This document shows, piece after piece, positions 1 through 64,000 of a stretch of 64,000 nt of DNA. Location of the stretch: the NCBI GenBank assembly GCA_017654855.1, contig CM030335.1, positions 1,054,001 to 1,118,000 of the forward strand, written 5' to 3'. Each line of letters starts with the position of its first letter. Within the stretch, counting starts at the first letter, position 1. The notes under the pieces were generated by a model. The model did no database searches and had not been told where the DNA came from. It saw nothing but the letters and a program-made list of their open reading frames with translations. A program made the position numbers and the translations under genes. The DNA comes from Podospora anserina. Taxonomy: Eukaryota.

Positions 1-1387
1 TGGCAGAAGCCCGAGGCCAAACCGGCCCAAGTCACCATTGAATCGAAGGACCCCAACTACGTCCCACCAGGTGCCTACGGGATGCCTCAGCAACCACCAT
101 ACCCCCGGGAGCCGCTTCCGGGTCCGCCGTCCAAACGCGACTCGATTGCTTATAACCGCGTCCAGCCCACGCTCCGGATCACCCCCCCTCAGGGTCGCCC
201 ATTACAGTCTGACGACGATAGACTGACCGCATCGACACTTCCGAGCTCCGTGCTGAGCCCTGACAACAAGCTGTCTGCTCTTTCTTCTGCCTACACTTCA
301 TCAGCCTCAGCCATGTTTCCCACGCCCATCAGCGCCGTCACCAACTCGGCCCTGTCTGACCGGGCACCCAAGGAATACCAGAGGGTGCCGCCCCTGCATG
401 ACCTCACTAGGACCGACCCCGAGCAGCAGCAGCAGCAACAGCAGCAGCAACAGTCTCAGCAGTCGCAGCCTCCGCCATCTGCATCAGCACCTCCTCCGCC
501 GCCTCCCCCTCCTCCGCAAAGCACCACTGTTGCTCACCCTCCTTATAGTTTCCACACAGGCAGAACGGCCACCCCGCCCACAGCCCAGGCCGCCCCTCCA
601 GCCCCGCCGCCATCGTCGTCTGTGGGTGGCAGCAGCGGCGGGCCACAAGCCACCGCTCAGCTGGCCCTATCCCACACGCAATTTCCCTCTGACCGTCCCC
701 GTCGCGAAAAGGAAGAGATGCTCAACGGCCGACAATACTACCCTTTTGACAAGGAGCTCGTCCTCGAGCGCGAGCGCTGCAACGCGGCCTGCTGGCGCTT
801 CAACAACTCGACCAACCCCAACATTGGCGTCTCCCCAGCCGAGCGCGCCCGCCTGTTCAGAGACATTCTCCATCCTCGCGAAGGCGTGCACCTCTCGCCC
901 ACTCTCATGTCCCCCGTCACGCACACGGGTCGGGTGGGCGACAACACGGCTGTCGAGGCGCCCTTCAACTGCGACTATGGGTACAACATTCAGATTGGGA
1001 ACAATGTCTCGATTGGCAGAAACTGTCTGATCAACGACGTCTGCGAGGTCCGGATCGGGAGCAATGTCATTATCAGCCCGAATGTGTGTATTTACACGGG
1101 GACGTGCAGCACCGATCCGCGGAGGCGGGCGGGCAACAGCGGGACGCAGTATGGGAAGCCGGTGGTGATTGAGGATGACGTGTGGATTGCGGCGAATGTG
1201 GTTATTTTGCCTGGGGTGAGGATTGGGAGGGGGAGCACGGTGGGGGCGGGGAGTGTGGTTACTAGGGTGAGTTTTGTTTTCCAACATGAAAGACTGGGAT
1301 ATACTGACAGACGGACAGGACGTGGCGACGTATAGCATTTACATGGGGTTGAAGGCTGGGCATAGGAGGGGGATTGCTTTTGTCTGA
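1..1387 (+). CDS. Hexapeptide-repeat O-acetyltransferase (maltose/galactoside acetyltransferase, NodL-like) with long Pro/Gln-rich N-terminal part; 5' truncated by window edge
   Basis: Frame open from base 1; EKEEMLNG..Y Mac-like helix, [54 protein letters not shown] intron 1267-1318 restores ...VTR|DV..., stop TGA 1385-1387. Confidence 0.85.
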
Positions 1388-1664
1388 TTGAGCTGACCAT
1401 CCATCTCTTGTTTTTCTTTTTCTTTCTTTGACGCTCGCATCAACAACATCATTATTCATTGGAACAACAACTAACTGGGTGTTATCCTGTCTTTTTTTTC
1501 TTCTGTTTCTTTAAGCTTGTTGTAATCACCATGTCTTTTCATGATACCCAATATTTGATGTATTTTTTTTTCTGCCAATCATCTTGTAATGTATGCTAGG
1601 AGCCGAAAGTGTATCATGTTTCTTGTTGTTTCATGGGAGGAAAAGGGAGGGGAAGGAAGAGGGG

Positions 1665-1666
<2 letters not shown>

Positions 1667-1699
<33 letters not shown>
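1667..1699. repeat. (GT)n microsatellite
   Basis: About 16 perfect GT units. Confidence 0.95.
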
Positions 1700-1702
<3 letters not shown>

Positions 1703-4577
1703 ATAGCATCGGCTGGGCTGGTGGCTGTGTACGGGTATGATATGACAGGGGAAGGGGGTATCAGAAAGGGGGAGGGGCAGGGGAGAGGTTGAGGAAATAT
1801 AAGTTTATTGCTTAACGTCTGTGTATTTTGTTTGATGGTCCAATGTCTGTTGAATGCTCAAGTGTTTACCGTATGACATGCATGACTGACTGTATTGTAT
1901 TTTACAGCTGTAATCAACCATAGTATGCAGAGAAGAGGCACGGTTTGAGTCGAGGTCGTAATTTTAGATACCTTGCATGGTCTATCACGGGCTGATAGGG
2001 GAAGGCGGGGGGAAGGGGGGTTAATATGGCTTTTTATGTTGTTGGTTCTTTTGTTTGTCGGTTGTCTACTACTACCATCGAGCGAACTATATGGCGATCA
2101 AAAAGAGGGAGGTCACAGATTCGGGCTGGGCGATGTGGTGATGGGGAACTTGCTGTTGCAGGAGGAATAAGGGTCAGTAAATGGGTTAGTTGGTACATCC
2201 CGCGCAAGGTGAGATCTGGGTGTGTATGACAAGCTGCCCGATGGTTGGGCGGTGCCAACTGCGGATGAGCAAGGTTGGGTGTCCGGACGGAATGGGTGAT
2301 TGCTTGCATTTTCAGGAGAATACTGCTGTCTGCGTCTTGTAACGGAGGGGACCCGTCTTGAGGGTATGTATGAGTAAGGCCGTCTCTCGTTGTCTGCTGT
2401 CATGATTTCACCGATTTACACCGGCCGGAATGATATGCCCACCTTCGTATGTGTAATAAGATGTCCATTGCAGATCGTTGCCCATTTTCTTGTCCCAATT
2501 GCTGCGTTTTATGGTAGGTCTGCATTGTCCAACGACAAACCTCTAGAGGTCCACGATGTCTTGCATAAGTAGGTAAAAAATTAGAAAAAGAAATTAAATA
2601 AAATTGAAAAAAAGAAACCTGCCTTGCCCTTGCAGCAAATCCACTGAATATTTTCAGCTCATTCTTCCCTCGACCTACGGACCTAAAACACCCTCTCACC
2701 TCTTGCCTTTCTATGCATGCCGTATCACCATTCCATTCCCTCGTCTAGGTCCCACCTCCAAAGAAGACAAGCAGCCAAATGCCACCAAGCGGCGTAGCCC
2801 CCGCGGCCAGCAACAGTGACCGCGCTTGCCTCGTCACCTCCCCCGCTTTGTCTGTAAATTCACCAGTAAACTTTTCCGGTTGTGTGCTTTTACCTACCTT
2901 ATCTCGAAGATAGTCAGCTCTGTTTCGGGGGGTGTGATAAGTTATCTATGCGTCCAACCTTGCAGGTTCTGTTGTGCGTGTAACCTGGAACCATCAGGCC
3001 GAGATCCGGGACCACCACCCACCACCGCCGCCGCCGCCGTCATGATGAGGTCTGTTGGTGGGAACCCGGAATCTTGACGCTGTGCAACAACAGTTGCTGG
3101 TAATGGAGGGATGGGGTGCAAGACAAGCGACCAGCATAATATGGGCTGGCCGCCGGATGTGCTCGGTTCAGCTCGGACGGGAGGGAGGGCTCTGGGGTTG
3201 CGGTGTAACGCTTCGCGCTTGTGTTTTTTCTTCGCGTTTAGTGGTAGAGAAGAGGTCGGCTTTTAAGTTGGGGGGGGTGGGATACTGATAGTAAGGCATT
3301 GGGAGTTGGCGGTGGTCAATAGTGGCCGGGCCAGGAGGCCAAACCAAACAACACGCGGGATAATATGACGGGACTAGATGGCCGTCGCGGGGGGAATGTG
3401 ATTCACGTTATTATTTCGGTGTTGGACAGGCTCTATAATGTCATAGCAAACACAGTCAATGTTGTTCGAGAATGGATGTCGTTGTTACCGGTCCCATTGC
3501 AAAACGACGCCCACAGACAAGCTCCATTGTCAGAAAGAAACCAAGTTGTTTTGATCCACCTACCTAGGAAACACACAGCACCCCCTATTCAAGCAAAACC
3601 TCTTGAATTCATTGCAACTTGGGGGCCGGCTGAAATACCCGGCCCCCATTACCATCTCTCAGCTTTCAGCTTTCTACCAGCATTAGTTTAACATGGCAGT
3701 AATATCATGCTAAAGAACCCTCGCCGAGAAACAAGGCCGCCTCAACTCTGGCGGAGCTAACGCAAGTCACAGGGACGCAAGTCCGTCTGTCGTTGCCGTC
3801 GACCGTGCCGCCCCGGCACGGCACACCCGAGCGGCAGAGTGAGATTCGGACCGGGGGATCTTGTTATTTTTGAGGGTATTATATGAGGTCAATGTACAAG
3901 AACATTTGGGGGCGGGTTGGCGGGGAACTCTACCTCTGCGTGGGGGGAAAGAGGCGCGGTGATGGCCAGGTGAGGCCGGCGGATGATGCTCTTTGTCGGT
4001 TTGGGCCCGAGGAGAGTGGTCATTATTTAGGCGAGTTGATATTGGATCGGGTTATGGGAGGGGGGTGTCGGACTTTGGGAGTTTGTTTGTGGTGTATTTT
4101 GTTTCTCCTGGGGGTCGGTGACGAAGACAGAATGCTGTGGTGACGGTACGATGCGTCGAGCGACTGAAGGTTCTGAAGAGACAACCATGATGTATGAGTG
4201 AATAGTATATATCAAACTTCATACTTGGGTTCTCAGGCCAAATCTACAGAGTGCTGAATAACGGATGGCTCGTTGGTGCCTGGCTCAGTCTTCGTAAGTT
4301 GACCAACCGCGAGCCTGAGTATAAAGTGTTGGGCAATCTGGAGATAGAATGCTACGTTGACGCAGCTGCAGCGCACATAGTAGACCTTGCATTTTGTATC
4401 CCCATCGGAATATCGGATCCAACCACACAGTGCTACAAGGCCTTTACAGTGTAGACACACCACTGTAAGAGCCTCAACCCATAGAAAACGAACAGTCCTG
4501 GCATGGAAGTCCTTTGACCCTCCGATATGTCTATTAGTGATGCATCTATACCATGCGTTTGTGAAGGTATGCCATCA

Positions 4578-6323
4578 TCAACACCTAATCTCAACGCCCC
4601 CCTTGCTCACGGTCAAATACTTGACTCCCTTGTAAGGTTTCATGTGCTCCACCATCCCTCTACTCTTCCTCGGGTCAATAATGATGCTCTCAACCTTGAT
4701 ACCGCTCGGCAGCCACCCTTTGACAGCAAAACTAACCAAAGCCGAGCTCGGCATCAAAATCTTATTCTGCGCCTGTCTTTTCTCGTCCCGTTCCGCTTCC
4801 CAAGCCTTATCCACCCCTTTCTCCTTTGTAGTACTCGTGACCGCAATGTCTTGATACGGCTCGTCGTAGTTATAGCCCCCACCACCACCACCAAACCCAA
4901 ACCCAGTCGGATCACCCTCCTCCCCCTCCTCCGTCACCTGCTGTCCCACAACCGTACACCTTAACACAAAAGCAGACATGCCCTGCGCCAGCTCCTTGTT
5001 GCTAATCGTCCACTCCAGCACCCTCTCCCCAGGGTTATACGTCGCATCCCCTTTACTCGGCCTAATCTCCGGCACATTCCTCACATCCGCCGGCAACGGC
5101 ACGGTAATCACCAAATCATGCAGTGAAGGCGACGCCGGAGTCCCGGCATTCGGAATCCCAAACCCTCCTCCCGGCCCACTGCCACCCCCTGACCCTCTCC
5201 CCTGAAGCCCAGTCCTCGCACCCATCCCCCCTCCTTGCACGCTCCCGCTGCTCCCAAAAACCTTATTCAACTGCACCCTCACCTCAAAATCCGACCCCGT
5301 CAGCCCTAACCCCGTCTTCATCTCCAGACTAACCGGCAGTTTCAAATTCCCCGTAGGCGGCTTCCCGTCCACGTCAAAAGGCAGCAAATCAACCTCATAC
5401 CCCGCCAACGTAAACCTCCCATCTGGCGGGACAAAGCTCAACACGCCAGGTTGTTCCCTCCACTTTGCCAGTCTGACACACGGGTGAAAAACAGGCAAGT
5501 CAACGATCCCCTTCAGGTTATGCTTCCCCGACGGCCCGCTCAGCGTAACCACAATATCCGGCACGCCCGAAACCTTGGTCGTGAACGCTATCGTACCGTT
5601 GGCAAACGCCGCCAGCGGTCTCCCCGACGGCGCGAGCGTGACCGACAGCGTCTCCACCACATCGGCGTAGAGCTCATTGGAAGTGTGCCGGACATTTGCC
5701 CTCCTCCACGGCAGCGCGGGGGTGTTTTGTGATATCAGCGATGACGACGACGCAGCGCTGCTTCCCATACCTCCCCCCAAACCCCCGGCAAAGTTCTTCC
5801 CCGCAGATAGGTTCAACCCCCCCAGTAGCTTGTCCACCCACCCTTCCACCTCGACCATGTCCCTTAGTGCGTTTGGTTCGGTGGTGTTGACCGTTCCGGC
5901 ATCGCACATTTCTGTGAGGAGCTGGGCGACGACATCGTAGTTGCTTTCGATTTTGTGAGCCAGGAGTGGCGCGCCGAGGAATTCTTCAAAGGAGTCGACG
6001 ATGCGGTGCAGGAACTCGAGGACGAGGAGGGGTTCGACTTCGGAGGAGGTGGTGATGAGGAATAATAGATTGGCGTGGGCGAGGGAGAAGACCAGGGTCG
6101 GAGGGTTGGTCTGGGGGAGGTAGATCAAGTTCGGTCGTGGGGCGGGATGGGAGAGGTAGAAGGGGAGGAGGTAGGAGGGGGAGAGGGGACGGGAGGTGTA
6201 GGTGTGGGAGAGGATTGGGCTGCTTTGGAAAAAGGTGTCAGCAGAAGAAGTGTAATTTAAAGTTGGAGAGAAACCTTACTTGTGCTCGTCGTAGATGTGA
6301 AGCGCCTCGATGACCCCGTTCAT
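4578..6323 (-). CDS. APM3: AP-3 adaptor complex mu subunit
   Basis: Exon 1 MNGVIEALHIYDEH, intron 6279-6220; EVEPLLVLEFLHRIVD, NYDVVAQLLTEMCDAG, LPWRRANVRHTSNELYADVVE, FHPCV, SFVPPDGRF, KPYKGVKY. Confidence 0.92.
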
Positions 6324-6571
6324 GGTGGGCAGCTTGGTTAGTGTGTGGTTGAATGTGGTTCAGTTGGGGGGAAGCTGTTTGTTGGCGGGCACTGACGCAA
6401 TGAGCTGTGGGAGCTTGCAAGGGTCCTCGGTGTGCCAAACGCTTGGCGCGCGACAAGGCCGTTTTGACAAGTGGGTCTTGAATTTGATGTTCCTGAACGT
6501 CTCATCCTCGAGGTCTCTCACTCCGAGTCAAATAACACCCATAACTCACATCTACATAACATCTCACAGAC

Positions 6572-6930
6572 ATGGCTAAAGACGACATCCCACGCCTCTC
6601 CCATCTCAACAGGCCCGAGAAGCTTGAGGATCTGCTCAAGCAAGACAGAGATGATGACTGCCTTTCGTGCAGGATAGTGGGTATGTTTTCGCCTTCTGGT
6701 TCATCTCATGTCATCTCCATGGGCTTATGTTCTAATCCTGCATAACAGGCGGCGGTGCATTCTTGGGTCTTGCTGGTTACAGCTATCTCTCCGGTCAGCA
6801 ACAATTACAAGCACAAAAGGCTGCCATCTTGGCTTCAAAATCGAGATTTGGTATGCGCAGCAGGAGTGCCGCCATCACGGGTCTCTCGTTAGGATTGGCC
6901 TATCTGGGTCTGTATAGGCTGTTTAAATGA
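6572..6930 (+). CDS. Small membrane protein, DUF4536 / DMAC1 (TMEM261)-like; two exons, absent from ORF track
   Basis: ATG 6572, intron 6681-6748 (GTATGT..CTAAT..CAG); MAKDDIPRLSHLNRPEKLEDLLKQDRDDDCLSCRIVGGGAFLGLAGYSYLSG...GLSLGLAYLGLYRLFK*; DCxSCR motif followed by two hydrophobic segments. Confidence 0.75.
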
Positions 6931-7996
6931 GGAAAGGGAGGTGATGGAGGGACGAAGATGAGCAATCACCACTCAATTGGGAAGACACCAGCTGTCATCT
7001 GACTTGGGCATTTCAAGATCTATGTCTCTTCGAATCCAAAGGGACCAATGGAAAAGAACACCGCCGAGCCAAGTCAGGGAGCCAGAGGGAAGACAAGTCG
7101 TAGGAGGAGAGGGTGTAGAAAATAGCCTGTACCATAATGTGTATATCACCATCTATTGCATCCACACCACATCCTACATACATCGGGCTGAATGCAGTAC
7201 AGCAAGGCATAGAACAGCATGTCGAAAGCAGAAGAAGAATGTCAAAAGCTCACCAGCCAAACCCCAACACCTTCGCCATCCTCCCCTTCCCCCCATCCAT
7301 ATCCCTCATCTACATCGCCTTCTTCCTCCTCCGACACCACCTCTCCCTCAGCACCGAACTCACCCACTTCGTCATCTTCATGCTCGTCGGTCACTGGCTC
7401 AGCTGCCTCTTCATGCACATTCTCGGCGAGTTAGCCTCCAGGTTCGGACACAAGCTTGGACTTGCCATCATCTCCCTGATCATCAATCCACTCCGTCTTG
7501 TCGGTGGTTTCAAGTCACTTCCTGTGGCCATGCCTGTGTGGCTTGGTACTTTAAAAGAAACGGGGGATTACCGATGACTGCCAGGAATGGTTTGTTTGTG
7601 GGTACCCAACTCAGAAAATGGGCATAGATGGGGGGGAACGCCTGCTTGTGGGATAACGTCGTCCAAAACAGATTACAATTTTGTCCTGAGATAAAGATTT
7701 TGAGCTCTAAACACCACATGATTCGTGTCAATGCATATTCCAAAGCAACGTTCTGCATAACATACAGCAAACAGCCGCTCCCTCCATCATGTTTCTAAAC
7801 AAACGAGGGAGTCAAGGCCTTTTCAAAGAACCATATGTACAGTACAACCTCCACACACACGCACACAAGGACAAGACACTCTTTTTATGGGAGATGGAAA
7901 GTTTCCCATTCCAAAACTCCCACCAAACCTCCTCTTCTAATAAAGCCCCCAAGACTTTTCCCACCAACCCACCAACCCATAAACCCCACCCAAAAC

Positions 7997-8896
7997 TCAC
8001 TTCCGATACCACATCCTCGTAATCTTGGTATTCCGCATCTTCCTCTGCAGCTGAAAAATCCCATACATCAACGCCTCGCTCGTCGGCGGGCACCCCGGCA
8101 CATACACATCCACCGGCACAACCCTATCACACCCTCTCACAACACTATAACTATAGTGATAATACCCACCCCCATTCGCGCACGACCCCATGGAGATAAC
8201 CCAGCGCGGTTCAGGCATCTGATCATACACCTGCCGCAACGCCGGTGCCATCTTGTTGGTCAGCGTACCAGCCACAATCATGACGTCCGACTGGCGAGGC
8301 GAGGCGCGGAAAATGATACCGAGCCTGTCTTGGTCGTAGCGCGGGGTGGAGAGGTGCATCATCTCGACGGCGCAGCAGGCCAGACCAAAGGTCATGGGCC
8401 AGAGGGACGACTGCCGGCCCCAGTTGGTGATGATGTCGAGGGTGGTGCTGTTGAGCACATAGTTAGCAACGGGGGTGGGGAAAGGGGAAAGGGAGGGGAA
8501 AGGGGAAAGGGAGGGGAAAGGGGAAAGGGAGGGGAAAGGGGAAAGGGAGGGGGGGGGGAATGACGTACAGCGCGTATTGGACAAAGCCCTTGGTGCCCTC
8601 CTGGCTGGGAAGGGGAACCTCCTTTCGTTCGTGGAGCTTCGACAGCCCGTATCCACCGTGAGGCTGGACAGCGCCGGCGTCCTTGCGGGCCGACGACGAG
8701 ATGGCCGCCGCGGCGCGGAGGGGGACGAGCTGGGTCGTGGTAGGGCGTGCTGTTCAAGAGTAGCAACAATGATTAGCCCTGTCTTCCTTATCCCCCGTTC
8801 CTCTCCCAGCAACCACATTCCCCCCTCTGCCCAAAACATCCAGCTCAGCTTACCTCGCAGCGCCAGCGAGGCGCCTGTCCTCGCGGAGGCAAGCAT
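7997..8896 (-). CDS. nuo19.3: NADH:ubiquinone oxidoreductase PSST / 19.3-20 kDa Fe-S subunit (NDUFS7/NuoB)
   Basis: [53 protein letters not shown]; mitochondrial presequence MLASARTG; introns 8853-8750 and 8568-8448. Confidence 0.95.
8477..8558. repeat. 18-bp purine minisatellite (GGGGAAAGGGGAAAGGGA)x4 plus G-run, inside PSST intron 2
   Basis: Direct reading of tandem units. Confidence 0.9.
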
Positions 8897-9625
8897 CTTG
8901 TCCGTGGTATAGGTTGTGGTAGGTGGTCTGGAATTCGTCGTCGGCGTTCCAAGCCTCAATTGCCGGGCCCCGAGCAGGCAAGTCGCACGAGGTAGCGGAG
9001 TGGTTGTTGAGTGGAGAGGTTCCGAAACGGCGAGCAACTTGGGGAGATTGGGAAAAAAAACCCCACGAACGAACTCGATCTCTATCAAAGGCTGGGAAAG
9101 TGGCGGTTCGACGTTGATATCCCCGAGCGCTTTTCGCCTTCTCTCTTTCGCCCGCCCGCCGTGCAGGGGCCAGGTTCTAAGCACAAACTGGGGGGTTTTG
9201 ATTGGTGGGGTCGCCTGAATGTGGGGTACAAAATGACCCGTCTTTCGCAACGCTCGGAATTTTCCGACCTGTTTTGAAGCTATGGCCAGCTTTGAGCTCT
9301 GATGGCGGTTCTAATTGGTGACGACATCACTTGATGTTGAATCTCCCATACGTTCCGATGAATCTCATCAAGAGTTACTTTGTGTACAGACACCAATTCT
9401 ATGAACAGAGGGAATTTGGGGGACTTTTGACATGATTATCTCCATCAGCAAGGAGGATCTCTACCCACAAGACCAAGTAAAGACATCTATGCATTGCTGA
9501 CATGGAAATGCAAACCAATGGGAGGTCGACCTCCAATCCAACATCTCAAGCCTCGACGATAAATACAACAGATGCTAACAATGAAACCCAAACAACACGC
9601 GCACCACATTATCAATGTCGGCCCA

Positions 9626-11941
9626 TCACAACTTGAAGGCACCGCTGGTATGAGGTCCCTTGTGCTCCACAATCTTCTTCCCATCCAACCCAACAACCTC
9701 ACCCTTTCTATTGATCACCTTGACACCGCCCTTCTTGAGATCGTTCATCGTCTCCCGTTGGGCCTCGTCCTTCTTGTTGACAGGCTTGTTGGCATCAAGG
9801 CCACCGGCCTTGCGGATGCGCTCCTTCTCACGTCTACGTCTCCTGGCCTTCTCCTCGCGGCTCATTTCCTGCTTGGCCACTGGCAAGCCGCTCTTGGCCA
9901 CAACCTCGCCCTTCTCAGCCGAATCCTTGCCTGGCGCGTAGACCTCCTGGGGCGCAATCATGCTCTCGCCGCCGGCAACACCCTGGGCAGTGGTGGGTTG
10001 AGCATCCTCCATGGCCACCGTAGCGACATCGGCCACGACGGTAAGAGTGGGAGCCACAGGCTTGGGCTTGTAGTGCCAGCTGCTGAGAGCGTCAAGCCGG
10101 GCGCTGACGTCCTTCCACATCTGCTTGATCTCCTCCTCGTCCTTCCGCGTCTTGTCGTCAGCCGCGCTGACGTAGGCGTCAGGGTTGGACTCCTTAATGT
10201 GCTGCTCCTCGTATATCTCGGCCAAACTTTGCTTGCCCTTGGTGTCCTCGATATCCACCAGGCCGCGGCGGGCCGAGTTCGGGTTGCCAAAGTCATCGGG
10301 ACGGCGGCGAAGAACTTCGTCGAATTCGTTTGCGAGAATGCGTCGCTTGATGAGTTCCTCGATAGACTCGGAGACGTCCTCCGTCATGACTGGTACCGGC
10401 TTGCCGGCATGCTCAAAGTCAAGATCCTCCTCGAGTAGCGAGTTAATGGGACGAGCCTGCGCAGTGGCCTCACCGGATAAGGTCCAAGCCCGCTTGGCCA
10501 CCAATTCAGATTCGAGTTTGCGAATTTCATCCGCAATCTTGGCCCGTCTGCGCTCATGGGCGGAGCGACGGGATTTGGGATTTCCGGCCGAGGCATCAGA
10601 CAGAGCGTCTTCCTCGGCGGAAAACTCGGACAGATCATCAAAGAGATCACGCTTGACATCGTTCTCGGCTCTTTCCATATCCTCCTCGGTCGGCTGGAAC
10701 GGCTTCTTGGGCATGTATGGTTTTCTCTGATTGCCCGTCTTCTTCTTTGCTGGTGGCGCGAAGAAGTCCTTGTAGTAGATGTCGTTGGCGGTAAGGTCCA
10801 TGTCCATATCGTCAGCACCGGCAGGCTGGTCATCATCACCCTCGTCATCCTCGCTGTCGCTGAACTTGGCCAAATCTGCGAGCTCCTTCTTGCTCAATGC
10901 TGGTCCCTCGTCGTCCTCGTCATCATCCATATCCATGTCGTCCATGTCCATGTCCGAATCCTCATCCTTGGCCCCCTTCTTGCCAAATTTGTTGACTGCG
11001 AACGGGTCTCCGTGCCAATCGACAGCCTCCTCGTCGCTGGCGTAATCTGTATTTGGATCTGCGCGAGCATCCTGGTCCTCGAACCATTGGGTTTGCTTGT
11101 TGAACTCGTCTATTGAGAAGAAGCCGTCGTTGAGTCCGTTGGGGTCCTCAACGAAGTCGGCGGCTTCAGCTTCAGAGTCTTCTTCATCCTCATCATCTTC
11201 TCCGTCCTCTTCAAACTCGGCCCCTTCCTCTTCTTCACCCATCTCCTCGTCCTCCTCATCTTCGTCATCATCTTCATCTTCGTCGTCATCTTCGTCGTCA
11301 TCCTCGGCTTCCAAATCGAACATGCTCTCGCCTTCTTCGCCGATACTGGATGTCTCCTCGTCAGAGTCCTCAGTATCGGCCTCACTGCCCTCGTCAACAT
11401 CGGAAGATGCGCTCGCGTCATCCTCATCGTCCGATCCAACTTCAAACCCATCCTTGCCAAACTCCAGGGCCTTGGCCCCAGCGCCTTCTTGCTCGATTTC
11501 GTTGTTCTCCTCGAGTTCTTCCAGGACCGATGTCGACTCCTGAAGCGCGCTGCTGATGATCTTCTTTGCCTGCTGCCATACTTGATCTGTTTCGAAGCCG
11601 TCGATGTGCAGTTTTCTGATTTTTAGAATGGCGCTCTGACCGTAGCTGCCGTCTCTCTTGCGCTTCTTGCCAGCCTCGCGGAGCCTCTGCTGCTGTTGAT
11701 CGCTGACCGGGCCAGCCAGAGAGTCGAGCGTCTCTTTTGCCAATTGCAGCGAGCCGTTTGGGAGCAGAGGTGGGGGCTGCAGGAAAACATGGCGGTTTGC
11801 CGGGGCAGTCGAGTCGAGGAAGAGGGCGATGGCCGAGCTGGGCCCGAGGGCGGCTACACCGTTTTGCGACATGGCGGGAAGATTGGTGAGGGTGTGGGAG
11901 GTGGAGGTGAGGTCCGAGTTGCTGCCTGTCGACCCTGCCAT
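9626..11941 (-). CDS. MPP10: U3 snoRNP protein Mpp10
   Basis: GFETDQVWQQ, long acidic tract, LNDGFFSIDEFN, WTLSGEATAQARPINSLLEEDLDFEH, IKRRILANEFDEV, LDALSSWHYKPKP, APQEVY; first ATG in frame 11941. Confidence 0.93.
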   Translation of the reverse strand: MAGSTGSNSDLTSTSHTLTNLPAMSQNGVAALGPSSAIALFLDSTAPANRHVFLQPPPLLPNGSLQLAKETLDSLAGPVSDQQQQRLREAGKKRKRDGSYGQSAILKIRKLHIDGFETDQVWQQAKKIISSALQESTSVLEELEENNEIEQEGAGAKALEFGKDGFEVGSDDEDDASASSDVDEGSEADTEDSDEETSSIGEEGESMFDLEAEDDDEDDDEDEDDDEDEEDEEMGEEEEGAEFEEDGEDDEDEEDSEAEAADFVEDPNGLNDGFFSIDEFNKQTQWFEDQDARADPNTDYASDEEAVDWHGDPFAVNKFGKKGAKDEDSDMDMDDMDMDDDEDDEGPALSKKELADLAKFSDSEDDEGDDDQPAGADDMDMDLTANDIYYKDFFAPPAKKKTGNQRKPYMPKKPFQPTEEDMERAENDVKRDLFDDLSEFSAEEDALSDASAGNPKSRRSAHERRRAKIADEIRKLESELVAKRAWTLSGEATAQARPINSLLEEDLDFEHAGKPVPVMTEDVSESIEELIKRRILANEFDEVLRRRPDDFGNPNSARRGLVDIEDTKGKQSLAEIYEEQHIKESNPDAYVSAADDKTRKDEEEIKQMWKDVSARLDALSSWHYKPKPVAPTLTVVADVATVAMEDAQPTTAQGVAGGESMIAPQEVYAPGKDSAEKGEVVAKSGLPVAKQEMSREEKARRRRREKERIRKAGGLDANKPVNKKDEAQRETMNDLKKGGVKVINRKGEVVGLDGKKIVEHKGPHTSGAFKL

Positions 11942-14802
11942 GCTTTTTGGTTCTGGCGAATTGTGGTTGTGGCGTCGCGATGCCCAAAAGTCAAAATGCT
12001 GTTGCAAGGCAAATTTTGGCCGCTTCTTTGCTTCCAAAAAATCTCGGACGGCCTTTGAGCCCCACCACAAAGCTGGGCAGATGCAGCCAATCATGAGCTT
12101 ACCTTTGATACGGTAAGGCTTATCGCAAGGCCCCCCATTCAAGAGCCTTGCAGCAGCACCTTGAGAGCTTCTCCAAATTTACAGGAGATCATTTGAGCAC
12201 ACTTACAATGACATGGATGTCTTGTTCTTAGGTCTTCATTCTCGCCAATTGAATTTGTCTACCTCTCAACCATTGATGGCACAGTTATTCCATGATACGC
12301 ACACCAACAACAGCAGCGACGGGACGTTTGCCCGATGGCTTCGCCCGCATTTTTTATCTCTAGCATCAAGTCGACTTGAGTAGAAATACCAATCTGAACT
12401 TGACCACCTTGTACTCGGAACCACACCACCTTCGCTGCATGGGCTGGCTCAAACAACACCTAGTATACGGGCCGCGACGATCTTCTCCAATGGTTATCTT
12501 GCCGACGGGAGGCTTCACGGTCATTACTCCGGATCGCCCACAGCATGAAGCGCGCATTGACTATCAATGACTCTACTGAACGAAAGCTAAGATCACTGGC
12601 CAGCTCCCCATCGACACCTTCCAATTCGAAATTCGGGATGGCGTTTGTGCAGCCGGAATCGCAGAAAAAGTGAAGATCGCAAAACTCTCTCAATCGTGGC
12701 TGGTTACAGCACATCAAGAACCCCGCAAAGACGACCGGTATAGCCTTGAGCAACTTTGATCACGCATTACGAAGACCAGCAAGCCGAGCCGACAGCAACG
12801 ACGCGGAAGCAAGAGACTTCTTCCGGGCTGCGCGATGTGCGCCAGTCCCCTGTTTCGCTTCGCTTCAGACACAAGCCGTGAAGTATACGTAGAGATATCT
12901 GATGCCGTTAGGCCTATAAGAGGCAGACACGCGTATTCCCGAAGCTATGTGACGCTGAAAAGCTTCTTTCAATCTTCATCAGATGGTCACGAGACAATCA
13001 GGCATGTTGTGCTCCTCAAAGCTGGACTTCCACCAATCGATGCCTCGAATGGAGGAACCGTCCCTCATCTTCAACGGCGCTGACCCTGGCCTCAGATCCC
13101 TGGTCCAGGCCCTCTTGGGGGTCCAAGCGGGGGGAAAGCACCAGCCACTGACGCTGCGCAAGGATTGTTTCGGTCTTGAAACACCCTTGGTCACTTGTCT
13201 CTAATCTTTCGGTACTCTATCTGTCCATGTACACCAGGACGAAGCAGCAACCCTCTCTCGACTCGTCTGCGTAACCGGCCAATAACGAAAGTCCAAGATG
13301 AACTTTTGGGACAAAACAGATGGGCAGACTCGACCATCTCTCTGCAGGGGACGGGAAATGTCCCGAATGAAATGTAAGGCCCAAGATAGCGTCGTCGCTT
13401 TGGTCGCTTGAACGGGTCAAAAATTTCTTTCCAAAATATTCTCAAGTCTGAAGAGGCCGGCGGAAGCTGCCGCCTTCTACGGCGGGGCCAGTAAGATGGA
13501 CGAATTCCCCCACGTGGAGGCACTGTCCGTCTCAGAGGTCAAAACTTTCGGACCAAGAACATGAATGCTACTCTCCCGACGGTACTGCAGATGCAGAGGA
13601 AAACGACATGCCTATCCGCCGAATCACGGTTGCTGTAGAAAGTCCTCGCGTGCGTGAGGTAGGAGGTTTGTCCTCAAGATATTATCCCAGAGGGCGTGTC
13701 AAGTGGCAACACGACTTCTTGTCACGCAATGCGAGTCAGTATTTTACCAAAGCTCTCTCTTGGCTTTAGACCGTTTACGTAGCACCAAGACAACGGCAAG
13801 CCACGACGGGCATATTGTTATACAATCCTAACTTGGCACTCAAAGCTATGAAGCCGTTCCCGTCCCGCCTCTTCCTCTGCTGTCCATCGTCGAAGGGGAC
13901 CGATGGCCGGAGGGAAGACCGGCAGCTACGGAGCTTGATCAGTCAGTTCTGTACTCTGTGCAGACAGTGGGTAGATCTGATCTTGAGATCTCAATTCCCA
14001 AGCGAAGGGTCGGAAAAAGAAGGACAAGCCTTTCTGTGATGCTTCCTAGCGCCCTACCTGTACGGAATAGGTAACTGTGATCGTGTGTTAAGTATGTACA
14101 CAGACTCGGTTGGACGGGTTCACGGACACACAACCGAGGAGAGTTGGTCGCGATAAGCTTTTTGCCAGGGACTCCTTGTGGTTTCGGTGCATCTGCAAAT
14201 GGAGGGACGCACTCGACGCACTCTGCAGCATGTGCTCCCATGTGCCATGTCCCTGCCCAGACGAACCCAGCCCCAATTTGTGGCCGTAGGGGTCCACTAA
14301 ACCGCATGGTACCCCACCAGCGTCGCAGCAGGTACGGGTACCTGTAGACTCTTCCAAGCTTACAAGGTTGAACAAAGTACTGATGACACCCGCCGAGCCC
14401 GAGGGAACTGGCAGGCTCTTGTTCTTCGCCTCCCTCCGGTTCCAGCACAAGCGTTGGTTCCAGGTTTATCACTTGCTCAGAAACCCCAAATTCTTAGGCC
14501 TCTTTCAGCATCCCCAATTCCCTCTGTTTCTTCTCTTCGACACTAATTGCTTCGAGTCGAGTCAAATCGACCGCTGCGGTTGAAACAACTCCAGAATCAT
14601 CGGCAGCTTACCCGGTACCAAAACAATCGAGAGCGCTGCCCTGCCGACTGTACCCGCCCTTGCATAGGATTCGTCAATTTGTCGTCATCGCCCACTGAAC
14701 CACCGCTTCCCCAAGCATCTTTTGTGAAACTGGCATATAGGTATTATCGGGGCATTTGTTTTCTTGCAAGACATCTGGAATCCCCGACAAGTCAAGAGAG
14801 GA

Positions 14803-16360
14803 ATGAAATACGGGGAGCAGTTCGAACAGGAGTCTGTTCCGCAATGGAGCCTTTGTAAGTTTGCAAACCCGCCACAACCGCCGCCTCTCGAAACCACATC
14901 TTCTAACCTGCGCCGACATGGCAGATAACATTGACTACAACTCTCTAAAACACCACATCAAAACGCACACGACAAAGGACCAAGCGACGGCCATAGCGAT
15001 CCCGGGACACCAAGACACCGCCCTCAGCAAGTTCGAGGAAGGCTTCTATGGCGAGCTGTGTCGCCAACATGACCGAGTCGACCTCTTCGTCTCCAGCAAG
15101 GCTGACGAGATCTCGCGGCGCCTCCAGCACTCGTCCAATCAGATTCACCGCCTAATAGTACGCTGCGCAACATCAGGCCGGAGCACCATCTCGATCAAAC
15201 GACAGCGGCGGTTTGTCAAGTACGAGCAGGAACTCCTCCAGTGCGGCGACGACATCCGCTCCCTGCGGCGCTTTGTCGACGCGCAGATCGTGGCGTTCCG
15301 CAAGATACTCAAAAAGTACAGAAAATGGACCGGGTCGTCGACGCTGGGGACACGCTTCAGGGACAACGTCTTGTCGCACCCCAAAAGCTTCACGCGGTGC
15401 GACTTTTCGCACTTGCAGGCCAGGTATGACGACTTGCTGGTCACGCTTCGGGCAGCATCGCCTGCCGACATGAGCGGGATTGGCTCCCCGACCCCCGAGC
15501 CGACGGTCGACCCGCGCGATCGGCAGAGCTCCCCGAGCGAGGCGACGGTTGTGAGCGAGTCACAGGTGGTGTACTGGAATGAGTACGACTGCGGAAGCGA
15601 GGCGGGGGACAACGACAGGAGGGATGAGGATTATGCTATTTATATTGACCCGAACGAGGACATGAGCTTCCCCGGCATGAAGGCTCTTGGGAATCTTTTC
15701 TCCAACCCGGTCAAGAAGTTGAACTCAGCCTGGATGTCGATTCGATCGGTGCGGTCGAGGGAGTCTCCCTTGAGCGATGATATCGAGCGCGGACCACTCT
15801 TGCCGACTGACTCGACCGTTTCGACGTACGGTTCGACTCGTGCGAAGCCATTCTCTACCGAGCCGAGCTACTTTACGATACCGCCTGGTAGTAGGGGTGG
15901 CCAGTCCGACACTGATGTGGAGGAGGATGCCAACTACTCCAACCGCCACAGTCGGAGGGGGTCGTATGGGTATGCTTCCTCGGAAGATCAGTTTCCTACC
16001 GGCTATCGTCCTCACTATGCTGCTCTGCCGAGCATCAATGACCAGCGCATTGAGCAGTACAGGGAAAACATGTTTTTCTGGATCACGTGGGGCTGCTACG
16101 CTGTTGCGTATGTCTTGATGGGGATTGCGACTGTGCTCATCACGGCGGGGCGTAACAAGAAGCGGCTTGAGGTGGACGCGGGTGTGACGCTGGGCATCAT
16201 GACTTCTCTGGGGCTGGCATGTGCGGCGATTTGTATGACGGTGGCCAGGCAGGAAAGGATGGGATGGGTTGGGCTGGTGGCGACGTGGATTGCGTTTGCG
16301 GGGATATGTACGGCCAATGGGGTGTTGCTTGTGCTTGTGGTTGGGAATGCTCCTCTATGA
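14803..16360 (+). CDS. SPX-domain protein with C-terminal three-TM segment (VTC-like architecture)
   Basis: MKYGEQFEQESVPQWSL|YNIDYNSLKHHIK across intron 14855-14924; AFRKILKKYRK SPX lysine cluster; hydrophobic C-terminus. Confidence 0.85.
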
Positions 16361-16979
16361 TCAAAGTCTGAGGGAAGGGGTGATAGCCTGATGATCTTGA
16401 GACGAGAGATCTCTTTTTTTTCCCTTTTTTTCTTCTCTTTGGTATTGGGTCATTTTGTATATAACTGTACGGGTTGCGCATTACATCGGATGGGGTCTCC
16501 TGGGTGAGGGAGGCTGTTTTCCGCCATGGGAGCAAAGGTTGCATGATACCAGGTTGGTTTTTTCTTCTTTTCTTTTTGAGTATACAAATGCGGCATACAT
16601 TTGGTGGGGAAGGGGGGGCAGGGGGGCGCTTTGAAGGGTAAAAGCAAAGCGGGATATTGTTGAGATGGTTAGCTGTACCTTTAGTGTATGTAATAGTAAC
16701 AACAGCAGAGGTTTTGTCATTCACTCTCATATAAGACGAAGACTTGATGTTGTGTGAGCAAGCAATCCAACCCCCACTTCACGAATGAAACCAATTGAAT
16801 TTCCCCTCATCCACTTAAACGGTCCCTCACTTAAACCCCGCGCTTCACATTCCACCAACCATCCAACAAACATTTCAGACCTTTTCAACACCCTAGTTAT
16901 TGAATGACCTCACCTCTCTCTCTTGCCTCCATACTAACTAACTAACCCCTGACTTTTTTTTTTTGTTTCTGTTTCCACA

Positions 16980-18498
16980 ATGAGCGACGAAGACCGCCCC
17001 AGCAGCAGCAGCAGCAAAAGGGCGTCCCTCCTCAGGCTCAAGTCCAAGGTGAAGGAAGTGAAACAAGTCGTCATGTCCTCCCAGCTACCGCAGACGCACT
17101 ACAAGAAGGAGGTGACGCGGCCGACTCGGCTGACGGGGCTGTTTCCTAATACAACCAACCCGGTTGTGTTCTCTGCGCCGATGCTAGGGACGGCGAACGG
17201 GAGGTTGGCGGCCGAGGTGAGCAAGGCGGGGGGGTTTGGTATGTTTCCCCCTTCTCTCTCTCTGTCAATGTGAAAAGGGGGTGCTGCTGCTGATGATGAT
17301 GATGGTGGTGATGATGATGATAGGGTTCATCCCCGCGGGATATAACTTCAACCCCAAATCCGGACCGGATCATCTAGGGCAGTTGGGGGAGGAGCTGAAA
17401 ATCGCGAGGAAGGTGCTGGATTTGGAGCAGGCGACGCTGACGGCTGTCCCGGTGGGGGTGGGGTTCATTCTTTGTCATGAGAGTGCGAGGACGCATTTTA
17501 TCGAGAGGGCTATTCCCGTTTTGCAGGAGTATTCCCCCCAGGCGGTGTGGCTTTTTGCTCCGAGAGTGGAGGATGTGGAAGGGGGGGTGGTGAGGGGGAT
17601 TATTGACGTGTTGCATGATAATGGGTTTGTGGTTTTTTACCAGGTCGGGACGGTGAAGGCGGTGAAAGAGGCGGTTAGGGATGGGGCGGATGTGGTTGTT
17701 GCTCAGGGGACGGATGCGGGGGGGCATCAGTTTGCTAGGGGGGCGGGGACGATGAGTTTTTTGAGGGAGGTGGTGGAGGTTGTTAAGGGGGAGAAGGAGA
17801 GGACGGGGAGGGAGGTGGAGGTTGTGGGGGCGGGGGGGGTTGTGGATGGGAGGGGGGTGGTGGCTGCGTTGGCTTTGGGTGAGTACCCAGCTGGGATTGA
17901 GAGAGAAGGGGACGGGGGCTGACTAGAGGGTTATACAGGGGCTGATGCGGTTGTTATGGGGACGAGGGTGAATTTTGAGCTTCGGGATGGGACATGGAAT
18001 GAGGCTGACAAGGAGATAGTTCATTCTCGCTGAGGAGGCGACGACGCCAAAGTTTAAGCAGGAGCTGATTGCAAAGACAACGGACGGGGCCTCGTCAACT
18101 TTCAAGTAAGAATAGCAGTTGTGGAAATCTTTTGGGGGTCAGGGCTGACATGACGACAGACATACGGTCATGGACGACATTCAGGGCACCACCATCTGGC
18201 CAAAGATCTATGACGGCCGAGCCATTGTTGGGGGTTCGGTTGAGGACCATCTTAACGGGGTGCCAGTGGAGGACAACATCCGGCTATTCAAGGAAGCTGC
18301 AGAGAAGGGCGAGACGGACAGGACGATTACTTGGGCGTAAGTACGCACGGCAGTTTTAGAAACGGAATATATTTGCTAACAGTCATCAGTGGAAGCGGCG
18401 TGGGATTGGTCAGCAAGATCCAGCCGGCAGGTGAGATTGTCAAGGAAGTGCGCGAAGAAGCGCTTCAACGCATCAAGGAACTGCAAACATTGTTTTAA
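16980..18498 (+). CDS. Nitronate monooxygenase / 2-nitropropane dioxygenase family
   Basis: SAPMLGTANGRLAAEVSKAGGFG, GADVVVAQGTDAGGH, GAGGVVDGRGVVAALALG, GADAVVMGTR; multiple short introns; start could be 17073. Confidence 0.88.
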
Positions 18499-18596
18499 AC
18501 GCCTATTTTCGTGTATAACCATAGATCATCAACGCATTTCTAAACCAACGCCGCTCGCTCGTCTGTTTATGTACATTTCATTCGTCACACATCATC

Positions 18597-20626
18597 TTAC
18601 AAATCCTCCTTCGCGCCAGTTTGCTTCTCTACCGCCGGCTCATCCTCGCCATCTCTGGAGTAGACCTTCTTTCCCGCAACCCAGGTCTCCCTCACCTTCA
18701 AGAACCTGATTTCTTCCTCCCCTATCTTCAAAACATCCTCGTCCATCACCACCCAATCGGCGAATCCCCCCTCCCTGATCACACCGGCCTTCTTCTCCCA
18801 AAACGCCGCGTGGGCAGGGCCCCTGGTAAACCCGTCAAATGCCTGCCGCACGCTCAACCCTTCCTGCTCTTTATACCACCCACCTTCCCACCCTGGCGGT
18901 CCAATGCCTGTATGTGGACTCTTCCTCGTAACGGCAGCATATACTCCCTCAAAGGGATTCGGCGGCTCCACGGGGAAGTCACTCCCCAGCACCGGCGGCC
19001 CAACATCCCACATGGACCTCATCCTGTACGCCTCCTTCGCGATCCTTTCCTTACCCAGCCGTTCCTCCGCATAGGCCATATCAGAAGTAGCGTGGGTAGG
19101 CTGGATGCTGGGTATGATTCCCAGCTCTCTCATCCGGGCTTGATCGTCTGGGTGAATGATTTGTGCGTGCTCGATGCGGAAACGGCAGCTGATCTGCTGG
19201 CACATCTTGGGTGGGATGCCGTAAGGGCAGACCTCGAGGTCGTCGAGGGCCTTGGCTAAGGAGTCAATGGCGTGGCGGTTGGCCAGGTCACCGATGGCGT
19301 GGATGTTGACTTGATACTTGGCCTTTGCCCAGGAGAGGGCGAGGGAGTGGAGGGTGCTGGCATTGACGAGGAGAGAGCCAGAGGTAGAAGGACGGTCCGA
19401 GTAAGGGTCGATCATGGCGCTGCCCCAGGAACCGAGGGCACCATCTGTTTTCTGTCAGCAATACCAAAAAAAAACAAAAAAAAACAGAGACATACCAGCA
19501 AAAAGCTTCACACTCCCCACCCTCAACCACCCCCCTTCCAAATCCACCTTCCTCGCCGCCTCTGGACAGAAAGTGTTTCTCTCCGGGCACTCAACCATGG
19601 CATACACCCTCACCGTCCACTCCTCTTTGTCCTTCTTCACCATCTCCTCATAGAGATCAATATCCCTCGGCAGCACACCCGCATCATGCATCCCCACCAG
19701 TCCAACTTTGTTCAACTCCCTCATCGCACTGCCCACAAACTTCTTTTTCTGGGCGGCGTTTGGTTTGGGCCACAAACCAGTAACAATATCCATAGCATTA
19801 TCACAAAACACGCCCATCCCCGGCTCCCTCACAATCTCCCCCCCTGGAACCTCCCCAGGCAATTTGTCTATATCAATCAAATCCAGAACCGCCTGCGAAA
19901 CCCAAGTACAGTGCACATCCACCCGATCCAGCATAAAGAACTTATCCCTCAACTCCTCATCATCACTCAGCCAGTCCTATCCCTTTCTCGTCAGCGGACC
20001 CCCCCCCCTCCCTTTTTCTTATGTGTAAAAGTGTAACTCACAGCAGTAGGCATCCCCTCCCTCAACAACCCCTGATCCCACCCCACCCCCCTAACCCAAT
20101 TCCCCCTTGATCCAACCCCCCCCTCCCCCTTTCGTGACTCTAAATACTTTTTTATTCTCGCTTTCACCTCCTCCTTCGACCTGGCCCCAAACAAATCCAC
20201 CCCGTGCAAAAACTCGCCGTATTGTAACAAATGTCCGTGTCCGTCCCACAATCCGGGGAGTACATACCCCTTCCTCTTGTTCTCTTCTCCTTTGCTGGAA
20301 AAAACACGTGTTATGAGGCCAGTGGAGGGGTCAACACCGAGGCAGTTCCCTTGCTCCTCCCCTGTCCTGTCAGAGGCAAAGGAGGTGGTGATGGGGTGGT
20401 CGTAGCAGTGGATTATCTCCTCCTCTTTCGTAGCGGTTACCGAGGCGAGAAAGGTTGTGAGAGAAGAGGTGTATTTATCCCAAGTGTAAGCAACGTCAAC
20501 AGGGAGCTGGTAGACCACCATCTCAGCCAACTGCACCGGTCCATGACGGTACAGCAGGGCGGACAACAGCCCCGCCAAAGCGAGGGTTGCCAGCCCCAGC
20601 AGGAGGCGGAGGGGTGATAAGGCCAT
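18597..20626 (-). CDS. Amidohydrolase-3 (YtcJ-like) metal-dependent hydrolase with N-terminal signal/anchor
   Basis: LPGLWDGHGH, GVGWDQ, LDRVDVH, KLFA|DGALGS, IHAIGD, RIEHAQ, QPTH, GSDFPVE; two introns. Confidence 0.9.
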
Positions 20627-21306
20627 GAATCGCTTTTCTCTTGTCCCAGGTATCCTAAGTCAAGGTAGACGTCACAAGCGGAAGGGGTGGTTTGAAAAAT
20701 TATACAGGAAATAATTTTTTTTTTTTTAAAAAAAAAAGTCAACGTCAGGTCGAAATCAAGCTGCACCTCCAGGAAGTCTCGTCTCCACCACCAAACTCTC
20801 AGCCCGCCTGCAGACACCGATTGATCGGCGCCGGGCCGATGCTCGCCGGGCTCTGCCTGCCGCCCTTTGCATTTGAAGACATTAATTATACCCCCAGATG
20901 AGCAGTGAACTCGATACATGAAGAGAGCATTTTAACACTGACTCATATTCCATAAAATGCATGCTAAACAGCTAGCTAGCCAAAGTTTACAGATAACCCC
21001 CTCCCGCTCTCTTCCCTGCCGGTCAACAAGTAACCCAGCCGTTTACAACTTATTCATCCCCCCAAACTTAACGATTGATCCTCCCTCATCCACCAACACC
21101 CATGCGTGTTTCTATACTTACAATTTTCCCCATCCATCACCCCCCCCCACCTTCTTCCACCACACAACACAAACATCACCCGGTGAAGAGCTTTGAAAAT
21201 GAATGATGCCTCCCCTCCCCCCCTTAACCTTAACACAACCAATGTAGTATGGAAAAAGACACAAGAAAAAAAGAACAATCCACTTCAGCACGTTCATTAT
21301 GCTTAA

Positions 21307-21307
<1 letters not shown>

Positions 21308-21381
<74 letters not shown>
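21308..21381. repeat. Compound (CT)n(CA)n microsatellite just downstream of the RSP5 stop
   Basis: Direct reading. Confidence 0.95.
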
Positions 21382-21383
<2 letters not shown>

Positions 21384-21508
21384 GCCCAAAGGATACCTTC
21401 CCTTACCCTACTACCCGCTTGCCCTTCCCTAAACAACATATTGACCACCGAAAAAACAACATCAAACACCCTCAGCCCTCCCTTCTCCAAAACACCGCAA
21501 AAACAAAA

Positions 21509-24384
<2,876 letters not shown>

Positions 24385-26255
24385 GATTGCAGACAGTGCA
24401 AGTCACTCTCGCACGTGTGGCGTTGGTGTTTCTGTGCCCTTTTCGTCTGGACTTCTCCTGTCGTCCTTCGTCCGAGTGGGCGGTCCGCTGTTGGCGGGGA
24501 TGTGTGGTTGGCTGTCGGTCGAGCAAGGGGAGGTTCGCAACGAGAAAAGGCGGGATGAGATGCCGAGATGCGGGCGGCCAAAGCGCTCGGTGGTGGAGGG
24601 ATCTCGATTCGATGACTGACACTCAGCCGGGCGACGCGAATGAAGGCGCGATGAGGTGCTAGACTGCGTGTTGTAGATGCATGCGCAGCATTAAACGATG
24701 GGGAGCGCAGCTGGGCCGTCGAGGGATTGTGAGAGTGGTGAGTATGGTATGGTGAGGCTGTGCTTGTTGCTCTTCTGTCCCGGGCCCCCCCCCGCTTTGG
24801 GAACCTCTGTCGCTCGAGCCTGAGGCGGCGGGCGGCTAGTTTGTTACTGGTTGGAAGCGAGGCCGTGACGCAGTTAAGCCAGGTACCCTGTGTAAGGGCT
24901 AGGTGGTTCGAGTACCCCGTAGAGGGAGAGCTTTGTTCTGCTGGAATCTTGGAAAACGAAAAGACAAGACAAGACAAGACAAGACAAGACAAGAAAAGAG
25001 CAAGACAGCTTCAGTCCAGAGTAGCCAGAGCAGCCAGAGCAGCCAGAGCGGTCAAGCATACGGTGGTCATCAGAGAGAGCATGTGAGGTGTAGGGTGCGG
25101 TCATTGTGTCCCAAGCAGCTTTTGCCAGCGTTGCCTCCAGTACCTTCCTAGCACAGAAAAGGATCCATCCGTCCTTAGTGGATTCTGGAGGGGGATCGCG
25201 CAACTACTTTCTCGCACAGTGTGTTCCTCCTGCAGCGAAACAGTTACCCCTGAGTGATAGCCAGGTGGTGAGACTTTCTCTTCGTATCTTCCACGTGAGG
25301 CTTGCACGGCTTGTTCTTGCGCAAGTTTCGGGTCAGGCCGGCAATTCGATGTCGAATCTACTAATTGTTGTGGCGCTGGAAACACCGTCAACGAACTGTC
25401 TTGGGATTTCGAGGCTCGGTACACCGTGTTGGAATCAGATATGCACCGTGTAAGGATTGGTGGAACATGTCCCGAACCGTCAGACAGTTGCCCCTCGGAT
25501 TATTTGTGAATCAGCCTTTACGAGTATAAGAGCTCCCAGCCGGGATTTTTGCGAGAAATAACAAGGCATTCTTTGAGTCTGCCTGTAATCTCCGCGTATA
25601 GGCCTCACACATCCCAGACGGTTGCTTTTCATTCCGAAATAGGGGCCCTTTATCTTGTCGGAATCTACCACAATATCCAGACTCACTCACCATCAGGCCA
25701 TCTGGTACATACATAGAAATAAATAAGCGCAGGGTAGGGAAGCTAGGCTTCTGTTTCTATATTCGACATGCCGTTACTCCGCTAGTGCCCCAAGATGGAT
25801 GCCACACAGAAATCCACGCAACCAAGGGGCAAAGTCCGGCGGTTGGCAACCGGACAGAAGATGCCTAGCCACCAGGGTCCATCAACTTTGTATTTGATGA
25901 GTAATTGTACCCTTTTCTTTTTACCTATCCCCCCGACTCCTAAACCGAAGCAAACAATAATAGCAATTATCCACCATGTCCCGTCTCTTGATATACAACT
26001 TTGGACAATAAGGGTGTCGATTCGACTGTCCCTTCCAATGTTGCCCTAAGGGTTGACATTCCATTCACCTCGAGCCAGAGGAGACTCTAGAAACCTCCCT
26101 CTCATTGTCCGTAATGGCTTACCTCTCCAACCAGAATAACAACAATCCAATGGCCTCCGTGAACGCCAAAAACCCCTGGCTCCGGACAGGCGACAGACCT
26201 CTCCTTGACATCAATGCCACCCCGGGTACCGCTGAAATCTTCCACCCCTTGACGT

Positions 26256-27171
<916 letters not shown>

Positions 27172-28033
27172 TTTGGCTTTTCGGCTTTGAGTTGTGGAGA
27201 GCAGGAGTTGCGAAATTTGATCGGGTGGGGAGGGGGTTTCGAGGTTGCGAAGTTCTGTTGGGATGGCGGAAAGGACCTGAAATCGGGGCGGTTAGCATGA
27301 GACCTCGTGGTCGGGGTCATATGTAGATAGGCGTCACGGAGGCCCGGGGAACTATTCCCAATGACGCGAACACGCGCGGCAGCCACACGAAAACGCCAAG
27401 GGAGGTTGTATCAGATAAATCTCCCACCCAGCTGTTGAGGCGGAGAGACAGGCTTACCGGGATGTAAAGTGTAATTCTTCTGGTAAAATTTTGTCGTCGG
27501 GATAGGTCCTGCTTGTGCTTAAAACAGGAAAGAGAGGTGTAGCAAAGTTGCGATCAGAAGTCGTCGCCCTGGCCAGTTTGGGTCCGCAAGGCTGGGATCT
27601 CGTTGTAACTTGTAGCCGATCGGCGAATTGTCGGACTGGGGTCTGGGTTTGCGATTTCTCCTGGGTTAGGGTTGTGGTAACCATCAAGGTTCTTGCTAGC
27701 TTGATATGTGAAACATTTCCCCATGCAACAGCCTTCGTTGAAACAGAGTACGGTTCAATCTTCTTTATCGGCTTTGTTCGCCGGGGAACGGCGCCTTAGG
27801 TCAAACGACCTCATAAACGTTCACTTATCCCCAATTTTTCTGTCATTATGGGTTGTTTGCAGTCTGCGGCCGCAATAGCCTATCACCATGGGGGAAAGCA
27901 GGCAAACAAATGTGTACAGAAAGACCTGATGTCTATACAACAAGCTACCTAGCTACCATACTTGTATGTAAGATTTCCTCTTGTTATAACCTGATCCACT
28001 CATCTCGCAGTCAATATTCCCTTTTTCTTCTCA

Positions 28034-29390
28034 TCACAAAGCCCTCTCCGCCCACTCATCTCTCATATCATAGGCACTAACATCACTCCTCGTCTCATTC
28101 CTCCCGCTCACCCTCCTCCCATCAAAGAAAATCATCCTCCCATAAAACCTAATCCCCCCTTCCACCAACCCATCCCCCCAAAAACTTGATATAGCTCCCG
28201 TCACCCTCCTCATCATACCTACCCCCTTGCTCGTCCTCCCCCCTCCACCTGAGATAATGCCTCTCGTTCGAGGACTGATACGGCCGCTGCTCCAACCTCC
28301 AAATCCCCTCCACCGGACCCAGTACGAACGATCCCCAGAGGGCATTCCCATCCATAGTGACTGTCATTCTTGATTCACCCCTCTCGTCATAGCTAGGGTC
28401 TTCAGGTTGGAGTTCATAATTTCCGTTGAGGAGGCCGAGAGGCGGGAAGGATGCACTGCCCGGTGGGGTTGGAGTACTGGCTGTAGTTGTCATAGGTTGG
28501 TGAACCAGGATAGGGAGGGGGAGGGTCGTCGTTGGGGTTGGAGCTGCTGTAGGAGTTCCAAGTGGAAGGGGTGCTGCTGCTGTGCTTGGAGGGGCTGCTG
28601 TTTGATTTGGTGTGGCCGCCAAGGGGGCAGCTCCAGTTGCTACGGCGGGCAGTTTGGATCTGTCGGGAGGATGGAGGGGCGGGGGTTGACGAGGCGGGTG
28701 GTGGGCGGGATGAGCTGCTCGCGATGTGGGAGTCGCCTCTGCCTCGGGAGCAGCGGGCGGTTTGCTTTGTGCGTTGTATGGTGGGCTCAGGGGGGTGGCG
28801 GTGACGGCCTTGAGGAGACAGCGTGGGAGTCAGCTCTGCTTGCGGAGGTTGCCCCTCGACGGGCGGTCTGCTTCTTTGCGGGAGCTGGCTTGGCGGCAGG
28901 TGGCTTGGGGGCAGCCTTGGGTTTGGGAGTAGCGATTGTCCTCGCCTTCTTGGTAGCAGTTGCGCTACTCGGACCAGCGTGGGCGTTGTCATCGGTGGCC
29001 TTACGCTTGGTACCCCCCTTGGTAGTGGTGGTGGTCTGGTTCTTCAAAGCTTGCTTGGCTTCGCGGTCGCGCGTCGTCCACTCCTTCTTCAAGTCGGCCT
29101 CCAACTTGAGGACGGTTTTCGGCAGTCAACTTTCCACCATTGAGAGCTTCATACAGCCTCATCTTGGCTGTGCCCTTGTTCTTGGATGGTGGCAGGCCAT
29201 AATGTATCAGCTGAGCTTCACACCAGTGAGCAGGGTGGTCCTTTCAGCTGTCAGGTGTCCCATCAAACTGCGACTTGGTTTCTGGGACCGTGGCCTGACG
29301 ATGAAGATTGTGGCCGGAAGCTTCCACAAAGAATTCACCGTGGGCATATGACCAGTGGTCGCTGGTGACAGGTGGGACGACGGCAGCCAT
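28034..29390 (-). pseudogene. Disrupted gene for a conserved-looking fungal hypothetical protein
   Basis: ATG 29390; in-frame TGA 29246-29244 before KDHPAHWCEAQLIHYGLPPSKNKGTAKMRL; frameshifts near 29124, 28793, 28470 and 28178 join otherwise coherent segments (LKLEADLKKEW; LGLLNGNYEL..LWGSF..WRGED..YIKFLG; DGLVEGGIRFYG..FDGRR). Confidence 0.75.
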
Positions 29391-30614
29391 TTTTATAGAT
29401 CGGTGCCGTCGTGGGTTGTGGGATCTGTCGGTATCCGGAGGTTGAGTACACTTGGATGCTGCGATGATGTCAAGCCCGATTATTGACGACGATAGAGATG
29501 CAAGGCGGGTTGAAGGTGAGTTCGAAATGGTGTTCGTCTGATTGGTGACTTTCCTTTGTGGCTTTTGTGGACAAACGTCTTGATGGACGTCAGAAGTCGC
29601 CGGTGTCGATGAAATTCAAGCGCGTTAAGTTCTTTTAGCAAAGAGAGACACGTCAAGCTCGATGAGAAGTTGCTCCCTCCCTCCCCACCGGGGTTTAAGT
29701 GGTTTATCTAGTCGCGTTACCAACGACTTCGTAGCCAGGGATCTGGTCCCTTCCAAAATTTGATCTTGGCCGTCGTTCACACATCAAGAATCACAGATCT
29801 AGTTGCAGGCCGAATCTGCTTTCAAATCTCAAGACTGAACAATTGCTCTACTGACGGTATCTGTTTACTTGAAGGTGAGCCCCTTTCCTGGTGTGCCGGT
29901 CTCCTCATAAACTAAGTTCAGTATACTACACCTCTGCCAGCGAAATATATATTAGTGCGAGACTTGCCCTTCAAAATAATATATTCATATATTAATTATT
30001 AATAATTATAGATATAATATTAAAATTAATTAAATTTCAAGTTACTTATTTTTATTTTCTATAGTAAAGATACTTTTTAGTTTTAAAGAAATATAAATCT
30101 ATTTATATTATACTTATTAGCTGGTAAGCTCTAATAGGCCTATAATATAGAACCTATACAGGGTTACTGTAAAATACAGCAGTGCGTAAGCGGAAGCAGG
30201 AGGATACGACGGCAGTGCCGAAGGAAGGTAAAGCACTATAATACAGTAAAGTATAAGGAATAAGAATTGCCTTTATTGCCTTTAGCCTTAGCCTTAAACT
30301 TTAGCCCTTAAAGAAAGAAAGAAAAGAACTATTCTATAGGAGAGAGGAGAGGTCTATATATAGGCCTTCGTAGGCCTACTGTAGGTCCTATAGGCCCTAG
30401 AAGCCCCTATACTACTTTAAGGTATATAGTGGGCTTAAATGGGTCTAATATAGACTTACGGAAATCCATAGAACCTTCAGTAGCAAAGATACCCTATAAA
30501 TCACACTATTATAGCAACATACTGCGTAAGTTTATAGCCACTTTAAAAGGTTTTAATATCTATTAACTAAGCCTTAGGCCACAGTAGCCCTATAAGCCTT
30601 CAAAGGTCCTTTAT

Positions 30615-31033
30615 TGTAACGAACCCCTATACAGAACCTCTGAAAGGGATATAGGTTAAAGGTAACTTCTAACAATTAGTTCGGTGCAGCTAAATAGTGC
30701 ACAATAAAATGTCTCGATGTAAACACAAAATACCGTAAATACAAGCTTGAATTGCATACTGCGGAACTGTCTATCTATACCGGCCAGTTCCTCCGTATAT
30801 ATAAACCTTAATCCTCTAGGTACCTCCGTACTTAGATTACCTCGATTACTAAGCGCTCCTGGTGATCCATCCTGGCTTACCTCGCTCACCTAGCGCTCTT
30901 AGCGAGCCGGCTTACCTCTGCTAAGAGGTAAGCGCCCTACTATCCTATAGCCCCGCTGTTATCTGTTACTTAACTAGTTACTACGGCCTACTATAGTCCC
31001 CACTCTGCCTTACTATATAGTTAGTCTGTAATA
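30615..31033 (-). repeat. 3' LTR of the gypsy element
   Basis: Differs from 37652-38070 almost only by transitions; adjacent to PPT. Confidence 0.92.
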
Positions 31034-31173
31034 TAATGCTCCCCCTCCTTATTTTTCGTCCCGAAAGATTCGCTATTACTATTCCTTATACCTTAGTACT
31101 TCTGCCTTTTCTTTTACTATATATATATTTCCTTTCCCCCTTCTTTCCTTAAGCTTACCTAGCGTTACTAACT

Positions 31174-32458
31174 ATATCGGGGCGCGTAAAGAAACGCTAC
31201 CGTAATACGACTCGCGAATAAATAGTCTTTTCCGATTCGATCGACTAAAACGGTATTAAAATTATATTTTACTTTCGTTATTAGCGTATAAAACCTTAAG
31301 GATACTATATTATAAAGGAAGGGTCGAATTATTATTCGAATTACGTTTAAATAAATAAATCGTATAACGGTTTAAACGTAGCCGACTCCCGTAAATACTT
31401 AAGTACTATAGCCGTACGTCCTTTTATTAATAACCGTAATAATAAAAAATTTATTAAAATAAAAAAAAATTAATAATAAAATAATTATAAAAAAAAATTT
31501 ATTAACCGAAACGTTAAATACTTTAACTCGCTTATATAAGTAGCGTACGTCGATATATAATTAAGGTTGTTAGCTGGTAAGCCCTGATAGGCCTATAATA
31601 TAGAACCTATATAGGGTTGCTGTAAAATATAGTAGTGCGTAAGCAGAAGCGGAAGGATACGACGGTAGTGCCGAAGGAAGGTAAAGCACTATAATATAGC
31701 GAGGTATAAGGAATAAGAATTGCCTTTATTACCCTTGGCCTTGGCTTTTGGCCTTAGCTTTAAGCTTTTGCCCTTAAGGAAAGAAAGAGAACTATTCTAC
31801 AGGAGAGAGGAGAGGTTTATATATAGGCCTTCGTAGGCCTACTGTGGGTCCTGTAGGCCCTGGAAGCCCCTATACCACTTTAGGTATTTAGTGGGCTTAG
31901 GTGGGTCTAGTGTAGACTTATGGAAATCTATAGAACCTTTAGTAGCAAAGGTACCCTGTAAATTACACTATTGTAGTAACTTACTACGTAAGCCTGTAGC
32001 CACTTTGGAAGGTTCTAGTATCCATTGACTAAGCCTTAGGCCACAGTAGCCCTATAAGCCTTCAAGGGTCCCTTATAAAGAATATTCTAAAGGGATCCAA
32101 GCCGGGAAGTTCCATTACTACTTATAGCAGTACTGCCCACTGTAATATTAATCTATAGGGCAGTAAGTAAGGCACTTAGTAGTACCCACACATTAACAAA
32201 GGTTTTAAGCTTTTTCGTTAAAGTATAAAGTTACTAAACGAGGCTAACGGTTTAACGTTTCCCACTAATTAATTAAATAAATAATATTTTATTAATTGGG
32301 CTTAATCGATAAGTACTTTTAAAATTATAAATTAGGAGGCTATTAATACCGCTCCTTCGGATCTTAGTATTATCCTCGACTCTTTTACTAACTTCGATTA
32401 GCCGCCTAATCTTTCCTTAAGCCCGGACGTAGCCGGTCCTTCTTTCCTAACCCCGTAA
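31174..32458 (+). pseudogene. RIP-mutated antisense gene inside the retrotransposon: Zn2Cys6-like cluster, coiled coil, acidic tail; interrupted by solo LTR A
   Basis: Six TAY codons (RIP product of TGY) spaced C-x2-C-x8-C-x8-C-x2-C-x6-C at 31270-31365; putative intron from 31391; de-RIP reading LARLxKQR...QG|xELFRxGMELLDE continues across the LTR insertion; end coordinate approximate. Confidence 0.65.
31568..32198 (-). mobile_element. Solo LTR family A copy 2 (631 bp, intact) nested in the gypsy element
   Basis: TGTTAG...TTAACA ends, TSD AAGGT at 31563-31567 and 32199-32203. Confidence 0.93.
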
Positions 32459-32849
32459 AATACCGCCGATAGTACGCCTTTTATTTTTTAAAGTAATTAA
32501 AATATATAGTATTATTTATATTTAGGTCCTTTTATATTTTTTAATTTTATAATATAGTATATAGTATACCGGTTATTACGTCGAAAGTATAGGTTCGATT
32601 CCCGTTAAAGTTCTTTCGTATTTAAATTTATAAATATTTTTCCATAAATTTAAATATAAATCTCCCTTTTTATTACCGGTAATACCTTTTTATTTTACAG
32701 TAATAAAAACGTATAGTATTAATTAAGTTTAGATTTCTTTATACTTATTAATTTAGTAGTATAGTACGTTAACCGTTATATCGAAAGTACGGATTCGATT
32801 TTTATTTAAATTTTAATTGGTTTAAATATTACCGGTAAAATTTTTTTTA

Positions 32850-35800
32850 TTTATTTAAGTAATTAAAATTTATTTTTAACTTCTATAAATTATTTATAGC
32901 CGGATATTTTAATTAATTAATTAAATACTTTAATTAACCTCTATTGAACCGTAAATTTAATATCTTTTCTATATTATACTCTTCTTTTTTATCCTCCGTT
33001 ACTATTTATATATTAACCTTATTCACCGGTAATACGGATTCTAAAAATAAAATATAAAAAATATATAATTATAAATATATTATATTAAATAGTTTTAATT
33101 CGAATACCGTTTTTAAGATTTTCCTTTTAACTTTAAATAAGCCTACTTTCCTATAGTTTAGTTTTTTACTAGGTCTTTTAATACGTAAATTACGTATAGA
33201 AAAGAATACTATATTTTTTCCCTTAAAGCAAGGTCCCTCGAGCTTTTTAATATTATAGTATTTCCGTATCCTTTCCTTTATAAACTTTAATTTTTATTTA
33301 AGTTTACTATAAAATATATATAATTTATTTACTTTAACCCTAACCTTAAGTACCTTAACATTAAATCTCTACTATAAGTCTACCTTATATTTAAAATTTA
33401 TAAAGAATAGTATAACTTTAATCGTCTCGGTTAATAATATATTATATATTAATTATATTATAAATAATAATTTAATTTAATCGTTATACTCGAAATTAAT
33501 ATAATTCCGTAAATATTATTTTATAATCTAATTAAACCGTTCCGTTTAACCGTTTATTTAAAAGTAGTAGGCCGATAATACTTTACTTATTACCCCTAGC
33601 CTCGTTATTAATACTTTTTAAAACTTCGATACGAATTTAATATTACGGTCCGTAATAAACTTTTTTAATTATATATATATTAATATAATATACCGTAATA
33701 CTATATTTACTAATTATTTTACTAATTAAATTTCTTTATATAATAAAAAATATATTTATTTAATAAGCTTATCGATTATCGTTAATATACTATCGTACTT
33801 AACGCCGGTTATTATATTTTTAAACTTTAATAATTTAATAATAAAATTTATTATAACTAAACTCTATAATCGTTTTACTATTAATAATAATTCTAGAAAT
33901 TTATAAAACTTATACTTCGTAACCTTTATTTCTTTATACGTATAGTATAATTAAATAACTTCCTTAACGTCGTCTTTAATCTTTAATTAATTAAAGTATT
34001 ATTTAATTTTTTTTATAATTTTCGCGATACTTATATATCCTCCGAACTTCGATCTATAAATTTTTATTATTAATATCGTCCTATTATTTAGCTTTACGTA
34101 TACTCGATTTTTATACTATAGCTTTCCCTAACTACTTTTTTAAATACTTTATAGCTTTAACTTTTTTTATTAATATTATTCTATAATATCGTTACTTAAC
34201 CTTCCTTAATATTTATTAAAAGTAACTTATTTATAATATATTACGTAATACTTTATTTACGGTTAAAGTAAATACTTAAAAATATCCTTTAACGTCTTTT
34301 TAAATAATAATAGTAACTCTCTAAATATATCTTTATAATAATCGGCTTGCCGGCTAAATATATTTACTTTAATATTTTCCAAACTTTTTTTATAATTAAT
34401 TTAAAAATTAAATTCCGAAAGAAACTTTAATTATTATATTTACCGTACATTAAAAACTTTTATTATAGTAAAGTATTATAGGTTTTTATAATCCGTATAG
34501 ATCTATATTTTAGAATTAATATTATTAAAATATAACCTTTATTTTTCGAACGCTTCGACGATAATAAATAACTTTTTATTGTAGATTAAATAGTTTTAAC
34601 GTATCTTTTTTAGTTTTTTCGAAAAGAAAACTATCGGGTATAGCTTTTTATTATCGTTTCGCTATCCTAACTACCTACCGATTATATAGTTTAATATATT
34701 TACCTCGACTTTAAATAATCGATTAGGGTTTCGTAATTTAAATATTAAGTTTTTTAAAATAATTTTTTTTAGCTCCTAAAAGGCTTACTTTTTTTTTTAC
34801 CTCTACCGGAATTCCACGTCTTTCTTAATTAAATAGTTAAATAGTCGCGCGATTCCTACGTACCTATAAATAAATATTTAATAAAAATTTATAAATCCTA
34901 AAAATTCTTTAACGTATATTTATATTTATAGCGTAAGTTAATCCTTAATTACTATAATTTTTTTAAATTCTATACGAACCTTATTTAACGATATTAAATA
35001 TTTTAAATATATTATTTTTTATATATAAAACTCGCTCTTTTCTTTATTAATTAAAAGTCCGGCTCCGTATAGCGTATCGAATATCTCTCGTATATATTAT
35101 TTATATTCCTTTAAAGTATATAAATAAATAAAAATATTATTAAAATAATATATTATTATTTTATCGAAGTATTTCCGGATCGTATAGTTAATAAAAAATT
35201 AGAACGTTATAAGTATATTAATTAACCCGAATAGTATTATAAAATATTTAAAATAATTATAAGGTATATAAAATATTATTTTTTATTTATTTTTTTCTTT
35301 AATTTATATATAGGTGTACCCGATAGATATATTTAAATATATAAAGTATTATACTTTTATTAATTAACTTTATAATTTAAATATTAATAGTAATAGGTAT
35401 TTATTTTTTATTATTTTATTATTTAATTAATAATAATTTATATATAGTTATAAATTACTATTTTTTTTTAGTACGAAGAATATAGGGTATCCTATTAGCG
35501 ATATAGATTCCTTAATATATTTTCTCTTTAAATTTTTATTTAAATATTTCTATAATTCCTTACTTTATTTATCGTTAGTATAATAAACTTTAAATAACTA
35601 TAACTTAGTTCCTTCTTTTAATTTAATCTCGTAGTCTCACGATCCTCGTTCGGGAAATCCCTTTAAATATTTAATCGTAAAAGTTAAATATTTTCGATAT
35701 TTTACCGGTACCGCTTTTTTTTTACCTTTCTTTATATTATTATAATAAGTATATTTATTAACCTTCGATATCTTTACTAACGTTATTAACCTTATTTTTT

Positions 35801-37560
35801 TAATTTTATTATTTATATCGATAAAGTATATTATTATTTTTTAAATTCTTTACGGTAATACCGTAAAAGGTATTTATTCTATACTTTACTTTATACGTAC
35901 GCCTAATCTTTTATTATTAATTAAATATTTTTAAAGTTTTTTTAATTATAAATAATTACTATCCCTTTAATCGATATTTAAATTATAATTTTTATATTAT
36001 AATTATTTTAGGATTATATCCTTTAAGGGTCTTATATTTATAATATTAAATATAATTAAAGTTATTTTTCTTTCGACTATAATATTTAAAAGTAGTATTT
36101 CTTTATAAATTCTTTATATCGGAAATAATTTTTATATAATAATTTATTCCTTTTTTTTAATAGTATTTTAGTTTAATATATAAATTATAACGAAATTAAG
36201 TTTGTTTCCGTACCGCTATTTATTAATATTACCGCTTAAATATCTTTCTAGTATATTATAACCTAGAAACGTTTATCTCTCTTACTTCCTTCCTATACGG
36301 TAGTAACCTCGCTAACGAATATCGGGTCGTTATTCTATATCTTTACTTTACGCTAATACTTTTGAAAATACTATTCGTAGTCCGTTAAAGGTTACCGGCC
36401 TCCGCGAAGAGCTATAAATTATTTTTTAAACGGTTATATTATTTAAAAATATTTTTTTATTCCGGGTTATTTAGTAATATAAAGTTTTTTAATTATACCC
36501 GTTTAATTTCCTTTTATTTTCCGTTTTTTACGTACTTAGTATTCTCTTATATATATATCCGATAGCAGTTCTTTATTTTACTTTACTAATATTTAATAAT
36601 TATAACCTTTATAATTTTTAATTCCTTCGATATAGTAATTACTACGATCTTTTTCTTTTATCCGAATCGCTTAAGTACCCTACAATCTTTTTTAAAATAT
36701 TTTATTTTACCGTAATTAAAATACTTAAAATTATTTTTACTTTAGTTTTACGGCCTTTATTACTAAATAGTATTAACTTTTATAAGCCTTACGTATATAA
36801 TCCCCGAAACGTAAGTCCCGTATAGCTATCTCTTTTTTTTATTATTAAAGTAATAGGGTCCTTATATATATATACTTTTACGCTTTTTACGGTATTAATA
36901 TTATTAATCGTTAATACGAATTACTATTATAATATACTTATCGATAGTTTCCGGTCACTCTATTTAATATAGTTTATTTTTAATTTTTTTTAAGCCCGTT
37001 ATAGAATAACTATATTAATCCTTTATCGTTAATTATATTATAAAATATATTTATCTTAAATACTATAATATAATTAATAATAAATTAAGTTTATTTAAGG
37101 TTAGTTAGTCGTTCCTAAGTGTATTTACTTTCGTTATACTTTTTAAATACCTCCTTAATTTTCTCTTTAAAACCTTTATATAATTTAAAATACTTTTTCG
37201 TAATATTTTCCCTCTTATTTTATTTATTATTAAAGTAATCTCCTAAAATCGGCTCGAACTAAATAAATACTTTATCCTTAAGCCTAAACGCGGCGTATAT
37301 AACCTTGGATTTCTTGTCTGGGAAACGAAAAGGGTAGTACTAAACGTAAGCTTTAAGTTAAATTAAAAATCTTCCTAACTTTCTTTTTATACCTCTATAG
37401 CGATTAAGTGCTTCGAGCTTAATACGCTCTCCTTCCCTGCGTAAGGTACTAATTTCCTGGTAGAGTATAGCGTTCTTTTACGTAAATATATTATAGGAAA
37501 GGTATAACTTATCTTTAAGCTTTTAAATACGAACGAAAAGTTAGTCGATAGTAGGTTAGG
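32850..37560 (-). pseudogene. RIP-degraded gag-pol
   Basis: De-RIP motifs: protease IDSGA about 36215, RT YxDD about 35140, RNase H EVDASDY..IAFFSKKL about 34610-34710, integrase GHxG about 34040, TDRD..F about 33645, DGQTER about 33545, chromodomain EEYxxEKIL..YLI.W about 32900-32985; boundaries approximate. Confidence 0.85.
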
Positions 37561-37651
37561 TCGAAATCCTTTAAGTATTAATATTTCCGGCTATAATATT
37601 ATTTTAATACCTTTAATTTATTTGTAATAGAGTTAAAGTAAGTATATAACG

Positions 37652-38070
37652 TGTGACGAACCCCTATATAAAACCTTTAAAAGGCATATGGGTTAAAGGT
37701 AATTTCTAATAATTAGTTCGGTGTAGCTAAATAGTATATAATAAAATATCTCGATATAAATATAAAATACTATAAATATAAGTTTAAATTATATATTACG
37801 GAACTATCTATTTATACCGGCCAGTTCCTCCGTATATATAAACCTTAATTCTTTAAGTACCTCCGTACTTAGATTACCTCGATTACTAAGCGCTTCTAGT
37901 GATCCATCCTAGCTCACTTCGCTCACCTAACGCTCCTAGCGAGCCGGCTTACCTCTGTTAAGAGGTGAGCGCCCCACTATCCTGTAGCCCCGCTATTATT
38001 TATTACTTAACTAGTCACTACAGCCTGCTGCAGTCCCCACTCTGCCTTGCTATATAGTTGGTCTGTAACA
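37652..38070 (-). repeat. 5' LTR of the gypsy element
   Basis: Direct repeat of 30615-31033, next to gag end of internal region. Confidence 0.92.
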
Positions 38071-38286
38071 TTTATAAAAAATATTTTAAAGAGATCCAAG
38101 CCGGGAAGTTCCATTACTACTTATAGCAGTACTGCCCACTATAATATTAATTTGTAGGGCAGTAAGTAGGGCACATAGTAGTACCTACACATTAATAATA
38201 CTTAGTGCCGGAACCTAGGTTCGTTAATATATTAAATAAATTAAATAAGAATTTTGCTATGCCGCACCGCTTTTATAGTGGGGCCG

Positions 38287-38657
38287 TATAACGAACCTCT
38301 ATATAGAACCTTTAAAAGGGATATTAGTTAAAGGTAACTTCTAACAATTAATTCGGTATAGCTAAACAGTGCACAATAAAATATCTTAATGTAAACACAA
38401 AATGCTGTAAATACAACTGTGAATTGCATACTGCGGAACTATTTATCTACACTAGCCAGTTCCTCCATATATATAAACCTGTTTATTACTATTATCACTA
38501 GTAATAATGTCGATTATTACTCGTCGTTCACCGAAGGCTAGTGATAATCGCGATTATCACCCTTAGCGCTAGTGATAATCTAACTTCCTTACTTTTCCGT
38601 TCCTAGTAGTTAGACGGGTCGCGCTCTGCGCTCCCTACTTATATTAGGTCCGTGATA
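38287..38657 (-). mobile_element. Solo LTR, second subfamily of the gypsy LTR (shared 3' half, different 5' half)
   Basis: First about 195 bp match 30615-30808 up to TATATAAACCT then diverge; flanks GGCCG/GCCCG (4/5 TSD). Confidence 0.85.
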
Positions 38658-38948
38658 GCCCGCCTGCCTGCTTCTGTGAGTGAGGCTACGCGCGCACTAG
38701 CTAGAGAGCTGTAGTTAAAGAAATTCCTACACTTCCGGGAATTCCTTGCTTTCTTTAATCATTTATTACCTTTTACTATATCTTGCCTCACTTTACCTTG
38801 TGAAACGGCATTAATACTGCTATAAATAACTATATTTAATTATAGTTGCTATTAATTTTATGTTATAGTTAAGCTAATAGGTAAGACGGACCGTGTGCGG
38901 GGTACGACACGCACCGCTAATCGCTAATAGAACTAATCAGGACGGGAG

Positions 38949-39315
38949 TAGTGGTTTGGGGTGCGGCCACAGGCCTAAGAGTATGAGTAAGGAAGCGGGG
39001 CTCTTTGAGGACTCAGGGGTTCAGGGGTTATGTATATAAGCGGTCTGCTTCGGACATTCTATTTTAGACAGGACATCGACTTTTATTTTTCTTCGTATTT
39101 TGTGCCTTGCACGCGTGCAGGCAATTCTGGCCCTCTGATCAGGCCAATCCGGTGCTTATTATGTGGCCTGCGAGCCCATAGTGTTTTTTCTTTGTCTTGA
39201 GTGAAGTGCGGCTTGCGAGCGAGTTACTGTCACGCAGGCGTGTCCATTTAGGGACCTGTTGAGAGTATATTTGCGGTGTTGTGGTTGGTTTGTGTGTTTT
39301 CTCACCATTTCAGTA
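38949..39315 (+). mobile_element. LTR-like repeat family C, copy 1
   Basis: Inverted homologue of 39562-39927; central TATATAAG. Confidence 0.75.
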
Positions 39316-39327
39316 GCCTCGCCTGTG

Positions 39328-39561
39328 GGATTATTACTAAGGGTTAATGATCTAGCGCAGGATTATTATTAAGAGTTAATGATCTAGGAAACTACTAGGT
39401 TTATATATATAAAGGAATTAACTAGTGTAGATAGATAGTTCCGTAATATATAATTATAAGTCACAATCGTGGTATCTTAGCGATTATAATTGAGATAAAC
39501 TATTTGTTATATACTATTTAGCTGTACCGAACTAGGATTATTTAAAAGTGCTTTCAACTAA
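39328..39561 (+). mobile_element. Truncated LTR fragment, third variant of the gypsy LTR
   Basis: AGGTTTATATATA..GATAGTTCCG..TTTAGCTGTACCGAACTA shared with the other LTRs; distinct upstream part with a 32-bp tandem duplication. Confidence 0.7.
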
Positions 39562-40017
39562 TATTAAAATAGTGAGAAATATACAAAATAACTATAACAC
39601 TATAAATATACCCTCAATAGGTCTCTAAATAAACACACCTGCGTAATAGTAACTCGCTCGCAGGCCGCACTTCACGTAGGACAAAAAAAAGACATTATAG
39701 GCTCGCAGGCCACATAATAAGCACCGGATTGGCCTGATCAGAGGGCCAGAATTGCCTGCACGCGTGTAAAGCACAAAATACGAAGAAAAATAAAAGTCGA
39801 TGATTTGTTTAAAATAGAATATCCGAAGCAGACCGCTTATATATATGACCCCTGAACCCCTAAGTCCTCCGAGAGCCCCGCTTCCTTACTTATACTTTTA
39901 GGCTTGTGGCCGCACCCTAAACCATTATATACATAGCCCCCTTAAACCCCTAAGTCCTCTAAGCGCCCCGCTTCCTTACTCATACTCTTAAGCCTATAGC
40001 CGTACCCCAAACTAATA
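39562..40017 (-). mobile_element. LTR-like repeat family C, copy 2, with internal about 85-bp tandem duplication
   Basis: Reverse complement of 38949-39315; 39845-39927 repeated at about 39932-40012; RIP-altered TGTTG..CAACA-type ends. Confidence 0.78.
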
Positions 40018-40352
40018 TAATAGCTATCGAAGGTATAAGTTTATTGTTGAAATAGGTGCTATTAAGGCCTGTAAAATATAGGCTTAAATTGCTATCGGCG
40101 CAGTATATTAAGCGCGAAGAAAACTTTAATTATAATATTTAATAATTACCGGGGCACTAAAGGAAAGTGGATTATAGAGGCAGCGCCCTATAATATATAA
40201 AAGATAATTACTGCAATATAGGCTTATAAGGCACTAATAAGTGTGGTAAACTATTATATTAATTAAACCTTATAAACTAAAAAATATTATAGTAAATAAA
40301 AGGTAAGGTAGAGGTTTTATAAGCCGTTAGTCGTCCACTCGCTCCCCGAGGG

Positions 40353-40725
40353 TGTTACGGACCTAATATAAGTAAGGAGCGCGGGGCGCGACCCGTCTAA
40401 CTACTAGGAATAGAAAAGTGGGGAAGTTAGATTATTACTAGCGCTAAGGGTAATAATTACGATTATTACTAGCCTTCGGTAAAGGACGAGTAATAATTAA
40501 TATTATTATTAGTAATAATAATAATAAACAGGTCTATATATATACGGAGGAACTAGCTAATATAAATAGATAGTTCCGCAGTATATAATTCACAGTTGTA
40601 TTTACGGTATCTTATATTTATATCGAGACATTTTATTGTGCACTGTTTAGCTGCACCGAACTAATTGTTAGAAGTTACCTTTAATTAATATCCCTTTTAG
40701 AGGTTTTGTATAGGGGTTCGTTATA
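40353..40725 (+). mobile_element. Solo LTR, same subfamily as 38287-38657, opposite orientation
   Basis: TGTTAC...GTTATA ends, perfect TSD GAGGG at 40348-40352 and 40726-40730. Confidence 0.92.
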
Positions 40726-40781
40726 GAGGGTAACTCCGTTCCCGAGCCTAAACGCCCGCTAAGTGCGCTAACTAAAATAAG

Positions 40782-40850
40782 GTTATAGGCTACGTTATAA
40801 GCTACGTTATAAGCCACGTTATAGGCCACGTTATAAGCTACGTTACGTTA
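40782..40850. repeat. 12-bp tandem repeat GTTATARGCYAC x5
   Basis: Units at 40782, 40794, 40806, 40818, 40830; variants are transitions. Confidence 0.9.
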
Positions 40851-42035
40851 CCGTTTGACCGCCGTAAGGCACTGGCCTTAGCGTTTAGCTTTCCGGGACT
40901 TCGGATTGCTTTAAGGAGCCGAGTTCCGTTCCGGCAACAGTGGTGCCTAAGCACTGCTGATCCAAGCTATTATATTACCTCTAAGGCTTTATATACTATA
41001 GGGCTTAAATATACTGTAAAATCTATAAATAAAAGCTGTATTTTCACAGATATTAATACTAAGAAATTTATTAGATATATATACGTAATTATTTATAGTT
41101 TTGATATAAAAAAAGTAGAATATTTTTAAAGTTTTTTAATAAAATAATATTTTATTTTATTTAATATATATAACTAGGATTTATATTATTAACTTCAAAA
41201 TTAAAGTTTTATATTTAAAGGTTTATTTTAGGTAATCGAAGTAGCTTAAGTAATAGTATTAATAAATAGTTTTATACATTTATTTATAATATATTACGAA
41301 GGCTTTAGTAAGTGCTTAAAGCTAAGAGTAAACTTATTTACTATTAATATAAATACTTTAATTTATTTAAAAAAAGACTTAATTAGAAGTATCTATACTT
41401 TATAGAAAATAAATAAAATACAACTATTTTTTACCCTATCAGATTAGAAAGTCACACGCTAATATTTAAAAAAGCTGCACAAGTGTATAGACTTGTTAGG
41501 CCCCCACTTCCATCTATAGATACATATTATGCAGAGGACATTCTTTGGGGTGACTCCACTCGACCATCATCATGTCTCCTCGTGTTCTGTTGAACTTTTT
41601 ACAGTGCTCGGTTGCCAGGGCACACCCTTTTCCATTGCCCAATGTAGCATTCTACCAACCCTAACCCTATTTTAGAGTTCCCCTGAACGCCCCTAACATG
41701 GCTGGCGATATCAGCATGAAGATACCCAGCCACAGAGGGTTTCAGCTCCTCGTTTCAGCCACGGCGTCGCATTCAGGCGTCATCAGCTGCGGTTTGGCGG
41801 TTGCTGCCCCGCAACCGCGCAAGCAGAACCCCACCCACGTCCCGCGACACCGGGAACCCCGCCATGAGCTTCAAGGCTCCATCCATAGCTCCCCAACCTG
41901 GAAAGTTGCTGGCACAACCAAATCACACCGCAACTCTCCCTCCCAAGTAAACTCAACTTCATAGCCACTCAATCTGCGAGTAATTTTCTCCTCTCTCTTT
42001 CCATACCTTCCATAATCAGTCGTGATATCACCAAA

Positions 42036-43933
42036 ATGTCTATCGAGCTCGACAAGATCTTCGCCGCCTCCCCGGCGACAACCCGCGGCCAGCCAACCCA
42101 GCTCTCGGCCGATCCAAAGGGGGAGCAAATAGCTTTCGCTGTACGTCCCGTTGCTTCTTTATCTTGATATACATCATAATCTCTAATGTATAACCCCTTC
42201 AACAGTCCGGCAAATCAATCTTCCTCCGCTCCCTCACCAACCCCTCCTCCTCCAAGCAATACACCTCCCACACCACCACCACCACCGTAGCCAAGTTCTC
42301 CCCCTCGGGCTTCTACGTCGCCTCGGGCGACATCTCGGGCAAGATCCGCGTCTGGGACTCGGTCGAGGCAGTCAACACAAAAGGCGAATACCCAATCATC
42401 TCGGGCCGCATCACCGACATCGCCTGGGACGGGGACTCGCAGCGCGTCATCGCCGTCGGTGACGGCCGCGAGAGGTTCGGCCACTGCATCACTGCCGACA
42501 GCGGCAACTCGGTCGGCGAGGTGTCCGGGCACAGCAAGGTCATCAACGCGGTGGCGATCCGGCAGCAGCGCCCGCTTCGCGCGGCGACGGTGTCGGACGA
42601 TGGAAGCATGTGCTTCCTGCATGGCGCCCCGTTCAAGTTCAACAGCAAGGCGACGGGGCTGCACAAGGGGTTTGTTCAGGGGACCGAGTTCAGCCCTGAT
42701 GGGTCGTGGTTGGTGACGGTGGGGAGTGATAAGAGGATTCAGATTTATGACGGCAAGACTGGGGAGCCGCTTAAGGTGGTTGGGGAGGGGGTTCATACGG
42801 GGAGTATCTTGGGTGTGAGCTGGAATAAGGACTCGAAGAGGTTTGTGACGGCGAGCGCGGATAAGACGGTTAGGGTGTGGGATGTGCAGTCGGGGGAGAA
42901 TGTTGCGACGTGGAAGATTGGTGAGGAAGGGAGCTCCAACCCTCAAGATCAGCAGGTTGGTGTTGTTTGGACTCGTGGGCCGCAGGAAATTATCGTCAGT
43001 TTGAGCTTGAGCGGTGATTTGAACTATTTCACCGTTGGCTCTTCTACCCCACAAGCAGTAATTGAAGGCCACAACAAGAGCGTCACCGCGCTTTCGGTCA
43101 CCTCAAACAGCAACGGAACCAAGGTCACAACCGGCAGCTTCGACGGCAAGGTGGTCGCCTGGGACATTGGGACTGGCGTCGGGAAGGCCCCAGAAGGCGA
43201 GGCGCATTCCAACCAAGTCGTTCAGTTCGCCTCGGCCGGTGGCAGGGTCTACAGCGTCGGATGGGACGACACCCTCCGCATCATCGACGAGGCTACAAAC
43301 CTGTTCCTCGCCTCCCCAGTGAAGCTCAGCTCGCAACCGAAGGGCATCTCGGCGTCTTCGGACGGCACGATCGCGGTCGCTCTCAACTCCAGCATCGCCA
43401 TCTACGACAGCGACGGCAAACTTCTCGGCGAAACACCCGTAAGCTACACCCCCACCACCATCGCCATCAGCGGCTCTTATGTCGCCGTCGGCGCAGACAA
43501 CAACACGGTCCAGGTATACAACCTCGGCAGCGGAGGCAACCTCTCCCCGACCGAGAAACTGACCAACTCCACCGCCGCCATCTCAACACTGTCATTCTCC
43601 CCGGAGGGAAAGCACCTCGCGGCGGGTAACTCGTCTGGCAAGATTGTCGTGTACACCACCGGCTCGTGGGAGGTGGCCACCGACAGGTGGTCCTCCCACA
43701 CGGCGAGGGTGCTGAGCATTGCGTGGAACAAGGCGGGGACGCACGCCGTGTCGGGGGGGTTGGACACGAATGTTTTTGTCTGGAGTTTGGCGAAGCCGGG
43801 GAGCAGAGTCAAGGCTGCGAATGCGCACAAGGATGGGGTGTATGGGGTTGCGTTTGTGGAGGGGGATGAAAAGGTTGTGAGCTCGGGTGGCGATGCTGCT
43901 GTTAAGGTGTGGAATGTGAAGAATTTGCAGTAA
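42036..43933 (+). CDS. AIP1: Actin-interacting protein 1 (WDR1), double WD40 propeller
   Basis: ASPATTRGQPTQLS, intron 42141-42205, SPSGFYVASGDISGKIRVWD, WDGDSQRVIAVGDGRERFG, RQQRPLRAATVSDD, GAPFKF. Confidence 0.94.
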
Positions 43934-44301
43934 GGAGGGGAAAGGAAGGAATGAAGCGTTTATGAGTTTATGCATGGTATGGTATATTAATGGTGGTTAC
44001 CTAGCCGGCGTTACTGCTGTTTTTTAATGAAGAGTATAAACTTGTTGTTAATAGATGGAGTTTGTGTACCTCAAGTTGATATGTGTGTGGTATAGGGATG
44101 TGATGATGGTATCATGAACAACACCTACGCTTACACCAGCCCTAAAGATGACAGGTTGAAAAGCCCACCAATAAAAGTTTGTTCAGTGACCCTCTAATAC
44201 ACTTCTTTAGACTTTGATAGCCTATACCATTCTAAAGAAAAAAGGTACATGGAAAAAGAAAATGGCAAAAAAAAGCAAACGCTGGATATCAAATACACTG
44301 T

Positions 44302-44375
44302 GTGACGGACCAGGAGTCGAACCTGGATCTTCGCTCAAACTCGGGAATGTAATAACCGCTATACTACCACGCCAC
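44302..44375 (-). tRNA. tRNA-like gene or pseudo-tRNA, isotype undetermined
   Basis: A-box TAGTATAGCGG, D-arm GTA/TAC, perfect T-arm CCAGG-TTCGACT-CCTGG, bulged acceptor stem, irregular 8-nt anticodon loop; T8 run about 30 nt downstream (44274-44267). Confidence 0.6.
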
Positions 44376-45353
44376 GGAAACACATGAATCCGGTCAAATG
44401 ACAGTATCAGTAAAAGCATCAAACCACCGCGATGACTTCCAACTGATTTGGCAAATGTAGCTACATCTATAGACGCAAAACGTCACAGGTATCTGCTGGA
44501 CAGCTATGAATCTCTGTACATGAGCAAAGCTACCTTCGACATCCCGCTAAACTCCCTACACAATGTTCATCAATGGACCCTCGAGCTACCAGTTGTAGTG
44601 TCGGTACTCTGTTCCCTAGACCCGCCGGCCCAGTTAGATTGCCCTCTCCCAGTGATCTTTCCCAATAAATCCACATTCAGCCAACTCCCGTCTGTTTCTT
44701 CTAGTGTTTACCCTCGGTCTCATGCGGATTTCAACGGTGTCGTGCTTCTTCCTCTCCATTTTAGCTCTCTCTCTTCTCTCGAATTGATCGATTCCGTTCA
44801 TAGCCACTCTCGTACGTTCCCCAACTGAGATACCAGACTGACGAGATCCATCACAAAGCGTACCCAAACATCACAGTAGGCCCTAGCGGCAATTCCAGCA
44901 TAGAGTGCGACCATCCAACCAAAGAGGGGCGGCGATTCCAACACAGAGGACCACACCCGACCAGAAGAGAGCGTGTGCAAGAATTAGAAACAGTACCCTC
45001 ACCAACGCAAAGACCAGTCTGAGGACCCAACAAAGAGCTCTCGCTAGAGACAAGAAAAGGTTGTCGATTAACTTGTCCAGCTTGCCCGCGGGGTTGCAGT
45101 CGGTGGCAGCCGGAGATCTCGGCTCTTTCAGCAGTGATGTCTGGCGTCCCAAATCCTGTCCTTCTACCAGTACATGGCAGTTCACATCAGACTTCTCCTT
45201 GACTGGCGTAGTGTGCCTATATTCTCGCATCGACTCGCTCAGTCGTGCAGAGCACTTCGAGTCCGGTATGCTAGTCTTCACCACAACGGCAACATCGCGC
45301 TGTCCAATTTGAATTTCCGACACTGTGTCACCGCTGCCATCACAGTTGGATTT

Positions 45354-46548
45354 CTAGTCCAGTTGCATCCGTGCGGCGTCAGCTGGCTCGACAGCGGCGT
45401 CAAGAGTTGGGCTGCCAGCCCCAGTTTCAGCTTCCTCCCGGGTTTCCTGTCTCTTGTCAAGCGACTCCAGTTGCAGCAAGTGTTTCTTGCGCTCAAACTC
45501 CTCTGGATAACACGTCAGTACCACCCAATCGAAGAGCTTGAAGCGTTCTGCCTCCGGGACAGGGAACGGCGCAGGCCTGTATGGGGGAAGGTGGTCCAGC
45601 CTGCCTTTTTGGATGAGCTGTAGGACTTTGTCAATGGCATGGGGAAGGTTGCTGTAGCACTGTTAATTTTGGCTGTACAAGATGTCCGAGCTCCTGGGAA
45701 CTGAATACTTACTGAATCTTCCCATGGACCGCCCAGCCCTGCCTTTGCACCTCCACAGCAAGCTCCAGTTGGTGATTATCCATCAATGTTGGATTGGGCA
45801 CCACAATCAAGGGAGCCCCATATCTTCTGACTTCGAGGATGGTTCCCGCACCTGTTTAAATATCAGCTTTCTCAACTCCTGGGTATGAGTGATAAGCAAA
45901 GAGCTCACCCGCGTGCGCAATGACACACCCTGCCAAGCTCTTGCCTAGCTCGCCACGGCATTCCAGCATATAAGGCTTCAGAACAGGAGCATAGGAGAAG
46001 CACTCCACCTGCAAGTCTGCCAGCAACTCCCCTGAGCGCAAGGCCTCGAGTTGAGTCTCAAACCAAGCAAGGTTAGGACCACATTGGACCGTCAACTTCT
46101 TGAACCCGGCGACCTGTAGGCGAGTGAGGAAAGGGCCAGTGATGACCTGCTCGAGAAGAGGCAGGAAAGAAGCGATCGAGCCGATGGTGACAAAACAGTT
46201 ACGTCCAGAGAGGACTGGGGATTCCTCAGTCGAGGCCATTTGAGGGGCAGAACTGGGTGTTGATGTTGATCTTGAACTAGATGTGAGGTCCAAGCAGTGC
46301 CCATTGTCTTGGCTCCTGTCCGAATCGGGACAGGTGGCGTCCGTGTTAGTGATGGCAGCCGGCAATGTCCTGTTATCGTTATCGGGCATCATATCGATAT
46401 CGAACGACCTTGAGAGGTTCCTCACACGTTCAGGGTCGGGCTTTTGCTGGGAACCGCCGTGGTGAGAGTCCCCTGTATCGTTGAGGGTCCCAGCTACCGA
46501 GTAGGCAGGACTCGGTGGTGTAGCGGCCCTGGAAGTTGAAGTGGTCAT
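45354..46548 (-). CDS. ALG13: UDP-GlcNAc transferase subunit Alg13 (GT28 C-terminal domain) with disordered N-terminal extension
   Basis: [44 protein letters not shown]; two introns; stop TAG 45356-45354; start uncertain. Confidence 0.88.
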
Positions 46549-46931
46549 GCTGTCGTTGTTTCTTGTGGCTGTGAGCTAGCCAGTGCGAATGCTGAGGGTG
46601 GTCAAGATTAGCTTTGCAATTCCACCAAATTCTGGGAACGAAGTGAAGAGAAGGAGGTAGAATAAAGTTAAGTTCTCAGTTAAAGAGCAGAAATTTCTTT
46701 CATTTGGCCATGAGGGCTCTTGTCACAACACTGGCAAGTGCTCGCAACTTGGAATGTGCAAGTCCAAGTGTGGCGCAAAGATGTGGCTCGTGCTCAGCCA
46801 AGCTCAGCTCAGCCAGCACCGAGCGGCCGGGCCAAACTCCAAATTTTTGGCGACGAGAAGTTCCGGCCGCGCAGTGGAAGCCCCCGTGTAAGCACCCCTC
46901 CACCGATCCCGACCGACCCCAACTTCCCGGG

Positions 46932-48158
46932 ATGGCTTCCGCCGCCAATTCTTTCCGGCTATGCCTCCGGGCTAGCAGACAATTATCAGTACGACCTGCA
47001 GCGTCCCCCCTCCTGCGCCGGGCCTTGACCACAACCGCCCCGCAATGCGCTCGCCCAGGTCGCAAAAAGGGCTGGAAAGACCCCAGCGACAACTTCGAGT
47101 TTCCTGAGCCATACGAGGGCAGGGTCTTCCAAGATTTGGGCGAACAGTTGAGGTACTCTCTGGAAAACGACGAGTTGGCCGAGGCCGACAGGGCTGCCGT
47201 TCAGCAGGCCCTGGCGAGCTGGGAGAACAAGCCAAACGAGGAGAAGATGGAGGAGCAGCAGATTGTCAAAGAAATTGACAAGGAGTTTGCCCCTCTGAGA
47301 GCACCTGTTCGTGCTAGGAGAAACTCTTTCTGGCACGAGGAAGAGCAGGATACCGACTTGATCACCGACGAGGTTGGGGAGGACGACTTTGAGGAGAATG
47401 ACATGATGGCTATGGGTCACGCCAAGCTGGAGGAGCACCGCGAGTACAGAGAATACGCACGTATTGCCGTGTGGGAGATGCCATTGCTTTCGAGTACGTG
47501 CCTCTGAGTCATGCTGCTGAGAGTATGTGGTGCTAACACCCGCCAGAATTCGCAAAGAAGTTCGTGCCGCCCAAGAATAATGAGGTTCTTCGTTTCCGGT
47601 ACACCACATATATGGGTGAATTCCACCCTGCTGACCGCAAGGTCGTGGTCGAGTTTGACCCCCGGGATTTGTTCGAGCTCACCGAGGTTCAGCGAGACAA
47701 GCTTCGCAAACTGGCTGGTGCCAGATACAACCCAGAAAGGGGAATCATCAAAATGAGTTGCGAGAAATTCGAACTCCCAGCCCAGAACAAGCGATGGCTT
47801 GGTGACACGATTGCCAAGTTGATCACTGCGGCCAAGGTAGGATGAATCGATCCTCTACCGAGACCATAATGCTGATCAGATCATCTAGGACCCCACGGAT
47901 ACGTTTGAGGACATCCCCTTGGACACCCGGCACCACAAGTTCAAGAGCATCCCGAAGTACCCCAAGGAGTGGTACATGTCAAACCAACGAAGGCAGCAGC
48001 TCTTGGCTCAGAGACGAGAGTCTTTGAAGCTGGATCATAACAAGAGACAGAACAGTCAACTGATTGATGGTGTAAAGGTGATCCAACAGGGCGCGCTTTC
48101 TACGCTCTCTGCGTCGAAGGAGAAGGAGCCCGTGGCAGTGCGGGTCAAGCCTCTATAG
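46932..48158 (+). CDS. RSM24: Mitochondrial small-subunit ribosomal protein mS35 (Rsm24)
   Basis: MASAANSFRLCLR presequence, EHREYREYARIAVWEMPLLS, LRFRYTTYMGEFHPADRKVVVEF, KLRKLAGARYNP, DTFEDIPLDTRHH; two introns. Confidence 0.92.
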
Positions 48159-49400
48159 AGAGAGCGTGTGAGAGGGTTCTCACCCGGCGCCACTACCGTC
48201 AGCCGCCTGGTGGTATGCTGGCTGGCGGCTGTCGTAGTTGGAGCGGAAAATGTACATCATCTGTAAAAAGTAAAGAGAACATGTCAAATGTGTATAATAG
48301 ACGATTGGTACTGATTGCCGGTGTTGAAGGTTAAGGGGCGACCCCTGAAGCAAGCCTTGCACCCCCACAACCCCTAACCCTATAGGTTTCTCTCGTTAAA
48401 ATCTCAACGGGTTGCCAACTTGACTTGCCAGAGACGTCAAGCATGAACCTGGTACCTGGGAGGCTCCGAAACGGCCCCACGTCTCGACCGGAGCATATCC
48501 ACGAATGCTTATCAAGCTGGCGGGTTTCTCACTTCGGGAATTAAAAAGAAACCGTCGATCGGTATTCTTCGCTTTTTGGAGCAGTTCTGGCTCCTCGAAC
48601 AATCAAATGTTTGAAGGTGAGAGCCTCGGCAGCCCTTTGTCTCTGAGAGGGTGGGGTAGCATCCAGCACCAAACGTTTGGGCCAACTTGTGCCACTCGAC
48701 TTGTGAGACTCGAGAGGGGGATGCTGCAGATGACCCCTGCATGCAGATGGTTAGTTGACTTCCATTGCAGTTCACACAGAGGATGCCATCTCAGCCTTCT
48801 ATGAACTGGATCTCCTTTGGGATCCCCCGAACGTTTCACTGAATGGAAAGATAGTACACGTGTCGCCCACGTCTTGTCTGCTGCAACGCAAATCTAAAGA
48901 CTGAACTCCGCCGAGAGTTCATGACTATATACCTAAGGCCCTTCTAGAAATGTTCAACACCACGTAGAGGCCGATGTAATTAGCGGCGGGCATGATGGGA
49001 TGGCAAGGGGATGCTAGTGCAGCGCAAAGATGGGGTAGCACTCTGGGCGGCGAGAGGTGCCTCGGCTCCATCCACTTATTGTGATTAGGGATGCATCGGA
49101 TTTCGATCGCATGCATGTTTCTTTTTCTTGAAGAAGGTCAGCCCTCCGGTGCCGTTCCTGCTTCTGGATAAAGACCCTGCTCCTGTGATGATTTTGGGAC
49201 TGCCTACCTAGCTGTTGAAAACTCTTGTTTCTGCCACCTTTTGCTTCTCCTTTTTCTCTCGAACTTCCAGGTTGTCTGCTTCCATTCTCTCCATCGCTTT
49301 TGCGCCAGTTCATCGACCCTGCGCCAAAACCGAGCGGACCGACGCACGCACGCACGCACGCACGTGAAAGCCACCGGCGGGAAGAGACACACGACACAAG

Positions 49401-51041
49401 ATGGCTACCAAAGCTCCCGAGTTCCAGGCCACGGCCCTGGAGGCCATTCCCAAGATCGCCAGCCTCGCTCGCGGTCAGTTCCGCACTCACAAGACCAAGA
49501 ACGTCGAATGGCGCAAGACGCAGCTTCGCAAACTCTACTGGGCCCTCGAGGACTTCAAGCCCCAGCTCGTTGAGGCGCTCAAGAGCGATCTTGGAAAGTC
49601 TAGCTTCGAGGCCCTCCTCACAGAGGTTGACTGGGTGAAGAAGGACTGCATGTGGATGCTCGACCATCTCGACAGCTTTGTCAAGGACCAGAAGCTGGGC
49701 TCTCCCGATGTCCCCGCCACTTATTCCATCATGAACTTCCGCGTCAAGAAGGAGCCCCTCGGAACCGTCCTCATCATTGGCCCCTACAACTACCCCATCC
49801 AGCTCCTTCTGTGCCCTCTTGTTGGCGCCATCGCCGCCGGCTGTACCGCCGTCCTCAAGCCCTCCGAGCTCACCCCCGCGTGCGCCATGTGGACCAAGGA
49901 GCTGATCGAGAAGCGCCTCGACTCTGGATCCTTCTCGGTTGTCAACGGTGCCATCCCCGAGACCAACGCGCTCATGACCGAGAAGTGGGACAAGATTTTC
50001 TTCACCGGCAGCGCCCAGGTCGGCTCCATCATTGCCCAAAAGGCTGCCCAGACACTCACCCCCGTTGTCCTCGAGCTCGGCGGCAAGAACCCCGCCTTCA
50101 TCACCAAGAACTGCGGCAACTTGGCCCTGGCGGCCAGGAGACTCCTCTGGGGCAAGACCCAGAACGCCGGTCAGGTCTGCATGTCCCAGAACTATGTTCT
50201 CATCGACAAGGACCTCGTGCCTACTTTTATCGAGTTCCTCAAGGTCGCCTACAAGGACATGTTCCCCAACGGTGCCAAGGCCAGCCCCGATCTTTCGCGC
50301 ATTGTGAACAAGAGGCACTTCCACCGCATCAAGAAGATGTTGGATGACACCCAGGGCAAGATCGTCATGGGTGGTGAGCTGGATGAGAGTGAGCTGTACA
50401 TTGAGCCCACGGCTGTGCTGGTCAACTCTGTCAACGACTCGATGATGCAGGAGGAGTCTTTTGGTCCTATTTTCTCCATTTACCCGGTCAACACTTTGGA
50501 TGAGGCGCTCAACATTGCCAACTTGATCCACAAGACGCCTTTGTCGCTGTTTACTTTTGGTAACAAGGCTGAGAACAACAGAAGCACGCGCCCCTTTTTC
50601 TACCCCTTAACCATGACAAATAGCTAACGGCATCCAGTTCTCAACGAGATGACCTCGGGCGGTGCGACCATCAACGACGGCTTCTTCCACGGCGCGGTCA
50701 ACACGGTCCCCTTTGGCGGCGTTGGCGATTCCGGCTGGGGTGCCTACCGCGGAAAGGCCTCCTTCGACTCCTTCACCCACTTCCGCACCATCGCCGAGAC
50801 GCCCGGCTGGGCCGAGAAGCTCATCCGCGTGCGGTACATGCCCTACGACTTCAAGGCCCTCGCCTTCCTCAACCGCCTCACCGAGAAGTCGCCCAACTTT
50901 GACCGCAGCGGCAAGGTCGTCAAGGGGTTCGGCTATTGGATCAAGTTTCTGTTTGGTCTGGGCGGCAAGAGCGCCAAAGGTGCGTTCTTGAGGTGGCTTG
51001 TTGTCTTGGTGGCTCACTACATGTACACGAACCGATCCTAA
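49401..51041 (+). CDS. ALDH3-type aldehyde dehydrogenase, Ylo-1/CarD-like (apo-carotenal / fatty aldehyde) with C-terminal membrane anchor
   Basis: EPLGTVLIIGPYNYP, FTGS, LELGGKNP, NAGQVC, EESFGP, PFGGVGDSG, RVRYMPY..PNFDRSG..KGAFLRW tail; GC-AG intron 50584-50637. Confidence 0.9.
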
Positions 51042-51746
51042 GGATTCGGGACTGTGATTTGTGACTTTTGTACAGGGTTGTTTTGGGTGTTTTGTTTTAG
51101 CCTTGCTTTTTTGCGATTCCCCCCTGTGTCATGTTATACTCCCGATGAGAAGAAATGAAAAAGAGAAGAAACGGTTTCTAATGATTTTTTTTTTTGCTGT
51201 GTTTATAGACGACGATTATGAGAGACTCTCTTCCGAAGCTTGATGTTAGCGGACCACTTTTTGACCCAAGAGCCGAGCGACCACCTTTCCAACCACCACA
51301 CCAACCGAACCGAACTGGATGAACTTGCATCGGCCAAGCTTCCTTCCACGACACATATTACTACCTAATCTTTTTTTATACCTCGTGCTGTACTATCACC
51401 ATTACTTGTACTATATGGGCTGGCATATACTTTTTTCTTCTGTTTTTTTTATTAAAAAGATTCATGAAAGGCGGCAGGTGGAAAAGGAAACGGCTCATGC
51501 TATTAGGCTTGATGGTCATGGAACAGGATACCGGGTCTTTTGTTTTCAGGCATTTACAACATCATATATGTATTACCTACGCAAGCAGGCGTGGCATATT
51601 TTTATGGCGTGTCTGGTGCGGAGGGAGTAAATTATATCTTCTTTTTGATATCATATGCCAAATTGTCTTGTGAATGGGTGTAACATGCATGCCCAACCCG
51701 AGCGTTCCTTTTTACATTATCTATCCATTCCCCCCCCCCTTTCCGA

Positions 51747-52820
51747 TCAATTCCTCAACGTTCTTGTCAACTCCTCCCCCCTCTGCCCGCCCAAATAGAT
51801 ATCCTCCGCCCCCGTCTCCCCCAACATGGCCATCTCACAAGCCTCGGCATACCCCCGTATCACCATATCCTCATCCACCCTGCACCCATTCTCCACCAAC
51901 GCCGTCACGACGTTCCTCAGTCTAGCAATCTCCCTCATGGTAGCGCTGTCAATAAAGTCATTCTGACTGCTGTACACCCCCGCGCTGACATTCTCCTCCA
52001 TATTCGTAATCCCCATATGCTTCTGCTCCAGCTCCTTGGCCACCTGCTCAACATGCTTGCTGATCCAGACGTAACCATTCACCCCCAGTATAACATCCAT
52101 CTTCCCCCCTCCGTTCTGCCCCTCCATCGTCCAGACCTGTCTCCTCGACCGTACCACCCCGGACCCGCCGCCCTGCCCAGAAAGAGCAACAAACAGCCCG
52201 TTGCGGAGTTTTCCGTATTTGAGCGAGCGCGTGTGGAGGATTGCGCCTCCGTCCTGGAAGAGCTGCTGCACTTCGGCGACGACGAGGTCGCCCTCGGCGA
52301 AGAAGGTGCGGATTTGGAGCTCGTCGGTTTCTGTGCGCTTGCGGAGGATGCCGCCGGGGAGGTTGATGGCTGAGAGGGGGAGGGAGGCGAGCTGGATCGA
52401 GTTGATGTCTACGCGCCAGCGCTTGGCTTGGACTTCGAGGATGCGGCCTACTACTAGGTCGCCTACCTCGGGGGTGTAGCGGGCGCGGAGGGGGGAGACG
52501 GAGATGAGCTTGTTGGTGCGTGTGGTGATGCCGGCGAGGGAGGAGGTGATGTTTGTAGTGCTGGGGGGGATGTAGGTGCCGTGGCCGCGCATCCATTGGG
52601 GGTCTGGGGTGATGAGGGTGCCGGGGGTGACGAGGTTGGTGAAGAGGGGGTTGTTGGAGGGGTGGGTGGATTTTTGGTGGGAGGGGAGGCCGAGGGAGGC
52701 GAAGTCGAGGTGGGCGCCTCCTCCGCCGTCGTCGCTGGAGAGGTCGGAGTCGGAGTCGGAGATGTCGTGGGGGGAAGGGGGTGGGTGGGAGGGTTTGGGG
52801 GAGAGGATTGTGATGGGCAT
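51747..52820 (-). CDS. RRP4: Exosome cap subunit Rrp4
   Basis: [65 protein letters not shown]. Confidence 0.95.
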
Positions 52821-53359
52821 TTTCTTGTGAGTGAGACCTCGGGGGTCTGATATTGAGGTGGGGTGAGATGAAACTTCGATTTTTGGAAGGATTGATGAAG
52901 TTGATACGGTGGCGGTTTGAAGGGTATCTCTAGACTCTCAAACGTCGAACTTATTTTGCTGTTGTAGAGTTGGGTTGTGAACTAAATGAGATGAGTGTTT
53001 TCTACTTCCTCACATCTCAAAAGCGATGTGAAGCTCGAGCCTCCAAAATTCAGTTTCCACACTTCCGTTTCCCGAACGGTAGCTAGCCAAGCAATGCCCC
53101 ACCCCCGGATTTTCTCCGTTTTTGATTCTAGCTTTTCTGCAGCTTTTCTTGCCTGCCGCCGCGAGTCCCGCTAATGCTTTCCCGCCCTCGCTTCCCGTTC
53201 GTGACCCGAATCCGTCATCTCATCCCGTCACTGATCACAAGCAGCTTCCTTGATTGATCGATTGATTGATCATGACCTCTTCTTTCCTGCTGTAGCTCAT
53301 GAGGCGACCGCCCTGAACCGTCCCCAGCTTCACATGGCTGGGACACTGCCGGATATTAC

Positions 53360-54730
53360 ATGTTTTCTACAACAACAACAACTGCAAAGCCAACACCGAT
53401 TATGACTCTGCTGCTACGAGGGCCCTGTCGCCTGCTCGCCCCCCACAGACATGCGACACGCCGTCCCCGCGCAGGGGCAGTCTGCACATCACCACCATCG
53501 TCACGGTTCATAGCTCAACCACAACGCCGAAATGCCTCGTCTTCTTCCACCGACAACAATGCGCAACAGCAGCCCCCTTCCTCCTCTCCTGCCCCGCGAC
53601 GAACTCGCCCGAAAACAGCCCTCTTCTTCCCCGGTCAGGGCGTCCAAAAGGTCGGCATGCTCGCCCCTTGGCTCGAAGCCTTCCCCACCACCGCCGTGCC
53701 GATAGTCGAAGAAATAGACCACATTGTCGGGTATAGACTCTCGGACGTGATCGCCAATGGCCCGTCCAAAGACCTCAACCTCACCCCCAACGCCCAGCCC
53801 GCCATCATGGCGACCTCGATCCTGATACTGCGTATCCTAGAAAAGGAATTCGGGTTCAAGGTGGATGAACGAGTGGATTTCACACTGGGACATTCCCTGG
53901 GGGAGTTTGCGGCACTGGTGTCGTCTGGCTACATTGAATTCGAAGACTCGCTGCACATGGTGCAGAAACGGGCCGAGGCCATGGCGGATGCGACGAGGAA
54001 GGCAGAGGAGGAGTACGGAGGGGAGTATGGCATGGTGGCTATTGTTTCCGAGCCGCCGCACATGCAGCAGTTGATAGCTGCGATCGAGGAGTTTGTTGGG
54101 TATGGGAGCGAGGGGGGGAAGAGCGAGAGTGCGGAGAACAGGTCGCCGATCGAGCAGGTGCTTATTGCGAATGTTAATTCCAAGAACCAGATTGTGCTGT
54201 CGGGGAATATTGAACGGATCAAGACGCTGGTGGCGCATGTGAGGCAGTTTTTGGGGCACGATCCTAGGGCTGTGAGGCTGAAGAGTGATAGTCCTTTTCA
54301 TAGCCCGATTATGAAGCCTGCTGTGGGGGTTATGCATAGGATTTTGAACGGGAGGAGTCGTCGGGTGAGGGGGAGGGAGGGGGAGGATATTGTTAGCTGG
54401 CCGGGCTTGGTGCCGTGTGTGAGTAATGTGACGGCGAGGGTGTTTGGGAGTAGGGAAGAAGTAAAGGATTTGCTGGCGAGGCAGTGTTTGGAGACTGTTC
54501 AGTGGTGGGGGAGCATCAAGTATTTGGATCAGGAGGAGAAGGTGAGGAGGTGGGTGGGGATTGGGCCGGGGAAGGTTGGGAGGAACTTGGTGGGCAAGGA
54601 GGTGGGGATGAGAGGGAAGGATGCGGTCAAGGGGGGTGGTGTGTGGGCTATTACTGATCCGAGCGAGATTGAGGAGGTGTTGAGGGGGTTGGAGGAGACG
54701 GAGAATTTGGTGGAGGAGGAGGCCGAGTGA
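53360..54730 (+). CDS. MCT1: Mitochondrial malonyl-CoA:ACP transacylase
   Basis: FPGQG, AQPAI, GHSLGEFAAL, ANVNSKNQIVLSG, SPFHS, IGPGKV; Arg-rich presequence; start may be 53402. Confidence 0.92.
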   Translation: MFSTTTTTAKPTPIMTLLLRGPCRLLAPHRHATRRPRAGAVCTSPPSSRFIAQPQRRNASSSSTDNNAQQQPPSSSPAPRRTRPKTALFFPGQGVQKVGMLAPWLEAFPTTAVPIVEEIDHIVGYRLSDVIANGPSKDLNLTPNAQPAIMATSILILRILEKEFGFKVDERVDFTLGHSLGEFAALVSSGYIEFEDSLHMVQKRAEAMADATRKAEEEYGGEYGMVAIVSEPPHMQQLIAAIEEFVGYGSEGGKSESAENRSPIEQVLIANVNSKNQIVLSGNIERIKTLVAHVRQFLGHDPRAVRLKSDSPFHSPIMKPAVGVMHRILNGRSRRVRGREGEDIVSWPGLVPCVSNVTARVFGSREEVKDLLARQCLETVQWWGSIKYLDQEEKVRRWVGIGPGKVGRNLVGKEVGMRGKDAVKGGGVWAITDPSEIEEVLRGLEETENLVEEEAE

Positions 54731-55180
54731 TTTTTACGGGAGAGAGTATTATTATACCACTTGCGTATGGATATGGACATGGAAGTGGTTTGGTTTGACA
54801 TGTTCAACAGCGAGCAGCGGGCGGCGGTTTGGCGTTTGGGTTATTTGGGGGGGGGGTTGATGTGCCCACCTAGGATACGGACTGTAATTGGTTACCCATT
54901 TATTTTCTACTCTTTACTCACGTCACAGGGGTAATTGTCTGTGGCATATGTTGGATGCTATGTCTATGATAACTGGATGTGTAAGTGAAGGCTATGGGCC
55001 GCCCCAAAACGGTGACCCACCAGTGCGGTACCTAGACTAGACTAAGCCCCTGCGGCCCAAACAGCTGGCGTTAGCGGGGGGAGCTTTGACCGCTGACATG
55101 CGCCTCCTTTCCAGCGCCCGTCCATCGAGGTTCTCTTTTTAAACCATACCACCACCCTAAAGGTAAATCCTCCGCACAAG

Positions 55181-55232
55181 ATGTCGACCACCCTCCCCTC
55201 AATTGCCTGCTTGGGCGTAATAGGTCGAAACG

Positions 55233-55279
<47 letters not shown>

Positions 55280-55867
55280 TTTTCTTTTCACTCTTTCTTC
55301 TAGGAAAGCGCAAACTGACGGTCAACTTAGAACAACCCCCTCCACATCTCCATCTTCAACTCCTACGACCCCTCCACCAACTCGTTCCGTCCAGTCCGCA
55401 CGCCCCTCCAATTTTCCTTACTGCTCTCCTCCACCCTCGACATCTTTGAGCTCCGATCCCGCGCCCACGCCGCCCAGGGGACCGGCCTGACAGGTGACTT
55501 TGGCCTGCTGCACGCGGTAGACGAGAAGCTGGCGGCCTATGGCTTCGAGACCAACACGGGGGTGAAGTTTGTGGTCGTGGTGGACATGAGAGGGAGGAGA
55601 GCGTCGACTGCTGCTGCTGGCGTGGGAGAGGATGGGAAGAAGAGCAGCGCGGTGGGGACGACGGGGGTGGGGCTGAGAGAAGGAGAGATGAGGGTTGTGT
55701 TCAAGGCGATGCAGGCGGCGTATATCCGGTTGATGCAGAACCCTTTTTACGATCCGGATGAGCATAGCCCGCTGACGGGGCCGGGGAAGAAGATTACGAG
55801 TAGGAGGTTTGGGGAGGAGATGAGGAAGATTGGGGAGGGGTGGGTGCCGGGGGTGACGAGTTTGTGA
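55181..55867 (+). CDS. TRAPP sedlin-family subunit (TRAPPC2L/Tca17-like)
   Basis: IACLGVIGRN|NNPLHI across intron 55232-55330, AYGFETNTGVKFVVV, AYIRLMQNPFY, ITSRRF. Confidence 0.88.
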
Positions 55868-56122
55868 TTTTGAGTAGCTACGGTGGGTGTGTGTGCTAAT
55901 GGGCGTTTGAAAAGGGGATACCTGGGTGTTTTTGGCGTTTTTTTTTAATCACAGCATTTCTTTTTCCAACGAAACAGAGACATTGTTTCTTTCAAGCAAG
56001 CGAAAACAGGGTTTATATTTACGGTTAGGATAGGTACGAGAGGTAACCAATCCGGAGAAGCCAACCAAAACGCCAATCATCATCCCTAGTATGTACAGGA
56101 ACTTCATCACCAGCAAATCTCG

Positions 56123-57635
56123 TCACTCGAACGAATTCGTCAGACTAAATTCCTCAAACGGCATTCCCTCCTCCCAGGCCTCCTCCCCTCCCTCGGGCCT
56201 CACAACTTTTGCCCACCCCGTCACCAACGCCCTCCAGTAACACGCCTCGGCCGCTTTGGAGAAATACCCCCCTCCGACAAACAGCTCCCTCTGCCTAGTG
56301 GCGATCCCCTCGGCAACCTCTGGGTTTTCTTCTAACCACCTCACCGTCTCCTCCAAATCAGACCAGTCAGGCTTGACAAAAACAATATTCGCCTCCCTCG
56401 CGTCCACACCCGTCCCCCAAGCGCCCTTGACTCGTTCAGTCGTCTCCCACCTCTTGCCGGTCAACTTCCCACTGTAGACGGGTCTCACAAGATGGGTGGT
56501 GTGCTGCATCCAGAGAATGGGGGGCGTCAAAACGACGCTCTGGCACATTTGCAGAAATTGAAACCGGCCCGAGTAGGCGATTCCCTCGGTGTGGATGACG
56601 TATTTGTAGCGGCAAAAGTCCTGGATAGGCAAGGCGTTGGTTGCGTTGCGGTTTTTGCCTGTCCACTCTAGCTTTTGGACGTCGAAGATTTCGGGGTGGG
56701 GGCGGGTGGTTTGGAGGAGGTTTTGGCGGAGGTGGGGGGAGAGGACCGAGTTGAACCAGGTTGTTCCGCGCCAGACGGCTTTGGGGATTTTGGAGGGGAA
56801 GGGGAGGGTTGATTCGAGGGAGGTGATGAGGGAGGCGGCGTGGGGGAGGGAGCGGATGAAGGGGAGGGGCCAGGACCAGAAGGAGAAGTGGGGGATTAGG
56901 AAGAGGCGTTGTTGTTGGGTGTTGGTTGGGGAGGGGGATTTGGGGGAAGATGGGGGAGGAGGCGGGGCGGGAGTAGGACCAGGCTGTGCCGAAGGGGGTG
57001 TCTTGGAAGTTGAGGGTGAAGAGGGTGTTTGGGAGGGGGGAGGGGGAGGTGAGGAGGGCGCGGTTGAGTTGGTGGAGGGAGGCGGTGCGGGACTGTTTCC
57101 CCCTGGGGGAGGATGTTAGTGAGGGGGATGAAGAGGGGGATGAACTGGGGGTGTTTACGTTTGACATTTCTTGTGACAGATCTTTTCGTCGCTGGGCGTG
57201 GATGATGTAGATTTGCCCGTCTTTGATCCTTCCTTGTAATGGGCCTTGGTTGTTGGAGTATCTCTTCATGGTGAACGGACCCTCGGCGACGGCATCGTCG
57301 ATTTCTTTGGTGAGGCCTGGGAAGGCAGCATTGCATTGGTCTTCGTCTAGGGAAAGATTGTTGAGCAGCTCTGGGGGTGGCGGTCTTTGGCTTAGTTGTT
57401 GTTTGGAAAGTGCTGGCTTCAAAGACGACGACGACGACGACGACGATGATGATGATGGTGTCCTCCAGAGAAACACAAAGCAGTAAAACACGAGGATTCC
57501 ACCCGCGATGAGTGTTATTTGTGTTATTCGTCGCTTTTGTCGGTGTTTCATTTTCATCTTCATTCGACTCGAGGATGTGTGTATTGGGAGAGATATTGGT
57601 TTGGACATCGGGATACTGAAGCGCTTTTCGAGCAT
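56123..57635 (-). CDS. CAP10 / glycosyltransferase family 90 protein, with one apparent frameshift near 56940
   Basis: N-terminal TM anchor, QCNAAFPGL, GRIKDGQIYI, then in another frame FLIPHFSFWSW, KAVWRG, DFCRYKYVIHTEGIAYSGR, DWSDLEE, ACYWRAL. Confidence 0.82.
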
Positions 57636-58903
57636 CGTGTCGGTTTGATCTCATCTATCGTCGCTTGAATCTGCGGAGAGAAGGATTTCTTCACCACAAC
57701 CTGGCCCAGGCAAGGAGAAAAAAAGATGTACATCAAAGATGCATAGTGTTGAACATGTGGTTGCTCTTCTCCCGCGCTGTTCCCGAACCAGCACGGCGAT
57801 GTGAAAACGATGTCATCAGCACCTCTGTCCCAGGAAAGAGAGACGGCAGGTAGCGTACAAGACGAATGGCACACGGGGTCTAGCGAGAAGGAAACAAACA
57901 GTATCAAAATCTGGGGAGAGTCGCATGTTGGACCTGCGGGGTCTCCCAAGACTTCAAATCCCAGGTTGAACGTTGACAAGACCTCAACCCGCGGCGGCTC
58001 TTGCTCCGAAGCCATCGATCGCCCCCGATGTAGAGAGAGATCATGCTCACCCTTACAGGGAGACACCGCATCTAATTTGAGGAAGGGGGTGCTGCCCGGC
58101 AAAAGAAGCGGTACTTACGCAACCAGCCACAGGAAAGCTCGCCAGATTTCAATCTATCTTTCTATTCTTCCAGTGGTAGCTTGTGCAACAGTACCATACA
58201 ACGTGCAAGTGCCTCTTGGTGTTTCCCCTACCCTACCACTTCCCCCTCCGAGAGCTGCGCGATTGTCCCGATCTAGCAACTCCCCCAGAGCCACCAAGAC
58301 TCAAGCCCCCCCGATGTAACCCTGCGACCGTTCTTCCCCACAAGTTTGACCAACCAATCGTTCGAGTCGTCGAGAGTTCCGATTCCGTGTCTGTCAAAAC
58401 CTGGGGGGCGCTAACGCACGATAAAAGGCGAGACGGGTAGGTAGCTTGTGTGTGGTTGTTTCCGGGTTTGATATGGGAAGCGAAACACGGCACGATAGGG
58501 TGTGAAAAGCTTCATGTCTGAGATACGGAGGCATTGAGAGCTGCTATGGTCAGTTTCATTCTGACCATGGCGCAAACACCAGGTAAACGCCTGTGAGCTA
58601 TCTCGATGTGATAACTTCCTATAGGGGGGATGGTTGTTTCTGAAAGTTCAAGATCAACCACTTCATAGGCACGCAGTTTTGCCCCTCATTGTCATTTTCA
58701 CCTCGCCACTGCACAGTCACAATATTGACCAGCATATCTCACACCCCTCTTTGATTCAGCAAACACTTTTGAACATTGCTAACCCTGCCCACAGTCCACC
58801 TCTGTTGACTTCTGGACTATTCGAGACTGTTCATTTTCCAAGTAATGCCTATTAGACCCAAAGAGATACCTAGTCACGTTATCGACAAGATAAATCTCAC
58901 TAG

Positions 58904-58942
58904 AACAACAGCAACAACAACAACAGCAACAACAACAACAGC

Positions 58943-58976
<34 letters not shown>

Positions 58977-58987
58977 GCAACAACAAC
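58904..58987. repeat. (ACA/GCA)n trinucleotide microsatellite
   Basis: About 28 units. Confidence 0.95.
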
Positions 58988-59087
58988 TCATGTTATAAAC
59001 CTGACCACGTCCCAGACGATATCTTAGTCAATACCCCTTTAAAGATACCTAGTCAGCAGGCCTTCGAAGATCGACTAACAGCAGTGT

Positions 59088-59744
59088 CTATGGGTTTAGT
59101 ATAGTGAAAAGTGGTATAATTGGGGCTGACATAACTCGAAGCGGTATTGCTGGGGCTACCTTAGGGCGCCTGTAATCAATGTTGTGGGGACCGGGACGAC
59201 AAACATTAGGATCTATAGAGCTAGGGTAGCGAGAACCGACGTTGCTGGGGCCGCCATGACGAAAAGCTATTTCGGTCGAGTCGCTGCTTTCAGAGCCGGT
59301 GTTTCTAGAGCCCCTGCTGCTAGGCCCGGAATAATTAGCAGAAGTCTTGTTGGGGCCGGTATGACGAGAATCGATACCGCTCGGGCCGTCTTGGCTGGTG
59401 CCGGTGTTGCTAGAGCCAGTGTTATTGGGACCGGCTTCCTTAGAATTGGACCTTGGTAGTGCCTGGGCCGGTGTTGCTGGGTTCCAGGGGTTGCTAGACT
59501 CGGCGTGCCTAGAACTGGTATTACTGGATTTCGGGTTGCCGGAATCAGCTTGCCTAGAGCTGGTGTTCTTGGACTTGGACTTGGGGTTGTTTGATTCGGT
59601 GTGTCTGGAACCGACGTGTCTGGAACCGCTGTTGGGGGCGTTGCTGGATTCAGTGCTGCTGGGCTCGATTTGCCTAGGGCCGGTACTGCTGGACTCGGGG
59701 TTACTGGACTCGGCATGCCTAGAGCCGGTAGTGCTGCTCGTCAT
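59088..59744 (-). CDS. Orphan Ser/Gly/Asn-rich ORF built of degenerate 15-bp (pentapeptide) repeats; may be non-functional
   Basis: TGSRH AESSN PESSS TGPRQ IEPSS TESSN periodicity; no recognised domain. Confidence 0.35.
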   Translation of the reverse strand: MTSSTTGSRHAESSNPESSSTGPRQIEPSSTESSNAPNSGSRHVGSRHTESNNPKSKSKNTSSRQADSGNPKSSNTSSRHAESSNPWNPATPAQALPRSNSKEAGPNNTGSSNTGTSQDGPSGIDSRHTGPNKTSANYSGPSSRGSRNTGSESSDSTEIAFRHGGPSNVGSRYPSSIDPNVCRPGPHNIDYRRPKVAPAIPLRVMSAPIIPLFTILNP

Positions 59745-60596
59745 GTTGAATACAGCTGTTGGCTAGAAGTATTATGGTAAAACGAACGTGGTCGGTTATG
59801 TGTGTAGTCACATTTGTGAGAGGACAAAATGGTGCAGTTGAATGACGGGAGCTTGGGTACCTGAGTTTTCTAGTGATCCCTTTTGGGGAATCACGGGAAT
59901 TAGAGCCCCAGCAACAACCAGAGGCTCTTGCCGACAGTCCAAATGGCAAGAGACATGGAGATGTTCTTCGGTAGTTGGGAAAGTACTGCAGTGTGACAGC
60001 CCTGGGTTGTCATACACGCCATAGCACTCAGATTCCGAGACCTATTGTTCATGGAATATATATACATTGTTTTGTACATGTTACCATCAACAACTCATCA
60101 AAAGACCCTCCTTCCAAATGAGATTAGGATTACAGAGCCTGTCGGTTATGTAAACGTCAAATGAGCCCATCTGAAGTCGTATATACGCCACCTTTCACCT
60201 CGTCTAGAACCGCAAGCCAAGAGTCAAACTAAAACGATATTGTGACAGCCCTCCATGAGTCTCCGGCTACATACGTACAAGAACAAAAGCACTATACATG
60301 AATACACCCCAGTGGTATAAATAAACGCCTCTTTATGCTTCCCGGTCTAATGATTCTGTTGTTCCCTCCAGCTTCATGGAAACCGCCACCGCTCCCAAAT
60401 CCCAAATCCGTTCAAAAAGATGAAAAAGACTCCGCTGTGTCCATGCGTTCCAGGCGATGCTATGCGTTTTGGTCATCGACAACCCAGTGCCTCCCAATCG
60501 TGTGTACCCTCCCGAAAACGCCGAGAAAAAAAGACCAAGAATATGATGTGCGTGTGTAAAGTGTGCAAAGGCGTATGAGTAGTTCGAAGCAAGTGA

Positions 60597-61337
60597 CTAA
60601 ACGTGCCTTGTGCGTTTCCCACCGCCAAACATATCCTTTCCGTTCCCGAGATCGACACCGTTTAGGTCGAAGTACTCAGCGAGGTTCATCTTTCTCTTGT
60701 GGCCCGCGCCCTGTCCCAAATCTCTCCGTGTCCTCCCAGGTCGTACATCTCTTCTTCTGGTGTTGCGTGGTGTCGTCCGGTTTGATGTGTTATGGTTTGA
60801 TGCTTGGTTGGCATCAGACAGGTTGAGGTTGGCGAGCCGCATGGCCTCATCGTGAGGATAAGCATGTGCTGACTGGAAGTTGAAGGTATCCTGCGTAGGA
60901 ACAACAAAGTCGACCTCCTCCACTATCGGGCTAGGCGGACAGGGAACCGTTGCAAGAACCGGAGGCGCCGAATCTCTCATCTGGACCTCGTCCCGGTCGA
61001 CAGATGTTTGTGCTGCCGGAGGGCTCGTTCGTTGTGCCTGAGGGGATGAGGCGGCAGGCTCGGGCTTCTCGGGCTCGTCGTCGCTCTCGATGGATGGGGG
61101 TGTGGTGTCCCTAGTCTCTGATCTATCCATCGCCCATTTCCGGATCTTTGAGCCTACATCACCAGCAGACAGTCCGATGTTTTCTTTGTCCAGAAAGGCA
61201 ATCAGGTCTTCAAGACAGTCTTGATAGCCATCGGCGCGAGACTTGGTTTGCGCGGCCGCTGACGTCTTGTAGAGCTTGGTGACGGACAGTGCAGCAGCCC
61301 GGAAGGCATCGAGAAGCTCGTGCGAATCGGCGCTCAT
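60597..61337 (-). CDS. YJR056C / HAPSTR1 (C16orf72)-like conserved protein
   Basis: ELLDAFRAAALSVTKLYK...GYQDCLEDLIAFL helix pair, disordered middle, C-terminal basic motifs HKRK and GKRTR; start uncertain. Confidence 0.7.
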   Translation of the reverse strand: MSADSHELLDAFRAAALSVTKLYKTSAAAQTKSRADGYQDCLEDLIAFLDKENIGLSAGDVGSKIRKWAMDRSETRDTTPPSIESDDEPEKPEPAASSPQAQRTSPPAAQTSVDRDEVQMRDSAPPVLATVPCPPSPIVEEVDFVVPTQDTFNFQSAHAYPHDEAMRLANLNLSDANQASNHNTSNRTTPRNTRRRDVRPGRTRRDLGQGAGHKRKMNLAEYFDLNGVDLGNGKDMFGGGKRTRHV

Positions 61338-62469
61338 GGCTGAATGTGAAGCTGTAGGCGGTAAAATGAGGCGAGGTCTCGTCCACGCCCTGGCAGTCTA
61401 TGAGGTTGTCGAAGTCGGTGGAAAGCTTCGGGGGTGATGACTCTGCCTGATTACTGGGGAGATCGAGGTACTGAGGGGTTTTCGCTAAACCAAGAGAGCC
61501 AGGTTGAAGTGGGACTTGGAGTGGAGATGGACCTGTCAGGGTGTCGTTTTTGGCGGGGCGTTGCCTGGGAGCTTCTTCTTCTTCACTGTGGAGGCCCAGC
61601 CCGGCCTTGCACTTGAGGTTCTTGAAAAGAGTGTCGGTCGGATTAGAAGAAAGATCAACACACAATATGGCTATGATGTTTGGCTATAGGGATAAGATGA
61701 TTGATGCTTGAGTCGGGCTGTCAACACGGCCAAGTCTGTGTTGTCATATGCTGAGTGAGTTGGACGAGCACGGGACTGGCTCCAACAGAGGCCATGGAAG
61801 ATTGGCTCCTTTCTTTCCAACAAGGCCAGTTACGGTTCAGGGGTGGTTGCATACCGCCTACGGCACGTGCGAAGCTCGGGCAAAGGCCGGTCCTCTCTCT
61901 GAGCCGTGCACATTGATCTCGAAGTGCTTCAATGAGCATAATACTCTGTATCTGGATCAGAGAGACAATGAATATAGAGAGAAAAACTGCTGTTTAGACT
62001 GAATAAAGACTAGGTCACATAAGGTAGTTGCTTCAAGGTCAATGGAGAGCCTGTTGGCTGTTTTACTGTATATTGTAAATATGGAGCGAGGCTGTCTCTC
62101 ACTGGCCCTTTCATTCATCAGTAGTGTTAGTCAGCAGGGCGGCGGAGCCTTTTGGACGACGGCACTTTAATCCCCTCGTCATCCAGGGCCTGTGATTGGC
62201 TGGGCTGGATCGCGGTTTGGCCAGTTTGGGGTTCCTCGACCTCAGAAATTCGCACCTCACGGCACCCACCCTTCCTCAAACAACTACACCCCAAGCCGGC
62301 TTTCTGATTTTCACTCATTGCGCACACCAGACGACTTATCATCGCCAAAAAATCGTCGGCACCATCTCCGGGATCATAGCAACCTTCTCCGACTCGCTTA
62401 CACACGCGAGAGCGCGTCTTCGTCGCGTATAATTGATCCAAAGCCTCGACGAGGTACCCAGCAGCCACC

Positions 62470-64000
62470 ATGGCTCCCCGTGGCCGACAGAGCGGCAACG
62501 ACACCGACGCGTCCATGCAGGATGCGCCCGAGTCCGCCAGCCACGTTGTCGACGAGATGGTGAGTTTTATCTCCCGACTTGCTGGCCCAAGCCCAATCAA
62601 CCGAACTGACCATATCTCCAGGAGGTCGACGAGACTCCCGATTATACCGACTCAGATACCAATCCAAATACTACCGCCAGCAGCGTAGCCGGGGAACCAG
62701 TTCCAGATGGCCGCAAGAAGCGCTCGGAGGCCAACCAGCTGCGAAGAAGCATATTTGGTAAAAAGCACGACAGGTTGGGAGAATCAAAGGTAGGAAGAGT
62801 GAATAGGCGCAAAGAATCATGCTGCCCGTGTCTGTAGGCTGACAATTCGATAGGAGGATGACACGATTCGCCGGTTCCGATACCTTTTGGGTTTGACTGA
62901 TTTGTTCCGCCACTTCATCGAGCACAACCCAGACCCCAAAATCCGCGAAATCATGGCCGAGATCGATCGCCAAAATGAAGAAGCAGCGAAAAACAAGAAG
63001 GCCGCTGGTCGTCAGGGCGGCGCTACTAGTGAAAGACGTCGCCGCACCGAGGCCGAGGAAGACGCCGAACTTCTCAAGGACGAAAAGCACGGTGGCTCAG
63101 CCGAGACCGTCTTCCGCGAATCCCCCGCTTTCATCAATGGCACCATGAGAGATTACCAGGTTGCCGGTCTGAACTGGCTCATTTCCCTCCACGAGAATGG
63201 TATCTCTGGTATTCTGGCCGACGAAATGGGTCTGGGCAAGACACTGCAGACCATCTCTTTCCTGGGCTATCTTCGGCACATCATGGGCATCACTGGTCCC
63301 CACCTCATCACAGTTCCGAAATCAACTCTGGACAACTGGAAGCGAGAGTTTGCAAAGTGGACGCCCGAGGTCAATGTGTTGATTTTGCAAGGCGCCAAGG
63401 AGGAGCGTCACCAGCTCATCAACGATCGGTTGGTGGACGAGGATTTCGACGTGTGCATCACCAGCTACGAAATGATTCTCCGAGAAAAGGCCCATCTTCG
63501 AAAATTCGCCTGGGAGTACATCATCATCGACGAGGCCCATCGCATCAAGAACGAGGAGTCCTCGCTCGCCCAGGTCATCCGCATGTTCAACTCGCGCAAC
63601 CGTCTTTTGATCACGGGAACCCCGCTACAGAACAACCTGCACGAGCTTTGGGCGCTGCTCAACTTTTTGTTGCCCGATGTGTTTGGTGACTCTGAGGCTT
63701 TCGACCAGTGGTTCTCGGGCCAAGATAGAGACCAGGATACGGTTGTGCAGCAGCTGCACAAGGTGTTGCGGCCTTTCCTGCTTCGTCGTGTCAAGAGCGA
63801 TGTGGAGAAGAGCCTTCTACCCAAGAAGGAGGTGAATGTCTACATTGGCATGTCGGAGATGCAAGTGAAGTGGTACAAGAGAATTCTGGAAAAGGACATT
63901 GACGCCGTCAACGGTGCAGGAGGCAAGCGCGAGTCCAAGACCAGACTTCTCAACATCGTGATGCAGCTTCGAAAGTGCTGCAACCACCCTTATCTGTTTG
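62470..64000 (+). CDS. ISWI: ISWI-family chromatin remodelling ATPase, 3' truncated by window edge
   Basis: [99 protein letters not shown]. Confidence 0.96.

Follow-up and report, generated by a model that had tools for sequence, protein, structure and literature searches.

The question raised by this locus of Podospora anserina is whether the DNA between the chromodomain and the 3' LTR of a retrotransposon once encoded a protein on the strand opposite to gag-pol, and of what kind that protein might have been. The initial annotation of the window (the whole 64-kb stretch of DNA analysed) had proposed a small antisense gene for a Zn2Cys6-like protein with a coiled coil and an acidic tail, interrupted by an intron and disguised by RIP. 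Intact ORFs in related elements, a sizeable protein family and a collinear profile match bear out the gene, though not its intron. We estimate at roughly 85% the probability that the plus strand of 31174-32479, nested LTR excluded, is a RIP-destroyed accessory gene of this chromovirus clade.

The chromovirus and its RIP damage

The locus belongs to a RIP-saturated Ty3/gypsy chromovirus on the minus strand, at 30615-38070 of the 64-kb window, in which reverse transcriptase (RT), RNase H, integrase and chromodomain follow one another in the order of that class, with flanking LTRs and a target duplication. Its parts, and those of the elements around and within it, are as follows.

30110-14 and 38198-202: target duplication ATACT of the outer 'AC' solo LTR
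30115-30614, no strand assigned: left part of the outer solo LTR 'AC', older, of another family and split by the chromovirus
30610-14 and 38071-75: target duplication TTTAT of the chromovirus
30615-31033, minus strand: 3' LTR of the chromovirus, 419 bp, 87% identical to 37652-38070
31039-31056, minus strand: polypurine tract, AAAAATAAGGAGGGGGAG on that strand, 5 nt before the 3' LTR
31563-67 and 32199-203: target duplication AAGGT of the nested 'AC' LTR
31568-32198, no strand assigned: nested solo LTR of family 'AC', TG..CA ends, 631 bp, inside the helix region of the gene relic
32814-37651, minus strand: internal region of the chromovirus, gag-pol as a single unbroken frame with 9% stops
32984-32814, minus strand: chromodomain
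35150-35124, minus strand: relic of the RT YxDD motif
37652-38070, minus strand: 5' LTR of the chromovirus, pairing with the 3' LTR
38071-38197, no strand assigned: right part of the outer solo LTR 'AC' (38072-38198 equals 32073-32199 at 92% in a self-BLAST)

The two chromovirus LTRs, with TG..CA ends, differ by 52 transitions, one transversion and no indels. On the element strand the 3' LTR opens with TATTAC, a RIPed TGTTAC; the LTRs of relatives begin with TGTTAC directly after a polypurine tract, and the build of the tract in the window matches that of L001-L007 (e.g., AGGAGAGGGAGGA-TAG-TGTTAC). The reading frame under study had been correctly placed between chromodomain and polypurine tract, although the tract itself lies at 31039-31056 and not beside 31174. 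Outer and nested 'AC' LTRs differ by 50+10 transitions and 3+1 transversions (30114-30614 equals 31567-32076 at 86% in the self-BLAST). From the polypurine tract to the chromodomain end at 32814 the element retains 1,121 bp of its own DNA (31057-31562 plus 32204-32813). This is the measured length of what had been given as a gene-bearing interval of 1.2 kb, and its last ~365 bp do not belong to the gene.

The extent of the damage is apparent from the ratio (CpA+TpG)/(ApC+GpT), which is 1.08-1.19 in host DNA but drops to 0.02-0.07 within the internal region. The pol of the same copy serves as an internal control. In columns conserved in 14 relatives, Cys has become Tyr in 3/3 cases, Trp a stop in 9/9, Gln a stop in 5/6, His Tyr in 8/9, Asp Asn in 12/15 and Glu Lys in 4/9, so that the reversal of RIP by which the annotation had read tyrosines as former cysteines, and stops as former Trp or Gln, follows what this element actually underwent. 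Stop density, on the other hand, is uninformative, since the true pol frame holds 165 stops in 1,833 codons (9%) and the other frames of the RIPed island 8.0-9.5%. Purine/pyrimidine codon periodicity, tried as a RIP-proof coding test, proved powerless as well (chi2 9.1 for pol over 4,087 nt), and non-coding LTRs gave p values similar to those of the pol frame.

Pfam still recognizes RT_RNaseH_2 (4.8e-15) and RT_RNaseH (4e-14) in the RIPed pol frame, while RT, integrase core and chromodomain go undetected there by Pfam itself. A HMMER search with the window pol retrieved 51,146 proteins at E<=1e-3 (best 1.8e-140), with alignments covering query residues 20-995 and running through the relatives' Pfam chromodomains at the matched ends. 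A word-indexed protein search returned distant relatives only, at 19-30% identity, because RIP destroys shared words. The window copy of the element is dead. RIP has stripped it of nearly every CpA and TpG, and therefore the Cys codons of the putative cluster read Tyr and the relic carries 14 TAA/TAG stops; the gene nevertheless remains recognizable under saturating RIP because the changes are directional, from Cys to Tyr and from Trp or Gln to stop.

The antisense ORF of intact relatives

To see what the interval holds in undamaged elements we turn to metagenome loci, of which 80 were fetched with the pol sequences of relatives, 60 having at least 300 nt after the chromodomain. An ORF with the six-Cys pattern is found in 6 of these 60, always antisense and never sense, the arrangement that the annotation had proposed to look for beside gypsy chromodomains. 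The six intact relatives (L001, L002 and L004-L007) carry seven such ORFs, antisense to pol, between polypurine tract and chromodomain. A family HMM run over all ORFs of at least 50 aa in the 80 loci recovers seven ORFs in those six loci, with E values of 1e-43 to 7e-67, and one further ORF at 0.0066. They encode 173-207 aa, all seven are unspliced from Met to stop, and their last ~50 nt overlap the end of the chromodomain tail to tail.

In the six carriers, 497-687 nt separate the chromodomain from the tract. L003, devoid of the ORF, has 171 nt there; in the window the interval is 1,121 nt, or ~755 nt without the tandem repeat units described below. In the tree, the window pol falls within a 13-row set (support 100) together with all six carriers and apart from 21 loci without the ORF. 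L003 and the gypsy element of Verticillium dahliae (cluster of P0020/P0169) share the PR-RT-RNase H-integrase-SH3-chromodomain order and the same tree clade, L003 differing in its short interval and lack of an antisense ORF. The nearest intact relatives, compared in pol, are P0019 and the V. dahliae element; the P0019 pol ends 28 residues past the chromodomain. A viral contig collection searched with P0019 gave no confirmed match, and the family alignment offered no stretch sufficiently conserved for such a search. In a term search, neither "antisense" nor "additional ORF" occurs in the Verticillium element paper (PMC3441728). The antisense gene is a regular and apparently undescribed part of this element group.

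The protein belongs to a family of at least 295 members at E<=1e-3 (8,000 scored), some of them from named Dothideomycetes and labelled as Zn(2)-C6 or GAL4 domain proteins. A basic N-terminus is followed by a six-Cys cluster, an amphipathic helix of ~80 residues and an acidic aromatic tail. The median length is 197, the first Cys stands at a median position of 32, and the tail has medians of 0% K+R, 16% D+E and 22% F/W/Y/L. The family pattern is C-x2-C-x6-C-x8-C-x2-C-x6-C: 117 of the 120 members listed have the six Cys, spaced 6, 8, 6 in 116 and 6, 9, 6 in one, and all six are invariant in an alignment of seven sequences. Helix length varies by at least 17 residues within the family, and the protein evolves far faster than pol.

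Zn2Cys6 clusters follow the spacing rule C-x2-C-x6-C-x5-12-C-x2-C-x6-8-C. The intact relatives conform to it; the Tyr codons of the window copy do not. The search against Pfam Zn_clus (PF00172) that the annotation had suggested gave scores for four of the relatives' seven ORFs (17.5, 15.9, 11.2 and 10.6 bits), all below the gathering cut-off of 21, and no match for the other three. In a profile search of PDB sequences the best hit was LAC9 (1cld), at E 0.059 and with all six Cys aligned. TRP28 (PF04195) found no match in the eight ORFs scanned at E<=1, and no longer fused forms of the family were found, which is weak evidence.

Structure prediction yields a resemblance short of significance. 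The AlphaFold2 model (mean pLDDT 80) has short helices at 32-37 and 51-56 and a long one at 66-146. Among the best 15 Foldseek rows, 13 are Zn2Cys6 DNA-binding domains (Pho7, Ppr1, Leu3, Hap1, LAC9, Gal4), none of them significant (best E 0.52), with rmsd of 1.0-2.5 A over 31-36 columns for Ppr1, LAC9 and Pho7. With the Pfam cut-off not reached and the structural matches below significance, the family is softly defined. When residues 25-150 were modelled as a homodimer with ESMFold2, the score was 0.44 against 0.00 for the best control, the runs sharing at least 77% of contacts with a partner pLDDT of at least 74. The mark set for a homodimer is reached by 21 of 30 proteins solved as one-chain pairs and by none of 23 solved as single chains. 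For eukaryotes it is reached by 17 of 29 solved pairs and by only one of seven without an older solved relative, and for this reason the pass may stem from coiled-coil structures memorized by the model. Unlike the dimer of Gal4, the modelled one is antiparallel.

The probable relic in the window and rival readings

Projected onto the window, the gene reads as follows.

31174-31504, plus strand: first part of the relic, in the frame of 31174, with a possible RIPed start (ATA) and a basic N-terminus
31270-31365, plus strand: six Tyr codons at Cys-cluster spacing, Y-x2-Y-x8(7)-Y-x8(9)-Y-x2-Y-x6-Y
31437-31505, plus strand: A-rich low-complexity tract (Tandem Repeats Finder) with the frame change
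31505-31567, plus strand: second part (helix), frame mod 2, up to the LTR insertion
32204-32479, plus strand: remainder, with the helix end and the acidic aromatic tail (INWA*, NFD*)
32448-32813, plus strand: two tandem units of 207 and 159 bp, each a ~60-nt copy of the chromodomain 3' end followed by a tRNA-like stretch
32543-32613 and ~32750-32815, plus strand: the tRNA-like stretches

The sequence features listed in the initial annotation are real. Position 31174 opens with ATA TCG GGG CGC GTA AAG AAA CGC (I S G R V K K R), and the first part also contains an (S/F)ID..G.I motif together with the zinc-cluster relic and the beginning of the helix. Tyr codons stand at 31270, 31279, 31303/31306, 31330/31333, 31342 and 31363 (TAC-x2-TAT-x8-TAT-x8-TAT-x2-TAC-x6-TAT). 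The strings LTRLYK*R, LFR*SIKLLNE, INWA* and NFD* are the raw, unreverted forms of the motifs that had been given with RIP undone, and the frame does read through the nested LTR, the 636 bp of LTR plus one duplication being a multiple of three. All stops are TAA or TAG as claimed: five in the 72 codons to 31390 (four TAA, one TAG) in the frame of 31174 and, in the second frame (mod 3 = 2), 2 in 15 codons at 31523-31567 and 7 in 92 at 32204-32479. With these stops, one frame change and the 631-bp LTR insertion, the relic is not an uninterrupted ORF.

The RIP-aware profile of the family matches the interval twice. In frame mod 1, 31204-31368 aligns to family columns 9-61 at 25.4 bits, a score reached in 4/400 dinucleotide shuffles; in frame mod 2, with the nested LTR removed, 31505-32479 aligns to columns 91-195 at 32.4 bits (2/400). 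The two matches are collinear on the plus strand and no shuffle out of 400 attains both scores. Every other frame of the interval stays at or below 20.8 bits, and eight other RIPed pieces of 1,121 bp at or below 22.7 and 22.5 bits. The candidate start lies 118 nt from the polypurine tract, compared with 29-141 nt in relatives.

Could the Tyr pattern and the motifs have arisen by chance in AT-rich RIPed DNA, the interval being simply a long non-coding 3' region? Several observations are in keeping with this explanation. In each frame 8-9% of codons are Tyr, and stops do not discriminate. The spacing between the second and third candidate Cys is 8 (or 7) in the window and 6 in each of the 117 pattern-bearing family members; nowhere in the RIPed island is there a C/Y version of the canonical x6 pattern. 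Across the six frames of 30-42 kb the relaxed [C/Y] pattern turns up twice, and shuffling produces it in 32 of 1,000 dinucleotide-shuffled versions of the 1,116-bp interval, in 46% of 300 shuffled versions of the whole element and in 42% of 200 shuffled versions of the island. On its own it is weak, and it convinces only through the intact relatives. The ordinary searches are blank, the plain family HMM giving no match at the relic locus among the window frames and Pfam no family in the six read-through frames of the interval. RIP-aware scores as high occur elsewhere in the 64-kb window, where the locus ranks second with the N-terminal profile, behind 26.4 bits at 59425, and third with the full profile at 31.6 bits, behind 33.0 and 31.6. 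The match at 59425 was considered as a zinc cluster and rejected as a low-complexity host stretch.

Against chance stands the agreement with intact relatives. Strand, location and distance from the start are those of the cluster in these relatives, the first candidate Cys being codon 33 counted from ATA, against the family median of 32. A second, independent stretch is collinear with the C-terminal two thirds of the family, no shuffle attaining both scores, and the length of the interval fits carriers and not the non-carrier. We therefore consider a chance origin improbable and retain the RIP-destroyed gene.

The annotation further proposed that this gene contained an intron, from the donor-like GTAAAT at 31391 to an acceptor before ~31523, which would escape loss in retrotransposition by lying antisense to the genomic RNA. 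The hexamer is indeed present at 31391-96, the two aligned parts lie in different frames with 136 nt between them against 29 profile columns, and an antisense gene with spliced forms has a precedent in the HBZ of HTLV-1 (PMC10186651). All seven ORFs of the relatives are unspliced, however, and the frame change falls in or just after the A-rich tract at 31437-31505. The stretch between the two parts is A-rich and N/K-rich in the first frame, as expected of a RIPed Glu/Lys-rich helix, in agreement with the Asp to Asn and Glu to Lys changes of pol (12/15 and 4/9). The 31437-31505 tract is probably such a helix with an indel. An intron is not needed, given that helix length varies by at least 17 residues in the family, and one indel in the A run accounts for the frame change. 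A one-base indel is the simpler reading, and splicing of this gene appears quite unlikely.

Hardly tenable is the idea that the interval descends from a C-terminal extension of Pol on the sense strand, the antisense frame being its shadow: 4 of 115 chromodomain-bearing representatives (P0021, P0022, P0023 and P0097) do have tails of 289-298 residues, three tailed ones are among the five best matches to the window pol, and the sense frame of L001 and L002 is open for 247-253 codons, but the tails resemble neither each other nor the window (best E 0.23) and lack any Pfam domain, the pol of L004-L007 stops 24-69 nt past the chromodomain while the antisense ORF is open, and the six invariant Cys are kept by the antisense product across the family.

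The final codons of the gene relic fall in E1, a copy of the chromodomain 3' end, and two tandem units come between the end of the gene and pol. The ~365 bp of 32448-32813 are tandem tRNA-like units and lie outside the gene. The two units are 77% alike, and the chromodomain-end copies E1, E2 and E3 can be aligned. The Rfam tRNA score is 28.9 bits against a gathering score of 29, ARAGORN finds no tRNA in them or in L001-L007, and the present-day folds of both tRNA-like stretches are no better than those of shuffles. The units are absent from relatives.

A possible regulator and its counterparts

What might such a protein do for the element? We tentatively suggest, at slightly less than even odds, that this chromovirus clade encodes its own Gal4-like factor, which would be read backwards from the 3' LTR, bind DNA as a dimer and act as an on/off switch for the element or for host genes nearby, a fungal counterpart of HBZ. 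Antisense transcription would be expected to begin in or beside the 3' LTR, given how little other DNA precedes the ORF. The protein may then bind DNA as a dimer through its zinc cluster, and its acidic tail might act on transcription, at the LTR of the element or at host promoters, in the manner of HTLV-1 HBZ. Evolution several times faster than that of pol is what one would expect of a factor in conflict with host silencing.

As described in PMC10186651, HBZ is a gene of HTLV-1 opposite gag-pol and beside the 3' LTR, which holds a negative-sense promoter, and its product is a small nuclear factor with a dimerizing helix and an activation domain that modulates its own LTR. The likeness is that of a retroelement gene opposite gag-pol and adjoining the 3' LTR; transcription from that LTR and a regulatory role would be further points in common. 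The differences are that HBZ is a bZIP and not a zinc-cluster protein, belongs to a vertebrate retrovirus and has spliced forms; no sequence relation is seen. Compared with Gal4, LAC9, Ppr1, Pho7, Leu3 and Hap1, the family shares C-x2-C-x6-C-x8-C-x2-C-x6-C, with a helix and then an acidic region after it. It departs from these factors in its ~200 residues, in having no middle homology or regulatory domain, in scoring below the Pfam cut-off, in a helix of ~80 residues modelled as antiparallel and in being encoded inside a retrotransposon.

The comparison with maize Grande made in the initial annotation holds as an analogy and no further. In plant Ty3/gypsy elements (Retand with TRP28, maize Grande, rice RIRE2), antisense ORFs between pol and 3' LTR are regular within lineages, their products may bind DNA and the region also carries tandem repeats (PMC11963269). 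These are non-chromovirus Tat/Retand elements with 2.9-6.6 kb from pol to LTR and TRP28 (PF04195), whereas the fungal chromoviruses have an interval of 0.5-0.7 kb and a Zn2Cys6-like protein and lack TRP28 by Pfam. In the main text of openly accessible papers, we found no report of a fungal LTR element with an antisense accessory gene, and none of a zinc-cluster factor carried by a retrotransposon.

Precedents for antisense accessory genes exist in some retroviruses (HBZ) and in plant Tat/Retand elements. If the protein described here is a working factor, gene annotation would be affected too, as at least six named proteins of fungi that now go by the labels hypothetical, Zn(2)-C6 or GAL4 domain would be transposon genes. 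These elements would then bring their own regulator with them, which would bear on how transposons escape or tune silencing in fungi.

A RIPed chromovirus and the interval behind its pol

The AT-rich island at about 30.0-42.0 kb (GC 0.17-0.41 vs. 0.46-0.63 in the remaining window) has been marked by RIP, the repeat-induced point mutation of ascomycetes. The (CpA+TpG)/(ApC+GpT) ratio is 0.02-0.07 inside the chromovirus, between its LTRs, compared with 1.08-1.19 in the host DNA on either side; between the two chromovirus LTRs there are 52 transitions and 1 transversion. Self-comparison of the window, together with direct reading of junctions, identifies three insertions nested in the island, listed here with other landmarks of the element.

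Features of the nested insertions and of the chromovirus 3' interval
30115-38197 (30115-30614 plus 38071-38197): outer solo LTR of family AC, duplication ATACT, split by the chromovirus
30615-38070, minus strand: chromovirus, 419-bp LTRs with TG..CA ends, duplication TTTAT
31039-56: polypurine tract
31568-32198: second AC solo LTR, duplication AAGGT, a later entry into the chromovirus
32448-32813, plus strand: two tandem units (207 + 159 bp), each a copy of the last ~60 nt of the chromodomain followed by a tRNA-like stretch
32814, minus strand: chromodomain end

Since one AC solo LTR is older and the other younger than the chromovirus, the AC family was active both before and after its insertion. 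Further LTR-like fragments lie in the island at 38287-38653, 40357-40725 (inverted) and 38949-39310/39567-39927 (inverted); some have their first ~190 bp in common with the chromovirus LTR, and one inverted pair is 88% complementary.

The gag-pol of the element (P0001) is a single continuous frame with 165 stops in 1,833 codons, in which Pfam still detects RNase H (4.8e-15). A full HMMER search with the read-through frame retrieved 51,146 proteins at E<=1e-3, the best being the Pol protein P0019 (1.8e-140, 32% identity) and a Verticillium dahliae gypsy protein, P0020 (34%). Related Pol proteins end at a median of 15 residues past the chromodomain (115 of 150 representatives have one), and from chromodomain end to polypurine tract 1,121 bp belong to the chromovirus itself. 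The tandem units stand between the end of the candidate antisense gene discussed below and pol; their tRNA-like stretch at 32543-32613 scores 28.9 bits with the Rfam tRNA model (gathering score 29), and such units are absent in six intact relatives.

The initial annotation had claimed an antisense, intron-containing Gal4-like gene at 31174-32458, with Tyr codons as former Cys, and every motif, codon and site it listed is present at its coordinates. In pol, at columns conserved in 14 relatives, P0001 has Tyr for Cys in 3/3 cases, stops for Trp in 9/9 and for Gln in 5/6, Tyr for His in 8/9 and Asn for Asp in 12/15; a zinc-cluster gene in the same copy must therefore resemble such a Tyr pattern. 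Stop density is uninformative, the real pol frame equaling any other frame, and the restriction to TAA/TAG carries no weight because TGA cannot survive RIP. By chance, the six-Tyr pattern arises in 3.2% of 1,000 shuffles of the interval; when the whole element is shuffled, the figure is 46% (300 shuffles). Pfam found no family in the six read-through frames of the interval, and ordinary profile searches at the locus (Pfam, and the family HMM described below against window frames) were blank.

Intact antisense ORFs in related elements

In three of the five best pol matches, an unexplained tail of ~290 residues follows the chromodomain, and the DNA of relatives was therefore fetched from metagenome contigs, an alignment of these three proteins yielding 80 loci. 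Among the 60 with at least 300 nt past the chromodomain, a scan of 2.5 kb found the plain six-Cys pattern in ORFs of six, on the antisense strand in every case and on the sense strand in none. These carriers hold seven antisense ORFs of 173-207 codons, with a Met start and no interruption, which begin 29-141 nt from the polypurine tract and stop within the last ~50 nt of the chromodomain coding region. Their products have a common layout. The N-terminus is basic, the Cys cluster reads C-x2-C-x6-C-x8/9-C-x2-C-x6/7-C, and a long Glu/Lys/Arg/Ala/Leu stretch comes before a tail of the type ADLGWLQA..DLFDP..DFSSF. The distance from chromodomain to tract is 497-687 nt in the six carriers vs. 171 nt in a close relative without the ORF (L003). 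In carriers TAG/TAA comes next after the tract, then an LTR that starts with TGTTAC; the chromovirus LTR in the window has this terminus too. Over all ORFs of the 80 loci, the family HMM matched these seven and nothing else convincing.

The sense frame shuts 24-69 nt past the chromodomain in four carriers (L004-L007) and is open across the whole antisense ORF in the other two (L001, L002); thus, judging from the sequences, the long sense tails are best explained as shadows cast by the antisense gene. Comparison of these tails revealed no mutual similarity. Open Pol frames of 247-298 codons past the chromodomain occur at L001:5290-6033 (+) and L002:319-1080 (+) and in the Pol proteins P0021, P0022, P0023 and P0097, and gene callers enter them as long Pol tails. 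One carrier contig has two differing antisense ORF copies, 47% identical (L006:170-727 and 6623-7171, both minus strand), an arrangement suggestive of two related elements placed in tandem. Other chromovirus relatives (L017:3816-4400 and L021:7212-7769, both minus strand) have an antisense ORF of a second kind, with a Cys-rich N-terminus whose spacing differs, then a basic stretch, a middle that looks helical and a tail that is very acidic; Pfam does not match it, and the family HMM does so only faintly (E 0.0066).

Searching the protein collection with a family profile retrieved at least 295 proteins at E<=1e-3 (8,000 scored), many on 6-7 kb contigs. Named members come from Bipolaris maydis, Hortaea werneckii, Stemphylium lycopersici, Exserohilum turcicum, Sporormia fimetaria and Pyrenophora tritici-repentis, under the labels hypothetical, "Zn(2)-C6 fungal-type domain" or "GAL4 domain containing." Six Cys are present in 117 of the 120 members listed, with spacing 6, 8, 6 in 116. 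Median length is 197 residues, the first Cys being residue 32; the 80 residues past the cluster are 71% A/E/L/K/R/Q, and the tail has 0 Lys/Arg, 16% Asp+Glu and 22% Phe/Trp/Tyr/Leu. Longer fused relatives were not found, which is weak evidence.

The probable relic at 31174-32479

For comparison of the window with this family we used a RIP-aware score, in which each window codon stands for all source codons reachable via C-to-T or G-to-A, and this set is scored against background at each column of a 195-column family profile; no altered sequence was built. On the plus strand of the 1,121-bp interval, columns 9-61 match 31204-31368 (25.4 bits, frame of 31174) and columns 91-195 match 31505-32479 (32.4 bits, next frame, spanning the removed LTR). 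These matches are collinear, and all other frames and parts of the interval reach at most 20.8 bits. In 400 dinucleotide shuffles the scores were reached four times and twice, respectively, and never jointly, while eight other RIPed pieces of equal length gave maxima of 22.7 and 22.5 bits. Counting from ATA 31174, the first candidate Cys is codon 33, near the family median; ahead of the cluster lies an (S/F)-I-D-x-x-G-x-I motif that L004 and L005 also have, and a stop just past the fifth candidate Cys occupies the position of the family's conserved Arg. Additionally, in a pol tree of the window, five proteins and the 28 of 80 loci whose ORF is 900 aa or longer (52 left out), the window falls with support 100 inside a 13-row set holding all six carriers, apart from 21 ORF-less loci; its branch is long and its composition skewed.

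Against this, the first long spacer is 7-8 codons, compared with 6 in all 117 members with the pattern, the N-terminal part ranks second in the 64-kb window, behind a low-complexity host stretch, and the full-profile score of the locus (31.6 bits) ranks third. The best chance match to the profile lies at 59088-59766, where repetitive, low-complexity host DNA reads Ser/Pro/Gly/Thr-rich in several frames. Weighing these points, we put at roughly 85% the probability that 31174-32479 is the relic of an antisense zinc-cluster gene.

The two aligned parts lie in different frames with 136 nt between them, where the initial annotation had placed an intron behind a GTAAAT donor. This intron is unlikely, and nothing needs it: the seven intact ORFs are all unspliced, the gap is filled by an A-rich tract (31437-31505) that reads N/K-rich in the first frame, as a RIPed Glu/Lys helix would, and helix length varies by at least 17 residues in the family, so that a one-base indel is the simpler account of the frame change.

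Nature and possible role of the product

The Cys spacing of the intact ORFs follows the Zn2Cys6 rule. Pfam Zn_clus is the sole match over the cluster region in four of the seven, all below the cut-off of 21 bits (best 17.5), and the best PDB sequence match is LAC9 (E 0.059), with all six Cys aligned. An AlphaFold2 model (119 sequences, mean pLDDT 80) has two short helices, each beginning at a C-x2-C pair, and a helix at 66-146; 13 of the 15 Foldseek matches listed are Zn2Cys6 DNA-binding domains, none significant. Taking sequence and model together, we consider the product Zn2Cys6-like, not a proven Zn2Cys6 member.

In a complex test, a homodimer of residues 25-150 passed with a score of 0.44 (best control 0.00); of 30 proteins whose solved structure is a pair of one chain, 21 attain this mark, and of 23 single chains, none does. 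Runs share at least 77% of contacts with partner pLDDT of at least 74, and the predicted contacts follow a heptad rhythm over residues 68-128 in an antiparallel arrangement. This pass may reflect memory of solved coiled coils. By its parts, the product would be a small dimeric activator.

Because the ORF occupies the interval as far as the polypurine tract, its promoter would lie in the short spacer or the 3' LTR; retroviral 3' LTRs also drive antisense genes (PMC10186651). Antisense accessory ORFs are established in the plant elements Retand, Grande and RIRE2 (PMC11963269) and in some retroviruses. Our literature search, with supplements, subscription journals and repeat databases outside its scope, turned up no such ORF in a fungal LTR element and none that encodes a zinc-cluster protein.

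Identity between L005 and L007 is 83% in pol and 30% in the antisense protein, which, at the level of sequence, appears to evolve much faster than pol; either the accessory gene changes at a very high rate, or lineages exchange it. Fast evolution of a protein whose scaffold is conserved would suit a factor that conflicts with control by the host. The window's copy is an inert relic, and the interest lies in the family to which it pointed.
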